Positions 1-64,000 of a stretch of 64,000 bases of DNA are shown piece by piece. The notes under the pieces are model-generated. The model did not search any database, was not told the DNA's origin, and saw nothing but the letters and a program-made list of their open reading frames with translations. Origin of the DNA: an uncultured Gammaproteobacteria bacterium. Its GTDB lineage: Bacteria; Patescibacteriota; Patescibacteriia; Magasanikbacterales; JBBTQS01. The position numbers and the translations under genes were made by a program. Position 1 is the first letter of the stretch. The number at the start of each line of letters is the position of its first letter. Location of the stretch: the NCBI GenBank assembly GCA_964627525.1, contig CAZVIA010000001.1, positions 8,007 through 72,006 of the forward strand, given 5' to 3'.

Positions 1-1514
1 CAAATTGTAATTATGATGTGTGTGAAGATGGTTGTGAGTATGAAGGTGCTTGTCCAGCACGTTGTATCCCACATGAACATGATGATGATCACCCTACTAC
101 TAATCAACCATATACATATGCCCCAGAAGACTGTGGGGGTGGTTGGAATTGGAATAGTGATACAGAGTCATGTGTTCGTCCAGGTGTAAATTGTTCAAGT
201 TATAGTAGTGTTTGTGGTGCTTGTCCACAAGGTGATATGAATGATAGTTATTGGTGTGAATATGATGGAGATGGTTGTCCAATGGCTTGTAGAGAAGTAG
301 GACAATGTGATAATGATGGGTATTGTGATCCAGGAGAAAGTTATGAAGATTGTTCATCAGATTGCGGAACATATTCTGGAGGACAGTGTGATCATGATGG
401 ATACTGTGACACAGGTGAGACTCCGTCAGATTGTCCAGATTGTTCAAGTTATACAAGTAGTTGTAATAATAATGGTACTTGTGAAGATGGTGAAACTTTT
501 GAAGGTTGTGGATCAGATTGTTCAGGAAGTTGTGATAATGATGGGTCATGTGATCCAGGCGAAGATATGGGAAATTGTGGATATGATTGTGGTGGTTCAT
601 GTGATAATGATGGAACTTGTGAATCAGGTGAAGATAGTATGAATTGTGGTCATGATTGTGACTCAATGTATGGTACAGGAGGTAGTTGTGATTACAATGG
701 AGTATGTGAATCAGATGAGAATAGTTCAAGTTGTCCAGAAGACTGTAATGTTGTAGATTCTGGTGCAGCATATGATGATGTTACATTGCATGGGGCAACA
801 ATAACAGACAGTGGTCTACAGATTAGTTATTCTAAGAACTTTAGTACTTGTGCCCACTTATTATTCTCCAGCTTTGGAATGGCAACATCATATAATTATT
901 ATTGCACAATGGGTGACTCAATTGTGGTTACACAGCCTTTGGATCAATTTTCAGTAAGTGCTGGAGATTCAATAATGTTGTGCCATGGAAATAATTATGG
1001 AGTGTGTAGTGGTACTGCTGCTATAACTGATTCAAGAAGTAGTGTGTCTAGTTCGGATGATAGTGATAATACTAGTCAAGGAGAATCTTGTGGCTCAACA
1101 ACTTGCGGATTATCAACTGATTGGTGTGCAGACTCTTCAAGAAGTATGTGTTGTCCAACAGGTACCTCAGTGTTGTGTGATAGTGGTGCGTGTACAAATA
1201 GCCTGTCTGATTGTGGTGATCATTATGATGACGAATACCACGACGATGATTTTGATTACTACCATGATGATGGTGGTGCACCATGTGGTACAGGAAATAC
1301 TTGTGCTCAAGGTGACTGGTGTGCTGATGTATCAAATGGATGGTGTTGTCCAGCTTATGCAGAACATATTTGTGATGATGGTCGTTGTGTAGAAAATTAT
1401 TCTGAATGTGATTCACAAAGCTATAATGACACAGGTTTTTGGAAAAGACTTGGAATTAAATGGGACAGCTTTATTTCTAAGTTGCTAGGAGTTTCAAGAG
1501 CATCTAGGTACTAA
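1..1514 (+). CDS. Cys-rich repeat protein (CDNDG-x-CD-x-GE modules), probably secreted or surface; 5' partial, frame open to window start
   Basis: Frame from nt 3 is open to the window edge. At least 8 tandem ~25-aa modules with invariant Cys spacing; Asn/Asp/Ser rich. A hairpin terminator follows the stop. Confidence 0.6.
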   Translation, partial: NCNYDVCEDGCEYEGACPARCIPHEHDDDHPTTNQPYTYAPEDCGGGWNWNSDTESCVRPGVNCSSYSSVCGACPQGDMNDSYWCEYDGDGCPMACREVGQCDNDGYCDPGESYEDCSSDCGTYSGGQCDHDGYCDTGETPSDCPDCSSYTSSCNNNGTCEDGETFEGCGSDCSGSCDNDGSCDPGEDMGNCGYDCGGSCDNDGTCESGEDSMNCGHDCDSMYGTGGSCDYNGVCESDENSSSCPEDCNVVDSGAAYDDVTLHGATITDSGLQISYSKNFSTCAHLLFSSFGMATSYNYYCTMGDSIVVTQPLDQFSVSAGDSIMLCHGNNYGVCSGTAAITDSRSSVSSSDDSDNTSQGESCGSTTCGLSTDWCADSSRSMCCPTGTSVLCDSGACTNSLSDCGDHYDDEYHDDDFDYYHDDGGAPCGTGNTCAQGDWCADVSNGWCCPAYAEHICDDGRCVENYSECDSQSYNDTGFWKRLGIKWDSFISKLLGVSRASRY

Positions 1515-1536
1515 GCACAAAATAAATAAAAACCAA

Positions 1537-1566
1537 AAACCCGGCAGCCAGTCGGGTTTTTACTTG
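1537..1566 (+). terminator. Rho-independent terminator
   Basis: Hairpin cccggcagccagtcggg followed by a T-run. Confidence 0.6.
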
Positions 1567-1615
1567 ACTTATTACAGAGAAAATGTTATAGTTTTGCCAA
1601 ATTAATTTATAATTT

Positions 1616-2101
1616 ATGGATTTTAAAGGATTAAAAGAAAAAACATTAGTGCTTATTAAACCAGATGGCATTCAAAGAGCATTGGTTGGTGAGATTGTAG
1701 ATCGTTTTGAAAGAAAAGGTCTTAAGTTGATTGGTTTAAAAATGATGAAACTAGATGAGGCTTTGCTAAGAGAACATTATGCACATATTAAGGATAAGGA
1801 TTTTTATCCAGGTGTTGAAAGATTTATGATGAGTTCTCCTGTGATTGCAATGTGCTGGGAAGGTTTAGAGGTTGTTGATGCTGTACGATTGATTACTGGA
1901 ATTACAAAATCACGTGAAGCAGAAGCTGGTTCTGTTAGGGGTGACTTAGCAATGAGTGTTGCTTGTAATGTAATTCATGCTTCAGATTCTTTGGAAAATG
2001 CAAAAGTTGAAGTACAGAGGTTTTTTAAAGAAGAAGAATTATTTGAATATCAAAAATCTGACTACTTGTTTGTGTATACTGAAGACGAGTTAGATCAATA
2101 A
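1616..2101 (+). CDS. ndk: Nucleoside diphosphate kinase
   Basis: IKPDG near the N-terminus and the NVIHASDS active-site His region; ~160 aa, typical NDK length. Confidence 0.9.
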   Translation: MDFKGLKEKTLVLIKPDGIQRALVGEIVDRFERKGLKLIGLKMMKLDEALLREHYAHIKDKDFYPGVERFMMSSPVIAMCWEGLEVVDAVRLITGITKSREAEAGSVRGDLAMSVACNVIHASDSLENAKVEVQRFFKEEELFEYQKSDYLFVYTEDELDQ

Positions 2102-2122
2102 TTTTGTTAAAATTTTTTAAAA

Positions 2123-2157
2123 AGCCCAACCACTCCGAGTGGTCGGGCTTTTTTGTA
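2123..2157 (+). terminator. Rho-independent terminator after ndk
   Basis: agcccaacc/ggtcgggct stem followed by tttttt. Confidence 0.6.
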
Positions 2158-2180
2158 TCAAACCAAGCTCGTGCTATACT
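2153..2180 (+). promoter_or_regulatory. sigma70-like promoter (TTGTAT-N16-TGC-TATACT)
   Basis: Extended -10 (gtgcTATACT) with a weaker -35; sits directly upstream of a GC-rich structured stretch. Confidence 0.4.
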
Positions 2181-2336
2181 GAAATTGACCCTCTAGAGCG
2201 GATCTATGATATTCCTCTACAACCTTATCCCTAGAGTTTGTCGGGATCGCTATCACTGTGGTGAAAAGCACTGACGAACCACCTATTTAGCGGGGGTAAG
2301 TCGTAGATCCGCAACAGAGTGGTTTTTTGTTTTTTA
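2181..2336 (+). ncRNA. Candidate structured small RNA (~150 nt), identity unknown
   Basis: GC-rich ORF-free stretch between a promoter and a T-run. Long-range pairing gcggatcta (about 2203) with tagatccgc (about 2310); internal hairpins; ends ...gagtggtttttt. Confidence 0.35.
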
Positions 2337-2405
2337 GATTTTTTAAAATGTATAGGTTTGGTTTTTGTTAAGATATAAGTTTTTAATTGAGAAGTTTATT
2401 TTTTG

Positions 2406-2417
2406 GCTAAATTTAGC
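2406..2417. promoter_or_regulatory. Palindromic motif GCTAAATTTAGC (copy 1 of 4), embedded in TTTTTTGGCTAAATTTAGCAAAAAAA
   Basis: Perfect 12-bp palindrome; copies also at 11356, 29926 and 49958, each beside a promoter and a GC-rich island. Confidence 0.5.
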
Positions 2418-2492
2418 AAAAAAAACTAGGATTTTAATTCAAAATAAAATTTCGTATTTGTATAGGTTTGAAATGTGTGTTAAGGTATTTAT

Positions 2493-3212
2493 ATGAAGTA
2501 TACTATCGGACAAACAGCAAAAATATTGGGTGTAACTGCACAAACTTTAAGGAGGTGGGAGGCTTCTGGTTTGTTAATGTCACATCGTTCAAAAGGAGGG
2601 CATAGATATTATGAAGAAGACGAAATTAGGGAATATTGCAATAGTCTTGATATTTTTAAATTGGCTTTTAATTGGACATTATCAGATACTGGTGAAAATA
2701 TATTAAAACACTTTTATTGTTCTGATTCATCAGTGTTTAAAGCAAGACTTGGCAAAATGTTAACAGAGTTACAAAAAGATTTGAGTGTTAGAAATTTAGC
2801 ATCATTAATTACAGCATCTGCAGGTGAGATAGGTAATAATTCCTTTGATCATAATTTGGGGAATTGGCCTGATAAAGCTGGAATTTTTTTTGGTTATCAT
2901 ACAAAAAAAAGACAAATTGTGTTAGCAGATCGTGGTCAAGGGGTTTTAACAACATTAAGTAGGGTAAGACCTGAATTGAAAATAGAAAAAGATGCTTTAA
3001 AGGTTGCTTTTACTGAATTTGTTACTGGTAGAGCTCCTCAACATAGGGGTAATGGTCTAAAGTGGGTTAAAAAAAATGTCTGTGATTATGATCTAGACTT
3101 GGTTTTTCAGTCAGGAAATGCCCGTTTAAAGATTGGGGGTGGTAATGAGGAATTAAAAATAAAGGAAGTAAAGAATAAAATACAAGGATGTTTATCCTTT
3201 ATTAATTATTGA
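2493..3212 (+). CDS. MerR-type HTH fused to a GHKL (histidine-kinase/anti-sigma-like) ATPase domain
   Basis: N-terminal TIGQTAKILGVTAQTLRRWE (MerR HTH). C-terminal N-box (GEIGNNSFDHN), G1 (LADRGQG) and G2 (RGNGL) boxes. Confidence 0.55.
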   Translation: MKYTIGQTAKILGVTAQTLRRWEASGLLMSHRSKGGHRYYEEDEIREYCNSLDIFKLAFNWTLSDTGENILKHFYCSDSSVFKARLGKMLTELQKDLSVRNLASLITASAGEIGNNSFDHNLGNWPDKAGIFFGYHTKKRQIVLADRGQGVLTTLSRVRPELKIEKDALKVAFTEFVTGRAPQHRGNGLKWVKKNVCDYDLDLVFQSGNARLKIGGGNEELKIKEVKNKIQGCLSFINY

Positions 3213-3213
3213 T

Positions 3214-3504
3214 ATGAAAATTGAATTAAAAAAATTTGGAAACATATTGATTTCTAGGCAATCTGGTCGTGAAGCATATAATGCATTTAAGCCAACAATG
3301 CAAAATATTGGTGAATCAGAAGAGGTTGTTTTGGATTTTGTGGGAGTTGATGTCTTGTCTCCTTCGTGGGCAGATGAATTTATAACTATTTTAGTAAAAG
3401 ATTTTTCAAATAATATTATAGTTAAAAAAACTGATAATTTGTCAGTGATTGAAACTTTGGATTTATTGCAGAAAATAAATAATTATATTTTAGAAATTAA
3501 GTAA
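3214..3504 (+). CDS. Small STAS-like (anti-sigma-antagonist-like, DUF4325-like) protein
   Basis: 96 aa, starts 1 nt after the GHKL gene. Size and profile fit STAS partner-switch proteins; tentative. Confidence 0.4.
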   Translation: MKIELKKFGNILISRQSGREAYNAFKPTMQNIGESEEVVLDFVGVDVLSPSWADEFITILVKDFSNNIIVKKTDNLSVIETLDLLQKINNYILEIK

Positions 3505-3535
3505 GTGTTTTTGTTTGTAAAATATATAAAAACCT

Positions 3536-3865
3536 ATGGATTTTGATGAATATCAAGAAAAAGCAGCAACAACTGCAAAATATGCTGACAAAGGCAATAA
3601 CTTGGCTTATCCGGTTTTGGGATTAAATGGTGAGGCAGGTGAAGTCGCAGAAAAAGCTAAAAAAATTATTCGCGACCACAATAATATAATGACTGATCAG
3701 CACAGACAAGAAATTGCAAAAGAACTTGGAGATGTTTTATGGTATGTTGCAGCTGTTACTTCTGAAATAGGTTTTTCAATGCAAGATGTTGCGCAGATGA
3801 ATATAGATAAGTTAGCATCTCGAGATAAAAGAAATATGATTCATGGAAGTGGAGATAATAGATAA
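3536..3865 (+). CDS. MazG-like nucleotide pyrophosphohydrolase
   Basis: GLNGEAGEVAE and ELGDVLWYV helices typical of the MazG/HisE all-alpha NTP-PPase fold. Confidence 0.7.
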   Translation: MDFDEYQEKAATTAKYADKGNNLAYPVLGLNGEAGEVAEKAKKIIRDHNNIMTDQHRQEIAKELGDVLWYVAAVTSEIGFSMQDVAQMNIDKLASRDKRNMIHGSGDNR

Positions 3866-3896
3866 TTTTAAAAACACAAAAATTTTTACAAACAAA

Positions 3897-4997
3897 ATGA
3901 AAAAAGTTTTCCTAACAATTTTACTAATGATCGCAGCAATAGCTGTAAGTTTGTTTGTTGTAAAAACACAAGGTCTGAATTTTTATTCTCAAAAAGTTTA
4001 TTTACAAAAAGCAGGTTTTGGTAATTTAATTTCAAAAGAAAATAAAAAACCAGATCGCCCTGACCCAACAAAAATTACAATCCAAACCTTTGGTGATTTA
4101 ATGTTGGATCGTTATGTTAGAAAAACTATTAACAATCACAGTTCAGAATATCCATTTGAGAATATTAAAGACTTGCTTGATCAGGCAGATTTTAATGTGG
4201 TGAATTTAGAAGGTACTCTCACGGATTTTCCAACAAAATCAATTCAACCAAATGACACGACTTTTACTTTTTCAAAAAGACATGCAGAAACTTTGCGCGA
4301 TTTGAATTTTACAATTACAAGTTTGGCAAATAATCATTCAAGAGATTTTGGGACAACAGGTGCACAGCAAACTAAAGAAACTTTGAAAACAAATAACATT
4401 GCTTATTTTGGCGACTATTTTAATAAAAATGAAATTTCGCATGTTGAAAATTATTCTGGCACGAAAATTGGTTTTGTTGGATATCATCAGTTAAGTAATA
4501 CAGGTTTTCAAAATGTTTTAAATGAAGTTGCGCGACTTAGAGACAAAGTAGATTTTTTGATTGTGTACGCACACTGGGGGATTGAATATGCGCGCATGAA
4601 TTTTTCAGATGCACAACAAGCTGCAGCTTATCAATTAATTGAGGAGGGTGCAGATGCGGTTGTTGGAATGCATCCGCATGTTGTTCAGCCGATTGAAATT
4701 TATAAAGGGAAAATTATTTTTTATTCTCTGGGGAATTTTGTTTTTGATCAGTTGTTTTCAGATGATGTAAGGGAGGAATTGGGTGTGCGAATTATTATTG
4801 AACCAAAACAAGTGACTTATCAATTTATTACTTTGGAAAATATTGATATTCAAATTCATGAAACAACAGGTGATAAGCGCAGAGAGTTGTTAAGAGAAAT
4901 TGCGCAAGCTTCTGAGATTTCAGATTTTTTCAAAGAGCAAGTTAAGAGAGGAGAAGTTGTGTTAAGAGAAACAGCTTTTTCAAACTTTATTAAATAA
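3897..4997 (+). CDS. CapA/PgsA-family metallophosphatase (poly-gamma-glutamate capsule synthesis-like), membrane anchored
   Basis: Signal/TM N-terminus MKKVFLTILLMIAAIAV; motifs ANNHSRDFG, VYAHWGIEY, GMHPHVVQP, YSLGNFVFDQ. The ORF-track start at 3843 overlaps the MazG gene, so the second ATG is preferred. Confidence 0.75.
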   Translation: MKKVFLTILLMIAAIAVSLFVVKTQGLNFYSQKVYLQKAGFGNLISKENKKPDRPDPTKITIQTFGDLMLDRYVRKTINNHSSEYPFENIKDLLDQADFNVVNLEGTLTDFPTKSIQPNDTTFTFSKRHAETLRDLNFTITSLANNHSRDFGTTGAQQTKETLKTNNIAYFGDYFNKNEISHVENYSGTKIGFVGYHQLSNTGFQNVLNEVARLRDKVDFLIVYAHWGIEYARMNFSDAQQAAAYQLIEEGADAVVGMHPHVVQPIEIYKGKIIFYSLGNFVFDQLFSDDVREELGVRIIIEPKQVTYQFITLENIDIQIHETTGDKRRELLREIAQASEISDFFKEQVKRGEVVLRETAFSNFIK

Positions 4998-5029
4998 AAA
5001 AATTGCTCAGATTCTAGAGCAATTTTTTT
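4994..5029. terminator. Bidirectional hairpin terminator (CapA-like gene / rpmB)
   Basis: ttgctc...gagcaa stem flanked by an A-run and a T-run. Confidence 0.5.
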
Positions 5030-5213
5030 ATACAGCGGCTACAGCTTTTTTAGTCATTGTACGAAGGCAACTTGTGCAAATTTTTGCTTTTTTACCTTCA
5101 ACTTTTTTTGACTGAAGATTAATATTAATCTTTCTAGGAGTAGCGCGCATTGATTTGCTGCGATTGTTTCCTCGACGAGGACCACGGGCGCAGACATCAC
5201 AAGTTCTAGACAT
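5028..5213 (-). CDS. rpmB: 50S ribosomal protein L28
   Basis: MSRTCDVCARGPRRGNNRS...PNLQ-like L28 signature; 61 aa. Confidence 0.85.
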   Translation of the reverse strand: MSRTCDVCARGPRRGNNRSKSMRATPRKININLQSKKVEGKKAKICTSCLRTMTKKAVAAV

Positions 5214-5312
5214 ATAATTGATTTAACAGTGTTTATAGGTTACAATATTAGAGATACAAAGTCAAGTCTCTGTGTAGCCTCGTGCCACCGGCGCTCGGCT
5301 TACCAATAAATT

Positions 5313-5921
5313 ATGGAATTATATTTAACATTATTTAGCATTGCCGTACTTATTTTTTCTGCTGTTTTTCATGAATACATGCATGGGTGGACAGCAAATC
5401 AATTAGGTGACGCAACTGCAAAATATGCTGGCAGATTAACTTTAGATCCAAGAAAGCACATAGATTTGTTTGGAACAATTTTATTGCCAATATTTTTATA
5501 CCTAATTAGTGGTTTTGTTTTTGGTTATGCAAAGCCAGTTCCATATAATCCTTATAATTTAAAATATCACAAATGGGGGCCGGCAATAGTTGGGGTGGCA
5601 GGTCCATTATCAAATTTATTTTTAGCATTGGTTTTTGGTTTTCTTGCAAGCTTAACTGCTGATATTGTTTTATTGAGATTGCTTTATATTATTGTAAATA
5701 TAAATGTATTGCTAGCAGTGTTTAATTTAGTACCAATTCCTCCGCTAGATGGTTCAAAAATTCTCTACGCACTTCTCCCAACATCAGCACAGCACATAAA
5801 AGCAGTATTAGATCGATATGGAATAATCTTAGTTTTCTTTTTTGTCTTCTTTTTATTCAAAATTTTAAGCCCAATAATCAAGTGGGTTACAGAGTTATTT
5901 TTTATGTTTAATGTTTCTTGA
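5313..5921 (+). CDS. Site-2 protease (peptidase M50) family membrane protein
   Basis: HEYMHG (HExxH) in a TM helix and NLVPIPPLDGS (LDG motif); multi-TM. Confidence 0.7.
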   Translation: MELYLTLFSIAVLIFSAVFHEYMHGWTANQLGDATAKYAGRLTLDPRKHIDLFGTILLPIFLYLISGFVFGYAKPVPYNPYNLKYHKWGPAIVGVAGPLSNLFLALVFGFLASLTADIVLLRLLYIIVNINVLLAVFNLVPIPPLDGSKILYALLPTSAQHIKAVLDRYGIILVFFFVFFLFKILSPIIKWVTELFFMFNVS

Positions 5922-5960
5922 CGTTTTGTTAAGCTGTGTTATAGTTTCAATTTTGCTAAT

Positions 5961-6266
5961 TTGGCACGGAAGTTTGGTGTTAATTTTAATGAACAAAAAG
6001 ATCCTCATATTATCCAAATGAGAAAAAAATTAAATGAATTGGGTGGTATAGATTTTAAAATTGAACAATATCCAGATGGGTCTTGGGCAGCTGAATCAAC
6101 AAATGTAGACGGTATTATTACAGGTGGCACTTATATAAAAAATATTCCAGAATCTATTAGGGATGCAACTTTTACTTATTTTGGAGTTCCTCCCTATTTG
6201 TGTGTTGATAATTTATTAAAAGCAAATAATGAGCCAGTTGTCTTGAAGCAACATGTATATGTCTAA
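5961..6266 (+). CDS. hicB: HicB-like antitoxin candidate
   Basis: YPDGSWAAES..VDGIITGG..ESIRDA matches the HicB N-domain pattern (E-DGG-Y-A-x-PDLPG...EEA); overlaps the downstream HicA. Confidence 0.4.
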   Translation: MARKFGVNFNEQKDPHIIQMRKKLNELGGIDFKIEQYPDGSWAAESTNVDGIITGGTYIKNIPESIRDATFTYFGVPPYLCVDNLLKANNEPVVLKQHVYV

Positions 6267-6456
6267 TCGTAGTTTTTCTGATATATCTCAAAAACAATGG
6301 AAAAAGGCATGTAAAAAATTAGGACTAGAGATTAAAACAAAATCAGGGAAAGGAAGTCATATTTTAGTGTGCCACCCTTTTATTAATATAAAAATTTTTA
6401 AAAAACTACTAAAGTGGGGTTTTTCTGAAGATCAAATTTGGGGTGCTTTAAATTAA
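6253..6456 (+). CDS. hicA: HicA-family mRNA interferase toxin
   Basis: KSGKGSHILVCHP (G-S-H...HP HicA signature); 67 aa; 14-nt overlap with the upstream gene. Confidence 0.6.
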   Translation: MYMSNRSFSDISQKQWKKACKKLGLEIKTKSGKGSHILVCHPFINIKIFKKLLKWGFSEDQIWGALN

Positions 6457-6526
6457 AATAAGTAAGCTTGACTAATTTCACGCACTAATATACAATATCC
6501 CCGTGGCTAAATAGCTTATTTTTTAT

Positions 6527-6943
6527 ATGCCAACAATGAATCAATTGATCCGTAAAGGACGCAAATCAAAGACGACTAAATCAAAGTCGCCTGCTTTGCA
6601 ATTTACATTTAATTCAATCAGACGTAAAAAAACTTACTTAAAACGTGGTGCTCCATTTAAAAGAGGAGTCTGTGTAAAAGTAACAACAGTTACTCCAAAA
6701 AAACCTAACTCAGCTCTTCGTAAAATTGCTCGTGTGCGTTTAAGTAATGGAATGGAAGTAACAGCATATATCCCAGGTGAAGGTCACAATCTTCAAGAAC
6801 ACAGTATTGTACTATTAAGAGGTGGTCGTGTAAAAGATTTACCAGGTGTGCGTTATCACATTGTTCGTGGTGTTTATGATACAGCTGGTGTAGAAGGAAG
6901 AAAGCAGAGTCGTTCAATGTATGGTACTAAAAAACCTAAATAA
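6527..6943 (+). CDS. rpsL: 30S ribosomal protein S12
   Basis: [13 protein letters not shown]...[10 protein letters not shown] conserved S12. Confidence 0.95.
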
Positions 6944-6948
6944 AAATT

Positions 6949-7419
6949 ATGCGCGGTAAATCAGCTCCAAAAAGAATTTTAACACCAGATCCTCGCTACG
7001 CAAGTACTTTAGTAGCAAAATTTACAAATTATTTAATGGAAAGAGGAAAGAAAAGTGTTGCGCAAACAATTGTTTATGATGCTTTTGATCGTATTGAAGA
7101 AAAGACAAAGAAAAAACCAATGGATGTTTTTGAAGAAGCATTAAAAAATATCACACCACAACTTGAAGTTCGTTCAAGACGTGTTGGTGGGGCAAACTAT
7201 CAAGTGCCAATGCCTGTTAGGGGAGACCGAAGAAATGCACTTGCTTTTCGTTGGTTAATTGCAGCAGCAAAATCAAGAAAAGGAAAACCAATGTGTATTA
7301 GACTTTCAGATGAAATCATGGCAGCAGCAGATAGTGAAGGATCGGCAGTAAAGAAAAAACAAGATGTTCACAAAATGGCAGAAAGCAACCGAGCTTTTGC
7401 GCATTTTGCTCGATATTAA
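6949..7419 (+). CDS. rpsG: 30S ribosomal protein S7
   Basis: Conserved S7 sequence; str operon order. Confidence 0.95.
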   Translation: MRGKSAPKRILTPDPRYASTLVAKFTNYLMERGKKSVAQTIVYDAFDRIEEKTKKKPMDVFEEALKNITPQLEVRSRRVGGANYQVPMPVRGDRRNALAFRWLIAAAKSRKGKPMCIRLSDEIMAAADSEGSAVKKKQDVHKMAESNRAFAHFARY

Positions 7420-7459
7420 ATTAATCACAAATTTCACTCATTTTTTCACTCACTAAATT

Positions 7460-9535
7460 ATGCCGAGAGAATATAGCTTAAATGACACACGTAATATAGG
7501 AATTATTGCGCATATTGACGCTGGTAAAACAACAGTTACCGAGCGTGTACTTTTTTATACAGGAAAAAAACATAAAATTGGAGAAGTTCATGAAGGTGAA
7601 GCTGAAATGGATTGGATGGAACAAGAGCAAGAACGTGGAATTACAATTACTTCAGCAGCTACAACATGTTTTTGGGGCGGCAAAAGAATTAATATTATTG
7701 ACACACCTGGTCATGTAGATTTTACAGCAGAAGTTGAACGTAGTCTTCGTGTGCTTGATGGTGGTGCTGTGATTTTTGATGGTGTTGCTGGTGTTGAACC
7801 ACAATCTGAAACAGTTTGGCATCAAGCAGATAAGTATGAAGTTCCAAGAATTTGTTTTATAAATAAATTAGATAGAACTGGTGCAGATTTTTATAAGGAC
7901 ATAGATTCAATTCATAATCGTTTAACAAAAAAAGCAATTCCAGTTCAGTTGCCAATTGGTGAAGAAGATAAATTTGAAGGTTTGGTAGATTTGCTCAAAA
8001 TGAAAGCTTTTATTTATAAAGATGATTTAGGAAAAGAAATTGAAGAAACAGAAATTCCCGAAGCATTAAAAGAAAAAGCTGAAAAATATCATTCAGAACT
8101 TGTTGAAAAAATTGTTGAAAATGATGAGGAATTAATGACCGCATATTTAGATGGAAAAAAACCTTCTGTAGAAGATTTGAAAAGAGTTTTGCGTAAAGCA
8201 ACAATTGCGAATGAAATGATTCCGGTTTTATGTGGTACTGCTTTGAAAAATAAAGGAGTGCAACTATTACTAGATGCAATTATAGATTATTTGCCTTCAC
8301 CTTTGGATGTTCCAGCTATTGAAGGACATGATGTTAAAGATGAAGAAAAAATTATTGAGCGCAAAGCAGATGATTCAGAACCATTTTCAGCTTTGGCATT
8401 TAAAATTGCAACTGACCCGTTTGTTGGTAAATTAAGTTTTTTCCGTATTTATTCTGGTATTTTAAAATCAGGTTCATATGTTTTAAATACAGTTTCAGGA
8501 AAAAAAGAGCGTATCGGAAGAATTTTGCGAATGCATGCAAACCATAGAGAAGATGTTGATGAAGTTTATGCGGGTGAAATTGCTGCTGCAGTTGGTTTAA
8601 AAGAAACTCGCACTGGTGATACTTTGTGTGATGAAAATAATCCAATTGTTTTGGAGTCAATTACATTTCCAGAGCCAGTTATTTCTGTTGCAGTTGAACC
8701 TAAAACAAAAGCTGATCAAGAAAAAATGGGAATGGCTTTGGCTAAGTTGGCTGAAGAAGATCCAACTTTTGTTGTTTCAACTAATGAAGAAACTTTGCAA
8801 ACAATTATTGCAGGAATGGGAGAACTTCATTTGGAAATTATTATTGACCGCATGAAGCGTGAGTTTAAAGTTGAGGCAAATGTTGGTGCTCCGCAAGTTG
8901 CTTATAAAGAAACTATTAAGAAATTGGCTGAAGCAGAAGGTAAATATATTAAACAGTCTGGTGGTCGTGGGCAATATGGTCATTGTTGGTTGCGAGTTGA
9001 GCCACTTGAGCAAGGAAAAGGTTTTGAGTTTATTGATAAAATTAAAGGTGGTACTATTCCTAAGGAATATATTCCAGCTATTCAAAAAGGTGTGAAAGAA
9101 GCAATGGCGCGCGGTATTGTTGCTGGTTATCCAATTTTAGATGTACAAGTTACTGTTTATGATGGTTCATTTCATGAAGTAGACTCTTCAGAAATGGCAT
9201 TTAAAATGGCTGGATCAATGGCTTTTCAAGCTGCTGCAAAAAAAGCTAGTCCAATCATTCTTGAGCCTTTGATGAAAGTTGATGTAACAACTCCAGAAGA
9301 GTATATGGGAGATGTAATTGGTGATTTAAACTCAAAGCGTGGGCAAGTTCAAGAAATGAGTGATCGTGGTCAAGTAAAAATTGTTAAAGCAATGGTTCCT
9401 TTGTCTGAAATGTTTGGCTACACAACAAGTTTGCGTAGTATGACACAAGGGCGTGCAAGTTATTCAATGGAATTTGCACATTATACAGAGGTTCCAAAAA
9501 ATGTTGCTGAAGCAATTGCAGAAGGTAAAAAATAA
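7460..9535 (+). CDS. fusA: Elongation factor G
   Basis: [10 protein letters not shown]1 and DTPGHVDF G3 motifs; 691 aa. Confidence 0.95.
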
Positions 9536-9577
9536 AATTCAATAATTTTTTTTAAAAATAATTTAAAAAACAAAAAT

Positions 9578-10033
9578 ATGTCTGATTACATGCGAAAAAT
9601 TTTAGATTTAATTGGGCGAACAGGGGATAGATGTATAGTAGTTCACCCAGAGACAGAAGATGCTTATGTTGTGATGGCAATTGAGGATTATGAAATGTTG
9701 GCTGATGCTGCTTCTGATTTAGAGTGGGATGATGAAGCCGAAGGAGAAGAGGATTATGATGAGGAATGGGAATTTGGTGATGATGTTGAAGATCAGGTGG
9801 TTGATGAAGTAAAAGAAAATGGAAATAATGCTTTGGAAGAATGGCGAAAGCAAATGCAAGCTTTGGCAGCACAAGATACTGACTCTGAAGAACCATTTGA
9901 GATTGCACTTTCAAGTGTAAGGCAAGATGATGAAATTAAAGGAGAAATCAAAATTGAGGAAATTCCACAAGCAGAAGCTGAAAAAGTTGAGGGAAAAGAT
10001 GATGATAGGTTTTATATAGAACCTGTAGAATAA
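9578..10033 (+). CDS. Acidic hypothetical protein with a Phd/YefM-like N-terminal segment
   Basis: N-terminal RCIVVHPETEDAYVVMAIEDYEML resembles the Phd/YefM antitoxin core; the rest is a D/E-rich low-complexity tail. Confidence 0.35.
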   Translation: MSDYMRKILDLIGRTGDRCIVVHPETEDAYVVMAIEDYEMLADAASDLEWDDEAEGEEDYDEEWEFGDDVEDQVVDEVKENGNNALEEWRKQMQALAAQDTDSEEPFEIALSSVRQDDEIKGEIKIEEIPQAEAEKVEGKDDDRFYIEPVE

Positions 10034-10055
10034 ATTAGCCAACATAAAATAACCC

Positions 10056-10205
10056 GCACACAAATAAAAAATACTTCTAAAGGGCTCTGCGTAGGGTCGC
10101 CAGCATGGTGTCCGACCGTAGGTCGGACTGGTGACCACGAGCAAAGAGCGAATGCGCCGCAGGTGCGCGTGAGTGTCCCGATAGAAGTATTTTTTATTTG
10201 TGTGC
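10056..10205. repeat. Inverted-repeat element: 23-bp perfect IR (gcacacaaataaaaaatacttct / agaagtattttttatttgtgtgc) flanking a 104-bp GC-rich core
   Basis: IR arms at 10056-10078 and 10183-10205 are exact reverse complements. The core contains a perfect hairpin gtccgac-cgtag-gtcggac. Confidence 0.6.
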
Positions 10206-10310
10206 TTTTGTTTTTATTGACTAATTTATTAGTATTTGTTACTATGTATAGTCGTCTGTTGCTAATTAGTAAGTGGCGGGTGACATTAATTGGAAAAAGG
10301 AGAGTTTGCT

Positions 10311-11189
10311 GTGACAAGGAAATATCCTGTCTCCGGCGATCTTTACAAGAGAATTGATGCAAAAATGTCTGAGCTCAAGCGAATGCTCAGACAAAAGAAA
10401 GGGTGTATATTTGACCCTGCTGATCTTTTTGTTGCTTTGCAGTACTTGATTGATGGAAAGATCACAACACAGGATTTGATTGCAGTGTCTTTGAGAAAAG
10501 ACGAGCAAGCTCAACAACCTGCTGTGCGCATGGATAAGTTGTTCCTTTCTCCTGGGGAGCAGTGGTCCTTGTTTCTTGAGTACAATGAGAATCTACCTGA
10601 TGAGTTGAGATTCACCAAAGAAGAACTTTTGGCTTTTTGTATGGAAGGTGGTAATCCTAATCCACCTGAACTACCAGAAGACGCAAGTCCTCTCACGGTA
10701 GTCCAGCTCGTTCCTTATCAAGAAACAGTAGAAAAAACCATTGCGTTCTTGCTGGGTTTTGTTCAAAGCCAAATGGAAAAGCTCGGGCTGAACTACTACC
10801 AATGGGAAGGGTATAATGATCTTTTGACCAAAAAAGATGTAATCCGTCTTCTCCCAGGTATTGAACATCCAAGAAAGTGTCTTCGTTGGGAAATCGTAGA
10901 TCTTGGTGCAAATAGAGGAAAAAAGCCTTGTGATGTGCGAAATGAGAACAGTCCTCATGCAGCAGTACTAGCTGCAGCAGGATTTCACACCAACTGGTCA
11001 ACAAGCATGGATGGAGATAAAATCCCATACGTGTTTATGCCTGGGTATCAGGTTACTGTTCCAAGTGGTGATTCGTGGCAGTACGTGCCTCACATCTGGT
11101 TCCATCAGCACGATCGCAGGCTCAGGATCGGCTGCAGCTGGGATGGCTACTGCAACCAGGGTTGGGCTGTTGTGGTGGTTGCGATTTAG
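10311..11189 (+). CDS. Hypothetical protein (ORFan) on a GC-rich insert
   Basis: GTG start with AAGGAG 9 nt upstream (the ORF track used TTG at 10290). Higher GC and GC3 than neighbours. C-terminal Cys/Trp/His-rich motif; no recognisable domain. Confidence 0.5.
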   Translation: MTRKYPVSGDLYKRIDAKMSELKRMLRQKKGCIFDPADLFVALQYLIDGKITTQDLIAVSLRKDEQAQQPAVRMDKLFLSPGEQWSLFLEYNENLPDELRFTKEELLAFCMEGGNPNPPELPEDASPLTVVQLVPYQETVEKTIAFLLGFVQSQMEKLGLNYYQWEGYNDLLTKKDVIRLLPGIEHPRKCLRWEIVDLGANRGKKPCDVRNENSPHAAVLAAAGFHTNWSTSMDGDKIPYVFMPGYQVTVPSGDSWQYVPHIWFHQHDRRLRIGCSWDGYCNQGWAVVVVAI

Positions 11190-11355
11190 GGGAGTAATAT
11201 AGAACTTGAAGCTAGGAAACTAGCAACTTGGAAATCCTTGGTTCTTGTAACTTGAACCTTGGATTTCTTTTTTATATTTTGAACTTTGGGTTTTTAGAAT
11301 TTAAATATTGGTGCACCTTTAAAAAAATTATGTAAAAAGTTTTTCTAAAAATTTC

Positions 11356-11367
11356 CCTAAATTTAGC
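11356..11367. promoter_or_regulatory. Palindromic motif copy 2 (cCTAAATTTAGC, 11/12)
   Basis: TTTCCCTAAATTTAGCAAAAAAA, about 30 bp upstream of the tuf promoter. Confidence 0.4.
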
Positions 11368-11393
11368 AAAAAAATCATTCACACATAAAGCAC

Positions 11394-11423
11394 TTGACAC
11401 CATATACTCCAAAATGCTATAAT
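11394..11423 (+). promoter_or_regulatory. tuf promoter TTGACA-N18-TGC-TATAAT-CCCA
   Basis: Consensus -35 and -10 with extended TGn and a CCCA discriminator. Confidence 0.7.
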
Positions 11424-11512
11424 CCCACCGCTTTTATTAAGCTTTTATTAACTTAAATAAGCGATTAGGCAAGCTTAGGCAATGCCGTCGCAGTAAGATA
11501 AAGACCATTCAT

Positions 11513-12706
11513 ATGGCAGAAATGTTCGACAGAAGTAAACCACACGTTAACGTAGGTACAATTGGTCACGTTGACCATGGTAAAACAACCTTAACCGCTG
11601 CTATCTTAAAAGTGCTTGGTGCACAAGGAAAGATTGCACAGGATAAATCAGTAGATCAAATTGACGCTGCGCCTGAAGAGCGCCAGCGTGGTATTACAAT
11701 TGCTACAGCTCATGTTGAGTATGAAAGTGATGCACGTCACTACGCTCATGTTGACTGTCCAGGACACGCAGATTATGTAAAAAACATGATTACAGGTGCC
11801 GCGCAAATGGATGGAGCTATTTTAGTAGTTTCAGCAGCAGACGGTCCTATGCCTCAAACTCGTGAGCATATTTTGCTTGCACGTCAGGTTGGTGTACCGC
11901 ACATTGTTGTATTTTTAAACAAAGTTGATCAAGTTTCAGATCCAGAATTGCTTGACTTAGTAGAAGAGGAAGTAAGAGACTTGTTAAATAAGTATGAATT
12001 CCCAGGAGCTGATACACCAATTATTCGTGGTTCAGCTTTGAAAGCTCTTGAAAATCCAGGGGATGAAGCTCACGCAAAACCAATTACAGATTTACTTGAT
12101 GCTTTGGATTCATTTATTCCAACACCAGAACGTGATGTAGATAAACCATTTCTTATGCCAATTGAGGATGTTTTCTCAATTGAAGGGCGTGGTACAGTAG
12201 TTACTGGTCGTATTGAACGTGGAATTGTAAAAGTTGGTGAAGAAATTGCAATTATTGGAATGGGTGAGGAAGTAAACAAAACAACAGTTACTGGTGTAGA
12301 AATGTTTAATAAACAACTTGATCAAGGTCAAGCTGGAGACAATGCTGGTATTTTGTTGCGTGGTGTTAAAAAAGAAGATGTACAGCGTGGTCAGGTTTTG
12401 GCAGTTCCAGGATCTGTTACACCTCATACAGAGTTTGAAGCAGAAGTATATGCTTTAAGCAAAGAAGAGGGTGGACGTCACAAACCCTTTTTCAAAGGTT
12501 ACAAACCTCAGTTTTATATGCGTACAACTGATGTAACTGGAGAAGTAGAACTTCCAGAAGGAACAGAAATGGTTATGCCTGGTGACACTGCAAACTTGAA
12601 GATCAAATTGATCGTTCCAGTTGCTCTTGAAGAAAAGCAAAGATTTGCTATTCGTGAAGGTGGACGAACAGTTGGTGCAGGTGCAGTAACAAAAATTTTG
12701 AAATAA
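11513..12706 (+). CDS. tuf: Elongation factor Tu
   Basis: [10 protein letters not shown] and DCPGHADY motifs; 397 aa. Confidence 0.95.
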
Positions 12707-12713
12707 GCAGTTG

Positions 12714-12749
12714 ACCTGCCCTTTTAAAGGGCAGGTTTCTGGTTTTTTT
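12714..12749 (+). terminator. Rho-independent terminator after tuf
   Basis: acctgccc-tttaaa-gggcaggt hairpin followed by a T-run. Confidence 0.7.
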
Positions 12750-12764
12750 AAAAACAAAACCCAA

Positions 12765-13112
12765 ATGGCAACAGAAGTAACTAAAACTAAAAAAGCGACC
12801 GAAGAAGTTGCGCAGCGAATTCGTATCAAGATTCGTGCGTATGATTCTCGTGTGATCGATGAATCTACTCGTACAATCATGGAAACTGCGAATCGTTCAG
12901 GTGCAACTGTCGTTGGTCCCATTCCATTGCCAACTGAAAAGCGTAAGTACACTGTAAACCGCTCTACTTTTGTTCACAAAACATCACGTGAACAATATGA
13001 AGTGCGAGTACATAAGCGCTTAATCGACATTTTGAGTCCAACACCAAAGACAATTGATTCACTGATGAATTTAAATTTGCCTTCAGGTGTGGATATTGAG
13101 ATGAAGATGTAA
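12765..13112 (+). CDS. rpsJ: 30S ribosomal protein S10
   Basis: [17 protein letters not shown]..., the start taken at the internal ATG of the ORF. Confidence 0.9.
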
Positions 13113-13364
13113 TTAACCAGATGGGAGTTGTAATGCAATAAGATCCAGCTGTCTTTATAGATAGCAAGGAAAACATTGTGGCACGTCTAACATCTAGAGG
13201 ATTTTTCCAGCAAAAATACTAAAAAAACTTCTTCAGATAATTTTATTGAGGAAGACTAGAAATTAATGTTTTTTTGTGATAAAATATTGCAGTAACAAAA
13301 ACACTAGTTTCTAGTCTTTTGCATTACACATACACATTACAAAATACACTAGACTAGATAGAAT

Positions 13365-13976
13365 ATGAAATTCATAATCGGTACAAAACTTAATATGACT
13401 CAAGTGTTCCAAGAAAGTGGAATAGTTGTTCCTGTTACACGTATTTCTGCTGGACCTTGTGTTGTAGCGCAAATTAGTGAAGTAAATGGGAAAAAACAAG
13501 TTCAATTAGGTTTTGGTAAAGCAAAAAAATTGAAAAAACCAATGAAGGGTCATTTAAAAGATTTGCCAGATGTTTGTCATTTGCGTTCATTTAATACTGA
13601 TCAAGAATTAAATCGCGGTGATGTTGTTGGTGTGGATTCTTTTGAAGCGGGTGAGCGAGTTGGAGTAACTGGAACAAGCAAAGGAAAAGGTTTTCAGGGT
13701 GTTGTAAAACGACATGGATTTCATGGTTCTCCAGCATCACATGGTCATAAAGATCAGTTGCGTATGCCAGGTTCTATTGGTGCAACAGATGCTGCCCGTG
13801 TTTTTAAAGGAACAAGAATGGGTGGTCACATGGGTGATGAGCGAGTAACTGTAAAAAATTTAGAAGTAGTTCAAATTGATCCTGAAAAAAATGAAATCAT
13901 GATTAAAGGTGCTGTTCCAGGAGCTAAAGGTGGTTTGATAATGATTTTTTCAAAAGGTGAAATGAAAAAGAGATAA
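13365..13976 (+). CDS. rplC: 50S ribosomal protein L3
   Basis: Conserved L3. Confidence 0.9.
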   Translation: MKFIIGTKLNMTQVFQESGIVVPVTRISAGPCVVAQISEVNGKKQVQLGFGKAKKLKKPMKGHLKDLPDVCHLRSFNTDQELNRGDVVGVDSFEAGERVGVTGTSKGKGFQGVVKRHGFHGSPASHGHKDQLRMPGSIGATDAARVFKGTRMGGHMGDERVTVKNLEVVQIDPEKNEIMIKGAVPGAKGGLIMIFSKGEMKKR

Positions 13977-13977
13977 T

Positions 13978-14607
13978 ATGGCAAAAGCAAAAGTATACAA
14001 TCAACAAGGAAAAGAAATTGAAACTATTGAGTTGAATAGCAATGTTTTTGCTGTAAAAGTAAATCCTGAATTAGTTCATGAAGTTGTTGTTGCTGGTTAT
14101 GCAAACAAGCGTCAAACTTTAGCACATACAAAAGGACGAAGTGATGTGCGAGGTGGTGGACGCAAGCCTTGGAAACAAAAAGGAACTGGTCGTGCAAGAC
14201 ATGGTTCACGACGTTCTCCAATTTGGCGAGGTGGTGGAGTAACTTTTGGACCAACAAAAGAACGTAATTTCAAAAAGCGAATTAATAAAAAAGTTAAAAC
14301 ATCTGTAATTAAAATGATTTTAACAGATCGTTTGGCAGCAGATGGTTTGGTTGTAGTTGATACATTGAAATTTGATCAACCAAAAACAAAATTGTTTGCA
14401 CAAATGAAAAAAGCATTGCCTTGTGGTTTAAAGCGTGTGATTATCATAAGTGATAAAAAAGATGAGGCTTTGTTAAGAATTACAAAAAACATTGATCGTG
14501 TAAAAACAACATTTGTTGGTGAACTTGGAGTAGTTGATTTGATTGAAAGCCCATACATGATTGTGAGTAAGGAAGCTTTGAAAATGCTAGAAAAAAAATA
14601 CAGTTAA
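13978..14607 (+). CDS. rplD: 50S ribosomal protein L4
   Basis: Conserved L4; position. Confidence 0.9.
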   Translation: MAKAKVYNQQGKEIETIELNSNVFAVKVNPELVHEVVVAGYANKRQTLAHTKGRSDVRGGGRKPWKQKGTGRARHGSRRSPIWRGGGVTFGPTKERNFKKRINKKVKTSVIKMILTDRLAADGLVVVDTLKFDQPKTKLFAQMKKALPCGLKRVIIISDKKDEALLRITKNIDRVKTTFVGELGVVDLIESPYMIVSKEALKMLEKKYS

Positions 14608-14613
14608 GTTAAT

Positions 14614-14892
14614 ATGGATAATATTTTGCTAAGCACACATATTACAGAGAAAACAGCTGAACGAGAAGACAAAGGCGTTTATACTTTTGAGGTTTCTGAT
14701 GCTGCAAATAAGTATATGGTAGCTCAAGCTGTAGAAAAAATGTTTGGTGTGCAACCAGTAGCAGTTCGTATTATTAAAAGAAAAGGAAAGAAAAAAAGAT
14801 ATGGAAAGTTTTACGGAAATCGTAAAGATAGAAAGTATGCGATTGTAAGTTTGAAAAAAGGACAAACAATGAGTTTGCATAAAGGAGTCTAA
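14614..14892 (+). CDS. rplW: 50S ribosomal protein L23
   Basis: Size and position; conserved L23. Confidence 0.85.
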   Translation: MDNILLSTHITEKTAEREDKGVYTFEVSDAANKYMVAQAVEKMFGVQPVAVRIIKRKGKKKRYGKFYGNRKDRKYAIVSLKKGQTMSLHKGV

Positions 14893-14910
14893 TAAAAGTT
14901 TTAGAAAAAT

Positions 14911-15753
14911 ATGCCGGTAAAAAAGTTAAAAAAGAATACAGCAGGCCGTCGCAACATTAGTGTTGATACTTTTTCTGATATTACAAAAAAGACACCGGAA
15001 AAAAGTTTATTAAAAATTAAAAAGAAAAAAGCAGGACGTTCAAAAGGTAAAATTACTGTTCGCCATCAAGGTGGGGGACACAAAAGATTTATCAGGGTGA
15101 TAGATTTTAAACAAGAACGTTATGATGAATCAGCTACAGTGCTTGGGATTGAATATGATCCAAATAGAAATGCGCGTATTGCATTGGTTGAATATGAGGA
15201 TAAGGAAAAGCGATATATTTTAGCTCCAGACGGTTTACAAGATGGAGATAAAGTGGTATCATCTCGCACAGCTGTGGATGCAAAAGTTGGAATAAGAATG
15301 CCAGTTGAATTTATCCCTGTTGGAAGTTTTGTGCATAACATTGAATTTTGCCCAGGTGGTGGAGGACAAATTGCTCGTGGAGCTGGAACACAAGTTCAGC
15401 TTATGGGTGTTGAAGGAAAATATGCACAGTTGAAAATGCCTTCAGGTGAAATTCGTAAAGTTTTGAAAAACTGTTTAGCTAGTGTTGGAATGGTAAGTAA
15501 TCCAGATCATAGATTGATTCGTTGGGGTAAGGCTGGAAGAATGAGACACAAAGGAATTAGACCAACAGTTCGTGGTAAAGTTATGAACCCTTGTGATCAC
15601 CCTCATGGAGGTGGTGAAGGTCGTCAGCCAATTGGTATGAAAGCACCTAAAACACCTTGGGGTAAAAAAGCTTTGGGTGTTAAAACACGAAAAAAGAAAA
15701 AAGAAAGTAGTAAATTAATTGTTAAACGCCGACCTAAGAAGCGTAGGAAATAA
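14911..15753 (+). CDS. rplB: 50S ribosomal protein L2
   Basis: [13 protein letters not shown] and [10 protein letters not shown] conserved L2. Confidence 0.95.
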
Positions 15754-15755
15754 GT

Positions 15756-16046
15756 ATGTCAAGAAGTTTAAAAAAAGGTCCATTTGTTGATGAGAAAGTA
15801 ATAAAAAAAGTTTTAGAAGCTAAAGCTACAGGAAGTGTTAAAGCTATTAAAACTTGGTCTCGTCGCTCAACTATTACTCCAGAAATGGTGGGTATTAGGT
15901 TTGCGGTTCATAATGGAAAAGATTTTATTGAATTCTTGGTTGTTGAAGATATGGTAGGTCATAAGCTTGGTGAGTTTTCACCAACAAGAAAGTTTCATAG
16001 ACATGGTGGTAAGATGCAGAAAACAATAGAAAAAGGTAAAAAATAA
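15756..16046 (+). CDS. rpsS: 30S ribosomal protein S19
   Basis: [12 protein letters not shown]... Confidence 0.95.
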
Positions 16047-16048
16047 TT

Positions 16049-16459
16049 ATGGAAGTATTAGTACACGCAAAACTTAGATACTTGAAGATGTCTCCAAAAA
16101 AGGTGCGCTTGATTGTTGATGCTGTGAGAGGTTTGAAAGTAAAAGAAGCTGATGCACAACTTGCTTTTATGAATAAAGCAGCTGCACGTCCAGTTCGTAA
16201 GTTGTTAAAAAGCGCGATTGCTAATGCTGTAAATAATTTTAAAGCAGAAGAAAGTGGTTTGGTTATTCATGAGATCAAAACTGATGAAGGTCCAACTTTT
16301 AAAAGATGGAGAGCTCGTGCTAGAGGAACTGCTGCACCAATTCGTAAACGTTCAAGTCATGTGCATATTATTTTAAAAGGTGAAGCACCAGAAAAAGTTG
16401 AGAACGTAAAAGCTAAAGCCGAACCAAAGGCTGAAGAAACTAAAGAAGAAAAGAAATAA
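16049..16459 (+). CDS. rplV: 50S ribosomal protein L22
   Basis: Conserved L22 with a Lys/Glu tail. Confidence 0.9.
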   Translation: MEVLVHAKLRYLKMSPKKVRLIVDAVRGLKVKEADAQLAFMNKAAARPVRKLLKSAIANAVNNFKAEESGLVIHEIKTDEGPTFKRWRARARGTAAPIRKRSSHVHIILKGEAPEKVENVKAKAEPKAEETKEEKK

Positions 16460-16460
16460 T

Positions 16461-17135
16461 ATGGGACATAAAGTTCATCCAACAGCACATAGATTAAACG
16501 TAATTTATCCATGGGATTCACGATGGTATGCTCGTCGTGGGAGCTATAAGTTTAAATTGAAACAAGAAGTTGAATTGCGTGATTATTTGAAAAAGAAAGT
16601 TAAGGAAGCTGGTCTTGATAGTATTTCTGTTCGTCGTAGTGCAAAAGAAGTAAATGTGATTTTGCGTGTTGCAAAACCTGGTTTGATAATTGGTCGTGGT
16701 GGTGCTGGAATTGAAGAGTTAAAGAAAAATATTCAGAAAATGTTTTTTGCAAAAGATGTACAAGTGAAAGTACAGGTGTATGAAGTACGCCAACCTTCAC
16801 TATCTGCAGCAATTGTTGCATATCAAATGGCACAAGATATTGAAAAACGTATGCCATTTAGACGTGTGCTTAAACAATCAATTGAGCGGGTGATGAAGGC
16901 GGGTGCAAAAGGAGTAAAGGTAAGTGTAGCTGGTCGTTTAAACGGAAACGAGATTGCACGTCGTGAGACTTTGTCTGACGGAAAAATTCCTTTGCAAACA
17001 CTTAGAGCTGATGTAGATTATGCTTTACATGAAGCTAACACTATTTATGGTGTTATTGGAGTGAAGGTTTGGATTTACAAAGGCGAGGTGTTTGGTCAAA
17101 AAGATAAGTTTGATCAAGAAACAAACAACAAGTAA
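16461..17135 (+). CDS. rpsC: 30S ribosomal protein S3
   Basis: MGHKVHPTAHRL..., KH domain. Confidence 0.95.
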   Translation: MGHKVHPTAHRLNVIYPWDSRWYARRGSYKFKLKQEVELRDYLKKKVKEAGLDSISVRRSAKEVNVILRVAKPGLIIGRGGAGIEELKKNIQKMFFAKDVQVKVQVYEVRQPSLSAAIVAYQMAQDIEKRMPFRRVLKQSIERVMKAGAKGVKVSVAGRLNGNEIARRETLSDGKIPLQTLRADVDYALHEANTIYGVIGVKVWIYKGEVFGQKDKFDQETNNK

Positions 17136-17144
17136 GCAGTAATT

Positions 17145-17558
17145 ATGTTAATGCCAAAGAAAGTAAAGCATAGAAAGTCTTTTAAAGGACGAAGACGTAA
17201 CAAAGGCGTAGCCACTCGTGGTACTACAATTGCTTTTGGTACTTATGCTATAAAATCTTTGGGGCACGCATGGGTTACTTCACGACAAATTGAATCAGCT
17301 CGTCGTGCGATGACAAGATTTATTGCTCGTGGTGGAAAAATTTGGATTAGAGTTTTTCCAGATAAACCAGTTACAAAAAAAGGTGCAGAAGTTCCTATGG
17401 GAAGTGGTAAAGGTGCTGTTGATCATTATGTGACAATTGTTAAACCTGGAACTGTTTTATTTGAAATGGCTGGTGTTGAAAAAGATGTAGCACGCAGAGC
17501 AATGGAATTAGCAGCTTATAAGTTGCCAATTAAGACTAAGTTTTTAGCGAAGGAATAA
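17145..17558 (+). CDS. rplP: 50S ribosomal protein L16
   Basis: [11 protein letters not shown]... Confidence 0.95.
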
Positions 17559-17559
17559 T

Positions 17560-17793
17560 ATGAAGATGGTTGATTTAGAAAAAAAAGAAAAAAAGGAATT
17601 GATTGACTTGTTAGAAGAGTTAAAAGCTGAGCGTACAAAATTACAGTTTGCAGTTCATGCAGCTGAAGAGCGCAATGTTAGAAAATTGCGTAGTTTGAAA
17701 AAAGATATTGCACGAGTTTTGACTTGTTTAAAGCAATTTGAAAATAAAGCAGAAGAAGTCAAAACAGAAGAAGGCAAGACAAAAGAGAAATAA
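17560..17793 (+). CDS. rpmC: 50S ribosomal protein L29
   Basis: Size and position; coiled-coil L29. Confidence 0.8.
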
Positions 17794-17794
17794 T

Positions 17795-18067
17795 ATGGAA
17801 GAAGAAAAAACAACAAAAGTTTTTAACAAACAAAAACCTAAACGAAAGTTGTCAGGTGTTGTTAAGACTGCGAAAGATAAAACAGTTGTTGTTCAGGTTG
17901 CAAGACATAAAATGCACCCAATTTATAAGAAAAGATTTCGTGTGACAAAAAATTATCATGCACACGATGAACAAAGTCAGTTCAAGGTAGGGGATAAAGT
18001 GACAATTGAAGAAGCACGTCCATACAGTAAGTTGAAAAGATGGCGCGCGATTTATCCTAAGAAATAA
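17795..18067 (+). CDS. rpsQ: 30S ribosomal protein S17
   Basis: Internal ATG one nt after the rpmC stop; [17 protein letters not shown] fold. Confidence 0.85.
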
Positions 18068-18069
18068 GT

Positions 18070-18441
18070 ATGATTCAGCATCAGTCAATGTTAAATGTGG
18101 CAGATAATAGCGGAGCTAAAAAGCTCAAGTGTATTCGTGTACTTGGAGGTTATAGAAAGCGCTATGCAAGAGTGGGTGATATAATCACTTGTTCTGTTAA
18201 AGTTGCTGCTCCTCGTGGTGCTGTTAAAAAAGGTGAAGTTATACACGCAGTAATTGTTAGACAGAAGAAAGAGGTTCGTCGTACTGATGGAACTTATGTG
18301 AGATTTGATGATAATGCAGCAGTAGTAGTTGATAAAAAAACTAAAGAACCAAAAGCTACACGTATTTTTGGACCAGTTGCACGTGAGTTACGTACAAAAG
18401 GTTTTCAAAAAATTATTTCATTAGCACCTGAAGTAGCATAA
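18070..18441 (+). CDS. rplN: 50S ribosomal protein L14
   Basis: [17 protein letters not shown]... Confidence 0.95.
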
Positions 18442-18443
18442 GT

Positions 18444-18722
18444 ATGAGTATGAAAAAGTTAAAAGTAAAAACTGGAGACATGGTAAAAGTGATTGCCGGA
18501 AAAGACAAAGGTAAGTCTGGCAAGATTATTCAGGTATTTCCAAAAAAGGAAAAAGTTGTTGTTGAAAAACTTAATATGATGAAAAAACATCTGCGTTCAC
18601 GAAAAAAAGATGAACCAGGACAACGTATTGAGTTAGCAGCACCAATTCATGTTTCTAATGTTGTAAAAGTTGAAGAAGGTAAAGTGGATGAAAAGAAAGA
18701 TAAAAAGTCAGAGAAAAAATAA
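18444..18722 (+). CDS. rplX: 50S ribosomal protein L24
   Basis: KVKTGDMVKVIAGKDKGK (KOW motif). Confidence 0.9.
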   Translation: MSMKKLKVKTGDMVKVIAGKDKGKSGKIIQVFPKKEKVVVEKLNMMKKHLRSRKKDEPGQRIELAAPIHVSNVVKVEEGKVDEKKDKKSEKK

Positions 18723-18725
18723 AGT

Positions 18726-19277
18726 ATGTTAAAAGAGTTTTATCAAAAAGAAATAATTCCAAAGTTAAAAGAGCGATTAAATATCAGTAATGTTTGGGCT
18801 GTGCCTCGTGTTGAAAAAATCGTTATAAATGTTGGTGTTGGAAAATATACAAAAGATTCAAATTATATTGATGAAGTTGAGCGATCTCTGACTGTGATTA
18901 CAGGACAAAAACCAATCCGCACAAAATCAAGAATTTCTATTTCAAACTTTAAATTAAGAGAAGGACAAGTTGTTGGTTTGAAAGTAACTATGCGCGGAAA
19001 AAGAATGTATGATTTTCTTGAGAAGTTGTTAAGAGTTACATTTCCACGCATGCGTGATTTTCGTGGAATTAGTAAAAAAGGTTTTGATAGACAAGGAAAT
19101 TTTACAGTTGGTTTTAAAGAACAAATTGCATTCCCAGAAATTTCAGGTGAAGATGCAAACAGAATGCATGGTTTGGAAATAACAGTTGTAACAACAGCAA
19201 AAAACCAAGAACAAGCAAAAGCGCTGTTAGAAGAATTGGGATTTCCTTTTAAGAAAGATAAGAAGGATAATAAGTAA
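18726..19277 (+). CDS. rplE: 50S ribosomal protein L5
   Basis: Conserved L5. Confidence 0.9.
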   Translation: MLKEFYQKEIIPKLKERLNISNVWAVPRVEKIVINVGVGKYTKDSNYIDEVERSLTVITGQKPIRTKSRISISNFKLREGQVVGLKVTMRGKRMYDFLEKLLRVTFPRMRDFRGISKKGFDRQGNFTVGFKEQIAFPEISGEDANRMHGLEITVVTTAKNQEQAKALLEELGFPFKKDKKDNK

Positions 19278-19286
19278 TAAAGATCT

Positions 19287-19472
19287 ATGGCATCAAAAGC
19301 ACAAATAGCAAAAGCCAAAAAAACTCCGAAGTTTAGCTCAAGAAAGTTAAACCGGTGTTTTAAGTGTGGAAGACATAAGGGATATATGAGAGATTTTGGC
19401 GTGTGTAGAATTTGCTTTAGAGAATTGGCAAACAATGGTCTTTTGCCAGGTGTTCGTAAATCTAGTTGGTAA
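19287..19472 (+). CDS. rpsZ: 30S ribosomal protein S14 type Z (zinc-binding)
   Basis: 61 aa, C..C..C..C: [25 protein letters not shown]. Confidence 0.9.
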
Positions 19473-19476
19473 TATT

Positions 19477-19866
19477 ATGTATACAGATCCGATTGCAGAC
19501 ATGTTAACAAGAATCCGAAACGCAGCTAAAGTGCGCAAACCTGAAGTCTTAGTTCCTTTTTCTAAGATTAAGTTTGCTATAGCTCAGATTTTGGAAAAAG
19601 AGGGTTATGTTTTGACAGTTGAAAGAGTTGAAGATGTTCGACCAATGATTAAGATCAGATTAAAATATAGTGGAAAACAAAGTTTGATTAGTGCGATTGA
19701 TAGGGTAAGTAAGCCAGGTCATCGTAAGTATGCAACAAAAGATGAATTACCAGTTGTAAGAAATAACTTTGGTATGGCAATAATTTCAACATCAAGAGGT
19801 TTGATGACAAATAAGCAAGCCAAAAAAGATGGTGTTGGTGGAGAAATTTTGTGTAGTATTTATTAA
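19477..19866 (+). CDS. rpsH: 30S ribosomal protein S8
   Basis: MYTDPIADMLTRIRNA... at the internal ATG. Confidence 0.9.
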   Translation: MYTDPIADMLTRIRNAAKVRKPEVLVPFSKIKFAIAQILEKEGYVLTVERVEDVRPMIKIRLKYSGKQSLISAIDRVSKPGHRKYATKDELPVVRNNFGMAIISTSRGLMTNKQAKKDGVGGEILCSIY

Positions 19867-19868
19867 AT

Positions 19869-20414
19869 ATGTCTAGAATAGGAAAACAATTAATTGAAAT
19901 TCCAGAAGCAGTCAGCTTAGAAGTAGTTGATAATGTTGTTGTAGTTAAAGGACCTAAAGGTGAATTAAAACAAGAACTTCGCAAAGGTGTAACAGTTGAA
20001 AAAGTTGAAGGTGGTTTTCAGGTTAAAGTTGCAGATCCAGAGAAAAAATCAGAGCGAGCTTATTGGGGATTGTTTGCATCTTTGATAAAAAACATGGTTC
20101 AAGGTGTGACTCAAGGTTTTGAAAAGCAATTAGAAGTAAATGGTGTTGGTTATAAAGTTGCTTTGCAGGGTGATATTTTGAAATTAGAATTAGGTTTTTC
20201 ACATTCAATTGAATTTAAATTACCAGAAGGTGTTGAAGCAAAAGTTGAGAAAAATTTAATCACAATCAGTGGAAGCAGTAAGCAAATAGTTGGACAAGCT
20301 GCAGCTGATATTAGAAAGTTTCGTAAACCAGAGCCTTATAAAGGAAAAGGAATTAGATATAGTGATGAAGTTGTGAGACGTAAAGCTGGTAAGGCTGCTA
20401 AAGCTGCTGCTTAA
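19869..20414 (+). CDS. rplF: 50S ribosomal protein L6
   Basis: MSRIGKQLIEIP... Confidence 0.9.
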   Translation: MSRIGKQLIEIPEAVSLEVVDNVVVVKGPKGELKQELRKGVTVEKVEGGFQVKVADPEKKSERAYWGLFASLIKNMVQGVTQGFEKQLEVNGVGYKVALQGDILKLELGFSHSIEFKLPEGVEAKVEKNLITISGSSKQIVGQAAADIRKFRKPEPYKGKGIRYSDEVVRRKAGKAAKAAA

Positions 20415-20423
20415 TAAAATAAT

Positions 20424-20801
20424 ATGAAAGCAAAAGAACATACAAGTGATAGATTAAAAAAGAGATTAAGACGAAAGGCTAGAATTAGAGCCAAGGTTTC
20501 TGGTACAGAAAAACGTCCTCGCTTATGTGTGTTTCGTGGTTTGGCAACTATTTATGCACAATTAATTGATGATGTAAATTCAAAAACTTTAGTTGCTATT
20601 CATAGTAAAAAAGTTAAACCTGAAGATGTTGGTGAGCGTAAAGGAAAAATTGCAATTGCATATACAGTTGGTAAAACACTAGCAGAGCAAGCAAAAGCAA
20701 AAGGAATTGAAGATGTTGTGTTTGATAGAGGTGGAAGTGCTTATCATGGTCGTGTTCGTGCTTTAGCAGAAGGTGCGCGCGAAGCTGGTTTAAAGTTTTA
20801 A
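20424..20801 (+). CDS. rplR: 50S ribosomal protein L18
   Basis: Size and position; conserved L18. Confidence 0.85.
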
Positions 20802-20806
20802 AAAAT

Positions 20807-21472
20807 ATGACAGAAGAGAATACAAAAATTCAAGCAACACCAGTGGCACCAGCGTCAGCGACTCCAACAGAGGCGCCTACTTCAGCTGCGCCAGCAACTG
20901 CTCCAGCACCAGCCTCGGCGCCAGCGCCAAAAAAGTTTGGTGGGGGTAAGAAATTTGGTGATAAAAAGTTTGGTGGAGATCGTAGACGAAATCCTCGTGG
21001 TAAAGGTGGTCGTAGGCCTCAACGTGAACCACAAGAATTTGACCAAACTCTTGTACAACTTGCTCGTGTTACTCGTGTTACAAAAGGTGGAAAGCGTTTG
21101 CGTTTTCGTGCACTTCTTGTAATTGGTGATCGTAAAGGTAGAGTAGGGTATGGAGTTGCCAAAGGTGCTGATGTGCAAATTGCTGTTAGCAAAGCTTTTC
21201 GTCAAGCAAAGAAAAAAGTTATTAAAGTTCCTATTGTTAATGAAACTATTGCTTTTCCTTTAGAAGCAAAATTTTCAGCTGCACGAATTTTATTAAAACC
21301 AGCCCCAAAAGGTAGTGGAATTATTGCAGGTGGTGCTTTGCGAACTGTACTTGAATATGCAGGTGTGCCAAATATTTCAGCAAAAATTTTAGGAACAAAT
21401 AATAAGATTAGTAATGTGAAAGCAGCTTTTAAAGCTTTAGAGGAATTAAGTCTTTTTAGTAATAAAAAATAA
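20807..21472 (+). CDS. rpsE: 30S ribosomal protein S5 with an Ala/Pro-rich N-terminal extension
   Basis: Conserved S5 core (RVTRVTKGGKRLRFRALLVIGD) preceded by ~45 aa of A/P/T repeats. Confidence 0.9.
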   Translation: MTEENTKIQATPVAPASATPTEAPTSAAPATAPAPASAPAPKKFGGGKKFGDKKFGGDRRRNPRGKGGRRPQREPQEFDQTLVQLARVTRVTKGGKRLRFRALLVIGDRKGRVGYGVAKGADVQIAVSKAFRQAKKKVIKVPIVNETIAFPLEAKFSAARILLKPAPKGSGIIAGGALRTVLEYAGVPNISAKILGTNNKISNVKAAFKALEELSLFSNKK

Positions 21473-21474
21473 GT

Positions 21475-21948
21475 ATGACTACATTAGCTCACACATTGAA
21501 AAAAAGTACTGCTCGCAAAAAGCGACGCCGTATTGGTCGTGGTGATGCAAGTAGTGGTACATACAGTGGTCGCGGTCAAAAAGGTCAGCGCTCTCGTTCT
21601 GGTGGAAAAAGTGGTTTGGCAAGACGCGCATTTATGCAAAATTTGATTAACATTCCAAAGAGTCGTGGTTTCAAAAGTCAGAGAGGTTCTGCAGCAACTG
21701 TAACTTTGGAAACAATTGAACGTATTTTTAACGAAGGAGATATTGTGGCACCAAACACATTGCTTAAAAAACAAGTGATTGCTACAATTAAAACAGGAGT
21801 AAAGATTGTTGCACGCGGTGAACTTAAGAAAAAAATTACAGTAAAAGGCTGTAAGATTTCACAAGGTGCAAAAGAAGCAATTGAAAAAGCTGGTGGAAAA
21901 GTTGAAATTCTTGTTAAAAAGAAAAAAGCAGTTAAAAAAGCAAAATAA
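21475..21948 (+). CDS. rplO: 50S ribosomal protein L15
   Basis: Gly/Arg-rich L15 N-terminus. Confidence 0.9.
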   Translation: MTTLAHTLKKSTARKKRRRIGRGDASSGTYSGRGQKGQRSRSGGKSGLARRAFMQNLINIPKSRGFKSQRGSAATVTLETIERIFNEGDIVAPNTLLKKQVIATIKTGVKIVARGELKKKITVKGCKISQGAKEAIEKAGGKVEILVKKKKAVKKAK

Positions 21949-21963
21949 TAGCAAACCATTTTT

Positions 21964-23235
21964 ATGGATAAGCTGAAAAAGATTTTTGGAATAAAAAACT
22001 TGAGAAATAGCATCTTGTTTGTTTTAGCGATGCTTGTTTTATTTAGACTGTTGGCTCATGTGCCAGTACCTGGAGTTGATGTAGATAATTTGCAGGCATT
22101 TTTTTCATCTAACCAAGTACTTGGTTTGTTGAATATGTTTTCAGGAGGTACAATGCAAAGTTTTTCAGTGGTGATGCTGGGTGTTGGTCCTTATATTACT
22201 TCATCAATTATTTTCCAATTACTAACAATGGTTATTCCAAGATTAGAGGAAATGTCTAAAGAAGGTGATCATGGTCGTCAAAAAATTAATCAATACACTC
22301 GTTTGCTAACAGTTCCTTTGGCTGCTTTGCAGGCTTACGCATTTTTAACTTTGTTGCGACAGTCACCATTACAGATTTTACCTGATTTAAGTGCATTCCA
22401 AACCATGGTGATTCTTTTGGTGGCAACAGCAGGAAGTCTTTTCTTGATGTGGTTGGGTGAATTAATTACTGAGAAAAAAGTTGGTAATGGTATTTCATTG
22501 TTGATTTTTGCTGCGATTGTGGCTGGATTTCCAACTGCAGCTCAGCAAGTTTTTGCTACATTTGATAAAACTCAAATTCCAATGTTGCTGACTTTACTAG
22601 GTCTGGCAATTGTAACAATTGTAGGTGTTGTATTTATTACTGAAGGCCAAAGAAACATTCCAATTTCACATGCACGTCAGGTTCGTGGAACTCGTATTAC
22701 TGGTGGAGTTAAAACCCATTTGCCTTTGCGCGTGAATATGGCTGGTGTGATTCCAATTATTTTTGCGATTTCTTTGGTTTTGTTTCCGCCTTTGATTGCA
22801 CAGTTTTTTGTAAATGCACAAACAGATTGGGTAGCAACATTTGCAAACTGGGTAATTCAGTTTTTCCAAAATCAAACAGCATATGGACTTATGTATTTCT
22901 TGTTAGTGTTTGGTTTTACATATTTTTATACATCAGTTGTTGTCCATCCAGATCAAATGGCTGAAAATCTTCAACGACAAGGTGCTTTTATTCCAGGAGT
23001 TCGTCCTGGGTCACATACTCAAAAATATTTGCATCATGTGATTACGCGTATTACTTTTACAGGTGCTATGTTTTTGGCAGGTATTGCTGTGTTGCCATTA
23101 ATTGTTCAGGCATTTACAGGTACAAACACATTGCTAGTTGGTGGTATGAGTTTGTTGATTGTAGTTAGTGTTGCAATTGAAACTTGGAAACAAATTGATG
23201 CGCAGATTACAATGCATAGCTACGATAGGGTATAA
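21964..23235 (+). CDS. secY: Preprotein translocase SecY
   Basis: 10-TM, conserved SecY; position after rplO. Confidence 0.95.
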
Positions 23236-23256
23236 TAGTTTTATAAAATTAAATAT

Positions 23257-23580
23257 ATGGGATTATTACAATCAATTATAGGTGGTTCTTCTAAAAGTGC
23301 GTCTCAAGAGCAAGGTTCTAGAAAATTTGATACAAAAGATGCACGAGCAAGTATTAATCGTGAGGTTCGTGGTTTGTGTTCAAGTGGTCGTTTTAAAATA
23401 AGTTCAGGAGATCGTGATTCAATGATTTCTGATTTAAGTGGATTAATTGAAAATGGAGATATTCGTTATCGTGATCCAAAAGGCAGATCAAATGCTGTTT
23501 TAAAAATCACTGGAAAGTATTGTGAAAGTGAAAGTGCGGCAAAATTAGTTCGAGATAGAGTTTTAAGTATTTTTTCTTAA
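23257..23580 (+). CDS. Hypothetical protein inserted between secY and adk
   Basis: 107 aa, no recognisable motif. Confidence 0.4.
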   Translation: MGLLQSIIGGSSKSASQEQGSRKFDTKDARASINREVRGLCSSGRFKISSGDRDSMISDLSGLIENGDIRYRDPKGRSNAVLKITGKYCESESAAKLVRDRVLSIFS

Positions 23581-23589
23581 TTTAATTTT

Positions 23590-24228
23590 ATGCCAAAACT
23601 GCGAATGGTATTTATTGGGCCGCAGGGATCAGGCAAAGGCACGCAGGGTGAAAAAATTTCTGCGCGCTTTTCTATTCCCTCAATTTCTCCCGGAGCTTTG
23701 TACCGCAAACACATAAAAGATCAAACAGAAATTGGTAAAAAAGCTGAAGCAATTGTTGAAGCTGGAGATTTGGTTGGTGATGATTTAACTAAGCAGGTGA
23801 TTCAAGAGCGTTTAAAAGAGTCAGATGCGCAAAGTGGTTTTTTATTAGATGGTTATCCCCGCAACAAACAACAAGTTAATGATTTAAAAAATATTACAGA
23901 AATAGACCATGTTTTTGTTTTGCAAATTTCAGATGAAGAAGCAGTAAAAAGAATTTCTGGTCGACGCCAATGTTCTCAAGGTCATATTTATCATGTTACA
24001 TTTAGTCCACCAAAAGTTGAGGGAGTTTGTGATGAAGATAATGAAGAAGTAATACAGCGTGATGATGATACAGAAGAGGTTGTAAAAAAACGTTTGGCAA
24101 TTTATCATGAGGAAACCCAACCAATAATTGACATTTTTAAGGAAAATGGTATTGTTCATGAGTTAGATGGTTCAAAAGAAGCAAATAAAGTTTATGCAGA
24201 AATTGAATCTATTTTAAAAAGCGAATAA
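23590..24228 (+). CDS. adk: Adenylate kinase
   Basis: GPQGSGKGTQ P-loop; LID region. Confidence 0.9.
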   Translation: MPKLRMVFIGPQGSGKGTQGEKISARFSIPSISPGALYRKHIKDQTEIGKKAEAIVEAGDLVGDDLTKQVIQERLKESDAQSGFLLDGYPRNKQQVNDLKNITEIDHVFVLQISDEEAVKRISGRRQCSQGHIYHVTFSPPKVEGVCDEDNEEVIQRDDDTEEVVKKRLAIYHEETQPIIDIFKENGIVHELDGSKEANKVYAEIESILKSE

Positions 24229-24241
24229 TTGGATAGACTAA

Positions 24242-25018
24242 ATGGTTATGCTTATTAAAAAACCAGATGAAATTGAACAAATTAAAAAAGGTGGTAAAAT
24301 ACTTGGTCAAGTTCTTGAAGAAGTAATCAGTGTGGCAAAGTCAGGTGTCACTACTCTTGAGTTAGATCAATTAGCAGAAAAAAGAATTAAAGAATTGGGT
24401 GGTGTGCCTTCGTTTAAAGGTTACCGTTCATTTCCAGGTACAATTTGTGCATCAGTTAATGATGAGGTTGTCCATGGAATTCCAGGTAGTCGTGTTTTAA
24501 AAGACGGTGATGTTCTTGGAATTGATTTAGGGATGAAATGGCCTGCTGAAAATGGTTTTTACACAGACACAGCTGCCACACTTGCTATTGGTGAAATTAA
24601 AAAAGAACACCAGGAATTAATGGAGCGTACTCAACAAGGATTGTATAAAGGAATAAAAGCTGCACAGCCTGGAAATTCAATTGCAGATATTGGTCGCGCT
24701 GTTGAAAATCATATTAAACAATTTGGTTATGGAATTGTTGTGGCTCTGGTTGGTCATGGTGTTGGTTATCAAGTGCATGAAGATCCACGAATACCAAATG
24801 TGTATAAAGAAAAAAATGAAGCAGTTAAGATTGAACCAGGAATGGTTTTGGCAATTGAGCCAATGATCACACTTGGTTCTGCTGAGATTGAAACTGCTGA
24901 TGATGGTTGGACTGTTGTTACAAAAGATAAAACTTATGCGGCGCATTTTGAACATACAATTGTGATTGAGGAGAATGGGAATTTTATTACAACACAAAGA
25001 CCAAGTGAAAAAATATGA
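24242..25018 (+). CDS. map: Methionine aminopeptidase type I
   Basis: Pita-bread fold metal ligands (D..D..H..E..E pattern); 258 aa. Confidence 0.9.
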   Translation: MVMLIKKPDEIEQIKKGGKILGQVLEEVISVAKSGVTTLELDQLAEKRIKELGGVPSFKGYRSFPGTICASVNDEVVHGIPGSRVLKDGDVLGIDLGMKWPAENGFYTDTAATLAIGEIKKEHQELMERTQQGLYKGIKAAQPGNSIADIGRAVENHIKQFGYGIVVALVGHGVGYQVHEDPRIPNVYKEKNEAVKIEPGMVLAIEPMITLGSAEIETADDGWTVVTKDKTYAAHFEHTIVIEENGNFITTQRPSEKI

Positions 25019-25449
25019 ATGTCTTAGCAATAGATTATGGAGAAAAAGAAATCGGCTTTGCTTTTAAGACAAGTGATGCTGATGTTGCAGTTCCTTTTGG
25101 TGAAGTGGGTGCACAAGGTTTGATTGAAAAAATAAAATCAATTATTAAGGAAGAGGGAATTGGTGTTGTTGTAGTTGGAATGCCTTGGGCAGTTTCTGGA
25201 ATGGAGACAGATCAAACTCGTAAAACACAAAAGTTTGTGCAGGAGTTGGGCGACGCTATTAAGGCGGGGGATTTAAAAACAAAAGTTGAAATTACAAATG
25301 AAGCACTTTCAAGTGTTGAAGCTGCGGAAAATGAATTATATGATAATGTTTCAATTCATGAACGTTCTGCAATGGTGGTTTTAGAAGATTGGATGGAACA
25401 AAATAAAGCAGAGCAAAACAATTTAGAGCAAAATAAAAATGTCTCTTAA
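25015..25449 (+). CDS. ruvX: RuvX/YqgF-like putative pre-16S rRNA nuclease
   Basis: MNVLAIDYGEKEIGFAF..., ~140 aa RNase-H-like. Confidence 0.65.
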   Translation: MNVLAIDYGEKEIGFAFKTSDADVAVPFGEVGAQGLIEKIKSIIKEEGIGVVVVGMPWAVSGMETDQTRKTQKFVQELGDAIKAGDLKTKVEITNEALSSVEAAENELYDNVSIHERSAMVVLEDWMEQNKAEQNNLEQNKNVS

Positions 25450-25981
25450 AACATACACAGCAATAATTATAGATAATAGAGACTTTCGCGAAAATGATCA
25501 GCGAATTATTTTTTATTCTCTAGAAAATGGTTTGCAAGATGCTGTAGCAATTGGTGTAAAAAAAATTACAAGCAAGCAGCGTGGAAGATTAGAGCAAGGT
25601 GTTGTGACTAATTTGACTATTGCTAAGGGTCGACGATTTGATAAAGTTACAACTTCTGATCCTTTATGGATTGGAGTTAAGAGTCGTCAGTCTTTTGAAA
25701 AATTATGTGCTTTGCAATTTTTAATGGGATTAGTAAAAGAGATAAGTAAGAATGGTGACGTAAATGATGGGCAGTTTGAGATGCTTGTAAGTGCTTTGCA
25801 AGTTCTTGATGTATCAGAAGAGCAGGAGCAGAATATAAAAGAGTGGTGTAAGTCTGTTGTTTATAAATTATTAGAAGTTTCTGGTTTTCAGCCTATTGAA
25901 ACAACTTCTTTAAAAAAACAATTGCAATATTTTTTTGAAAAACCAATCAGGTCTTTGCAAATTTTAGAGCTGATAAAATAA
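25439..25981 (+). CDS. Possible short RecO-like protein
   Basis: N-terminal OB-fold pattern (AIIIDNRDFRENDQRIIFYS..GLQDAV) resembles RecO; short (180 aa); tentative. Confidence 0.35.
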   Translation: MSLKTYTAIIIDNRDFRENDQRIIFYSLENGLQDAVAIGVKKITSKQRGRLEQGVVTNLTIAKGRRFDKVTTSDPLWIGVKSRQSFEKLCALQFLMGLVKEISKNGDVNDGQFEMLVSALQVLDVSEEQEQNIKEWCKSVVYKLLEVSGFQPIETTSLKKQLQYFFEKPIRSLQILELIK

Positions 25982-26001
25982 TTTAGATCATAATTAATAA
26001 T

Positions 26002-27297
26002 ATGAATAAAGTTTTAATAAAAAATTTATCACAATTTGAAGGTCAGGAAGTCAACGTGTCTGGTTGGGTTTTTAATTTAAGATCTTCTGGAAAAATCATG
26101 TTTTTGCAGATGCGTGATGGTTCTGGTTTTACTCAAGCAATTTTAGTCAAAGATGAAGCCACAGATGAATTGTGGGAACACGCTCAAAAAATTACTCAGG
26201 AAAGTTCTGTTGAGTTAATTGGTGTAGTTAGTAAGCATCCCAAAAAAGATGAATATGAATTGCAAGTTAAAGATTTAAAAATTTTGCAGATCGCGCCAGA
26301 GTATCCAATTTCAAACAAAGATCATGGCACAGATTTTCTTTTGGAAAATCGTCACTTGTGGTTGCGTTCAAAAAAACAGTGGGCAATTCAATGTGTGCGT
26401 AATACAGTGATTAGTGCGATTTATGAATTTTTTTATGAGCGTGATTTTATAAAAATTGATTCACCGATTCTAACACCAAATGCTTGTGAAGGAACAACAA
26501 CTTTGTTTAAGGTTCCGTATTTTGATCAGGGTGATGCTTATTTATCTCAATCAGGTCAATTGTATCTTGAGGCTTTGATAGTGTCGCATGGGCGTGTGTT
26601 TGATTTTGGTCCTGTTTTTAGGGCAGAAAAATCTAAAACTCGTCGGCACTTAACAGAGTTTTGGATGATGGATGCTGAAATGGCTTTTGTAGAGCATGAA
26701 GAAAATATGCAAATGCAGGAAGATTTAATTAAATTTATTTTTCAAAAAGTTTTGGCAAAAAATTATAAAGAGTTGGAAATTTTGGAGCGTGACACAGGGT
26801 ATTTACAAAAAATTGTGGATTCAGAATTTAAACGCATGACACACAAGCAGGCTGTTGAGTATTTGCAAACAAAAGGTTCACAAATTACAGATGGAGATGA
26901 TTTGGGTGGGGAAGATGAAACCTTGTTAACACAAGAATTTGATGTACCTGTTTTTGTTGAAAAATGGCCTGCAAAAATCAAAGCTTTTTACATGAAAAAA
27001 GATCCTGAAAATTCTGATTTGGTTTTGGGCTCTGATTTAATTTCTACTGAAGGTTTTGGTGAGATAAGTGGGGGAGCACAACGTGAAGATGATTATGATA
27101 CATTGTTGCAAAGTATAAAAGCACATGATTTAAGTGAAGAAGATTTTCAGTGGTATTTAGATTTGCGTAAGTATGGTTCAGTTCCTCATTCTGGTTTTGG
27201 GATTGGCTTGGAAAGAACTGTTGCATGGGTTTGTGGGGTTAAGCATGTGAGAGAAACAATTCCATTTCCAAGAACTATTTACCGTTTGAAGCCATAA
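26002..27297 (+). CDS. asnS: Asparaginyl-tRNA synthetase
   Basis: Class II motif 2 (FRAE) and motif 3 (GFGIGLER); C-terminal ...FPRTIYRLKP; N-terminal OB. Confidence 0.85.
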   Translation: MNKVLIKNLSQFEGQEVNVSGWVFNLRSSGKIMFLQMRDGSGFTQAILVKDEATDELWEHAQKITQESSVELIGVVSKHPKKDEYELQVKDLKILQIAPEYPISNKDHGTDFLLENRHLWLRSKKQWAIQCVRNTVISAIYEFFYERDFIKIDSPILTPNACEGTTTLFKVPYFDQGDAYLSQSGQLYLEALIVSHGRVFDFGPVFRAEKSKTRRHLTEFWMMDAEMAFVEHEENMQMQEDLIKFIFQKVLAKNYKELEILERDTGYLQKIVDSEFKRMTHKQAVEYLQTKGSQITDGDDLGGEDETLLTQEFDVPVFVEKWPAKIKAFYMKKDPENSDLVLGSDLISTEGFGEISGGAQREDDYDTLLQSIKAHDLSEEDFQWYLDLRKYGSVPHSGFGIGLERTVAWVCGVKHVRETIPFPRTIYRLKP

Positions 27298-27330
27298 ATG
27301 GTAAAATATAAGGGAATTTAACCTAAATTT

Positions 27331-28716
27331 ATGCAAAGAATTTTATCTAAAAATACAGTACAAGAGGAAGGAAAAGAGGTCTTAATTCAAGGTTGGATCA
27401 ATGCTCGTAGAAATATGGGTAAAATTGTGTTTTTGGATTTACGCGATGCATCAGGGGTTTTGCAAGTGGTTTGTGTGCCTGCAGAATTAGATGAAGCATC
27501 ACAAAAAATATTAGATACTTTGCGTCCAGAATTTGTTGTGTCTATTAAGGGTCAAGTTCAAAAAAGAGGTGAAAAACAAATTAATAAGGACATGGTAACT
27601 GGCACTGTAGAGGTTTTGGCAAAATCAATTGAGATTTTGAACGAAGCAAAAACTTTGCCATTTGAAATTGATCGCGATACATCTGATATAAGTGAAGAAG
27701 TGCGAATGAAATATCGTTATTTAGATTTGCGTTCAGAACGTGTTACAAAAAATATTAAAATGCGAAGTGATTTTGTGAGGTATTGTCGCGAATATTTATT
27801 TGATCAGGATTTTACTGAAATTGAAACTCCTATTTTAACAAAATCAACACCAGAAGGATCTCGAGATTTTGTTGTGCCTTCGCGATTACAAAAAGGAAAA
27901 TATTTTGCGCTTCCACAATCACCACAACAGTACAAACAATTATTAATGACGGCTGGTTTTGAAAAATATTTCCAAATTGCACGGTGTTTAAGAGATGAGG
28001 ATCCGCGTGCAGATAGGGGATTTGAGCACACACAAGTTGATTTAGAAATGAGTTTTGTTGATCAGGAAGTTGTAATGCAAACAGCAGAAGAAATGATTAT
28101 TCATTCAGTTGAAAAACTTGGGTTGAAAATTAAAGAAAAACCATTTCCGCGCATTACACATAAAGAATCAATGGAAAAATATAAAGATGATAAGTTTGAT
28201 TTAAGAACTGAAGAAGAAAAAGAGCAAGGTGTGTTAGCTTATGCATGGGTTGTTGATTTTCCGTTTTTTAAAAAAGATGAAAAAGGCAGTGGTTGGACTT
28301 TTACACATAATCCATTTTCACAACCTAAAGATGAGTTTTTAAAAGATCATTTGGCTGGTAAAAATATTGAAAACATTTTAACCACTCAATATGATTTGAT
28401 TTGTAATGGAGTTGAATCAGCCGGAGGATCAATGCGTGCGCACAAGCCAGAGGTTTTAAAAGCTACATATAAAACAATGGGTTATTCTGATGAAGAAATT
28501 CAGGAGTCAATTGGACATATTTTAGAGGCTTTTGAATATGGTGCACCACCACATGGAGGAATTGCTGTAGGTGTTGAAAGAAATATTATGAATTTTGTTA
28601 ATGAAAAGTATATTAGAGAAGTGCAAGCATTTCCAATGTCTGGTTCTTCAAATACTTCTGTTATGGATGCGCCATCTGAACTTCCAAAAGATATTTTAAA
28701 GCAATATGGCTTATAA
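27331..28716 (+). CDS. aspS: Aspartyl-tRNA synthetase, bacterial-type core without the GAD insertion
   Basis: QSPQQYKQLLM and CLRDEDPRADR motifs; GGSMRAH; PHGGIAVGVER; only 461 aa. Confidence 0.85.
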   Translation: MQRILSKNTVQEEGKEVLIQGWINARRNMGKIVFLDLRDASGVLQVVCVPAELDEASQKILDTLRPEFVVSIKGQVQKRGEKQINKDMVTGTVEVLAKSIEILNEAKTLPFEIDRDTSDISEEVRMKYRYLDLRSERVTKNIKMRSDFVRYCREYLFDQDFTEIETPILTKSTPEGSRDFVVPSRLQKGKYFALPQSPQQYKQLLMTAGFEKYFQIARCLRDEDPRADRGFEHTQVDLEMSFVDQEVVMQTAEEMIIHSVEKLGLKIKEKPFPRITHKESMEKYKDDKFDLRTEEEKEQGVLAYAWVVDFPFFKKDEKGSGWTFTHNPFSQPKDEFLKDHLAGKNIENILTTQYDLICNGVESAGGSMRAHKPEVLKATYKTMGYSDEEIQESIGHILEAFEYGAPPHGGIAVGVERNIMNFVNEKYIREVQAFPMSGSSNTSVMDAPSELPKDILKQYGL

Positions 28717-29404
28717 AATTGAGCAAGAACAGTTTTCTGGTCCGCTTGATTTGTTACTTCACTTAATTGAAAGAGAGGAATTAGAAATTACTCAGGTTTC
28801 AATTTCAGATGTTGCAGATGAGTTTTTGCAGTATATGGATGAACATGAAAATATGCCAGCACAAGAATTGGCTGATTTTTTAGTGATTGCATCAAAGTTG
28901 TTATATCATAAGTCGCGTGCAATTTTGCCTTCTGTTTGGATGCAAGAAAATGTTGAAGAAGATGATTTAGAAAATCAGTTAAAAATGTACAAAGCTTTTG
29001 TTGATGCAAGCAAGCAGATTCAAGAAAAGATTTCTGAGAAAAAATTTATGTATTCGCGTGAGCAAATTATTTTAAAGCGTGAACAAGGTTTTTATCCACC
29101 TCAAAATGTTGATGAAGATGAATTGCAAAGTGCATTTGCGCGAGTTATAGAAAAATTAAAACCTTTAATAAAATTACCACAAGCTGCAATGAGGCGCGTG
29201 ATGTCTATCAAAGAAAAAATTAGTTTTATTAAAGATAGGATTGCACAAGTTGGTAAAGGAAAATTTAGAGATTTGGTTAGTAAGGATAAAAATAAAACAG
29301 ATGTGATTGTGAGTTTTTTGGCGATGTTAGAATTAGTTAAGCAAAAAGAATTAAAAGTTGAGCAAGAAGATTTGTTTGAAGAAATCAGTTTGGAAAAAGT
29401 TTAA
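28706..29404 (+). CDS. scpA: Segregation and condensation protein A
   Basis: FSGPLDLLLHLIEREELEITQVSISDV ScpA N-terminus. Confidence 0.85.
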   Translation: MAYKIEQEQFSGPLDLLLHLIEREELEITQVSISDVADEFLQYMDEHENMPAQELADFLVIASKLLYHKSRAILPSVWMQENVEEDDLENQLKMYKAFVDASKQIQEKISEKKFMYSREQIILKREQGFYPPQNVDEDELQSAFARVIEKLKPLIKLPQAAMRRVMSIKEKISFIKDRIAQVGKGKFRDLVSKDKNKTDVIVSFLAMLELVKQKELKVEQEDLFEEISLEKV

Positions 29405-29410
29405 TTTTTT

Positions 29411-29451
29411 AAAAAGAAAACACCCAAGGACTCGTTGTGAGTCGCTGGGTG
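29411..29451 (-). terminator. Terminator of the minus-strand small GC-rich gene
   Basis: Hairpin cacccaaggactc...gagtcgctgggtg followed on the minus strand by a T-run. Confidence 0.55.
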
Positions 29452-29501
29452 CTAGAAGGGTCATTGTGGATCCTCGGAGCTCGGGGGGCGGATATCGGCG
29501 G

Positions 29502-29798
29502 TTAGGCTGCTTCGTCGATTTGGAGCTGGAAGAGCTCTCGCTCTGCCATCTTGAATCGGAACAGTGCCGTTCCGGGAATGGTCGCTCCTTGGACACGCTC
29601 GATGATCGAACGTTCCGTAAGAATTTCCATTCCTTTATGGAACTCTTCCAGATCAGTACTCTGACCCACAGAACTAGGGACGAAATCCCTGTCTGTGTCG
29701 AGCTGCACTACGAAGCGCGGCTCGCCAAGGGACTGGGCAGTCCCTCGTGCCAAAATGAACAGATCGACAAGCAGGTTGCCTGCGAGCGGATTCAGCAT
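29502..29798 (-). CDS. Hypothetical small protein (98 aa) on a GC-rich insert between scpA and scpB
   Basis: GGAGGG SD 6 nt before the second ATG; own consensus promoter and terminator; GC and GC3 well above neighbours. Confidence 0.5.
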   Translation of the reverse strand: MLNPLAGNLLVDLFILARGTAQSLGEPRFVVQLDTDRDFVPSSVGQSTDLEEFHKGMEILTERSIIERVQGATIPGTALFRFKMAERELFQLQIDEAA

Positions 29799-29865
29799 GT
29801 TTCCCTCCATAGAAACTTAGCTGAGGTGATCGTCGTGCAACGGCCTTTCCACTGCAAAACAGAAT

Positions 29866-29895
29866 ACTATAGCATATTTTGATGATTTTGTCAAG
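29866..29895 (-). promoter_or_regulatory. Minus-strand promoter TTGACA-N18-TGC-TATAGT
   Basis: Reverse complement reads cttgacaaaatcatcaaaatatgctatagt. Confidence 0.6.
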
Positions 29896-29925
29896 TCTTA
29901 GGTTTACACATGTAAGATTTTTTGG

Positions 29926-29937
29926 CTAAATTTAGCG
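29926..29937. promoter_or_regulatory. Palindromic motif copy 3 (TTTTTTGGCTAAATTTAGCGAAAAA) between divergent promoters
   Basis: Perfect 12-bp palindrome. Confidence 0.5.
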
Positions 29938-29976
29938 AAAAATGCAAGTTTTTAAAAAATAAGATATAATACTAAC

Positions 29977-30528
29977 ATGTCAAAACAATCTGAAATAGAA
30001 TCAATATTATTTGTAAGTAGTGGAGCTTTGTCTATGACAAAAATAGTCAAGATTTTAGGATTGAAAAAACCTGAAGTAAAAGATTTAATTACAAAATTAA
30101 AAGAAAAATGGAACACTCCAGAATCTGGGGTTCAGTTAATAGAAAATGGAGAAGAAGTGCAATTAATGTCTAGTTCAGAAAATACAGAAGTTGTGCAAGC
30201 GTTTTTAAAAGATGAAACTTCTGGTGAATTAACAAAGCCCGCATTAGAAACACTTTCAATAATTGCGTATCGCCAGCCAATTACAAAACCAGAATTAGAA
30301 CAAATACGTGGAGTGAATTGCAGTTTGATTTTGCGTAATTTATTATTAAGAGGTTTGGTTGCAGAAAAAGAAGATTCAAAAAGACTTCAAACAGTTTATT
30401 GTGTTGCAATGGATTTTATAAAATTATTAGGATTGGAATCTGTTGAACAGTTGCCAGATTTTGAAAAATTAAGACAACATGAATATGTGGAGGATGTTGT
30501 TGCAGGTTTAAAAGAAAACAAAGAATGA
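29977..30528 (+). CDS. scpB: Segregation and condensation protein B
   Basis: IESILFVSSGALSMTKIV winged-helix ScpB. Confidence 0.85.
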   Translation: MSKQSEIESILFVSSGALSMTKIVKILGLKKPEVKDLITKLKEKWNTPESGVQLIENGEEVQLMSSSENTEVVQAFLKDETSGELTKPALETLSIIAYRQPITKPELEQIRGVNCSLILRNLLLRGLVAEKEDSKRLQTVYCVAMDFIKLLGLESVEQLPDFEKLRQHEYVEDVVAGLKENKE

Positions 30529-31526
30529 TTTCAGCTTTGATTGCAGTAGTAATTGGTTTGATAGTTGCTGTAACACCAGTTGCAGATGTTTTTTTGGTTT
30601 TTCAAGATGAGCCAGCACCTGATTTAGCAAGGCATTTTGTTTTAGCAGAAGGTGTGCGTGCAATAGAAAAGGGTGGGGATGTGGTAATAACAAGAACAGG
30701 CTTACCAATTGAGCATAAAAAATATTTACCTCCACGGATGATAGGAGATGTGATTTTTTCAACACCTTTAACAGCTAAGAGTGCTTTGGTGGTTGATTTT
30801 GCAAGTAATGAAATTTTATTTTCAAAAAACATTGATGAACAAAGATCAATTGCAAGTGTAACAAAATTAATGAGTGCACTTGTTGCAATGAATAATATTT
30901 CTAGTTGGGATAAGCAGGTAATAATACAAGATTCAGATTTAAAAACAGGAAGGCAATATTTATATTCTGGAGATAAAATAAATATTCGCGAATTGTTTAG
31001 GGCTGCGTTGATTAGTTCTTCAAATACAGCAACAATGGCATTGGCAAGGGCAACAGGTTTGAGTGAGCAGGAATTTGTAGCTCGCATGAATCAAAAAGCA
31101 AAAGCAATGGGATTGATGCAAACTGTTTTTGTAGAGCCAACTGGCTTGGATCATGATAATGTTTCTACAGCACGTGAGTTGATTGTTTTGTTAAAATTTG
31201 CTTTAGACCAAAAACCTATAAAACATGCAGTGAGTCAATCAGCATATTCAATTAAAGTAAGTGGTACAAAAAGAAAAATTTATGCAACAAATTGGCTGCT
31301 TACTGGACAAGTTAAAAGATTTTCTGATGCAAAAGTAATTGGAGGTAAAACAGGTTTTAATGAGGCAGCGCAATATAATTTTGTGGCACAGTATAAATAT
31401 GAAAATAATTTGGTTTCATCTATAGTACTTGGTGCAGATGATCATTATGATAGGTTTACAGAATCTGACATGTTAGTTAATTGGGTTTTTGAAAATTATA
31501 ATTGGGCAGATGACCCAGAATATTAA
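30525..31526 (+). CDS. D-alanyl-D-alanine carboxypeptidase (peptidase S11-like), membrane anchored
   Basis: SVTK (SxxK), SSN (SxN) and KTG motifs; N-terminal TM. Confidence 0.75.
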   Translation: MISALIAVVIGLIVAVTPVADVFLVFQDEPAPDLARHFVLAEGVRAIEKGGDVVITRTGLPIEHKKYLPPRMIGDVIFSTPLTAKSALVVDFASNEILFSKNIDEQRSIASVTKLMSALVAMNNISSWDKQVIIQDSDLKTGRQYLYSGDKINIRELFRAALISSSNTATMALARATGLSEQEFVARMNQKAKAMGLMQTVFVEPTGLDHDNVSTARELIVLLKFALDQKPIKHAVSQSAYSIKVSGTKRKIYATNWLLTGQVKRFSDAKVIGGKTGFNEAAQYNFVAQYKYENNLVSSIVLGADDHYDRFTESDMLVNWVFENYNWADDPEY

Positions 31527-31539
31527 GCAATTATAAATA

Positions 31540-32019
31540 TTGATTATGTTTTTTCCAGACTGGCTTTTAGTTATGTTAATAAGCAGCTTACCCATAGGTG
31601 AGTTAAGAGCAGGGTTGCCAATTGCTCTGACTGTTTATGATATGCAAGTATGGCATGCATTGTTCTTTAGTATAATAGGAAATATTATTCCAGGATTAGT
31701 TGTTTATTTTTTGATTGATCCAGTGAGTAGGTTGTTGTCTCGCTTAGAGTTTTTTAGAAAATTTTTTGAATGGTTGTTTGAGCGTACAAGAAAAAAATTC
31801 AATAGCAAATACACAACTTCAAAATTTTTAATTTTAGTTTTGTTTATTGGAATACCTTTGCCAATTACTGGTGTTTGGACAGGAGCTTTGGCAGCTTGGT
31901 TGTTTGCAATGCGTCCTAAATACGCAATCCCAGGAATGATCCTAGGACTTTGTATGTCTGCTTTAATTGTATTGATAATTACTCTTGGTTTTTCTGGAAC
32001 ATTAAATATATTTAATTAG
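31540..32019 (+). CDS. Small integral membrane protein (unknown function)
   Basis: 4-5 predicted TM segments. Confidence 0.5.
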   Translation: MIMFFPDWLLVMLISSLPIGELRAGLPIALTVYDMQVWHALFFSIIGNIIPGLVVYFLIDPVSRLLSRLEFFRKFFEWLFERTRKKFNSKYTTSKFLILVLFIGIPLPITGVWTGALAAWLFAMRPKYAIPGMILGLCMSALIVLIITLGFSGTLNIFN

Positions 32020-33023
32020 TCCCAAAGTTCTTTGGCGACCTCCCACATTTCTGGGAGGTTTTTTTGTGTTTTTAACCAGTACCACCATTCACCACCCCAA
32101 ACATAAATTTCAGAAAATCCACCAGCAAGCGCATATTCAATATTTTCTTTAAATAATTCTGGGTTCATGCTTTTGTATTGTTCTTGCACAGTTGAAGTAA
32201 CAGGGGATTTTTCAGTCCAAGGTTCTGTTTGTAGTTCAGATAAAATTATTTCTTCTACACCATTATTAAGTGCATAATTTTGTCGCCAGTAATAAACAGC
32301 AGGGGAGATCGGATATGAAATATAATTAAAAAATGGTTTCCAAATTATTCTATATAAACTTACACCCAAGACATCTCCAAGCTGTCCAGTTCCAGACCAG
32401 TCTCCAAATTCACCACTTGCAGTAACTAAAATTGGTCGTGTATCTAATGACCGCACAATTTCAATTTCTTTTTTTAAAAATTCTAAATCTGGTTTAGGAC
32501 ATTCTCCAAAAAATGGAAGTAGTGGTTCATTTTCAACTTGCCAACGATTAATTGCAGGTTCATTTTTGTATTTTTCAATAACTTCAGGAATCATTTCCAA
32601 AACCTTTTCTTGTTGTTGTTTTTCGTTTAAACTTTTAGCCCAATCAGGCACATGACATTCTGGCCATCTTGGCAAACGCCTACCAACTGCTAAAGTTATT
32701 TTTCCATTTCTTTTGCGCACTTCTTGAATTTGCCAATCAAGATCTTTGAAATCAAAATAATCATCGGTTTTTTCTATTTCATTCCAATAAGCAGAAAGTC
32801 TAAATTCACGAATATTCATTTCATCTAACAGTGCAATAAAAGTTTCTTTCCAATCTAAGTTAAGACTTTTTGCATATTGCTGACTAAAAGTTACACCAAA
32901 GATAGGTTTTTTTTCAGGAGTAAAATCAAGTGTGTAACTTAGGCCATATAAAATTCCAACAACAAAAAGAATTATAATCAACACTAAGCCGTGTTTGTGT
33001 TTTGTTTTATCAAATTTAATCAT
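32016..33023 (-). CDS. Glycoside hydrolase family 5 (clan GH-A), membrane anchored
   Basis: N-terminal TM; NRWQVENEPLL GH5 signature; a second catalytic Glu in ELQTEPW. Confidence 0.7.
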   Translation of the reverse strand: MIKFDKTKHKHGLVLIIILFVVGILYGLSYTLDFTPEKKPIFGVTFSQQYAKSLNLDWKETFIALLDEMNIREFRLSAYWNEIEKTDDYFDFKDLDWQIQEVRKRNGKITLAVGRRLPRWPECHVPDWAKSLNEKQQQEKVLEMIPEVIEKYKNEPAINRWQVENEPLLPFFGECPKPDLEFLKKEIEIVRSLDTRPILVTASGEFGDWSGTGQLGDVLGVSLYRIIWKPFFNYISYPISPAVYYWRQNYALNNGVEEIILSELQTEPWTEKSPVTSTVQEQYKSMNPELFKENIEYALAGGFSEIYVWGGEWWYWLKTQKNLPEMWEVAKELWD

Positions 33024-34342
33024 AAGCCTGGTTCTTCATCGCGTGCTTCATGCCCAATATATCTTAATAAGTCGTGTGCAATAGAATTTTCTTTACAAAT
33101 TTTTGCATAAACATACGCACTGTTTCTTGGTTTACGTTTTTGTGTTTTGTAATCAATGCTTATTAAACCAAATCTTGGTTCCAAACCTTTGTCCCACTCA
33201 AAATTATCTACTAAAGACCAAAAGCAATACCCCCAAACATCAGCACCTGCTTTAATTGCATGATAAACTTCTTTTGTGTGACTTACAATAAATCTACAAC
33301 GACGATGATCATTTAAAGCAGCCAAACCATTTTCAGTTATAAACATCGGCAAGTTATATTGTTTCATGTTCATAATAGTTTGAAATAAACCATTTGGATA
33401 AATTTCCCAACCAAGGTCAGAACCTTCGCGATGTTCTTCACGAGCATCAACTGTTTTGATTACAAACAAACCACTTTTACGAATTCTTGTGTGAAAATAA
33501 TAATTTATCCCAATGAAATCATGATAGCCTTTTGTTTTGCGCAAAAAATAATGGTTCCAAACATAATTTAATAATTTTTGTTTTATGAAATGTTCAAATA
33601 ACCACCACCTGTATGATTCAATTGAAAAAGTATTTTTTGCAATTCCAACAAATGCAATTTTGTCCTGTTTGTGAATAGTTTTAAATGCTTTTTTGTGTGC
33701 ACGTGCCATGTTGCGCAAAACTTTTCTATAAGCAAAAACAGATTTTTTTTGTGGTGGCCAAAGTCCTCGTAAAAAACCATTGCTTGCATAAACATTTGGT
33801 TCGTTTATTGTAATCCAGTAATTTATTTTTTTGTGGTACTCTTTTGCCATTTTTTCAACAAATCTATTAAAGTAAAAAATAGATTTTTTAGATTTCCATC
33901 CACCTATTTCAGAAAACCACACAGGATTTGTAAAATGATGTAAAGTCAGCATTATTTTTATTTTCTTTTTCGTTAATTCATCAAAAACTTTGTGGTAATG
34001 CCGGATTGCTTCGTGATTAAATTTTCCCGGTTCTGGCTCTATACGACTCCACTCAATAGAAAGTCGGTGAATTTTGTGATTAAATTTTTTAGCTAAAGCA
34101 AAATCTTCTTTAAAGCGATTAAACTGATCAGCAGCATGGAAAGAAGTTGTGCCATCTAAAATATTTCCATTTTTTTCTTCCCACTTAGACCAATCATTTG
34201 TATTTCCACCTTCAACTTGATGAGCAGAAGTTGCAGCACCCCAAAGAAATCCTTTTGGAAATTTTAATGCATCATGATCATGTATCTTACAAGTTTTACA
34301 TGTGTGATTATTGTGGTTTGTCTCTGTTTTTTTATGCGCCAT
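33020..34342 (-). CDS. Glycoside hydrolase family 1 (beta-glucosidase-like)
   Basis: FLWGAATSAHQVEG N-terminal GH1 signature and MFITENG nucleophile motif. Confidence 0.85.
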   Translation of the reverse strand: MAHKKTETNHNNHTCKTCKIHDHDALKFPKGFLWGAATSAHQVEGGNTNDWSKWEEKNGNILDGTTSFHAADQFNRFKEDFALAKKFNHKIHRLSIEWSRIEPEPGKFNHEAIRHYHKVFDELTKKKIKIMLTLHHFTNPVWFSEIGGWKSKKSIFYFNRFVEKMAKEYHKKINYWITINEPNVYASNGFLRGLWPPQKKSVFAYRKVLRNMARAHKKAFKTIHKQDKIAFVGIAKNTFSIESYRWWLFEHFIKQKLLNYVWNHYFLRKTKGYHDFIGINYYFHTRIRKSGLFVIKTVDAREEHREGSDLGWEIYPNGLFQTIMNMKQYNLPMFITENGLAALNDHRRCRFIVSHTKEVYHAIKAGADVWGYCFWSLVDNFEWDKGLEPRFGLISIDYKTQKRKPRNSAYVYAKICKENSIAHDLLRYIGHEARDEEPGL

Positions 34343-34343
34343 A

Positions 34344-35252
34344 TTAAAGTGAAATAAACATTAAACCAGTCACAATAAATGCAACTGCATAAACAGTTAT
34401 GATTAAACTTTTTCCAAGAAGTTTTTCATCAATAAGTTTTGGATATTTTTTGTGGAAAAAAATTACTAAGAAAATTAAGAAAACATATTGCACACCTTGA
34501 AGTGCATTTACAATAGTCGCGCTTGTCAAAGAAATTGCATAGAGCAGTAATACATATGCACCTGCGCCAAAAATTTTGTTTGAAAGTATGAGCCATTCTT
34601 TTTTTGGTCTGCGTTTTTTTGTTTCTTTAAACATTGCCTTGCGAACTGTAGGGGATAGTAGAAATAACAATGCAACTAGTATTGAACCAGTTCTGCTCCA
34701 AATTAATCCATTTACAAAATCTACATTTAAGAACAAAAGTCGAGTTGTCGCAAATGATAATCCAAATAACACACTTGCAATCAACATATATTTAAGTGCG
34801 TGTACAGAGATTTTTTTTGTGATTTTGTCGCGAGTGTTATATGCAATTAATAATGATCCCGCTATAAGTAATATAATTGCTAGGCTTGCGTAGTTTGAAA
34901 GTGTTTCTTGAAAAAATAAATAAGAAAATATAAATGTAAAAATTGGAATTATGCCGCCAATAAATGGAGCAACACGTGTGGCAGGTTGTATTTGTAAAGA
35001 TTTAAAAAAGAAAAGTGAGGCAAGTGCAAAACTTCCTCCAACAACCAATGCTATTAAAATATTTTTTGGAGAAATCCATGTTAAGCCAAAAGGTGCGAGT
35101 ATAAATGCAAAAAGCGAAAGTATGTTTATGTAAACTGTATAAACATATTCGTTTTTTACAGCTTTTGAAACAACAAATCTATCAGCCAAAAATACCACAG
35201 CATAAGTTAGGTGTGCTATTAAAACAATTATGAGCCAAAACGGTATGGTCAT
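34344..35252 (-). CDS. EamA/DMT-family transporter
   Basis: ~10 TM, two repeated halves. Confidence 0.6.
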   Translation of the reverse strand: MTIPFWLIIVLIAHLTYAVVFLADRFVVSKAVKNEYVYTVYINILSLFAFILAPFGLTWISPKNILIALVVGGSFALASLFFFKSLQIQPATRVAPFIGGIIPIFTFIFSYLFFQETLSNYASLAIILLIAGSLLIAYNTRDKITKKISVHALKYMLIASVLFGLSFATTRLLFLNVDFVNGLIWSRTGSILVALLFLLSPTVRKAMFKETKKRRPKKEWLILSNKIFGAGAYVLLLYAISLTSATIVNALQGVQYVFLIFLVIFFHKKYPKLIDEKLLGKSLIITVYAVAFIVTGLMFISL

Positions 35253-35328
35253 ATAAAATATTATAACATAAAATCACCCCAACTTAAGAGTGTTTTTATT
35301 TTTGTGACCATCTAATTGTGTAACAATG

Positions 35329-35402
35329 TACCAGAGCCGGGAATTGAACCCGGGACCTCGACGTTATGAGTGTCGCGCTCTAACCAACTGAGCTACCCTG
35401 GC
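35329..35402 (-). tRNA. tRNA-Met (anticodon CAU), elongator type (could be tRNA-Ile2/lysidine)
   Basis: Cloverleaf folds by hand: acceptor GCCAGGG/CTCTGGT, D arm GCTC..GAGC, anticodon loop CTCATAA, T arm CCGGG-TTCAATT-CCCGG; no 3x GC anticodon stem, so not an initiator. Confidence 0.8.
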
Positions 35403-35419
35403 AGTACTTAAAAAATAAG

Positions 35420-36406
35420 TTAGTGTATAGTCAAAAGAACAATTTCTGGTGGAATAAACAAACGTGCGCGCGGACCAGATTCACCTAAACCTGTTGTAAC
35501 ATATAATGGCAAATTATTCCACACAGACAAGCCATCAAAATACTTTCTTGTTAAAACAGTGCCTGGACGTGCAATTGGACCAATAAATGGTAAGTAAATT
35601 TGTCCACCATGTGTGTGTCCTGATACTACCAAATCTACCACTGTTTGGTCAATGTTTTTTTTATCTAGGTATTCTTGAAAATGAAATAAACCATCTGGGT
35701 TGTGAGTCATCAAGATTGTTGGATATTTTGTTGGTTTAAATTCAGTGAAGTCTTCTTGATTAGCCCAAGCATCATCATTGCCATATAAAGTCAGTGTTTG
35801 ATCGCCAATCTGCACGTTTGTTTGCATGTTATCTAAGAGGTTCACACCTAATTTACGAATTACTTCCATTGTTTGTTGTTCAACAGTTCCAGTTCTTATA
35901 TCTCCATACAAACCACCCAAACCATGCTCATGATTTCCATTTACTGCAAACACTTTGTATTTTTTTGCAAGCTGTTCAAGAGGTGCTAAAAATTTTTCTT
36001 CTTTTTCAATTTGTGTTCCGTTATTTTGCACAAAATCACCTGGGATCAAAATAAAATCAGGATTTAATTTATCAACTTTTTCCACAATTTTTTCCAAAAA
36101 CTTTTCACGTTTATAAGGACCTACTTGTATATCTGAAAAAACCGCAACTTTAATAGGTGTTTTAAGTTCAGCTGCAATATCTATTTCAACTTTTTTTGTA
36201 AAAACTATTTGCGGTTCAATAAAACTTCCATAAATAATAGTTATAGCCCCAAGTAAAAGTACAACAGCAATTATCAAACTTTTGTTTTTGTTTTTGCCAG
36301 CCCAAAGATTTTTATTTAAACGATCGCGTAGCAAAAAAAACCCTACTATTGTGGTGGGAACAGTGCCAAGTAAAATTAATAAGTCAAAAAATATTGAGAC
36401 TTTCAT
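35420..36406 (-). CDS. Calcineurin-like metallophosphoesterase, membrane anchored
   Basis: GDFV, GNHE and GHTHGGQ motifs. Confidence 0.75.
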   Translation of the reverse strand: MKVSIFFDLLILLGTVPTTIVGFFLLRDRLNKNLWAGKNKNKSLIIAVVLLLGAITIIYGSFIEPQIVFTKKVEIDIAAELKTPIKVAVFSDIQVGPYKREKFLEKIVEKVDKLNPDFILIPGDFVQNNGTQIEKEEKFLAPLEQLAKKYKVFAVNGNHEHGLGGLYGDIRTGTVEQQTMEVIRKLGVNLLDNMQTNVQIGDQTLTLYGNDDAWANQEDFTEFKPTKYPTILMTHNPDGLFHFQEYLDKKNIDQTVVDLVVSGHTHGGQIYLPFIGPIARPGTVLTRKYFDGLSVWNNLPLYVTTGLGESGPRARLFIPPEIVLLTIH

Positions 36407-36465
36407 AACGAAATTAAGTCTAACATTTGTAAAAGGTTTTGTCTATATAGTTTTAAAAATCTTTT

Positions 36466-36504
36466 TTAAAAAATTAGACCCCTTGGTGGTTGAATACCAA
36501 GGGG
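36466..36504 (-). terminator. Terminator of the tRNA-Leu 3' extension
   Basis: ccccttggt...accaagggg hairpin followed by a T-run on the minus strand. Confidence 0.6.
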
Positions 36505-36506
36505 CC

Positions 36507-36710
36507 TCTGGGACAATCTAATGTTGAGCCTATCAGATGGGATTGCACACCACCCCATGCCCACCGACGCTTTTTACAAGATTATTGCTGGCTCAGACAA
36601 CAACCCGATTACGTCTGCCACAAGCACGCGGCTATTCAAGGATGCACAATTAGTTTGCTAGGGTGTGTGCACCTTAGCATGTCTGTGAAAAGTTGTCAAG
36701 TAGTTTCTTA
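36507..36710 (-). ncRNA. Candidate ~200-nt structured RNA co-transcribed downstream of tRNA-Leu (unknown identity)
   Basis: GC-richer ORF-free stretch between the tRNA 3' end and a strong terminator; the overlapping + ORF 36490-36852 runs through the tRNA and is spurious. Confidence 0.3.
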
Positions 36711-36797
36711 TGGTGGGCGAGGAGGGACTCGAACCCTCACGTTGTTGCCAACACTGGATTTTGAGTCCAGCGCGTCTACCAGTTCCGCCACTCGCCC
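36711..36797 (-). tRNA. tRNA-Leu (anticodon CAA), CCA encoded
   Basis: Acceptor GGGCGAG/CTCGCCC, anticodon loop CTCAAAA, long variable arm, T arm GAGGG-TTCGAGT-CCCTC. Confidence 0.85.
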
Positions 36798-36873
36798 GAG
36801 TGAATCTTATAAAGTAATGTGGAAAAGCATAGCTCAAAACGCAATTTTTTGATATACTTTGAACAGCAATATT

Positions 36874-37641
36874 ATGTCACAAATCATTGCAGTTGTCAAC
36901 CAAAAAGGGGGAGTCGGTAAAACAACAACCGCGGTAAACCTTGCAGCAGCTTTGTCTCAGCAAGGTAAGTTTGTTTTACTTGTTGATTTGGATCCACAAG
37001 GAAATGCTACAAGTGGTCTTGGTGTTGATCACAGAACTATTGAGCATGGAGTTTATGATGCAATTATTGGCGCAAAACCAATTCATCATGTTGTGCAAGA
37101 AACAGCGCACGAAGGTTATAGACTTGCACCTGCAACAATGAATTTATCTGGTGCAAATATTGAACTTGTTGATGTGGAGGACAGAGAGTTTCAACTTTAT
37201 AAAGTTTTAATGGAAGTAAAACATGCATACGACTTTATAGTAATTGATTGCCCACCTTCACTTGGTTTGTTAACGATCAATGGTTTAGTTGCTTCAGATA
37301 AAATTTTAATTCCAGTACAAGCAGAGTATTATGCTTTAGAAGGTTTGGGGCAATTGTTGCATACAATTAATTTAGTAAAAGAAAATCTAAAGCCAGAACT
37401 AGAAGTGTTAGGAGCAATTTTAACAATGTATGACACTCGCAATAGATTGTCTCAAGATGTTTTTGAAGAATTATACAGATATTTTCCAGACACAATTTTT
37501 AGAAGTATAATTCCAAGAACAGTTCGTTTGGCTGAAGCGCCAAGTTTTGGAAAAACAATTTTTAATTATGACCCAAGTGGTAAGGGGGCAAAAGCATATC
37601 GTAGATTATCTCGCGAAGTGCTTGATGTGCTTGATCGTTAA
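36874..37641 (+). CDS. parA: ParA/Soj partition ATPase
   Basis: IAVVNQKGGVGKTTTAVNL deviant Walker A. Confidence 0.85.
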   Translation: MSQIIAVVNQKGGVGKTTTAVNLAAALSQQGKFVLLVDLDPQGNATSGLGVDHRTIEHGVYDAIIGAKPIHHVVQETAHEGYRLAPATMNLSGANIELVDVEDREFQLYKVLMEVKHAYDFIVIDCPPSLGLLTINGLVASDKILIPVQAEYYALEGLGQLLHTINLVKENLKPELEVLGAILTMYDTRNRLSQDVFEELYRYFPDTIFRSIIPRTVRLAEAPSFGKTIFNYDPSGKGAKAYRRLSREVLDVLDR

Positions 37642-37647
37642 TAAATT

Positions 37648-38502
37648 ATGGCATTAGGAAGAGGGCTAGGATCATTGATCCCACAAAAACAAAATAACGC
37701 AACTGCTACTACTGTGACTGAAGTAAAGTCACACGGGCTTTTGCATGTGCCAACAAAAGATATAGATGTTAATCCTGAACAACCGCGAAAAGTTTTTACA
37801 AAAGAAGCTTTGGATGATTTAGCAGCATCAATAAAAGTACATGGAATTTTACAACCGCTTTTGGTTGTGGAAAAAGCAGATGGAACATATGAATTAATTG
37901 CTGGTGAAAGGCGATTGCGCTGTGCACAAAATCTTGGTTTGCCAACAGTGCCAGTTGTTGTAAAAGAAATTACTGATCAGCAGGAAAAATTAGAAGTTGC
38001 CTTGATTGAAAATATTCAACGTGATGATTTAAATATTATTGAAGAGGCTTGTGCTTATGAACGTTTGATGAATGAGTTTAATTTAACTCATGATCAGGTT
38101 GCACAAAGAGTTGGAAAGAATAGAAGTACAATTAGTAACACAATTAGATTATTGAATTTGCCAGATCAAATTCAAAAAGCATTGATAGACAAACAAATTA
38201 GCATGGGTAAGGCGCGTGCATTGTTAGGTGTGAAAGATAAAGAAGAGCAAAAAAGAATGTTTAAAACAATGATGGGTGCTGGCGTAACTGTTAGAGATGT
38301 TGAGCAAGAGGTTTCGCGTAAAAGACAAAGCACAAGAGGTGTGCGTCGTCGTGATCCAAATATTATTGATAAAGAAAACAAGCTTCGGGAAAAGCTTGGT
38401 ACAAAAGTTCGTATTACTAGAACAGGGAATAGGGGAAAAATTGAAATTGAATATTATTCAGACGAAGAATTAAATAGTCTTAGCGATCTTCTTCTGTCTT
38501 AA
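37648..38502 (+). CDS. parB: ParB/Spo0J
   Basis: GILQPLLV, GERRLRCAQNLG ParB box and HTH. Confidence 0.85.
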   Translation: MALGRGLGSLIPQKQNNATATTVTEVKSHGLLHVPTKDIDVNPEQPRKVFTKEALDDLAASIKVHGILQPLLVVEKADGTYELIAGERRLRCAQNLGLPTVPVVVKEITDQQEKLEVALIENIQRDDLNIIEEACAYERLMNEFNLTHDQVAQRVGKNRSTISNTIRLLNLPDQIQKALIDKQISMGKARALLGVKDKEEQKRMFKTMMGAGVTVRDVEQEVSRKRQSTRGVRRRDPNIIDKENKLREKLGTKVRITRTGNRGKIEIEYYSDEELNSLSDLLLS

Positions 38503-39961
38503 TTTTTGTAATTAACCAAGACGCAAGTGAGCGTTTGCTGTGAGTGCGAATAGCACTGCGCGCGTGATTGGTTTTTACAAACTTAATCCAGTCTGGGCTT
38601 GGACCCTTTCTTTTTTTATCTGTTAAAATTTCTATAACATCTCCACTTTTCAAAGATTGATTCAAAGGAACCATTGAATCATTAACACGTGCTCCTGTAC
38701 AAGTGTTTCCAATATCAGTGTGAATCATATATGCAAAATCCACTGGCGTTGCTTCTTCTGGTAAATCAATTACATCACCTTTAGGTGTAAAAACAAAAAT
38801 ATGATTTTTAAAAAAATCTAGTTTAATTGATTCTAAGTCTTTTAATTTGTGAACTATGTTTTTTTGAACTTCTGCCAAGTCTTTAATCCACTGCAAGCGT
38901 TTAACAGGAATTTTTGATCCTTTTTCATCATAATGCCAATGTGAAGCAACACCATATTCGGCTTCTTCGTGCATTTGTGTAGTACGAATTTGGAATTCAA
39001 CAATTTCACCATCTTCACAAAAAACCGTTGTATGCAAAGATTGATAGCCATTTGGTTTTGGTTGAGCAATATAATCTTTAATACGACCTTTTAAAGGACG
39101 CCAAAGTTTATGAATCACACCAAGTGCTGCATAACAATCAGCAACAGATGGAACTAAAATGCGTAAAGCAACCAAATCATGAATGCGATCTATGCTTCGT
39201 TCATATCGCAAAAGTTTTCTGTACAAACTATATAAACGTTTTGTGCGACCGTGCATGTCATTATATGGAATGTGTGTGTCTTTAAGATTTTTTTCAACAA
39301 TAATTCCAATTTTTTTCAAATATTCTTCTTTCTTTTTATAGCGCTCTTCAATTAGACTTGTAACCCATTTATATTCTTTTGGGTAAACATATTTAAAAGA
39401 TGCATCTTCCAAACGACCCTTCATATCTCCCATACCAAGTCGGTTTGCAATTGGCGCATAAATTTCTAAACTTTCCAAAGCGATGCGGTATTGTTTTTTT
39501 GGTGGAAGTGAATCCAAAGTACCAAGGTTGTGTAAGCGGTCAGCAAATTTTACAATCATCACACGAACATCTTTTGCAACTGCCACAAACATTTTACGTA
39601 GATTTTCAATGTAACGTTCAACACCACGATATTTTAATTTACCCAATTTTGTAATTCCTTCAATTAATTCTGCAATATCTTTTCCAAAATTATGTTCAAT
39701 TTCTTCAATACTTACATTTGTATCTTCTGGTACATCATGAAGTAGGGCAGTGATAATAATTGATTGATCCATTTGCATGTCCGCAAGTTTTTGTGCAGCT
39801 GCCAAAGGATGAATTATGTAAGATTCCCCGGATTTTCTTTTCTGACCTTTATGCGCATTTTCTGCAAATTCATAAGCAAGCCGGATTAGTTCTAGATCAG
39901 CTTTTGGGTTGGTCTCTTTAATTGTTGCTAAAAGTTTTTCTATTCCAGTAATTTCTACCAT
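38480..39961 (-). CDS. rel: Short bifunctional (p)ppGpp synthetase/hydrolase (HD + synthetase + TGS)
   Basis: HDVPEDT HD motif; RTKRLYSLYRKL...LRILV synthetase; TGS-like C-terminus. Confidence 0.8.
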   Translation of the reverse strand: MVEITGIEKLLATIKETNPKADLELIRLAYEFAENAHKGQKRKSGESYIIHPLAAAQKLADMQMDQSIIITALLHDVPEDTNVSIEEIEHNFGKDIAELIEGITKLGKLKYRGVERYIENLRKMFVAVAKDVRVMIVKFADRLHNLGTLDSLPPKKQYRIALESLEIYAPIANRLGMGDMKGRLEDASFKYVYPKEYKWVTSLIEERYKKKEEYLKKIGIIVEKNLKDTHIPYNDMHGRTKRLYSLYRKLLRYERSIDRIHDLVALRILVPSVADCYAALGVIHKLWRPLKGRIKDYIAQPKPNGYQSLHTTVFCEDGEIVEFQIRTTQMHEEAEYGVASHWHYDEKGSKIPVKRLQWIKDLAEVQKNIVHKLKDLESIKLDFFKNHIFVFTPKGDVIDLPEEATPVDFAYMIHTDIGNTCTGARVNDSMVPLNQSLKSGDVIEILTDKKRKGPSPDWIKFVKTNHARSAIRTHSKRSLASWLITKIKTEEDR

Positions 39962-39985
39962 ATCATATATCCACCGTAGCTTTTC

Positions 39986-40014
39986 TTGACAAAATTGTCC
40001 AGGTGTGCTATATT
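39986..40014 (+). promoter_or_regulatory. Promoter TTGACA-N17-TGC-TATATT in the rel-topA intergenic region
   Basis: cttgacaaaattgtccaggtgtgctatatt. Confidence 0.5.
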
Positions 40015-40020
40015 GTAACT

Positions 40021-40079
40021 GGTGATGTTCGGGTAATACCGAATGCTAGGGGAAAGCCGCCGGGCTACGGCGGTTTTTT
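40021..40079 (+). ncRNA. Candidate ~60-nt small RNA
   Basis: Consensus promoter, two hairpins (ttcggg-taata-cccgaa; gccgcc-gggcta-cggcgg + T6). Confidence 0.3.
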
Positions 40080-40098
40080 CTTTGTTTAATTTTAGGAC

Positions 40099-40128
40099 TT
40101 GAAAAAATATTGCGGATTGTGCTAATAT
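40099..40128 (+). promoter_or_regulatory. Promoter TTGAAA-N18-TGC-TAATAT
   Basis: cttgaaaaaatattgcggattgtgctaatat. Confidence 0.4.
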
Positions 40129-40134
40129 ATATCC

Positions 40135-40251
40135 GTGGCACCCGAGAGGGCCTGAGCATCACCATTGGCCTGAGGTTACCTTGTTCGGGACCACATAAAA
40201 AAAACCTGTCTTTTTGTTAGTGCTTTTTAAGCGCAAGTTGACAGGATTTTT
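40135..40251 (+). ncRNA. Second candidate small RNA (~115 nt), ending in a bidirectional terminator shared with topA
   Basis: ggcctgag direct repeat; cctgtc...gacagg hairpin flanked by A- and T-runs. Confidence 0.25.
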
Positions 40252-40266
40252 TATTTATGTTATAAA

Positions 40267-42492
40267 TTACTTTGCCTCTTTCACGTACTTACATTCCTTG
40301 CTACTACATTTAAAAGTTCCTTTAGCTCCATATACAATCAAATTTTTACACTCTGGACAATTATCTCCAGTTGGTTTAGACCATAAAGCATTTTCACAAT
40401 CAGGATATTGATTACATCCATAAAAATTCTTACCACGTTTACTTCTTTTTTCAACAAATTCACCTTTACCACATTTCGGACATTTAATCCCGGTTTTGTT
40501 TTCAATTTTTTTAATGGTTTTACAATCAGGATAACCAGAGCATCCAAGAAACGCACCATAGCGTCCATGCTTTACAGCCATTGGCTTGCCACATTTTTCA
40601 CAAGTCTCATTACTTTCTAATGCTTCTTGTTCCTCTTCTTTTTCCTCACCATCCACTGGCTCGGTATATTTACATTCTGGAAAACCAGTGCAAGCAATAA
40701 ATTTGCCATAGCGTCCAGCCTTAATGATCATGTCACTTTTACATTCAGGACATTTTTTATCAATTGATTCTTCAGTCATAGCTTTTTTAGATAAAGTTTC
40801 TTCTTTTTCTTTAAGATTTTTTTCAAAATCAGGATAAAAGTCTTGTAAAATTTCTGTCCATTTCTTATCACCATCTGCCACATCATCTAAATCTTTTTCA
40901 ACTTTTGCAGTAAACTTGTAATCAACAATTTTTGGAAAATGTTCAACTAACAAATCATTTACAATAATTCCAATGTCAGTTGGCTTAAGTCTTTTGTTTT
41001 CAGTACGCTCAACATAATTTCGTTTTTCAATAGTTGCAATTGTTGGTGAATAAGTTGAAGGGCGACCAATTCCATGTTCTTCTAAAATCTTAACCAAAGT
41101 AGCATCTGAATAACGAGCAGGTGGTTCAGTAAAATGTTGTTCAGGTTTAATTTCTTTTGCATCAACTTTTTCACCCTCATCAAGTTCTGGCAAAATTTTA
41201 TCCTTAGCTAAATCAGGATAAACTTTCATAAAACCATCAAACACAACAGTAGAACCATTTGCGCGAAAATTATATTTTTTTCCATCAGAGTTTTCAATAT
41301 CAACAGCAGTTTGTGCAAGTTTAGCATCTGCCATTTGAGTTGCAGCAGCACGCTTCCAAATCAAATCATACAATTTAAATTGTTGTGGACTTAAATGAGT
41401 CATCATTAATTTTGGTGTGTGTTCAATATCAGTTGGGCGAATTGCTTCATGAGCTTCTTGCGCACCCTTAGCTTTTTTTCCAAACACACGTGGTTTTTTC
41501 AAAGAATAATCATCACCAAATTCTCTTTTAATAAAATCTAAAGCTTCACCTAAAAATTTTCCAGACAAATTAGTAGAATCAGTACGCATGTATGTAATTA
41601 AACCAACGTGACCTTCTGCACCAAGTTCAACACCTTCGTATAATTGTTGTGCGAGCATCATTGTTTGTTTTGATGAAAAACCTAATTTATGGTTTGCATC
41701 TTGTTGTAAAGTTGAAGTGCGATACGGTGGGTGAGGGGATTTTTTACGATCTTTTTTTTCAATTTTTGTAATTTTATAATCAGCACTTTCTAAATCAGAT
41801 AAAATTTTCTTAGCTTGCTTTTCATTTTTGATTTCCAATTTGTCTAATTTTTTTCCGTCAATATTATTTAATTTTGCTAAAAACATTTCTTTTTTAGCAG
41901 TCAAAAATTCAGCTTCAACACTCCAATACTCTTCAGATTTAAAAGCTTCAATTTCACGTTCTCGCTCAACAATTAATCGCATTGCAACTGATTGTACACG
42001 ACCTGCAGACAAGCCACGCGCAACTTTATGCCACAACAAAGGGGATAATTTATATCCAACCAACCGATCCAAAATTCGGCGCGCTTGTTGTGCATTAACC
42101 AAATCCATATCTATAGTACGTGGATTTTCCAAAGCTTTTTCAATTGCGTGTTTTGTAATTTCGTGAAAAGTAATGCGCTTGGTTTTTTCAGGATCAACTT
42201 TTAATGCAAAAGCTAAATGCCAAGAAATTGCCTCACCTTCACGATCTTCATCAGTTGCGAAATAGATTTCATCAACTTTTTTTGCAGCTTCTTTTAAGTC
42301 CTTAACTCTTTTAGATTTGTCGCGCGGAATTACATACTTAGGTTCAAAATTATTTTCAACATCAACACCAAGTTTACTTTTAGGTAAATCACGGATATGA
42401 CCAAAAGAAGATTCTACTTTAAAACCTTTCCCTAAATATTTTGAAATTGTTTTTGCCTTTGTAGGCGACTCAACTATTACTAAACTTTTCAT
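40267..42492 (-). CDS. topA: DNA topoisomerase I with four C-terminal zinc ribbons
   Basis: TOPRIM N-terminus; four CxxC...CxxC modules at the C-terminus. Confidence 0.9.
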   Translation of the reverse strand: MKSLVIVESPTKAKTISKYLGKGFKVESSFGHIRDLPKSKLGVDVENNFEPKYVIPRDKSKRVKDLKEAAKKVDEIYFATDEDREGEAISWHLAFALKVDPEKTKRITFHEITKHAIEKALENPRTIDMDLVNAQQARRILDRLVGYKLSPLLWHKVARGLSAGRVQSVAMRLIVEREREIEAFKSEEYWSVEAEFLTAKKEMFLAKLNNIDGKKLDKLEIKNEKQAKKILSDLESADYKITKIEKKDRKKSPHPPYRTSTLQQDANHKLGFSSKQTMMLAQQLYEGVELGAEGHVGLITYMRTDSTNLSGKFLGEALDFIKREFGDDYSLKKPRVFGKKAKGAQEAHEAIRPTDIEHTPKLMMTHLSPQQFKLYDLIWKRAAATQMADAKLAQTAVDIENSDGKKYNFRANGSTVVFDGFMKVYPDLAKDKILPELDEGEKVDAKEIKPEQHFTEPPARYSDATLVKILEEHGIGRPSTYSPTIATIEKRNYVERTENKRLKPTDIGIIVNDLLVEHFPKIVDYKFTAKVEKDLDDVADGDKKWTEILQDFYPDFEKNLKEKEETLSKKAMTEESIDKKCPECKSDMIIKAGRYGKFIACTGFPECKYTEPVDGEEKEEEQEALESNETCEKCGKPMAVKHGRYGAFLGCSGYPDCKTIKKIENKTGIKCPKCGKGEFVEKRSKRGKNFYGCNQYPDCENALWSKPTGDNCPECKNLIVYGAKGTFKCSSKECKYVKEAK

Positions 42493-42549
42493 AAAATAAA
42501 AAAGATATGTCTTTGATGAGCATAATGCATAGTGTTTTTTGTGTCAAAT

Positions 42550-43887
42550 TTATCTTAGTTCTCCAGCTAAAAATATTGAACCAGTTACTAAAATTATATC
42601 ATGTTTTGTTGAAGATTTTTTTGATAAAGCAAAAGCTTTTTTGGGATCTGAAAAAGCGCGTATTTTGGGGTGGTCTTTGGGGGGGGTTTTAGGATGACCA
42701 CTAAAGCAAGATTTTTTTGCAAGCTCTGCTAATTTTTTTGGAGGAGTAGGTGGGCAAAAAGGATTACTAAAAGATTGTGTAGTATAAATTTGATTTGCCA
42801 AAGGAGCAATCAGTCGCATGATAGAGCCCAACCTTTTATTTGAAGAAATTCCAATTATCAAAAACACTCGAGCTTCAGGTTTCAGTTTTTTAATAATTTT
42901 TAAAGCATCTCGAGTTGTGCGCATTTTGTCTGTGTTGTGAGCCCCATCAATAATAATCAGAGGGTTTTTGTTCACAATTTCAAAACAAACTGGTCGCACA
43001 GTTTTAGACAGGCCGAGCTCAATATGTTTTTGCGCAATGCGTAATTGTTTTGCAACCTCAATTGCAATTCCAGCATTTTGAGCTTGATGTGCACCAATAG
43101 CTGATACAATATATTTTTTTCCTTTATAAAAAAATTCAGTTCCGCCCAAATCAACTTTAATATTTTCAGGCTGCTCAATATAAATTTCTTTTTTAGCTGG
43201 CGCCCCGCGCAAATGTTTTTTAAAAACTTTTAAAACTTTGGGATCATGTTCGGCACTAACAAAAACAGTTCCTGACTTTAAAATCCCAGCTTTTTCCCAA
43301 GCAATTTTTTCTTTAGAATTTCCAAGTAAATCTGTATGATCCAAACCAATATTTGTTATTACACTTATGTCAGGAACAGGAATTACATTGCTTGCACTAT
43401 AGCGACCACCTAACCCAACTTCAATCACAAAATATTTCACACCTTTTTGTGCAAAATAATCCACAGTCATGCAAAACATCATTTCAAAAAATGATATCAT
43501 GCCGAACGGAGAAATTTTTCCACAGATTTCTAAAGCACGACGCATTCGTTTGCACAAACGAATAAAATCGCGCTCAGAAATATTTTTATCACCAAGTCGA
43601 ATACGTTCCAAAATAGTTGTTGGGTGAGGGGAGTATGTAGATCCAACTTTTTTTCCAGCGCTCAACAAAATCTCATGAATCATTTGTACAACAGAACCTT
43701 TTCCACTAGTTCCAGTAACATGAATCATGTGTGGAATTTTGCGTTCAGGATTATTTAGCAAATCCAAAAACCACTGCGTGCGCTTTAAAAAAATTTTGCA
43801 TTCAGTGTGATCTTTCATAAACTCCTTTTTTTCAAAAGAATTTATAAAGCCCACTAATTCATTTGCAACTTTGTCTGCTTTGTTCAT
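42550..43887 (-). CDS. folC: Mur-ligase family folylpolyglutamate/dihydrofolate synthase-like
   Basis: HVTGTSGKGS P-loop; Mur ligase middle domain. Confidence 0.6.
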   Translation of the reverse strand: MNKADKVANELVGFINSFEKKEFMKDHTECKIFLKRTQWFLDLLNNPERKIPHMIHVTGTSGKGSVVQMIHEILLSAGKKVGSTYSPHPTTILERIRLGDKNISERDFIRLCKRMRRALEICGKISPFGMISFFEMMFCMTVDYFAQKGVKYFVIEVGLGGRYSASNVIPVPDISVITNIGLDHTDLLGNSKEKIAWEKAGILKSGTVFVSAEHDPKVLKVFKKHLRGAPAKKEIYIEQPENIKVDLGGTEFFYKGKKYIVSAIGAHQAQNAGIAIEVAKQLRIAQKHIELGLSKTVRPVCFEIVNKNPLIIIDGAHNTDKMRTTRDALKIIKKLKPEARVFLIIGISSNKRLGSIMRLIAPLANQIYTTQSFSNPFCPPTPPKKLAELAKKSCFSGHPKTPPKDHPKIRAFSDPKKAFALSKKSSTKHDIILVTGSIFLAGELR

Positions 43888-43895
43888 TGTCTGGG

Positions 43896-44774
43896 TTATT
43901 CATTTTTTATGTATCTTTTTCCTCCAACATCTTTCACAAACTCTTCAATCTCCATTTCCATTATGTTACGCATTATTTCTGACTCTGGCAAGTCTACCAA
44001 CTTAATTAATTCATCAATTTGCATGGGTTCTTGTGATAACAAAGAATAAATCGCACAATATTTTTTAGGAATATTTTTTTGCAAAAACTTTTCACCACGA
44101 CAAACACCGTCACTAAAATCAACATTAAATAATTCTAAAATATCTTTTGCGCTACGAATAGGAAAACCACCACGACCAATCAAATCATTACAACCAACAG
44201 ACACATCAGAAAAAATAGATCCAGGAACAGCTCCAACCAAACGATTATATTCCAAGGCTTGAAAAGCAGTAATCAAAGATCCAGATTTTTCTGCTGCTTC
44301 AACAACCAAAGTCACTTGAGACATTGCAGCAATAATTCTGTTGCGTGCTGGGAACATAAATTTTTGAGAATGCATACCTAGTTCATGTTCGCTTACTAAA
44401 GCACCACCACAATCCAAAAGATCTTCAGCTAGTTTTTGATTTGCCATAGGATAAATTTTATCTAAACCTCCAGCCAAAACAGCAACTGCATATCCACCAC
44501 ATTCAACAGTTACACGATGTGCGTGTGCATCAATACCATAAGCTAAACCACTTACTACACCAATTCCATATTTTATTAATTTGGGAACAATTTTTTCAAT
44601 CACACGTTTACCATACACACTTGCTTTTCGTGAACCAACAATTGAGATCAAAGGCACATCTTTTAGAACACCACGATAAAACAATTTTTTAGGTGCATCA
44701 GGAATTTGTTTTAACAAAACAGGATAACCTGTTTGATTTTTGTGTATCTTAAATACACTATATTTTTTAGTCAT
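43896..44774 (-). CDS. dprA: DNA processing protein DprA/Smf
   Basis: SGLAYGIDAHAH...GGLDKIYP Rossmann-like DprA. Confidence 0.8.
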   Translation of the reverse strand: MTKKYSVFKIHKNQTGYPVLLKQIPDAPKKLFYRGVLKDVPLISIVGSRKASVYGKRVIEKIVPKLIKYGIGVVSGLAYGIDAHAHRVTVECGGYAVAVLAGGLDKIYPMANQKLAEDLLDCGGALVSEHELGMHSQKFMFPARNRIIAAMSQVTLVVEAAEKSGSLITAFQALEYNRLVGAVPGSIFSDVSVGCNDLIGRGGFPIRSAKDILELFNVDFSDGVCRGEKFLQKNIPKKYCAIYSLLSQEPMQIDELIKLVDLPESEIMRNIMEMEIEEFVKDVGGKRYIKNE

Positions 44775-44795
44775 ATATTTTTTATTTTAAAAATA

Positions 44796-44825
44796 GGGCG
44801 AAATTTGCAAAGCAAATTTCGCCCC
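44796..44825. repeat. Palindromic hairpin element gggcgaaatttg-caaagc-aaatttcgcccc; bidirectional terminator (copy 1)
   Basis: Near-identical copy at 55871-55899. Confidence 0.6.
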
Positions 44826-44841
44826 ACAATTATTTTTCAAT

Positions 44842-45390
44842 CTAACATTCCTTTAAAAATTGTCTCTCAACAATTAAAGGAAATTGTTTTAGTATACCTC
44901 TTAATGCAAAACGTTCAAGTGTGGATAATTTTTGTAAAACAAATTTGTCACCAGGCATTTTTGCATGACGACCAACACCAATTCTTACTCTCCAAAAAGC
45001 ATTTGTACCAATCATATCAATTACAGACTGTACTCCATTATGTCCACCAGCATTTTTTTCAAACTGCATGCGAATATCTTCAAAAGGGAAGTCCATGTCA
45101 TCATGCACAACAACCAAACGATCATCTTCAACATTATGCCACTTCATCAACAACTGAACAGCTTCACCAGACTTGTTCATAAAAGTTTGTGGTTTAGCCA
45201 AAATAATTTTTTCACGACCAAAACGACCTTCACTTACAAGTGCTTTGTTTTTTTTCTGTTCAGTCCACTCAGATAATTGCCAATCGCTTTCATGTAATTT
45301 ATGTAAACGATCCAACGCAATAAAACCAAGATTATGGCGAGTGCGCTCATATTCTTTTCCAGGATTTCCCAACCCAACAATTAATAGCAT
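44842..45390 (-). CDS. pth: Peptidyl-tRNA hydrolase
   Basis: MLLIVGLGNPGKEY...RHNLGF. Confidence 0.9.
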   Translation of the reverse strand: MLLIVGLGNPGKEYERTRHNLGFIALDRLHKLHESDWQLSEWTEQKKNKALVSEGRFGREKIILAKPQTFMNKSGEAVQLLMKWHNVEDDRLVVVHDDMDFPFEDIRMQFEKNAGGHNGVQSVIDMIGTNAFWRVRIGVGRHAKMPGDKFVLQKLSTLERFALRGILKQFPLIVERQFLKEC

Positions 45391-45410
45391 ATGCCTCCTA
45401 ATTAACTAAT

Positions 45411-46850
45411 TTAATATTGTTTACTTTTTACAATTATAATCTCAATTGGTGTTCCTTCAAAATTAAACTCCTCGCGCAATTTGTTTTCCAAATAATGAAC
45501 ATAAGAAGTGTGCAAAGAAGTTCTGTGTTTAACAATCAATTCAAAAGTTGGTGGTTCAACATCAATTTGTTTAAATGACAAAATTTGTGGTTTGCGAGTT
45601 CCTTTTCCACGAGAAGGTTTGTGTTTGCGAGTAACTTTGTGAATCCACTCTTCCAAAATTTCATCTTCGATTCTTAATTTGCGTGCTTCAGCAACTTTTT
45701 CAACTATTTCAAATAATTGGTGAACGCGAAAACCAGTTTTTGCACTTACAAAATAAATAGGCGACCATTTCATAAAAGCAAAGTAGTGTTCCATTAGTTT
45801 TTTAAAACGTGAGCGATTTTCTTGAGAATGATCTTCAATCAAATCCCATTTATTTAAAACCAAAATTATTCCAACGTGTCTGTTTTCCAACAAACTTGCC
45901 AAATGTTTTTCTTGAACAGATTCTGGGTCAGTTGCATCTAAAACCAATAATACAACATCAGCACGTTCTAAAGATTCAATACTTGCACTAACTCCCATTT
46001 TTTCCAAACCACCTTTGACTTTGCTTTTTCTACGAATTCCAGCAGTGTCTATAATTTTAAATTTTTTCTTACCAAAACCAACGTCTAAGTCAAAAGCTTC
46101 ACGAGTAGTATGCGCTGTTTCGCTTACAATTGCTTCTTGCGCACCAACTAAAGCATTTAACAAAGAAGACTTTCCAACATTTGGTTTTCCAAAAATCGCA
46201 ACGCGCGCAATATAATCTTGCCCAGTTTTAGTCTTAGTCCCAGCTTCGCCCTTAGTCCCAGCTTCGCCTTCAACCACAACTTCACCAACAGCATCAGTCT
46301 CAACTTTTTTACCACGACGTTTTTTTGGCAAAACTTCAACTGCAGCATCTAACATATCTCCAACTCCACTTCCATTTGATGCACTTACCAAAAATATTTC
46401 ACCAAAACCAAGTGAGTGCCAAGCATCTTCAAAAGATTTTTTACGCCAACGTTCTGTGTCTGCTTTATTACCAACTAACACCACTGGTTTTTGACTGCGA
46501 CGCAAACGTTTAGCCAATTCTTTTTCTTGTGGCAAAATTCCAACCTGTGCGTCAACAACAAATAAAATTACATCAGCTTCTTTAATTGCACGTTTAACTT
46601 GTTCCATTACTTCTTTTTCATAAGGAATGTCATCATAAGTTAAACCACCTGTATCCACAATATTAAATTTACGACCACACCAATTCATTTCAGCAATATT
46701 ACGAGTGCGAGTTGTTCCTGCAATATCAGAAACAAGCGCTTTGTGGTCTTCAACCAAGCGATTATATAAAGTGGACTTTCCAACATTTACACGACCAACA
46801 ATTGCAATAGTTGGATTTGGATTTTTTCTTCTACGAGACATAATTTTCAA
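45411..46850 (-). CDS. der: GTPase Der/EngA (two GTPase domains + KH-like)
   Basis: Two GxxxxGKS and DTxG sets; an internal 18-nt direct repeat encodes GEAGTK-GEAGTK in the inter-domain linker. Confidence 0.85.
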   Translation of the reverse strand: MKIMSRRRKNPNPTIAIVGRVNVGKSTLYNRLVEDHKALVSDIAGTTRTRNIAEMNWCGRKFNIVDTGGLTYDDIPYEKEVMEQVKRAIKEADVILFVVDAQVGILPQEKELAKRLRRSQKPVVLVGNKADTERWRKKSFEDAWHSLGFGEIFLVSASNGSGVGDMLDAAVEVLPKKRRGKKVETDAVGEVVVEGEAGTKGEAGTKTKTGQDYIARVAIFGKPNVGKSSLLNALVGAQEAIVSETAHTTREAFDLDVGFGKKKFKIIDTAGIRRKSKVKGGLEKMGVSASIESLERADVVLLVLDATDPESVQEKHLASLLENRHVGIILVLNKWDLIEDHSQENRSRFKKLMEHYFAFMKWSPIYFVSAKTGFRVHQLFEIVEKVAEARKLRIEDEILEEWIHKVTRKHKPSRGKGTRKPQILSFKQIDVEPPTFELIVKHRTSLHTSYVHYLENKLREEFNFEGTPIEIIIVKSKQY

Positions 46851-46851
46851 T

Positions 46852-48360
46852 TTATTCTGTTTCTGTGTAGTCTGCCCCTAATATTATGAGTATATCAGTA
46901 TTTTTGTCAACTTGGGTAGGTAGGTTGGCTGATAACATTGAAGTATCTGCGGGCAAAGTAGAATTTTGCAAAATTTCATCAATAGTTGACGCAATTGGCA
47001 TATTTAACGCCTCACTAATCTGTTTTACAGAATCTACATGCTTTCCATTAGATAAATCAAAAACCGCACTCGTACTATAAGGTCTATCATCAGCATTATC
47101 TACTTTTGTAATTTGAAAACCCTGATTTTCTAGTTCAGCTTTTGCTTTTGCAGCTAAACCAACAACCCAAGTTCCATTTTGAATTTCAATAAAAGCATTT
47201 CCTTCAGACAAAACAACTGCTTTAACTTCACCATCAGATTCTACTATTTGATCAGACAAAGAAGTTTTTCCAGTTAAATTTCCTCCATCAAAAATTCCAT
47301 CAATCACACGTTGTATTTGTCTAAAAGTTCTATCACGTGGCAAAAGCATATACAAATTTGCACCACTACCATTTGCTAGCAATCCACCAACAGCATCAGA
47401 CAAACCAAAACTAATAATATTTTCTGTATCTAAATCATCTGCAATGCGCACCAATTGCAAACCAGTTCCAACATCAATATTTGTATCAATATTTTCAGAT
47501 AAGGTTTTTCGTAAATTATTTAACTTAGCTGGATTTAATAAAGTTGATAAAGACAAAACTTTATTTTTAAAAGCAACAATAACTTTTTGTTGACGACGTG
47601 ATCGTGCAAAATCAGAACCTTCACCATTTGTTCCGTGTCGTGATCGTGCAAACATTAAAGCAGTTTCTCCATCCATGTGTTGTGCGCCTTCATCGAATTT
47701 TACAGTTTGATAGCGATGATCATTAGTAGGGTAGGCACTATCCACAAAAGAATTATCTACATTAATATCAACACCACTAACATGATCAATAAGTTTTTCA
47801 AAACCAGAAAAATCCATGCGTACATAATAATGAATTGGCTGACCAGTCATTTGTTCAATAATGCGTATTGCTAAATCAGCGCCATGTCCAGGATCTTTCA
47901 TTTCTCCAAAAGCATTTGCATGATTAATTTTTCGCCAACCATAACCAGGAATTGGAACAGACAAATCACGCGGAATTGAAATTAAAGAAATTTGATTTGT
48001 GGATGGTTTAATACTTGCCAAAATAATTGTGTCTGTTAAAAACGCACCATCATGCCCAGAACCACCCATGCCTAAGAACAACAAATTAATACGATCAGCT
48101 TTTACACCTTCCAAACGTTTTTCATCACTTAAAATCAAATCGCGCAAAGTTCCAAAAAATCCTTTGTGAGAATCCTTACGATACCAACCTTCATCATTAT
48201 TAATAGGGGATGAAAAAACAACGCCACCAACCCATGTTACAATTACCAACACAGCAACCACTAATGAAAAAAACAGCCCTGTCTTTCGAAGGACACGAGA
48301 AAATCCAGATTTAGGACTTTTCTGGCGATTGTTTCTTTGTGCTAAAAAATCATTATCCAT
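46852..48360 (-). CDS. LytR-CpsA-Psr (LCP) family protein, membrane anchored
   Basis: N-terminal TM; TDTIILASI...IPRD LCP core. Confidence 0.75.
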   Translation of the reverse strand: MDNDFLAQRNNRQKSPKSGFSRVLRKTGLFFSLVVAVLVIVTWVGGVVFSSPINNDEGWYRKDSHKGFFGTLRDLILSDEKRLEGVKADRINLLFLGMGGSGHDGAFLTDTIILASIKPSTNQISLISIPRDLSVPIPGYGWRKINHANAFGEMKDPGHGADLAIRIIEQMTGQPIHYYVRMDFSGFEKLIDHVSGVDINVDNSFVDSAYPTNDHRYQTVKFDEGAQHMDGETALMFARSRHGTNGEGSDFARSRRQQKVIVAFKNKVLSLSTLLNPAKLNNLRKTLSENIDTNIDVGTGLQLVRIADDLDTENIISFGLSDAVGGLLANGSGANLYMLLPRDRTFRQIQRVIDGIFDGGNLTGKTSLSDQIVESDGEVKAVVLSEGNAFIEIQNGTWVVGLAAKAKAELENQGFQITKVDNADDRPYSTSAVFDLSNGKHVDSVKQISEALNMPIASTIDEILQNSTLPADTSMLSANLPTQVDKNTDILIILGADYTETE

Positions 48361-48422
48361 GATATCGGCTAACGAGACAATTATACTTTAATAGGTGGTC
48401 CGAGACAAATTTTTATAAAAAA

Positions 48423-49877
48423 CTATTCACTCAATTTCATACCTCTAGAACCACTTTCAGTCCAACCACTTGGAGTAATTCGTACAAATTCTGCATTTTC
48501 CTGCATTTCCTCAATTGAATGTGCTCCACAATAACTTAAACCACTTTGAACTCCACGTGCCAACCAATCAATCACATCTTGTACAGGGCCTTTATAATCA
48601 ACTAAAGAAGAAATTCCCTCAACATATGCATTCATGCGTTTGCGAATAATTGAATTGGTTTGAGTTTCTTTGCGCACATGTGAGCTTTCATAAGACGCGC
48701 TTCCAATGTATTTTTTATAATTACGACCGTCTTTTTTAATAATCATTCCCGGAGCTTCATCTGTTCCAGCAAAAAATGATCCAGAATAAACAGAAGACGC
48801 ACCAATAGCCAAAGCTTTAGCTGCATCTCCAGGTAGTTTCATACCACCATCAGCAGAAACAGGCACGCCATATTTTTTTGCTTCGCGAGCAACATTCATA
48901 ACAGCTGTAAATTGTGGCACGCCAGCACCAGCTGTAATTCTAGTTGTGCATACAGGAGATGGGCCAATTCCTATTTTCAAACCATCTGCACCAGCTTCAA
49001 TCAAATCTCGCGCTGCTGCAGCAGTTCCAATATTTCCAACCATTACATCAATTTCAAAAATAGATTTTAACTCCTTAAGGCGTTTAATTACTAAATCAGA
49101 ATGTGCATGAGCAATATCTAAAACAATTGCATCAGCACCAGCGCTTATCATTGCTTGTGCCCGCTCAATAGTATCTTTAACACCAACACTAGCTCCTACT
49201 CGCAAACATCCGTTTTTATCACGAGTTGCATCAGGCCAATTTTCTAGTTTCTTAATATCTTGTGTTGTAATCAAACCACTTACTTTTCCATGATTATCTA
49301 TTAAAGGAAGTTTTTCAATACGATTAAAGTGTAGGATTTTTTTGGCTTCATCTAAAGAAATTCCTGGAGCAGCAGTTATTAGTTTTTGGCGAGGTGTCAT
49401 AACCGATGTGATTTTTTGAGATAAATCATATTCAAACAAATAATCTCTTGAAGTAAAAATTCCTACCAATTCATCTCCGTTTTTTACCAACAAACTTGTC
49501 ACACCTTTTGTTCTCATTATATTAACTGCATCTTGAATAGTTGCATGAATACTTACAGATAAAGGTTTGTTAATAACATAGCTTGTACTTCGTTTGACTA
49601 GCTCAACCTCAGCAGCTTCTTCTTCAATTGTCCCAAATTGATGGATTACACCTAAACCACCTCCACGTGCCATTGCAATTGCCATTTTGTGTTCAGTAAC
49701 AGTTGCCATGTTTGCACTTACAAAAGGTTTTTTTAGTTTTATGTTTTTTGTGAAAAAACTTTCTATGTTTGCTTCTGAGCGAGAACTAAGTGGAGTGCGT
49801 TGTGGCACTAATAAAACATCATTATATGTAAGTGCAAGAGGGAAGTTTGCTGGATTTTGGTGATTTGGGTTTTCCAT
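48423..49877 (-). CDS. guaB: IMP dehydrogenase
   Basis: CBS pair; GIGPSPVCTTR active-site loop. Confidence 0.9.
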   Translation of the reverse strand: MENPNHQNPANFPLALTYNDVLLVPQRTPLSSRSEANIESFFTKNIKLKKPFVSANMATVTEHKMAIAMARGGGLGVIHQFGTIEEEAAEVELVKRSTSYVINKPLSVSIHATIQDAVNIMRTKGVTSLLVKNGDELVGIFTSRDYLFEYDLSQKITSVMTPRQKLITAAPGISLDEAKKILHFNRIEKLPLIDNHGKVSGLITTQDIKKLENWPDATRDKNGCLRVGASVGVKDTIERAQAMISAGADAIVLDIAHAHSDLVIKRLKELKSIFEIDVMVGNIGTAAAARDLIEAGADGLKIGIGPSPVCTTRITAGAGVPQFTAVMNVAREAKKYGVPVSADGGMKLPGDAAKALAIGASSVYSGSFFAGTDEAPGMIIKKDGRNYKKYIGSASYESSHVRKETQTNSIIRKRMNAYVEGISSLVDYKGPVQDVIDWLARGVQSGLSYCGAHSIEEMQENAEFVRITPSGWTESGSRGMKLSE

Positions 49878-49957
49878 ATTTTTTTATTTATTTAATTTTA
49901 TATTGCACAAACATCTTAACATTTTGTAAAAGTATGTGAAAGTAGGTCTGTTTTTTG

Positions 49958-49969
49958 GCTAAATTTAGC
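49958..49969. promoter_or_regulatory. Palindromic motif copy 4 (TTTTTTGGCTAAATTTAGCTATTTTTT)
   Basis: Perfect 12-bp palindrome 30 bp upstream of the island promoter. Confidence 0.5.
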
Positions 49970-49998
49970 TATTTTTTAAAAAACTGTCTACAAGGGGC

Positions 49999-50027
49999 TT
50001 GACAAAATTCATCAGATGTGCTATGAT
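49999..50027 (+). promoter_or_regulatory. Promoter TTGACA-N17-TGC-TATGAT driving the GC-rich island
   Basis: gcttgacaaaattcatcagatgtgctatgat. Confidence 0.65.
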
Positions 50028-50355
50028 ACTACGTTATCAAGTGATGACACTTACAATTTTCGAGGAGAGAGAAAAAGGGTTATGTTTTTATGTAGCCTAA
50101 TAAAAAGCGGTTTCTCCTCAAGTAATCCGCTTTTTGTTTGAAAAATCGGAATAAGGAAAGTGTAGAGGAGGGAATGTTTTACTAGGAAGGCTTATATTAC
50201 TAAAGTTTCGGCCTTAATCCCAGTGCAACTTCTTCTGCACCTTCCTTAGTCCGATTGGACATGGACTCTTGGGACCAAACAAGAGTTGTAAGTACGTTCG
50301 TTACTTTGGGTGTGCGTTGGTCCGCATGTCCAGAGAGTCAAAGGGGACTTTCAAA

Positions 50356-51774
50356 ATGTCGAGCCTTACCGCAGTAGTCGTGACCGAGCAGACCGACGAC
50401 ACCACCACCACGACCGAGGTGGAGGCCACCGTGGCCACCACCGACGTCGAGGTGATGCAGAACGACCAGGGGCTCGAGGCGCAAGACGCGTCCGAGCCGA
50501 CCTTCGGCCAGAAGGTCGAAGGGCTCTGCGCGCAGATCGACCCCGAGCTGGAGTGCTCGGGAGAGGGTTGCGAGCGTAGCCGTCGAGACGGCTACGTAGG
50601 AACGTTCCTGTTCCCGCCGGTCGCCCGCATGGGTGACATCCTCAGTCAACTGGCTGAGGAGGATGGTGGGGGGCGCCAGCGCGTGGAGGTCGGAGTGACC
50701 GACATCAGCGAGTTCGCACGGTGTCGTTCCTGCGCCACGCAGGAGCACAACCAGGAACTCGACCGCATCGTCGGAGGCATCCTCTCGCGTCAGGCCAAAA
50801 AGGCTCGTTCGGAAGAGCTCAGGGTGGCACTCAAGGACGAACTCGGGTTCGTCGAGTGCACGCACGAGGATTGCGGCTGCCTGATCTACGTCGAGGAGCC
50901 CTCGCGGAACGTTTTGGTGGCCACTTTCGGCAACCAGATCCCGCGGCGGTTGTACCCGGCGTTCGTGCCGAGTCTCGCCTCTCTCCGTGAGGAGTTGGAG
51001 CGCGACGCGACGGTCGAGGATCTCGTTTCCCGCGCACGATGCGCAGGTCACGCGGACACCTTGGCAAAGGGGTCGAGCAAGTGGCACAAGGCCAGCTCGA
51101 CCTTGGGGTTGATGCGTCAGGAGCTCGCGGATCGCGAGTGGCGCAACAACATCAACGGTTTGCTGCGCGGTGCCGGGGCGGAGCTGTGCTCGTGTTGTGG
51201 CGACCGGGCAGTCTTCCCCCACCAGGACGAGATGGTCAGTCACGAGCAGGCCGTTCGGATCTTCGGTTGTGAGGGCGACGTGCCCCAGCAGTCGGACCTC
51301 GTCGGGTACTGTTTGCCCGTCGAGTGGTTCGAACGACAGGGTGTGGTGATCCTGTCCGAGCGCGACCTCTTCTCGCACATGATGTGCAAGAAGTGCGCTA
51401 TCCAGTCCGGTAAGGAATACCGGTCCGGGCTCGAGCAGCGCGAGGCTGAGGGTGACTGGGAGAACGTGAAGGCCAGGGACATCAACGGTCCAATGTTCTT
51501 CAAGTTCACGGCAACGTGGAACCGGCTGGAGCGCGAGTTGCGCGGCAGCCGGGGAAGCGACCAGGGCTCGAGTTCGGGCTTGACTCGCGAGCAGCGTCAC
51601 CAGACCGGCGGTGCCTTCGGTAACGCGGCGAACATGGGTTCGTCGAGCTACCGCAAGGACAAGTCCGAGAAGCGGAGTGCGGACAAGGAGTTCCGTGACC
51701 TGCAGAAGGGCGACGAGACTGGCCGTACGGGTCGGTCGAAGGAGCAGAAGAATGGGGGTAAGAAGGACAAGTAG
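50356..51774 (+). CDS. High-GC Cys-rich hypothetical protein (ORFan; multiple CxxC-like knuckles, Thr-rich N-terminus, disordered basic C-terminus)
   Basis: GC3-biased codons on the + strand and an AAGGGGA SD before the ATG at 50356. The antisense 420-aa ORF is a typical high-GC shadow. The ORF-track start at 50269 lies in lower-GC sequence. Confidence 0.6.
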   Translation: MSSLTAVVVTEQTDDTTTTTEVEATVATTDVEVMQNDQGLEAQDASEPTFGQKVEGLCAQIDPELECSGEGCERSRRDGYVGTFLFPPVARMGDILSQLAEEDGGGRQRVEVGVTDISEFARCRSCATQEHNQELDRIVGGILSRQAKKARSEELRVALKDELGFVECTHEDCGCLIYVEEPSRNVLVATFGNQIPRRLYPAFVPSLASLREELERDATVEDLVSRARCAGHADTLAKGSSKWHKASSTLGLMRQELADREWRNNINGLLRGAGAELCSCCGDRAVFPHQDEMVSHEQAVRIFGCEGDVPQQSDLVGYCLPVEWFERQGVVILSERDLFSHMMCKKCAIQSGKEYRSGLEQREAEGDWENVKARDINGPMFFKFTATWNRLERELRGSRGSDQGSSSGLTREQRHQTGGAFGNAANMGSSSYRKDKSEKRSADKEFRDLQKGDETGRTGRSKEQKNGGKKDK

Positions 51775-52511
51775 TCCTTCTCTTGCCTAGCACGAAGCTA
51801 GGTATCCGCGCTCTCTGCTCATAATCCCACACGCTCAAGGTTTGAACACCTAGTGTGGTCCACATCCAGTTCTTGGATGTGAAGGTGAAGTGATATGTTA
51901 CATACCCCAAATATTACATATCATTTCACAGCAGATCTGTTCTAGGTCTGCGACAACGTGGATGGGGTGTACGATTAACGCGTATACCCCTGTCCCATTC
52001 TGTAGTGTATTAGGGAATTGGAGGAAAAAACACTCCAAAAGTTTGCCCAAGGGATACACTGTAGATAGGACAAGGTCCAGATTCTTGCGCTAACGACGAA
52101 AACGCGCCTGAACAAGAGGCCACTAGCACATACAAAATAAGGGAGGGAGATTACAGTCGTGCTTGCACGATTACTCAAACCGGATTAGGTATGTTGCTGA
52201 CAGTAGCATCCTCATCCCGATCTAGGGAAAGAGGAAGCATGTCACACACGAAAGCGCCGGCGGACTCTTCCGTCGTCAATAGACCGTTCAAAGTCCTACG
52301 GGGCCGCGACGGAACACAAGGTAAATACCTAGGGGAGACGAGAGTTTGAACTTTGAAGAACCCTGACTATAACGTTTAGTCAGTTAGTAGCCAATGCAGA
52401 GAACCATCCTCCCAAACCCCCAGCAAGGCAAGTGCACTTTATATCCCCCAACTCTCTCCTTGTCTTGCTAGGGGTGTACAGAACCCGTTATTAATTTAGC
52501 GGGTTTTGTGT
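51775..52511 (+). other. ~730-nt ORF-free, mid-GC structured region ending in a rho-independent terminator; candidate long ncRNA, 3' UTR or decayed gene
   Basis: No ORF over 70 aa on either strand. Many local hairpins (cctagc-acgaa-gctagg; cacatcca-gttct-tggatgtg; ttccgtcg...cgacggaa). Ends aacccg-ttattaatttag-cgggtt + T-run. Confidence 0.4.
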
Positions 52512-52541
52512 TTTTAAAAAATCCCACGAAATTATATATAA

Positions 52542-52570
52542 AAGTTATTACTTGCCAAAATACAAAGCAT
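52542..52570 (+). promoter_or_regulatory. hup promoter TTGCCA-N17-TATACT
   Basis: cttgccaaaatacaaagcattatatatact. Confidence 0.5.
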
Positions 52571-52618
52571 TATATATACTTTTCGTGTAATTGTTAATAA
52601 CCTTTAAGCCAAAAATTT

Positions 52619-52903
52619 ATGGGCAAAGGACTTACAAAGACACAGTTCATGGCTGAGCTGTCAGAAAAATGGGGTGTTTCTAAAAAAGAAGCAACTGAAA
52701 TGTTTGAAGCTTTTGTGGAGCTTGCATTTGACCGCGCTAAGTCAGACGGTGAAATAATGCTTCCAGGTATGGGTAAGCTTGTAAAAGCTCACCGCAAAGC
52801 TCGTATGGGTCGTAACCCTGCAACTGGTGAGGAAATTCATATTCCTGCAAAAACAGTTGCTAAGTTCCGTCTTGCAAAAGCAGCTAAAGAAGCAATTTTG
52901 TAA
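52619..52903 (+). CDS. hup: DNA-binding protein HU
   Basis: LPGMGKL..RKARMGRNPATGEEIHIPAKTVAKF HU arm. Confidence 0.9.
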   Translation: MGKGLTKTQFMAELSEKWGVSKKEATEMFEAFVELAFDRAKSDGEIMLPGMGKLVKAHRKARMGRNPATGEEIHIPAKTVAKFRLAKAAKEAIL

Positions 52904-52919
52904 AACTGTTTCAAGAATT

Positions 52920-52952
52920 AAAAAACCGCCCGTAGTATTGGGTGGTTTTTTA
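52920..52952. terminator. Bidirectional terminator between the convergent HU genes
   Basis: aaccgccc-gtagtatt-gggtggtt flanked by A- and T-runs. Confidence 0.6.
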
Positions 52953-52995
52953 ATTTAGTATAAATTTTTATTTTTAGTTTTAGTTTTTAAAATTT

Positions 52996-53397
52996 TTACA
53001 TCAAAGTTTCGCCAGATGGCTCAGGTTCAGTTTTTTCTGTATCTGGTTCAGGTGTTGGAGTTGAAGCAGGGGGTGGTGTTGTAGAGGTGGTAGGAGTAGT
53101 AGATCCAGAACCAGCTTGAGAATTTTTTAAAGCATCTTTTAAATTTTTTCCAGTTTTAAACTTAGCAACTTTAGTTGGTTTGATTTCAATTTTTTGTGAA
53201 GTGTTTTGTGGATTAACTCCAACACGACCTTTTCGCACGCGAGCGGAAAAAGTTCCAAAACCAGCAAGTACAACATCAGCATCTTTTTTAAGTTGCTCTG
53301 TTGTGATTTCTACAAAAGCCTCAACCATGTCTTCGGCTTCTTTTTTGTTTACGCCAACGCGCGCAGCAATTGCTTCTGCTAATTGTGTTTTGTTCAT
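52996..53397 (-). CDS. HU-family paralog with a Pro/Thr-rich acidic C-terminal tail
   Basis: HU fold (GFGTFSARVRKGRVGVNPQN) plus a ~45-aa PT-rich extension. Confidence 0.8.
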   Translation of the reverse strand: MNKTQLAEAIAARVGVNKKEAEDMVEAFVEITTEQLKKDADVVLAGFGTFSARVRKGRVGVNPQNTSQKIEIKPTKVAKFKTGKNLKDALKNSQAGSGSTTPTTSTTPPPASTPTPEPDTEKTEPEPSGETLM

Positions 53398-53477
53398 AAT
53401 TTTCTTTTATTAATAAAAAATTATTGTGCCCAGATTATATCATAAAACAGTAAATTTAGCAGATGGCAGTCTATATC

Positions 53478-53506
53478 TTGCCAAAATTCACCATATGTGT
53501 TATAGT
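53478..53506 (+). promoter_or_regulatory. rny promoter TTGCCA-N17-TGT-TATAGT-CCCA
   Basis: cttgccaaaattcaccatatgtgttatagtccca. Confidence 0.6.
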
Positions 53507-53656
53507 CCCAGTACTAATTTTTAATATAAACTCCTGAAGTAGAAGATATAGTTGGATCTGATTGAATATGCTAAAAAACATTCTAAATTTTGGAAAAAAT
53601 TCAGCTCTAACCGCTTTGTAAAAAGCGTAGTTTTCTATTTTAGGGTTACCTAAAAT

Positions 53657-55180
53657 ATGAACCCAATTATTATTTTATCTATTATAGCAGCTGCCGCAGT
53701 TGGAGCTGTTATTGGATATTTGTTAAGAAAACAAATTGCAGCTGCAAATGCAAATTCTGTTGAAGCAATAGCAGATAAATTGCTTACTCAAGCAAAAACA
53801 AAACAGCAACAGATTTTGATTGATGGAAAAGACAAAGCAATGAAGCTTTTGGATGAAACTAAGAAAGAAGATGAAGAACGTCGTCGTGAGTCGCGTAAAA
53901 CACAAGATCGTTTGGAAAAGCGTGAAAATATGTTTGATCAAAAACTTTTGGAATTTCAAGATCGCCAAGACAAGTTAAAAGATCAAATTGAGTTGGTAAA
54001 ATCAAAAGCAAAAGAAGTTGAAACAATTCGTGAACAAGAAATTCAAAAATTAGAAGGTATTTCTCGTTTGTCTCAAAAAGAAGCTAAAGAAGAGCTTTAT
54101 GTTTTGGTAGAAAAAAACTCAAAAGAAGATTTGCTTGCCCGTACAATGAAATTAGAACATGACACTTCTGAAGAAATGGATCGTCGTGCAAATAGAATTT
54201 TGAGCACAGTAATGGAGCGTTATGCTGCTTCGTGTGTTTCTGAAAATGCAACAACAGTTGTGGATATCCCAAATGAAGAAATGAAGGGAAGAATTATTGG
54301 TAAGGAAGGGCGTAACATTAGAACGATTGAGCGAATGACTGGTTGTGAATTAATTATTGATGAAACTCCGGGAGTTGTAACTATTTCAAGTTATTCTCCA
54401 ATTCGTCGTCAGGTGGCGCGTTTGTCTTTGGAAAAATTAGTAAAAGATGGGCGAATTCATCCAGCGCGTGTTGAGTCTTTTGTTGAAGAGTCTAAAAAAG
54501 AATTGGCTCTTGATATTAAAAAAGCTGGTGAAGAAGTTTTGTATGAGTTGGGGATTACTAGTGTTGATCCTAAATTAGTTTCTATTTTAGGTCGTTTGAA
54601 ATACCGTACAAGTTATGGACAAAACCAATTGAATCACGCAAAAGAAGTTGCATACATGTGTGCAATGTTGGCCAAGGAATTAGGAGCAGATGTTAAAGCT
54701 GCAAAAATTGCTGGTTTGTTTCATGATATTGGAAAGGCTGTGGATCATGAAACTCAAGGTGGTCACCCTGAGATAGGTTTTACAATAATGAAGAAGTTTA
54801 ATTATCCAGAAGAGATTGCATATTGTTGCATAGCTCATCATGAGGATAAACCAACTACTTTGTTAGGGTCTATTTCAAAAGTTGCTGATGCATTGTCTGG
54901 TGCGCGTCCAGGTGCTCGTCGTGATTCTCATGAACAATATATTCAACGTTTGGAAGATTTGGAAAATATTGCTTTGCGACACGAGGGTGTGGATAAAGCT
55001 TTTGCAATTCAAGCTGGTCGTGAGATTAGAGTGTTTATTGATCCAAAGAAATTGGATGATTATGGTTCTTACAACTTAGCAAAACAAATTGCAAATGAAA
55101 TTTCAGCAGAAATGCAATATCCTGGAGAAATTAGAGTTGTTGCAATTAGAGAAACTAGGGTGATTGAGTACGCAAAATAA
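53657..55180 (+). CDS. rny: Ribonuclease Y
   Basis: N-terminal TM, coiled coil, KH (GKEGRNIRTIE) and HD (HDIGKA) domains. Confidence 0.9.
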   Translation: MNPIIILSIIAAAAVGAVIGYLLRKQIAAANANSVEAIADKLLTQAKTKQQQILIDGKDKAMKLLDETKKEDEERRRESRKTQDRLEKRENMFDQKLLEFQDRQDKLKDQIELVKSKAKEVETIREQEIQKLEGISRLSQKEAKEELYVLVEKNSKEDLLARTMKLEHDTSEEMDRRANRILSTVMERYAASCVSENATTVVDIPNEEMKGRIIGKEGRNIRTIERMTGCELIIDETPGVVTISSYSPIRRQVARLSLEKLVKDGRIHPARVESFVEESKKELALDIKKAGEEVLYELGITSVDPKLVSILGRLKYRTSYGQNQLNHAKEVAYMCAMLAKELGADVKAAKIAGLFHDIGKAVDHETQGGHPEIGFTIMKKFNYPEEIAYCCIAHHEDKPTTLLGSISKVADALSGARPGARRDSHEQYIQRLEDLENIALRHEGVDKAFAIQAGREIRVFIDPKKLDDYGSYNLAKQIANEISAEMQYPGEIRVVAIRETRVIEYAK

Positions 55181-55202
55181 TTGTTAGGAAAGTTTAATAA
55201 AA

Positions 55203-55232
55203 CAGCCGTCGTGTTTGGCGGTTGTTTTTTTA
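55203..55232 (+). terminator. Terminator after rny
   Basis: cagccg-tcgtgttt-ggcggttg followed by a T-run. Confidence 0.55.
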
Positions 55233-55399
55233 ATAAAAAATAATCCTACCGAGGTAAGGGTTCTTTACTTGACTAAGCGAAGCAACAAGCCCTAATGCTT
55301 GGCATTGGGGTGCGCCAGAGCAACCTAAACTTGACAAACTTCTTTAAATAAATTAAACTACCAAACGTTGCGCCGGCCTGAAAAAAGAGGAGGGTTTAC

Positions 55400-55711
55400 T
55401 TGGCACAGCAAACCTCAATAGTTCGTTGTCAGTGTTGTAACTACACTGGCCCTGGTTCCCATTTCCAAACACCACCGATCACCTCGATCGTTGGTAGTAG
55501 GAAGAGTGGTCTTTCCAGAGAAGATGTGCACAACAATGCGTTTTGCCGTCGGCATCTTGGTGAGATCGTGGGTGAACCAGTTGATTTCATGGCAGCTCTT
55601 CGCAAAGTGACTAGGGGATCACGTCGGGGAGTTCGCAGAGATCGTGTTTCTGATACAAGGGTGCGTCACGGTGGCAACCGTCGTCGTAGCCGAGGTGCTT
55701 TGCATCCGTAG
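55400..55711 (+). CDS. Small basic Cys/His-containing hypothetical protein (TTG start) on a GC-rich islet
   Basis: AAGAGGAGGG SD 8 nt upstream of TTG; Arg-rich C-terminus; CQCC...C...H; GC above local background. Confidence 0.45.
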   Translation: MAQQTSIVRCQCCNYTGPGSHFQTPPITSIVGSRKSGLSREDVHNNAFCRRHLGEIVGEPVDFMAALRKVTRGSRRGVRRDRVSDTRVRHGGNRRRSRGALHP

Positions 55712-55870
55712 GACATTGGTGGTGTGGTGGAGGATATGGTGGTTCTGAATTAGAACTGGATTCCCAACACCCTAACACCACAACCGAACAACAAGAAAGT
55801 GTTTTGGATAAGTCGAGCCTATATTATACTCGCAGCCCCAGAACGCTTTTTCTTTTTATTTGATTTTTGT

Positions 55871-55899
55871 GGGCGAAATTTGTAAAGCAAATTTCGCCC
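55871..55899. repeat. Palindromic hairpin element gggcgaaatttg-taaagc-aaatttcgccc (copy 2); bidirectional terminator for truB and the small gene
   Basis: Stem identical, loop differs by 1 nt, to 44796-44825. Confidence 0.6.
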
Positions 55900-55908
55900 A
55901 ATATAATA

Positions 55909-56619
55909 TTAGTTTACCTTTTTTACACCCTCTTTTACATCCTCAATTTTTTGAGCATCTTTTAATTTATATTTACCAATTCTTGTGCGTGTTAATTCTT
56001 CAGCATAAGCACCGCATCCTAATTCTTGTCCAATATCATGTACCAAAGTTCTTATATAAGTTCCAGTACCACAAATAACTTTTAAGCGCGCGCGGGTTTC
56101 ATCAAAATCCAGTAATTCTATTTTTTTAATAAAAATTTTTACTGGCTCGCGCGCGATTTCCTGACCTTTGCGTGCTAAATTATATAATTTTTGGCCTTTG
56201 ATTTTTTTAGCTGAAAACATTGGTGGAATTTGTTGGATTTTGCCGATGAATTTTGGCAAAATATTTTTAATGTCTTGAGAAGTTATTTTTGTTGAGGGTT
56301 TTGTTTTTTGGGAAGATTTAGAAGGTTCTGAATTTTCAGAAAATTGGGAAAATTTTGTTTTCAAAATTTTCCCATCAATATCCTGTGTATCACTCACAAA
56401 ACCAAATTTAGTCACAACCTCATATTCTTTTTCCATTGCTTTAAATTCATCTAATTTTCGCGTAAATTCTCGGCCAACACCAATAATAAGCAAACCTGTT
56501 GCAAAAGGATCTAAAGTGCCTGCATGGCCTATTTTCTTTTCACCTAGTAAATTGCGTAGTTTTGCAACAATATCGTGTGAAGTCCAATTTTTTGGCTTAT
56601 TTATCAGTAAAAAACCCAT
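55909..56619 (-). CDS. truB: tRNA pseudouridine(55) synthase
   Basis: GFLLINKPKNWTSHDIV...GHAGTLDPFATGLL. Confidence 0.9.
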   Translation of the reverse strand: MGFLLINKPKNWTSHDIVAKLRNLLGEKKIGHAGTLDPFATGLLIIGVGREFTRKLDEFKAMEKEYEVVTKFGFVSDTQDIDGKILKTKFSQFSENSEPSKSSQKTKPSTKITSQDIKNILPKFIGKIQQIPPMFSAKKIKGQKLYNLARKGQEIAREPVKIFIKKIELLDFDETRARLKVICGTGTYIRTLVHDIGQELGCGAYAEELTRTRIGKYKLKDAQKIEDVKEGVKKVN

Positions 56620-56677
56620 ATTTAGTGCACAATTAACCTATATTTAACAATATTTATTTTAATATAGCGTATTTTCC

Positions 56678-56706
56678 TTGACAATAAAAGCTGTATGTGC
56701 TATGTT
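56678..56706 (+). promoter_or_regulatory. Promoter TTGACA-N17-TGC-TATGTT
   Basis: ccttgacaataaaagctgtatgtgctatgtt. Confidence 0.55.
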
Positions 56707-56757
56707 TATATATCAACGATCACCACTATAGGGTCAGAAGACCCAAAGGAGTGCATC

Positions 56758-57258
56758 ATGGTGAGTCAGAGATTGATAAATAATCCTGGGGTTTGTATGG
56801 CAAGTCAGCTGTACTTTCTAGGGATTTGTCTAAAATCAGTGCTAATAGGCACTGTTAATGGCTCGCGTCATGCTGATGCCATGCGGATGCGGATGCAAAT
56901 TGCATTTGTTTACCAGCAGGCAGAAAAAGGCGGAGTCCTAACGAGAAAAATCAAGAATTTGTTGTTGAGAGTAGGTAATTTTCTTGGTGATTCTACATTG
57001 TGGGATAGAAAAGATTTGGTTCACGGACTTGCTGGTCAGTTGAATTTGGCTGCAAATCATTTTTTTCCCGAAGAGCTGGATGAACATCTGGAGCCCCTCT
57101 CAACAGAAATTGTTGTGGAGAGTGAGGTTGAGCCTGAGTTTCCTCGGCCACCGACTCCGATGTACAAGGAGGTAGAGCCTGCTAGGTCTGCATCTCCTCC
57201 AGCTAGTGCCCTTAATCTGATCAGAGAAACGATCGTTGGTGCAAGAGCAGTATCTTGA
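56758..57258 (+). CDS. Hypothetical protein (ORFan, ~166 aa) with a Pro/Glu-rich C-terminus
   Basis: AAGGAG SD 7 nt before the ATG at 56758 (the ORF-track start at 56695 lacks an SD); followed by a double hairpin terminator. Confidence 0.45.
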   Translation: MVSQRLINNPGVCMASQLYFLGICLKSVLIGTVNGSRHADAMRMRMQIAFVYQQAEKGGVLTRKIKNLLLRVGNFLGDSTLWDRKDLVHGLAGQLNLAANHFFPEELDEHLEPLSTEIVVESEVEPEFPRPPTPMYKEVEPARSASPPASALNLIRETIVGARAVS

Positions 57259-57332
57259 TTTACAACTACAAAGAGAAACAAGCATCTTACAGTGAGTATT
57301 TGATAACGACACCGTTGATGCTTGAAAATAGT

Positions 57333-57392
57333 CCCACAGGACAACAATTCTGTGGGGCTTTTCTATTTTTTCCCAAAAAAATAGAAAAGCCC
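57333..57392 (+). terminator. Tandem hairpin terminator
   Basis: cccacag-gacaacaattc-ctgtggg, then a 17-bp perfect IR gggcttttctatttttt/aaaaaatagaaaagccc. Confidence 0.55.
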
Positions 57393-57450
57393 GATTAAAC
57401 CCTCTTTTTCCAAAAAATTTTCCCTCAAAAATCCAAAATTTATCTAAACC

Positions 57451-57478
57451 TTGCAAAAATTACGCATTTTGCTATAAT
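57451..57478 (+). promoter_or_regulatory. infB promoter TTGCAA-N16-TGC-TATAAT-CCCA
   Basis: The -10 ends 9 nt before the infB ATG, so the predicted leader is 3 nt or less. Confidence 0.55.
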
Positions 57479-57487
57479 CCCAGCACT

Positions 57488-59521
57488 ATGAATGTAACTG
57501 AATTGGCACGAAGAATGCGAATGAACACTCATACACTCCTGGAAATTCTCCCGGAGTTTGGTTTTGATATTGGTAAAAAAGCTATTAAAGTAGATGATCG
57601 TGTTGCTCAGAAGATTTTAAGACAAAGTAGATATATAAAACAAGAGCTGGATAAGCGCAAAAAAGTTGAGAAATTAAAACAAAAAGAACTTGAAAAACAA
57701 ATGCGTAAAGAAAGAGGGGAAACTGTTGTGATTCCTGATGTTGTTACTGTGCGTGATTTTGCAGAGCGTCTTAGTTTGCCTGTGACTACTGTTATTACTG
57801 AGCTGATGAAAAATGGGATTTTGGCGAATTTAAATGAAAATATTGATAAAGACACTGCTTCTGTTTTAGCAGAAGATTTGGGATTTACTGTTGGGCAGGG
57901 AACTGGTGATGAAAATGATTCAAACACAGAGGTTGTGGATGCTTTGGAAACAGCTTTGTCTTCACAAAAAGATGAATCACTTAAGTATCGTCCTCCGGTT
58001 ATTGTGGTGATGGGACATGTTGATCATGGGAAAACTAAATTGTTAGATGCAATTCGTAACGCAAATGTAATTGATACAGAGTCTGGTGGTATTACACAAC
58101 ATATTGGTGCTTATCAAGTTGAACATAAAATGCGTGATTCTGATGAAAAACGTAAAATTACTTTTGTTGATACTCCAGGACATGAAGCTTTTACAGTTAT
58201 GAGAAGTCGTGGTGCGCGAATTGCTGATATTGCAATTTTAGTTGTAGCTGCAGATGATGGAGTTATGCCACAAACAGAAGAAGCAATTAATATTATTAAT
58301 GCTGCAAAATTACCAATGGTTGTGGCAATAAATAAAATAGACAAGCCAGATGCAAATGTTGATAAAGTTCGCACTGAATTGTCTCAACGTAATATTGTTC
58401 CAGAAGAGTGGGGTGGAAAAATTCCTATGGTTGAAATTTCAGCTAAGCAAGGAACTAATATTGGTGATTTATTAGAAACTATTTTATTGGTAGCAGATGT
58501 TGAGCAAGAAAATATAAGAGCTGATGCAGATCGTGAAGCTGTAGGAACTGTAATTGAATCTCATGTGGATAAAGGTGAAGGCCCTGTTGCAACAATTTTA
58601 GTTCAAGCTGGAACTTTGCGTCGCACGGATCCTTTGGTTGTAAATGAACAATTGTATGGAACAGTTCGTGCAATGAAAGATTATAAAGGTGGGGATGTGG
58701 ATATTGCCGACCCTTCAACTCCTGTAAAAATTCTTGGATTTAAAGCAGCACCACAAGTTGGAGATATTTTAGATGTAGCTCAATCAAAAACAGCTACAAA
58801 AATTAAAAAGACAAAGACAACTGAAAAATCTAAACAGTCTGTGCAGCAGCAAACAGAACAGGAAGATGAAGAGGAAAAGAAAAAAGTTTTAAACTTAATT
58901 ATTCGTGCAGATGTGTTAGGTTCTTTAGAGGCGATTTTAGGGTCTGTTGAAAAGTTTCAACATGATGAAGTGGGAATTAAGGTTGTGGCTAAGGGATTGG
59001 GAAATATTACTGAAACTGATATTGATCAAGCTGAAGGAACACAAGCACAAGTTTTGGCTTTTCATGTTCAAGTACCTGCAAATGTTGAAGAGTTAGCTGG
59101 GTCAAAACAAACTAAAGTTGTGGTTCAGAAGTTTGAGGTAATTTATGCTTTGCTTGAATATCTTGAAAAAGAATTGCAAAAAATGTTGCCATCTGAGAAA
59201 ATTGTTACTGAACTTGGTAAGGCAGCTGTTTTGGCGATTTTCCGTACAGATAAAACCGCAATGACTGTTGGTTCAAAAGTTTTGGAAGGTAAATTAGTTA
59301 AGGGTGCAAAAGTTCGTGTTGTGCGTGGTGAATATATTGAAGGTAAAGGTGAAATTGAAACTTTGCAAATTGGTCAGTCAAAAGAATCTGATGTACATGA
59401 AGGTACAGAATTTGGTATGCGTTTTGTTGGTAAAGCAAAAATTCAAGAAGGTGATATTTTGGAAGCTTACACAGAAGAAGTTAAAGAGCGCAAAATTGAG
59501 TTTAAAAAAACAACAAATTAA
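57488..59521 (+). CDS. infB: Translation initiation factor IF-2
   Basis: [13 protein letters not shown] and NKID G-domain motifs; 677 aa. Confidence 0.95.
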   Translation: MNVTELARRMRMNTHTLLEILPEFGFDIGKKAIKVDDRVAQKILRQSRYIKQELDKRKKVEKLKQKELEKQMRKERGETVVIPDVVTVRDFAERLSLPVTTVITELMKNGILANLNENIDKDTASVLAEDLGFTVGQGTGDENDSNTEVVDALETALSSQKDESLKYRPPVIVVMGHVDHGKTKLLDAIRNANVIDTESGGITQHIGAYQVEHKMRDSDEKRKITFVDTPGHEAFTVMRSRGARIADIAILVVAADDGVMPQTEEAINIINAAKLPMVVAINKIDKPDANVDKVRTELSQRNIVPEEWGGKIPMVEISAKQGTNIGDLLETILLVADVEQENIRADADREAVGTVIESHVDKGEGPVATILVQAGTLRRTDPLVVNEQLYGTVRAMKDYKGGDVDIADPSTPVKILGFKAAPQVGDILDVAQSKTATKIKKTKTTEKSKQSVQQQTEQEDEEEKKKVLNLIIRADVLGSLEAILGSVEKFQHDEVGIKVVAKGLGNITETDIDQAEGTQAQVLAFHVQVPANVEELAGSKQTKVVVQKFEVIYALLEYLEKELQKMLPSEKIVTELGKAAVLAIFRTDKTAMTVGSKVLEGKLVKGAKVRVVRGEYIEGKGEIETLQIGQSKESDVHEGTEFGMRFVGKAKIQEGDILEAYTEEVKERKIEFKKTTN

Positions 59522-59571
59522 ATTAACTTAATTTTTGGGGGATTTTAAAAAAAATTTTAACTAAAAAAATT

Positions 59572-59889
59572 ATGGATTTTTCCGATGCAAATTTTCAAAA
59601 AGAAGTTTTGGAATCAGATGTGCCAGTTCTTGTTGATTTTTGGGCGCCATGGTGTGGACCTTGTCAGACAATGAAACCAATTATGGAAGAATTGGAAAAA
59701 GATTTTAAAGACAAGAAAATTAAAATCGGAAAATTAAATGTGGATGAAAATAATGCAACTGCAGGTCAGTACAGTGTTATGAGTATTCCTGCGTTTAAAG
59801 TTTTTAAGGATGGAAAAATTATTGATGAAGTTGTTGGTGGTCAGACTAAGGATCAGTTGGTAAAGCTGATTGAAAAAGTTTTAAAGTAA
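59572..59889 (+). CDS. trxA: Thioredoxin
   Basis: WAPWCGPC active site. Confidence 0.95.
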   Translation: MDFSDANFQKEVLESDVPVLVDFWAPWCGPCQTMKPIMEELEKDFKDKKIKIGKLNVDENNATAGQYSVMSIPAFKVFKDGKIIDEVVGGQTKDQLVKLIEKVLK

Positions 59890-59906
59890 AAGTTTTTAAA
59901 ATAAAT

Positions 59907-61163
59907 TTGATGTCAGTTTTTGAAAATGCTTTAAAGCAGTTGGGTCAAGCAGCGCAACACATAAATTTGTCTAAAGAAATTTTTTCTGTTTTAGAAAAAC
60001 CACAACGAGTGGTTCAAGTTAGTGTTCCTGTGAAAATGGATAGTGGTGAGTTAAAAGTTTTTCAGGGATATCGTGTGCAATATAATGATGCGCGCGGGCC
60101 GTTTAAGGGTGGTTTGAGATTTCATCCTGCAACTGATTTGGATGAGGTTAAGGCGCTGGCTTTTTGGATGACAATTAAATGTGCTGTTGTGGATTTGCCT
60201 TTTGGTGGTGGTAAAGGCGGAATTCAAGTTGATACAAAAAAATTGTCTGAAGCAGAGTTGGAAAGATTGACGCGTGGTTTTGTTCGTGCGATTGCTGATG
60301 TGATTGGTCCGAAAAAAGATGTGCCAGCTCCAGATGTTTATACAACTCCGCAAATAATGAAATGGATTGCAGATGAGTATGGAAAAATTGTTGGTTATCC
60401 TTCTCCAGCAGTCATTACTGGAAAACCCATTGAGGTTGGTGGTTCTGAAGGTCGTGATAAGGCAACGGGTTATGGTGCATTTGCTGTTTTGCAAAAATAT
60501 ATGTTGGCTCGTGATTTTGTTCCTGAAAAAACTCGAGTTGTTGTGCAGGGTTTTGGAAATGCAGGATATTGGTTTTCAGAAATTGCACATAAGGCTGGTT
60601 TAAAAATTGTGGGAGTGTCTGATTCGCGTGGTGGAATTTTTAATGAAGCAGGTTTGGATCCTGAAAAAGTTTTGCAAGCAAAAAAAGAGCAGGGAAGTGT
60701 TGTGGATTTTCACAGTGGAGTTGGAGTTGGGATTTCGGAAAATAAAATTTTAACAAATGAAGAGTTGCTCGGATTAGAATGTGATGTTTTAGTTCCAGCA
60801 GCTTTAGAAAACGCAATTAATTCTGAAAATGTTTCTGAAATTAAAGCGCGTGCTATTTTGGAAGTTGCTAATGGACCAACAACAACTGAAGCTGATCAGT
60901 TTTTGTTTGAAAAAAGTGTAGATGTGATTCCAGATGTTTTGGCAAATGCCGGTGGTGTTTTGGTTAGTTATTTTGAGTGGTATCAAAACATGAATGATCA
61001 AAAGTGGGGGGAGTCAGAAGTTTTTGAAAAAATGAATAAAAAAATAGGAGAAGCATTTGATGAGGTGTGGAAAGAGTTTGAAGCTGGGAAAATTAATTTT
61101 AGAACAGCTGCTTTTGCCGTGGCTTTGAGAAAATTGGAAAAAGCTATTTTAGCGAGATTATAA
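59907..61163 (+). CDS. gdhA: Glu/Leu/Phe/Val-family dehydrogenase (glutamate dehydrogenase-like)
   Basis: LPFGGGKGGI catalytic motif; GFGNAGYW Rossmann. Confidence 0.85.
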   Translation: MMSVFENALKQLGQAAQHINLSKEIFSVLEKPQRVVQVSVPVKMDSGELKVFQGYRVQYNDARGPFKGGLRFHPATDLDEVKALAFWMTIKCAVVDLPFGGGKGGIQVDTKKLSEAELERLTRGFVRAIADVIGPKKDVPAPDVYTTPQIMKWIADEYGKIVGYPSPAVITGKPIEVGGSEGRDKATGYGAFAVLQKYMLARDFVPEKTRVVVQGFGNAGYWFSEIAHKAGLKIVGVSDSRGGIFNEAGLDPEKVLQAKKEQGSVVDFHSGVGVGISENKILTNEELLGLECDVLVPAALENAINSENVSEIKARAILEVANGPTTTEADQFLFEKSVDVIPDVLANAGGVLVSYFEWYQNMNDQKWGESEVFEKMNKKIGEAFDEVWKEFEAGKINFRTAAFAVALRKLEKAILARL

Positions 61164-61211
61164 TTTTGTTTGAGCTTTACTTTTCTTTGTTTTTCCGCCA
61201 AAATAAATTAT

Positions 61212-64000
61212 ATGGCAAAAGTTGAAAAAATTGATTTTAAAAATGTTGAGAAAAAATGGCAAAAGTTTTGGGAAAAACACAAAACTTTTCATGCCCATGA
61301 TTTTGCAGATGAAAAACCAAAGTACTATCCTTTGGTAGAATTTCCATATCCATCTGGCGCTGGTTTGCATGTTGGTCATCCGCGCCCCTACACTGCTTTG
61401 GATATTGTTGCGCGAAAGCGACGTATGCAAGGTTATAATGTGATGTTTGCGATGGGTTGGGATGCGTTTGGTTTGCCAACTGAAAATTACGCAATTAAAA
61501 CCGGTCGTCAGCCAGCAGAAGTAACTGCGGAAAATATTGCGACTTTTAAAAAACAAATTCAGTCTTTGGGAATTTCTTTTGATTGGTCTCGTGAAATCAA
61601 TACTACTGATCCAAAATATTATAAGTGGACGCAATGGATTTTTTTGAAATTATTTGAAGCTGGTTTGGCTTATAAAGCAAACATACCAGTCAATTGGTGT
61701 TTGAGTTGTAAAATTGGTTTGGCTAATGAGGAAATTGTTGATGGTGCTTGTGAACGTTGTGGTGGTGAAGTTGAAAAACGAGATAAAGAACAATGGATGT
61801 TGGGAATTACAAAATACGCTGATCGTTTGTTGGAGGATTTGGATGGTGTTGATTATATTGAGCGTGCAAAAGTTCAGCAGAAAAATTGGATTGGGAGAAG
61901 TGAGGGTTCTGAAATTGATTTTAAAATTGTTGGGTCAGATGAAGTTGTGCGTGTTTTTACAACTCGTGCAGATACTTTGTTTGGTGCGACTTATATGGTG
62001 TTGGCGCCAGAGCATGAGTTAGTTGATAAGTTGCGTGAGAAAATAGGAAATTGGGATGAAGTTAAAAAATATCGTGCTAATGCTTGTAAGATAAAAGAAA
62101 TGGATCGTTTAGCTGAAGGTCGTGAAAAAACAGGTGTTGTTTTGAAAGGGGTGATGTGTGTAAATCCAGCAAATGGAGAAGAGATTCCTGTTTGGATTGC
62201 TGATTATGTTTTAACTGGATATGGAACTGGTGCAATTATGGCTGTTCCAGCACATGATGAAAGGGATTTGGAGTTTGCTGAGAAATTTAAATTAGAAGTG
62301 CTTGAAGTTGTTGGCGAAGATGGTGGTTTGATAAATTCTGGAGAGTTTGATGGTATAAATTTTGAAAAAGCTAAGAGTGCGATTACTGAAAAAGTTGGCG
62401 GTGAGATGACTGTTAAATATAAACTACGCGACTGGGTTTTTTCTCGTCAAAGATATTGGGGCGAGCCAATTCCTTTGGTTAATTGTGAGAAGTGTAAGGG
62501 TTGGGTTGCTTTACCAGAAACTGAATTGCCTTTGGAATTGCCTAAGGTTGAAAAATATGAACCAACAGACACTGGTGAATCTCCGTTGTCTGCGGTTAAA
62601 GATTGGGTGAATACAAAATGTCCTCAATGTGGTGGGTCAGCTAAACGTGAGACAGACACAATGCCGAATTGGGCTGGAAGTTCTTGGTATTTTTTAAGAT
62701 ATTGTGCGCCAAATGATGATGAAATTTTTGAGCATACAAAATTGTGGAAACGTAAAGCAATAAAACCAAATGCACATGACAAAGTTGTTTGGGAAACTTA
62801 TTTAAAAATCCGTGAGATTTTTGCAGAGGATAAATTGGATTTTTGGGTGTGTGGAAGTTTATTAATGAATGTTTTAAATAGAGAGATTTGGAAACACATG
62901 GATGATTTAGATGTTCATGTGCGAAGTTGTGATTATGATCGGGCGATTAAAGTGATGACTGCAAAAGGTTTTGTTGAAAGTGATCGCAAGCGTGAAGGTT
63001 CAATTACAATGACACATGCTGGAGTAAATATTGAGTTGATTGAAGTTTTTTGTGAGAGTGGTGAAGTGTATACAGTTTATTCTAATGGTCAGAAAATTTT
63101 AATGGCGGAAAATGATTTGGAAATGGTGGAGCGTGGTTCATTAAATGGTGTGAGTGTGCGAACTATTTCTCCATGGCATGCTTTGTATCAATATACTTAT
63201 TTACAAAAACATCTTGAGCGCGAAAAAGAAGGTGATGATGATAAAAAACAATTTTTGCGTGATTATTTGAACTCGCCAATGAATTATTGGATGGGTGTTG
63301 ATTGGTATAATGGGGGAATGGAGCATACGGTTTTGCATTTATTGTATTCTCGTTTTTGGAATAAGTTTTTGTTTGACTTAGGTGTTGTTCCTGTGAGTGA
63401 ACCTTATAATAAAAGAACAAGCCATGGTTTAATTTTAGCTAAGGGTGGTGAAAAGATGAGTAAGTCAAAAGGAAATGTTATAAATCCAGATGAAATTGTG
63501 GGCAAATATGGTGCTGATACTTTTCGTGTTTATGAAATGTTTATGGGGCCGTTTGATCAGACAGCTGAATGGGATACAAATGGTTTGATTGGTGTGAAGC
63601 GGTTTTTGGATAAGGTTTGGAAGTTGCAGGAAAAAGTTGATGATGTTGATGTTGTTGGGGGTGAAATAGGCGCTGGGCAAAATAAAGTTGATCAAAAAGT
63701 TTTGAAAAAAATGCATTGGGCAATTCACAAAGTTAGTGCAGATATTGAAGCTATGAGATTTAATACTGCGGTGTCTGCTTTGATGGAGTTGGTAAATGAT
63801 TTGGGAAAATTAAAAGTTGTGCCGTTAAGTGTGTATCGCATTTTAATAAAATTATTAAGTGTGCTTGCTCCGCATATGTGTGAGGAGTTGTGGTCTTTGT
63901 TTGGTGATAAGGATGTAAGTGTGAGTAAAGTTGAGTGGCCAGATTTTGATAAAAAAATGTTGGAGCAAGATGAGGTAACTTATGCTGTGCAGGTTAATGG
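61212..64000 (+). CDS. leuS: Leucyl-tRNA synthetase (3' partial, runs off the window)
   Basis: HVGHP (HIGH) motif; CP1 editing and zinc CxxC...CxxC motifs; KMSKS present near 63450; frame open to the window end. Confidence 0.9.
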   Translation, partial: MAKVEKIDFKNVEKKWQKFWEKHKTFHAHDFADEKPKYYPLVEFPYPSGAGLHVGHPRPYTALDIVARKRRMQGYNVMFAMGWDAFGLPTENYAIKTGRQPAEVTAENIATFKKQIQSLGISFDWSREINTTDPKYYKWTQWIFLKLFEAGLAYKANIPVNWCLSCKIGLANEEIVDGACERCGGEVEKRDKEQWMLGITKYADRLLEDLDGVDYIERAKVQQKNWIGRSEGSEIDFKIVGSDEVVRVFTTRADTLFGATYMVLAPEHELVDKLREKIGNWDEVKKYRANACKIKEMDRLAEGREKTGVVLKGVMCVNPANGEEIPVWIADYVLTGYGTGAIMAVPAHDERDLEFAEKFKLEVLEVVGEDGGLINSGEFDGINFEKAKSAITEKVGGEMTVKYKLRDWVFSRQRYWGEPIPLVNCEKCKGWVALPETELPLELPKVEKYEPTDTGESPLSAVKDWVNTKCPQCGGSAKRETDTMPNWAGSSWYFLRYCAPNDDEIFEHTKLWKRKAIKPNAHDKVVWETYLKIREIFAEDKLDFWVCGSLLMNVLNREIWKHMDDLDVHVRSCDYDRAIKVMTAKGFVESDRKREGSITMTHAGVNIELIEVFCESGEVYTVYSNGQKILMAENDLEMVERGSLNGVSVRTISPWHALYQYTYLQKHLEREKEGDDDKKQFLRDYLNSPMNYWMGVDWYNGGMEHTVLHLLYSRFWNKFLFDLGVVPVSEPYNKRTSHGLILAKGGEKMSKSKGNVINPDEIVGKYGADTFRVYEMFMGPFDQTAEWDTNGLIGVKRFLDKVWKLQEKVDDVDVVGGEIGAGQNKVDQKVLKKMHWAIHKVSADIEAMRFNTAVSALMELVNDLGKLKVVPLSVYRILIKLLSVLAPHMCEELWSLFGDKDVSVSKVEWPDFDKKMLEQDEVTYAVQVN

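Follow-up and report, generated by a model that had tools for sequence, protein, structure and literature searches.

In the window (the whole 64,000-nucleotide stretch of DNA that was analysed), scpA and scpB are both intact and lie on the plus strand, separated by a gap of 572 bp (29405-29976). The gap contains the elements of a small gene on the opposite strand, and a short palindrome lies between that gene and scpB (Table 1). A preliminary description of this DNA had already reported the split, and both the coordinates and the Pfam matches of the two flanking genes agree with it; each element listed in that description was found again, displaced by 1 nt at most.

Table 1. Features of the scpA-scpB locus, ordered by position in the window
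Feature	Position	Strand	Details
scpA	28706-29404	+	232 aa, intact; kleisin of SMC-ScpAB; PF02616, E 1.9e-19; length like that of relatives
Plus-strand ORF	29358-29882	+	174 aa; TTG start inside scpA
Intrinsic terminator	29406-29451	-	Arms 29421-29433 and 29439-29451; 13-nt stem, 5-nt loop, then UUUUCUUUUU(AAAAA) down to 29406
3' untranslated stretch	29452-29501	-	GC-rich; from stop codon to terminator
Orphan small-protein ORF	29502-29798	-	98 aa (MLNPLAGN...IDEAA); stop TAA at 29504-29502
5' leader	29799-29859	-	~60 nt, two hairpins; fold -22.4 kcal/mol, z -2.1; transcription start placed from the -10 box position
Shine-Dalgarno-like GGAGGG	29803-29808	-	4 nt 5' of ATG 29798; in the loop of a small hairpin
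Promoter of the small gene	29894-29866	-	TTGACA (29894-29889), 17-nt spacer, TG-extended TATAGT (29871-29866); 11 of 12 consensus positions
Palindrome	29924-29937	.	GGCTAAATTTAGC, with T and A runs on its sides; ~30 nt 5' of the small-gene -35 box
Putative scpB -10 box	29965-29970	+	TATAAT; 6 nt 5' of the scpB start codon
scpB	29977-30528	+	183 aa, intact; kite subunit; PF04079, E 1.2e-41

The small gene had been credited with full transcriptional autonomy, and a promoter, a Shine-Dalgarno (SD)-like GGAGGG, a 98-aa ORF and a terminator are all present on the minus strand, supporting a predicted transcription unit of its own. The promoter, which begins 1 nt from the position first reported (29895), is the best-scoring site of the region, and promoters of the same type are found at 39986 and 49999. 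An in-frame ATG further upstream, at 29810, would extend the product to 102 aa (29810-29502); since the upstream ATG of a related locus (L086, see below) is out of frame, the start at 29798 is favoured in the window. The terminator has a stem that is 85% complementary and was missed by a simple terminator scan because of a single mismatch. On the minus strand it is the strong hairpin that was described, folding at -20.4 kcal/mol (z -4.75) ahead of UUUUCUUUUU, and on the plus strand no U-tract follows it. The end of the terminator and the scpA stop codon are 2 nt apart. Since the two genes are convergent and the terminator acts in one direction only, any read-through from scpA would be antisense to the small gene.

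Downstream of the insert, scpB probably has its own promoter, with a conserved -10 box just 5' of its ATG. All eight of the close relatives compared, whether or not they carry an insert, have a GGTATACT or GGTATAAT box at 6-14 nt 5' of the scpB start, which suggests such a promoter with a very short leader or none. If this box is active, its position implies that the scpB mRNA would be leaderless or nearly so.

The palindrome occupies the place given to it in the preliminary description, between the small-gene promoter and scpB. Four GGCTAAATTTAGC sites occur in the window (2405, 11355, 29924 and 49957), corresponding to eight two-strand matches where two are expected. A near-consensus promoter lies downstream of three of them (11355, 29924 and 49957), and none was identified at 2405; a similar palindrome, GCTAAATTTAAAC, is found in L086. 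The palindrome is unlikely to be the small protein's own operator, as copies of it stand ahead of unrelated promoters, among them the one at the 11513 gene, and as it is conserved in L086 despite the strong divergence of the two small proteins.

The insert also differs from its surroundings in composition. Its GC content had been described as above background, and it reaches 50-53.5% in 200-nt windows over 29400-29899 and 55% in a 431-bp core, against ~30-35% in the flanks and 36.2% in the whole window. By codon position, the GC content of the 98-aa ORF is 0.66/0.37/0.59, and the predicted product is poor in K and rich in R, unlike the proteins of the host. SD-like motifs precede 2 of the 54 native genes of the window, in agreement with a report that many Parcubacteria have no anti-SD motif (PMC9297842). 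Other orphan genes of the window are likewise GC-rich, SD-led and structured; among these GC-rich orphans, clear SD-like motifs are present at 55400, 56758 and 10312, and a weaker one at 50356.

Distribution and history of the insert

The preliminary description took scpA and scpB to be normally adjacent or overlapping, and this holds across Patescibacteria. In a survey of 80 ScpB loci of GTDB species representatives, scpA was also found upstream in ~70, and the spacing between the two genes was mostly -23 to +30 nt. There are several kinds of exception: a maf-like gene on the plus strand lies between the two genes at L011, L033 and L044, an unrelated plus-strand ORF occupies the junction at L038, and short GC-rich palindromic repeats are found there at L015, L017, L051 and L076. 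Reading the 572-bp gap as an insertion relative to most relatives is supported by this survey.

Inserts like that of the window, and in the same orientation, were reached through the contigs of the closest ScpB homologues. At L086-L088 (assembly GCA_964554065.1), ScpB is 68% identical to that of the window and the scpA-scpB gap is 533 nt; at L091-L093, the corresponding values are 65% and 489 nt. The promoter of L086-L088 is 87% identical to that of the window over 45 nt, and that of L091 is of a similar, TTGACAAAA-type form. Leader hairpins are found in both inserts. Additionally, GGAG lies ~8-11 nt 5' of the ATG in L086 (GGAGAGA) and in L091 (AGGAG), at the same place as in the window, with the SD and ATG 91-116 nt past the -35 box at all three loci. 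Terminator hairpins abut the scpA stop codon in L086 and L091 (-22.3 and -21.4 kcal/mol, respectively), and the positional orthologues of the small gene are minus-strand ORFs of 72 aa (L086:2573-2355) and 97 aa (L091:3849-3556).

The three predicted proteins are related to different degrees in shuffle tests. Those of L086 and L091 share 39% identity over the C-terminal 28 residues (z ~7, p < 0.001) and are clearly homologous by sequence. Between the window and L086 proteins the alignment is collinear and spans the full length, at a marginal level of similarity (z 2.6-3.4, p 0.007-0.019), and the window protein has no significant similarity to that of L091. Divergence at the locus is uneven, as the window and L086 proteins are ~20% identical while ScpA+ScpB keep 65%. 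Between species, the ORFs are too far apart in sequence for a codon-level alignment. Other contigs of the window's own species are 99.8-100% identical and carry no information on selection: copies of the window insert differ by one substitution, located in the terminator hairpin of L085. The inserts of L086-L088 show no difference, nor do the gaps of L091-L093.

The history of the insert was followed on a neighbour-joining tree of ScpA+ScpB. In this tree, the window and L086 are sister lineages within the clade {window, L086, (L091, (L089, L090))}, and L094, L001 and L002 fall outside. Three of the five clade members (the window, L086 and L091) carry the insert; L089 and L090, which have 35-nt gaps, lack it, as do the outgroups. 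This distribution suggests one gain and one loss as the most parsimonious history. Given that the ScpA+ScpB sequences of the L086 and L091 species are 61-65% identical to those of the window, an insert with such a history would be old rather than recently acquired. The recent foreign origin implied by the preliminary description is thus not supported, as a like unit sits in the same place in two species that are this distant. The opposite case named in that description, a native gene conserved in all relatives with normal GC, does not describe the small gene either: only a small clade has it, and in every lineage GC3 is 0.2-0.4 above that of native genes.

The predicted small protein

No homologue of the small protein was found outside the three loci. 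Nothing but the query itself came back from a word-indexed search against 5.8 billion proteins or from a full phmmer run against 1.84 billion representative proteins, leaving positional orthologues as the only relatives found for the 98-aa protein, and a profile built from the three sequences retrieved only its own three members. None of the three proteins matched Pfam at E <= 10, and the window ORF had no match in PHROG or PADLOC. P0122, the L091 orthologue and the one protein of the three that was compared with PDB sequences, had no match there below E 0.7. Similarly, tblastn against phages and scans of viral and metagenome contigs gave no match to the window ORF; in these searches and in homologous contigs, it was found at the scpA-scpB locus only.

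Structure prediction offers a tentative indication of the fold. With the three-sequence alignment, the AF2 model of P0122 reaches a pLDDT of 68 and a pTM of 0.56 and has the topology H-E-H-H-E-E(-H), which is the canonical winged-helix topology. Its top Foldseek matches are winged-helix proteins, including JetB, and none of them is significant. The single-sequence AlphaFold model of the window protein, which is of low confidence (pLDDT 48), has its secondary-structure elements in the same order as the L091 model; a fold search with it gave no winged-helix matches and returned generic alpha/beta folds, which are uninformative. A single-domain winged helix is the best available guess from these models, offered with more doubt than confidence, and it reaches the window protein only through the L086 link (p ~0.01), since the window and L091 proteins are not significantly similar.

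If the fold is correctly guessed, the protein would most likely bind nucleic acid or another protein. Known systems that come near are single-domain wHTH proteins, including the SMC kite subunits ScpB, MukE and JetB. Derivation from the winged-helix domains of ScpA or ScpB was considered and rejected, as hhalign comparisons of the three-sequence profile with ScpA and ScpB alignments were not significant (E 0.78 and 0.21, respectively). A functional link of the small protein to SMC-ScpAB is speculation, prompted only by gene position and by the JetB match.

Coding gene, structured RNA or imported cargo

The length of the 98-aa ORF alone is not beyond chance: when the GC core is shuffled with its dinucleotides preserved, 15% of the shuffles contain an ORF of at least 98 aa, and 6% do when an ATG start is required. 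Its codon structure is more telling. The value of (GC1+GC3)/2-GC2 is 0.25, 0.28 and 0.23 in the three ORFs, against a null of ~0.02 +/- 0.065, and for each ORF none of 300 shuffles reached the observed periodicity. In all three, G1 exceeds C1 and T is commonest at the second codon position (in the window, G1 0.37 vs C1 0.30, and T2 0.36), which indicates that the sense strand is the minus strand. Additionally, a minus-strand ORF has been kept at three diverged loci (98, 72 and 97 aa in the window, L086 and L091, respectively).

It is nevertheless conceivable, if rather unlikely, that the minus strand encodes a structured non-coding RNA of ~445 nt, running from promoter to terminator with an incidental ORF, or a dual-function transcript in which the RNA structure is mainly what is selected. 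Structured RNAs classically show up as GC islands in AT-rich genomes, and the GC-IGR approach builds on this (PMC6429828); the locus resembles the GC-rich intergenic RNAs found in that way in its long island, strong promoter, terminator and very negative fold z. On the minus strand, z is -6.06 both for the predicted transcript and for the ORF segment alone; the corresponding plus-strand values are -4.0 and -4.6. The structure of the window ORF also exceeds that of synonymous-codon shuffles (z -5.8, 0 of 150), for which the other GC-rich orphans of the window give -2.9 to -4.3 and scpB gives -0.3. An ORF length within chance, the lack of protein homologues and the poor model of the window protein would all fit a non-coding RNA, as would the strong type of promoter, which is also seen 5' of the gene at 11513.

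In contrast to GC-IGR RNAs, however, the locus has an ORF that is conserved, periodic and led by an SD: all three lineages show three-base periodicity with G1 > C1, and SD and ATG stand at the same relative place. The structure signal, moreover, is not kept. Fold z against dinucleotide shuffles is -1.2 in L086 and -1.6 in L091, and z against synonymous shuffles is -2.2 and -1.4, such that excess RNA folding is not conserved in the orthologues. Rfam gave no match in 29000-30400 or in the whole window, whether gathering thresholds or E <= 1 were applied, and no tRNA or tmRNA was detected at the locus by ARAGORN. Similarity among the three loci is seen at the protein level, and in a nucleotide comparison covering the window and L086-L088 only the promoter matched. 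A protein-coding gene is favoured: were the product an RNA alone, nothing would explain why SD, ATG and ORF periodicity persisted in three lineages as the structure was lost.

A second alternative accepts the gene as coding and questions its age. The junction could be a hot spot at which a conserved promoter-terminator 'socket' repeatedly takes up foreign GC-rich cargo, in which case the window ORF would be recent and unrelated to those of L086 and L091; this version of the foreign origin implied by the preliminary description is unlikely. The composition of the ORF would agree with import, as its GC3 is 0.59 where native genes have ~0.2, its product has a K-poor, R-rich make-up foreign to the host, and it carries an SD where host genes have none. 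The window and L091 proteins are without significant similarity, and other Patescibacteria junctions hold a maf-like gene, a plus-strand ORF (L038) or GC-rich palindromic repeats. However, the window and L086 proteins are collinear (p 0.007-0.019) and belong to sister lineages. The GC3 of the small gene also follows that of its host at a constant offset: across the three lineages its values are 0.59 (window), 0.67 and 0.80, where native genes have ~0.2, 0.35 and 0.6, respectively, which resembles co-evolution and not fresh import.

Signs of mobility were also sought and not found. The gene list contains no integrase or transposase in or next to the insert, and the only inverted repeats within it are the terminator and the short palindrome. 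A candidate target-site duplication, TTTTTAAAAA at both insert ends, was rejected, as 13 copies of it occur in the window, often at gene ends beside terminator T-runs. No donor-like sequence turned up among 15 billion proteins, phages and viral contigs. A GC3 that remains 0.2-0.4 above native genes in each of the three lineages after long residence is, all the same, a compositional puzzle.

Finally, it is very improbable that the overlapping 174-aa plus-strand ORF is the expressed gene by read-through from scpA: it is longer than the minus-strand ORF, shares its GC2-low register (0.51/0.40/0.58) and probably has no termination of scpA transcription ahead of it, but, as the preliminary description had noted, it has neither SD nor promoter, starting instead at a TTG within scpA, its product has a high content of Cys, Arg and His, its counterparts at L086 and L091 match it in neither extent nor frame, and the base-by-position pattern (G1 > C1 and high T2 in the minus frame), together with promoter, SD and terminator, puts the sense on the minus strand.

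A probable orphan gene within the scpA-scpB pair

Overall, the locus is probably best explained as an autonomous minus-strand unit carrying a lineage-restricted, vertically inherited and very fast-evolving orphan small-protein gene. The 572-bp gap would hold a self-contained unit with a strong sigma-70-type promoter, a leader of ~60 nt, an SD-led ORF of 98 aa and an intrinsic terminator at the scpA stop codon. Its product would be an orphan small protein from a tiny, extremely fast-evolving family, known so far only from the scpA-scpB junction of three species, all in one Magasanikbacteria-like subclade. The unit may have been inserted once in the ancestor of this subclade, between the scpA stop codon and a pre-existing scpB -10 box, and then lost once, with scpB presumably expressed from that conserved box of its own. 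High GC3, the SD and mRNA structure beyond the needs of the protein suggest selection on the mRNA itself, for example on stability or translation control, or a special expression regime.

The small gene is best described as a new protein family that is a familiar kind of thing. It is like the ORFan small-protein genes of other bacteria in being short (72-98 aa), restricted to a narrow clade and without outside homologues, in forming an independent intergenic transcription unit, and in evolving far faster than its neighbours (~20% vs 65% identity). It differs from them in composition and expression signals. Bacterial ORFans are usually AT-richer than their genome, as Daubin and Ochman are said to have observed in 2004, whereas the small gene is 18-20 points GC-richer than its genome, and in three lineages its GC3 exceeds that of native genes by 0.2-0.4. 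It also has an SD in a nearly SD-free genome and strong excess mRNA structure.

A broader reading, which we regard as unlikely, is that the gene belongs to a distinct Patescibacteria class of GC-rich, SD-led, structured and fast-evolving orphans that use the strongest native promoter type, set apart from ordinary genes that are AT-rich and SD-less; the copy between scpA and scpB might then be a kite-like, single winged-helix accessory or modulator of SMC-ScpAB. If there is such a class, rapidly evolving genes, for instance those for host interaction or conflict, would have a translation or stability regime of their own. Under the preferred reading of a vertically inherited orphan gene, the locus would offer a natural example of an orphan held inside the normally tight scpA-scpB pair, long kept and diverged almost beyond recognition with promoter and terminator in place, and hence a usable case for the study of orphan-gene evolution in Patescibacteria. 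Should ScpAB turn out to have a winged-helix partner in this protein, the locus would also be relevant to condensin regulation in bacteria with minimal genomes.

Signals shared by the GC-rich units

The small gene, a GC-rich minus-strand orphan that lies with its own promoter and terminator in the insert between scpA and scpB, has a promoter nearly identical to that of a larger GC-rich transcription unit elsewhere in the window (see table). The larger unit has a leader of ~330 nt, and its Cys-rich ORF is without a Pfam or phage match and falls in a protein cluster of two members. Similarly, no match to the unit was obtained in Rfam.

Additionally, the palindrome (T)nGGCTAAATTTAGC(A)n has 8 two-strand matches in the window versus 2 expected, representing four sites. 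At three of these, a near-consensus promoter follows, with its -35 box ~25-45 nt downstream of the palindrome. The fourth, at 2405, precedes the gene at 2493 by ~75 nt, and no clear promoter was identified near it. A similar palindrome site is also present at L086, a related species' locus with the insert at the same place. The palindrome resembles an upstream activator site, or a UP-like site, that would serve a conserved factor.

Both GC-rich units are also flanked by copies of TTTTTAAAAA. Because this motif occurs 13 times in the window versus 3 expected, with many copies at gene ends and adjoining terminator T-runs, it was rejected as a target duplication; it is read as a terminator T-tract plus A-tract.

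Features of the GC-rich units and GC-elevated regions, in window coordinates
Feature	Position	Description
GC-rich transcription unit	49999-52520	~2.5 kb, 50-69% GC; promoter, leader, ORF, non-coding stretch, terminator
Orphan ORF	50356-51774	472 aa, Cys-rich
GC-rich non-coding stretch	51775-52480	~700 nt; 3' of the 472-aa ORF, then terminator
Palindrome (T)nGGCTAAATTTAGC(A)n	2405-2417, 11355-11367, 29924-29936, 49957-49969	matches in the window sequence
Genes behind the three promoter-associated palindromes	11513; scpA-scpB insert; 50356	397-aa gene; small gene; big GC-rich ORF
TTTTTAAAAA copies	29406, 29949, 49973, 52511	and 9 other sites
GC-elevated region	55330-55860	orphan ORF 55400-55711; strong TTGACA-type promoter, clear SD GAGGAGGG
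GC-elevated region	56680-57370	orphan ORF 56758-57258; strong TTGACA-type promoter, clear SD AGGAG
GC-elevated region	10230-11190	orphan ORF ~10312-11189; strong TTGACA-type promoter, clear SD AAGGAG

Other GC-elevated and structured elements

No Pfam family was found for the orphan ORFs of the three GC-elevated regions, each of which is preceded by a clear Shine-Dalgarno (SD) sequence. The mRNAs of two of them, 55400-55711 and 56758-57258, have excess structure relative to synonymous shuffles (z -4.3 and -2.9, respectively). Among 54 long native ORFs spread over 1616-59889, with GC3 of 0.09-0.28, only two have GGAG, GAGG or AGGA at -22 to -4, and A/T-rich sequence precedes the start codons of native genes. 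This scarcity fits the absence of the anti-SD motif reported for many Parcubacteria (PMC9297842); the window itself contains no 16S rRNA gene.

Two strong promoters, TTGACAAAAT...TGTGCTATATT and TTGAAAAAAT...TGTGCTAATAT, are arranged in tandem at 39986-40260. A short GC-rich segment able to form a hairpin, and then a T-run, lies downstream of each, which makes these segments candidate small RNAs; the sole Rfam match in this region was at chance level (E 0.98). At 10060-10205, between the gene that ends at 10033 and the promoter after it, the two arms of an AT-rich ~18-nt inverted repeat (AAATAAAAAATACTTCTA ... TAGAAGTATTTTTTATTT) surround a ~100-nt GC-rich core. The whole may be a MITE-like element or, alternatively, a small structured RNA.

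The scpA-scpB junction

Two independent Logan assemblies of the window's species (L083 and L084) both break at 29340, inside the scpA 3' end and ~65 nt ahead of the insert; strain heterogeneity is one possible cause, and a problem with coverage or structure at the GC island is another. A second population (L085, ENA ERZ23499038) differs from the window at a single site in 631 nt that include the whole insert. With this C-to-T change in the terminator stem (L085 position ~72, window ~29430), the plus-strand RNA is still paired at that site, as G-U, but the minus-strand RNA has a C-A mismatch.

In 8/8 close relatives compared (the window, 29965-29970; L086 and L091, with the insert; L089 and L090, without it; and the outgroups L001, L002 and L094), the scpB ATG is preceded at a distance of 6-14 nt by a conserved GGTATACT or GGTATAAT box, even where scpA-scpB spacing is only 15-35 nt. 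This box suggests that scpB has a dedicated promoter whose -35 region falls within scpA, and that its mRNA is leaderless or nearly so.

In other Patescibacteria lineages, the gap between the two genes holds a plus-strand maf-like gene of ~570 nt (L011, L033 and L044), a different, unrelated plus-strand ORF (L038), or short GC-rich palindromic repeats of the TGTCATCCCGAG...TCGGGATGACA type (L015, L017, L051 and L076). Insertions are tolerated repeatedly at the scpA-scpB junction across Patescibacteria lineages.

Follow-up and report, generated by a model that had tools for sequence, protein, structure and literature searches.

The island described here is intergenic, lying between the genes for IMPDH and HU among housekeeping neighbors, in a 64-kb stretch of DNA that was analyzed as a whole (the window). 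Its center is an open reading frame (ORF) at 50356-51774. The GC profile of the window reaches 0.62 to 0.66 over 50300-51800 compared to about 0.31 to 0.39 in the flanks, and the ORF itself has a GC content of 0.639 (0.64 vs. 0.35 to 0.37 for the host). An initial annotation, made by eye, had estimated about 60% GC against surroundings in the mid-30s and had named a flat GC profile as refuting its reading; the measured values agree with the estimate, and the profile is not flat. The features that we assign to the locus are the following:

49958-49969, no strand assigned: operator-like palindrome GCTAAATTTAGC, centered at about position -71 relative to the predicted start of transcription
49999-50027, + strand: predicted sigma-70-type promoter, TTGACA-17-(TG)TATGAT, with 11/12 consensus positions and an extended -10 TG
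50034-50355, + strand: predicted 5' leader of about 320 nt, with mini-ORFs at 50044-50100 and 50082-50141
50099-50138, + strand: predicted A/U-flanked, terminator- or attenuator-like hairpin (12-bp stem with only 4 G-C pairs, 16-nt loop)
50144-50256, + strand: predicted long hairpin with interruptions (helices of 7, 7 and 12 bp and an apical stem), the start of which coincides with the rise in GC
50333-50352, + strand: predicted small hairpin (-8.5 kcal/mol) with the Shine-Dalgarno-like AAAGGGGA in and beside its loop, 7 nt before the ATG
50356-51774, + strand: coding sequence (CDS) of a 472-aa orphan protein, assigned by GC at third codon positions (GC3, 0.83), periodicity boundaries and a shuffle test of length
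51775-52475, + strand: ORF-free, hairpin-dense 3' region (tail) of about 48% GC, probably cotranscribed with the CDS
52476-52516, + strand: predicted intrinsic terminator, a 14- to 15-bp hairpin followed by UUGUGUUUUU, of host-like low GC

The composition of the CDS is foreign to the host

GC at the three codon positions of the ORF is 0.63, 0.46 and 0.83, a pattern present in 9/9 blocks of 150 nt, and the three-base periodicity begins exactly at the ATG and ends exactly at the stop codon. The adjoining sequences (50200-50355 and 51775-52477) have about 47 to 48% GC without such periodicity. A length of 472 codons was reached by 0/2000 composition-matched shuffles (maximum 455, mean 206). From the periodicity with its exact boundaries and from a length above 2000/2000 shuffles, we conclude that the predicted ORF is a real coding gene. 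One gene caller chose an alternative upstream ATG at 50326 (P0002).

No other long ORF of the window has such an extreme GC3, host and neighboring genes lying at 0.17 to 0.28, so that the G/C bias of third positions noted earlier is borne out. Codon usage is foreign and mirrors that of the host: The log-likelihood per codon is +1.30 vs. -1.0 to -1.5 for host genes, and ATC, TTC, TAC and CAC are used to 100% vs. 4 to 26% in the host. The protein is also shifted toward a high-GC type of amino-acid composition, with G+A+R+P residues at 0.28 (about 0.24 in host proteins) and F+Y+M+I+N+K residues at 0.17 (about 0.28). Composition, codon usage and amino acids thereby agree with the impression of a horizontally acquired block. 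Even at third positions of the CDS that are predicted to be unpaired, GC3 is still 0.74, compared to 0.31 GC at unpaired noncoding bases of the tail. Therefore, selection for helices does not explain the bias, and the foreign signal does not arise from RNA structure.

The expression signals are of a different kind. An extended consensus TTGnCAAAATnCA...TAnnnT is common to the promoters of HU, RNase Y and other genes (10 matches vs. 3.4 expected), and the promoter core of the island is identical to that of RNase Y at 23/27 positions. By its sequence, the predicted promoter is native in style and follows the house style of the host, as the initial annotation had proposed. A duplication of the HU promoter was considered as its source and rejected. 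The palindrome, which had likewise been noticed upstream of the promoter, occurs in three full copies in the window (2406, 29925 and 49958). Unit D, another singleton ORFan unit, carries the same palindrome at the same spacing of 29 to 30 nt from a house-style -35 box. We interpret the palindrome as an operator-like host motif shared with this second singleton ORFan unit. The composite motif AATTTAGC-N(0-15)-T5A6 has three occurrences in the window vs. 0.01 expected; we rejected it as a border repeat (att site or target-site duplication) because it recurs upstream of host promoters.

Predicted structure of the transcript

The first ~110 nt of the leader are AT-rich and host-like, and its GC content is about 47% from ~50144 onward. 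The leader has a minimum free energy of -115.1 compared to -79.6 ± 4.2 in shuffles (z = -8.5, 45% better; antisense z = -4.9) and eight stems of at least 8 bp vs. 1.7 expected. For the tail, the corresponding values are -271 and -205 ± 5.7 (z = -11.6, 32% better; antisense z = -5.3), with nine such stems vs. 1.5 expected. Both regions thus fold more strongly on the + than on the - strand. Compared with permutations of its synonymous codons, the predicted fold of the CDS is 9% better (z = -5.1; about 0 in host genes). Across the whole stretch, the island stands out as 24 consecutive folding windows with a mean + strand z of -3.7 vs. -0.46 ± 1.5 elsewhere. The predicted structure is pervasive, biased toward the sense strand and reaches the synonymous sites of the CDS; it consists mostly of short-range pairs (709/842 span <100 nt), in line with the dense local hairpins seen by eye.

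Within the leader, the long hairpin at 50144-50256 is predicted at -47.9 kcal/mol (z = -6.7) and the hairpin at 50099-50138 at -13.7 kcal/mol (z = -4.5). The latter was not called by the terminator scan and would probably be leaky as a terminator. SD-like GAGGAG motifs are found at 50062 and 50166. Two details of the initial annotation had to be corrected. The mini-ORFs measure 18 and 19 codons instead of 17. GAGGAGA (50062) and TCTCCTC (50113), which had been read as a stem, both exist but are unpaired in the minimum-energy fold, in which TCTCCTC sits in the loop of the hairpin at 50099-50138; folding does not favor the idea of a leader stem or attenuator.

The longest ORF fully inside the tail has 67 aa on either strand, consistent with the earlier statement that none exceeds 70 aa; a minus-strand ORF of 134 aa (51506-51910) overlaps the end of the CDS. 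Between the stop codon and 52476, no terminator-like hairpin with a U-run was seen, and the structure of the tail is sense-biased. Therefore, the tail plausibly belongs to the same transcript as the CDS, and its earlier assignment to one unit with the gene is plausible to the same degree. The clean terminator placed at 52478-52511 stands as a predicted hairpin at 52476-52511 (-19.6 kcal/mol, z = -5.3) that is followed by a U-run and present in all folds, but it was not called by the consensus terminator scan. A scan against Rfam, which the initial annotation had suggested, matched no family in the tail or elsewhere in the island, either in gathering mode or at E≤1; at E≤10, only miRNA-precursor-like hairpins appeared (14 to 24 bits). 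ARAGORN found no tRNA.

The encoded protein and its genomic context

The 472-aa protein has a Thr-rich N-terminus that is also acidic, a core with 16 Cys (the total of the protein) and 8 His, and a basic, disordered C-terminal tail rich in K/R/S/G. The five Cys clusters named earlier are all present: CSGEGC (67-72), CRSC (123-126), CTHEDCGC (168-175), CSCC (278-281) and CKKC (344-347). The product is probably a zinc- and nucleic-acid-binding protein. AlphaFold2 returned a pLDDT of about 35 in both runs, for the full protein and for the Cys-rich core (residues 105-400), and a fold search was therefore not justified.

No homolog was found by an exhaustive phmmer (HMMER) search of 1.84 billion representatives, by a word-indexed search of 5.8 billion proteins, or altogether in ~15 billion proteins plus phage, plasmid and viral-contig collections. 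The protein forms a single cluster in the databases. It has no Pfam family at E≤1, no PHROG match, none among the PADLOC defense-protein profiles (0 families at E≤1) and no hit in a PDB sequence search; the sole NCBIfam match is one of 15 bits to the Cys cluster of MymT (cutoff, 80). Similarities to HNH and TnpB motifs that were noticed by eye had no profile support (Pfam, E≤1). Phage and plasmid sequences gave no hit in tblastn, nor did phages in blastn, and scans of viral contigs with the protein and with a 27-nt hairpin of the tail were equally negative. Even within the same metagenomes, neither donor nor homolog was detected. The protein is an ORFan, as initially annotated, and the suggested origin from Actinobacteria or phage was not supported by these collections.

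The unit is single-copy, no part of it is repeated elsewhere in the 64 kb, and no second copy or context appeared in any sample examined. The annotated neighboring genes include no integrase, transposase or reverse transcriptase, and the unit has no tRNA target and no terminal repeats of its own; these observations give no support to the selfish or mobile nature proposed earlier. We also discarded a target of a diversity-generating retroelement (DGR; no island repeats in 64 kb, no reverse transcriptase among annotated neighbors) and an intron-encoded homing endonuclease or maturase (intergenic position, no match to an intron model). A gene for DprA lies at a distance of 5 kb. The IMPDH has its nearest relatives at 78%, 74% and 72% identity, and these, like scans of genomes and metagenomes with IMPDH for synteny or an empty site, revealed no shared neighborhood. 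The lineage is a database singleton.

Both junctions of the island were recovered at 100% identity in at least five independent assemblies, among them the window's own contig (NCBI/ENA), Logan SRR9166041, JGI 3300009374 and JGI 3300009405. One SNP aside, the partial contigs of JGI 3300009375 and of three ENA assemblies also agree, and the unit is the same in every sample examined. We asked whether the contig L001 (50200-52125), together with recurring contig breaks at 50164 and 52150, marks the true limits of the element or a second setting for it, and rejected this; what looked like variants proved to be scaffold N-gaps. A literature search with the sample accessions retrieved nothing.

Origin and nature of the unit

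We tentatively favor, with a probability of roughly 0.45, a single-gene foreign cassette that was horizontally acquired, became fixed in a low-GC host chromosome, was wired into host regulation and is expressed from a stable structured mRNA. The host gene set resembles that of a small-genome organism of the CPR/Patescibacteria type. The DNA may have entered by natural transformation, with DprA encoded nearby; Patescibacteria are documented to acquire genes horizontally through competence or phage (PMC12455944). Host RNA polymerase would start at ~50034 from the native sigma-70 promoter, downstream of the operator-like palindrome that also precedes the second singleton ORFan unit, read through the weak hairpin at 50099-50138 and end at the intrinsic terminator. 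This would yield one RNA of ~2.48 kb, made up of the leader (a 26-bp hairpin and SD-like motifs that would act as decoys), the GC-rich CDS with its alien codons, and a 700-nt hairpin-packed 3' region. The structure may stabilize the transcript against decay of the RNase Y/J type and 3' exonucleases, in the manner of 5' stabilizers and 3' retroregulators, or otherwise control it. The product would be cytoplasmic and bind zinc and nucleic acid. Transcription, translation and RNA structure of the unit are predictions from a single sequence.

Several observations argue against the foreign cassette. Undrifted codon usage normally implies recent transfer, yet there is no donor or homolog, even in the same metagenomes. 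The GC content switches exactly at the start and stop codons to flanks of ~48%, unlike in ordinary high-GC bacterial DNA. Finally, a 700-nt 3' UTR with z = -11.6 far exceeds what the stabilization of an mRNA needs. Islets or ORFan genes of atypical composition and horizontal origin, as in the genomic islands of Patescibacteria (PMC12455944), are similar in that GC, codon and amino-acid composition are far from the host, the insertion is intergenic among housekeeping genes, and the genome encodes the competence gene DprA. Unlike these, our island is a single gene lacking the hallmarks of integrase, tRNA and direct repeats, has no donor or homolog, switches composition at codon boundaries, and combines a hyper-structured predicted transcript with a native promoter and operator.

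Hyper-stable mRNAs of Gram-positive bacteria include those of the Bacillus thuringiensis cry genes (STAB-SD, terminal stem-loops) and those with the B. subtilis aprE and ermC leaders. The island resembles them in its long leader, in SD-like GAGGAGAGAG (50062) and GAGGAGGGA (50166) far from the start codon, and in strong predicted 5'-proximal and 3'-terminal hairpins, and its host encodes RNase Y. Its predicted structure, however, spans the CDS and the 700-nt 3' region and so goes beyond known stabilizers.

An unlikely alternative, though one to be taken seriously, is that the leader from ~50144 and the tail form a large structured RNA that acts in its own right, for example as a scaffold, a sponge or part of an RNP, which would make the unit a dual-function RNA or a noncoding RNA gene hosting a passenger ORF. 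The tail and leader z-scores with their stronger sense strand are consistent with this, and ~48% GC is typical of structured RNAs in a genome of 35% GC. Other promoter-driven units of 45 to 54% GC lie nearby (B, C and D). OLE, GOLLD, ROOL and raiA are strongly structured RNAs that likewise appear as a GC bump of 600 to 800 nt in an AT-rich genome, but the island matches none of these models, nor any Rfam family even at E≤10, and its structured region looks like the 3' portion of an mRNA, with no separate promoter or terminator setting it apart from the CDS. Most hairpins are short and local without an obviously ornate multidomain fold, and no homologous sequences were found for covariation. 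IscB/HEARO and TnpB with its omega RNA also pair a Cys-cluster protein of ~400 to 500 aa with an adjoining structured RNA of several hundred nt. In contrast to these, the protein has no RuvC, HNH or OrfB zinc-ribbon match at E≤1, there is no HEARO match, and the single-copy island has no IS200/IS605-type context, IS ends or TnpA.

We consider it improbable that the unit is a domesticated virus- or retroelement-like RNP module, in which a zinc-knuckle protein with a basic tail would bind or package its own hyper-structured RNA much as a nucleocapsid, Gag or ORF1p does. Such a module may stem from a so far unsampled type of RNA replicon or virus. Structure throughout coding and noncoding parts, including synonymous sites, is RNA-virus-like, and sense-strand folding better than shuffles is shared with positive-strand RNA viruses and ssRNA phages. 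The arrangement is monocistronic (5' UTR, CDS and long 3' UTR) with composition switching at codon boundaries, and the protein combines Cys clusters with a K/R/S/G-rich C-terminal tail and is a total orphan, like many viral proteins. Unlike those genomes, the island is chromosomal DNA under a bacterial promoter. It lacks RdRp, reverse transcriptase, coat and maturation genes, and no homology to ssRNA-phage or RNA-virus replicase, coat or maturation proteins was found (Pfam, PHROG, phage tblastn and viral contigs). Rfam detected no ribozymes, promoter, operator and terminator are of host type, no second copy or context exists in any sample, and RNA binding by the protein is purely inferred. RNA-only copies of the island are not known. 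Quite improbable, too, is a capsid-less variant, an RNA-element-like module domesticated in the chromosome, in which the orphan protein with its zinc knuckles and basic tail would specifically bind the ~30 hairpins of its own 2.5-kb RNA to form an RNP complete in itself. A replicon or virus of RNA type that has not been sampled could be its ancestor, and it would now be driven by a host-regulated promoter. We know of no such module described for a bacterium.

There is little probability in our view that the gene is native, fast-evolving and lineage-specific, with GC-rich codons and structure maintained by selection on the mRNA. Its expression signals are native, no donor was found, and several other singleton ORFans of the window lie in between in their GC3 (D, 0.59; E, 0.42; B, 0.40; C, 0.38). 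Against it stand the GC3 of unpaired third positions, the high-GC type of amino-acid composition and the highly expressed host genes EF-Tu and HU, which are AT-rich in their codons.

It is very improbable that the ORF is untranslated and the whole 2.5 kb a noncoding RNA. GC-rich sequence easily opens frames, as seen in the shuffles of up to 455 codons and in an antisense frame of 420 aa, and the stretch that codes for the Thr/Val/Glu-rich N-terminus reads as a CCACC/GGUGG hairpin region. The antisense frame, however, has no coding-type pattern (GC3, 0.62), whereas the sense frame shows the codon-position pattern throughout, bounded by ATG and stop, and a Shine-Dalgarno motif 7 nt upstream of the ATG. 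An assembly chimera or contaminant, suggested by the abrupt GC contrast and the island-only contig in one JGI sample, is effectively refuted by junctions reproduced across the Logan, two JGI and NCBI/ENA assemblies; since that sample also holds fragmented host contigs, the ends of L001 are low-coverage breaks.

If the reading as a foreign cassette holds, the island is a clean natural case of a streamlined symbiont-type bacterium that captured an alien gene with undrifted codons and brought it under a native promoter that is strong and regulated, with a predicted mRNA structure rivaling that of RNA-virus genomes. It would lend itself to work on how a host takes a foreign gene into its regulation and on selection for mRNA structure at synonymous sites. 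If one of the RNA or RNP readings is true, the locus would contribute a large structured RNA or a protein-RNA module that is new, from a lineage that experiments have hardly reached.

The singleton ORFan units of the window (A to E) show no relatedness to each other. A link to a metal regulon through a MerR-family gene was dropped, the match being only a generic HTH. House-style promoters shared by the units within the same 64 kb, two of them also sharing an operator-like motif, hint at a regulon of lineage-specific genes, which, if real, could be targeted in metatranscriptomes.

A predicted structured transcript around a 472-codon gene

The GC-rich island (unit A) is real and unusual. It is composed of the following parts:

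49999-50027, promoter
50034-50355, leader
50356-51774, open reading frame (ORF) of 472 codons
51775 to about 52511, ORF-free tail
52476-52516, predicted terminator

We tentatively propose, with a probability of about 0.45, that the island is a single-gene cassette, acquired horizontally and now fixed, from which a regulated native promoter produces one highly structured RNA of about 2.5 kb. The fit of this reading is imperfect in three respects: how large and strong the 3' structure is, how exact the composition boundaries are, and the lack of a donor.

The predicted RNA structure is the most unusual part of the island. Folding energies are -271 kcal/mol for the 737-nt tail (shuffles -205 +/- 5.7, z -11.6) and -115 kcal/mol for the 325-nt leader (shuffles -80 +/- 4.2, z -8.5). 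Folding of the antisense strands is much less exceptional (z -5.3 for the tail and -4.9 for the leader), a sign of structure at the level of RNA, in the sense transcript. When scanned in 200-nt windows, the island formed 24 consecutive windows with a mean z+ of -3.7, compared to -0.46 +/- 1.5 for the remainder of the window outside it. The coding sequence folds 58 kcal/mol better than permutations of its synonymous codons that kept protein and codon usage (z -5.1); the same test on host genes gave +0.8 for IMPDH and -0.6 for RNase Y. The predicted full transcript (2476 nt) is 68% paired, with 709 of 842 pairs spanning less than 100 nt, and forms a dense array of 7-14-bp hairpins, many of them within the coding sequence. 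Leader, coding sequence and tail have 3- to 6-fold more stems of 8 bp or longer than expected, an enrichment that host genes lack. The ORF-free tail and terminal hairpin described in the initial annotation were found in place; the GAGGAGA/TCTCCTC leader stem it had proposed is absent from the best fold, and its 17-codon mini-ORF corresponds to mini-ORFs of 18 and 19 codons. Rfam, suggested as a check on the tail, returned no family in the island up to E<=10, only sub-threshold matches of the miRNA-precursor hairpin type, and tRNA-like elements were not found in the island.

Most likely, the RNA structure would stabilise or control an alien mRNA, for which the 5' stabilisers and 3' retroregulators known in RNase Y/J organisms provide an analogue. 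A genuine large noncoding RNA is an unlikely alternative, favored by the strongly folded tail and leader and opposed by the empty Rfam searches and the mostly short-range pairing.

Searches with the encoded protein yielded no match beyond the 472-aa protein itself, neither in a word-indexed search of 5.8 billion clusters nor in an exhaustive phmmer search of 1.84 billion representatives; its cluster has one further entry, this protein with its start called at an ATG ten codons upstream. No match was obtained in Pfam, PHROGs, PADLOC, NCBIfam or PDB sequences, nor by tblastn against phages and plasmids or in viral contigs. By these searches the protein is a true orphan, and the Actinobacterial or phage donor considered initially is left without support, with phage tblastn and protein searches empty. 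AlphaFold2 models of the full protein and of the core were unusable (both pLDDT 35). The N-terminus is acidic and Thr-rich (net -18 across residues 1-120), the last 70 residues are K/R/S/G-rich, and the 16 Cys (3.4%, vs 0-1% in host proteins) lie in five clusters that include the Cys motifs recognized at first sight; there are 8 His, and by eye neither a signal peptide nor a membrane segment is obvious. From this Cys/His and charge pattern, a protein that binds zinc and nucleic acids is the most likely product. The pervasive predicted structure of the RNA resembles that of RNA viruses, and together with such a protein it could indicate a domesticated virus-like or RNP module; given the empty viral searches, we consider this improbable.

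Composition and coding nature of the ORF

The initial estimate of a high-GC ORF in low-GC surroundings was borne out. The GC profile is not flat, with 0.62-0.66 over 50300-51800, about 0.31-0.39 before the rise and 0.45-0.51 afterwards, until about 52480. The ORF itself has a GC content of 0.639 (GC1/2/3 = 0.63/0.46/0.83), compared to a GC3 of 0.17-0.28 in IMPDH, LytR, RNase Y, IF-2, GDH, TruB, EF-Tu and the two HU genes; no other open frame of 200 codons or longer in the 64 kb is an extreme GC3 outlier. Its codon choice is inverted relative to the host: ATC, TTC, TAC and CAC reach 100% (4-26% in the host), AAG 0.95 (0.16) and GAG 0.88 (0.23). Amino-acid usage is likewise of the high-GC type.

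A rival reading is a native gene whose GC-rich codons are under selection. Helix selection as the driver of GC3 would predict AT-rich unpaired third positions, whereas third positions predicted to be unpaired are 0.74 GC, vs 0.31 for unpaired positions in the noncoding tail. Therefore, the codon bias is a compositional signature from another gene pool, and a native gene under such selection is quite unlikely. For the foreign-DNA reading, two oddities remain: no donor copy was found, the same metagenomes included, and the composition switch falls on the codon boundaries of the ORF without spreading into the flanks.

Three-base GC periodicity switches on at the ATG and off at the stop codon, and is absent from the flanks (50200-50355 and 51775-52477, about 47-48% GC). 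An open frame of 472 codons occurred in none of 2000 dinucleotide-preserving shuffles of the segment (mean 206, maximum 455). An untranslated RNA is highly improbable in the face of this coding signature.

Assembly support and genomic neighborhood

The Logan assembly of SRR9166041 (9.5 kb) and JGI samples 3300009374 and 3300009405 contain the island with both host junctions at 100% identity. Three ENA assemblies and JGI 3300009375 contribute partial contigs that differ only by scaffold N-gaps and by a T>A SNP at 52082, within the tail (contig L017), the single polymorphism of the unit in all samples. An island-only contig (L001, 50200-52125) was considered as a second genomic context; its sample also holds fragmented host contigs (RNase Y, LytR, partial IMPDH), and its ends are therefore low-coverage breaks. 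With identical copies across assemblies and these ends explained, the unit is fixed and clonal throughout the samples in which the host was seen. The island is not an assembly artefact, a reading to which the island-only contig might have lent weight and which we give next to no credence.

The island lies among housekeeping genes:

Before the island: ParA/ParB, RelA/SpoT, TopA, Mur ligase, DprA, Der, LytR, IMPDH
After the island: HU, HU, RNase Y, TruB, IF-2, thioredoxin, GDH

The neighbors include no phage gene and no integrase, transposase or reverse transcriptase, and no part of the island is repeated elsewhere in the window, leaving the earlier idea of a selfish module unsupported. Horizontal transfer into Patescibacteria via competence, phage and islands has been documented (PMC12455944). 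The island is alike in kind to compositional islets of this origin, but differs by its native wiring and by a pervasive predicted structure like that of RNA viruses.

At ~31500 and ~49700-49900, both the gene orientation and the cumulative GC skew reverse. The second of these points coincides exactly with the island, which lies between the divergent IMPDH and a plus-strand block; ParAB is located at 36.8-38.5 kb. The nearest relatives of IMPDH (48423-49877) are on three contigs at 72-78% identity, followed by DPANN archaea (Woesearchaeota, Nanoarchaeota) at 66-71%, which suggests a gene shared between domains. Taken with the low GC and a bacterial gene set, this IMPDH kinship suggests that the host is CPR/Patescibacteria-like. 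Between the convergent HU genes, a strong A/U-flanked hairpin (52913-52973, z about -5 to -7 on both strands, weak sub-threshold Rfam matches only) is probably a bidirectional terminator. Two ENA scaffolds carry N-gaps at 52977-53034, covering the C-terminal end of HU2 (52996-53397), which encodes a Thr/Pro-rich low-complexity tail, and the downstream spacer. Assembly is difficult here, and the sequence may vary.

Expression signals and further ORFan units

The promoter and palindrome of the island were located where initially annotated. The signals fall into two sets:

49999, 52552, 53478, 29894 (minus strand), 39986 and 55331: strong promoters with TTGnCAAAATnCA...TGnTATnnT
2406-2417, 29925-29936 and 49958-49969: three copies in the window of the palindrome GCTAAATTTAGC with a T-run before it

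The extended house-style consensus has 10 matches (3.4 expected) and is common to the island, HU, RNase Y and several further promoters; 23 of 27 positions of the island promoter core are identical to the RNase Y promoter. The predicted terminator is AT-rich and host-like. A host-like composition also marks the leader over its first ~110 nt, and GC rises at about 50144 with the start of a hairpin of -47.9 kcal/mol. By their sequence, the expression signals of the island are native. In a reasonable scenario, a foreign segment of about 2.33 kb (~50144-52476) would have landed inside a small native transcription unit or been fitted into one.

At the island, GCTAAATTTAGC lies 29-30 nt upstream of the -35 element and is centred near -71 from the predicted start, a typical position for class I activators. 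The first copy is just upstream of a gene (2493-3212) for a 239-aa protein with a MerR-type HTH and an unassigned C-terminal part of ~190 aa; this putative autoregulated factor may control units A and D. The half-site AATTTAGC occurs 17-30 nt upstream of -35 at the EF-Tu, RNase Y and HU promoters. A right-border AATTTAGC...T5A6, considered as an att site, is instead the host motif upstream of the HU promoter and no att site.

Four further ORFans were found:

29410-29894, minus strand: unit D, house-style promoter 29894-29866, terminator
55331-55860: unit B, house-style promoter, SD GAGGAGG, TTG start
56680-57370: unit C, promoter TTGACA-17-TGcTATGTT, clean terminator 57335-57365
10290-11189: 299-aa ORF just upstream of EF-Tu, GC 0.45, GC3 0.42

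Unit D, a singleton ORFan with raised GC, carries GCTAAATTTAGC 30 nt upstream of -35, a spacing equal to that at the island, followed by a strong SD (GGAGGG), a 102-aa ORF (29810-29502, GC 0.54, GC3 0.59) and a structured 3' end (z -7.8). Its protein has no match in Pfam, PHROG or NCBIfam and no homologue in 5.8 billion clusters; the 299-aa ORF likewise lacks Pfam, PHROG and NCBIfam matches. Neither unit B nor unit C encodes a protein with a family match. The unit B ORF (55400-55711, 103 aa) encodes a CQCC motif and a C-terminus rich in Arg (GC 0.52, GC1/2/3 0.60/0.56/0.40, RNA z -2.8), and unit C (56758-57258, 166 aa, GC 0.45, RNA z -5.2) shares ATGTGCTATG with the island promoter. Across units A-D and the 299-aa ORF, GC3 forms a gradient (0.83, 0.59, 0.42, 0.40, 0.38 vs 0.17-0.28 in the host) that could reflect acquisitions of differing age.
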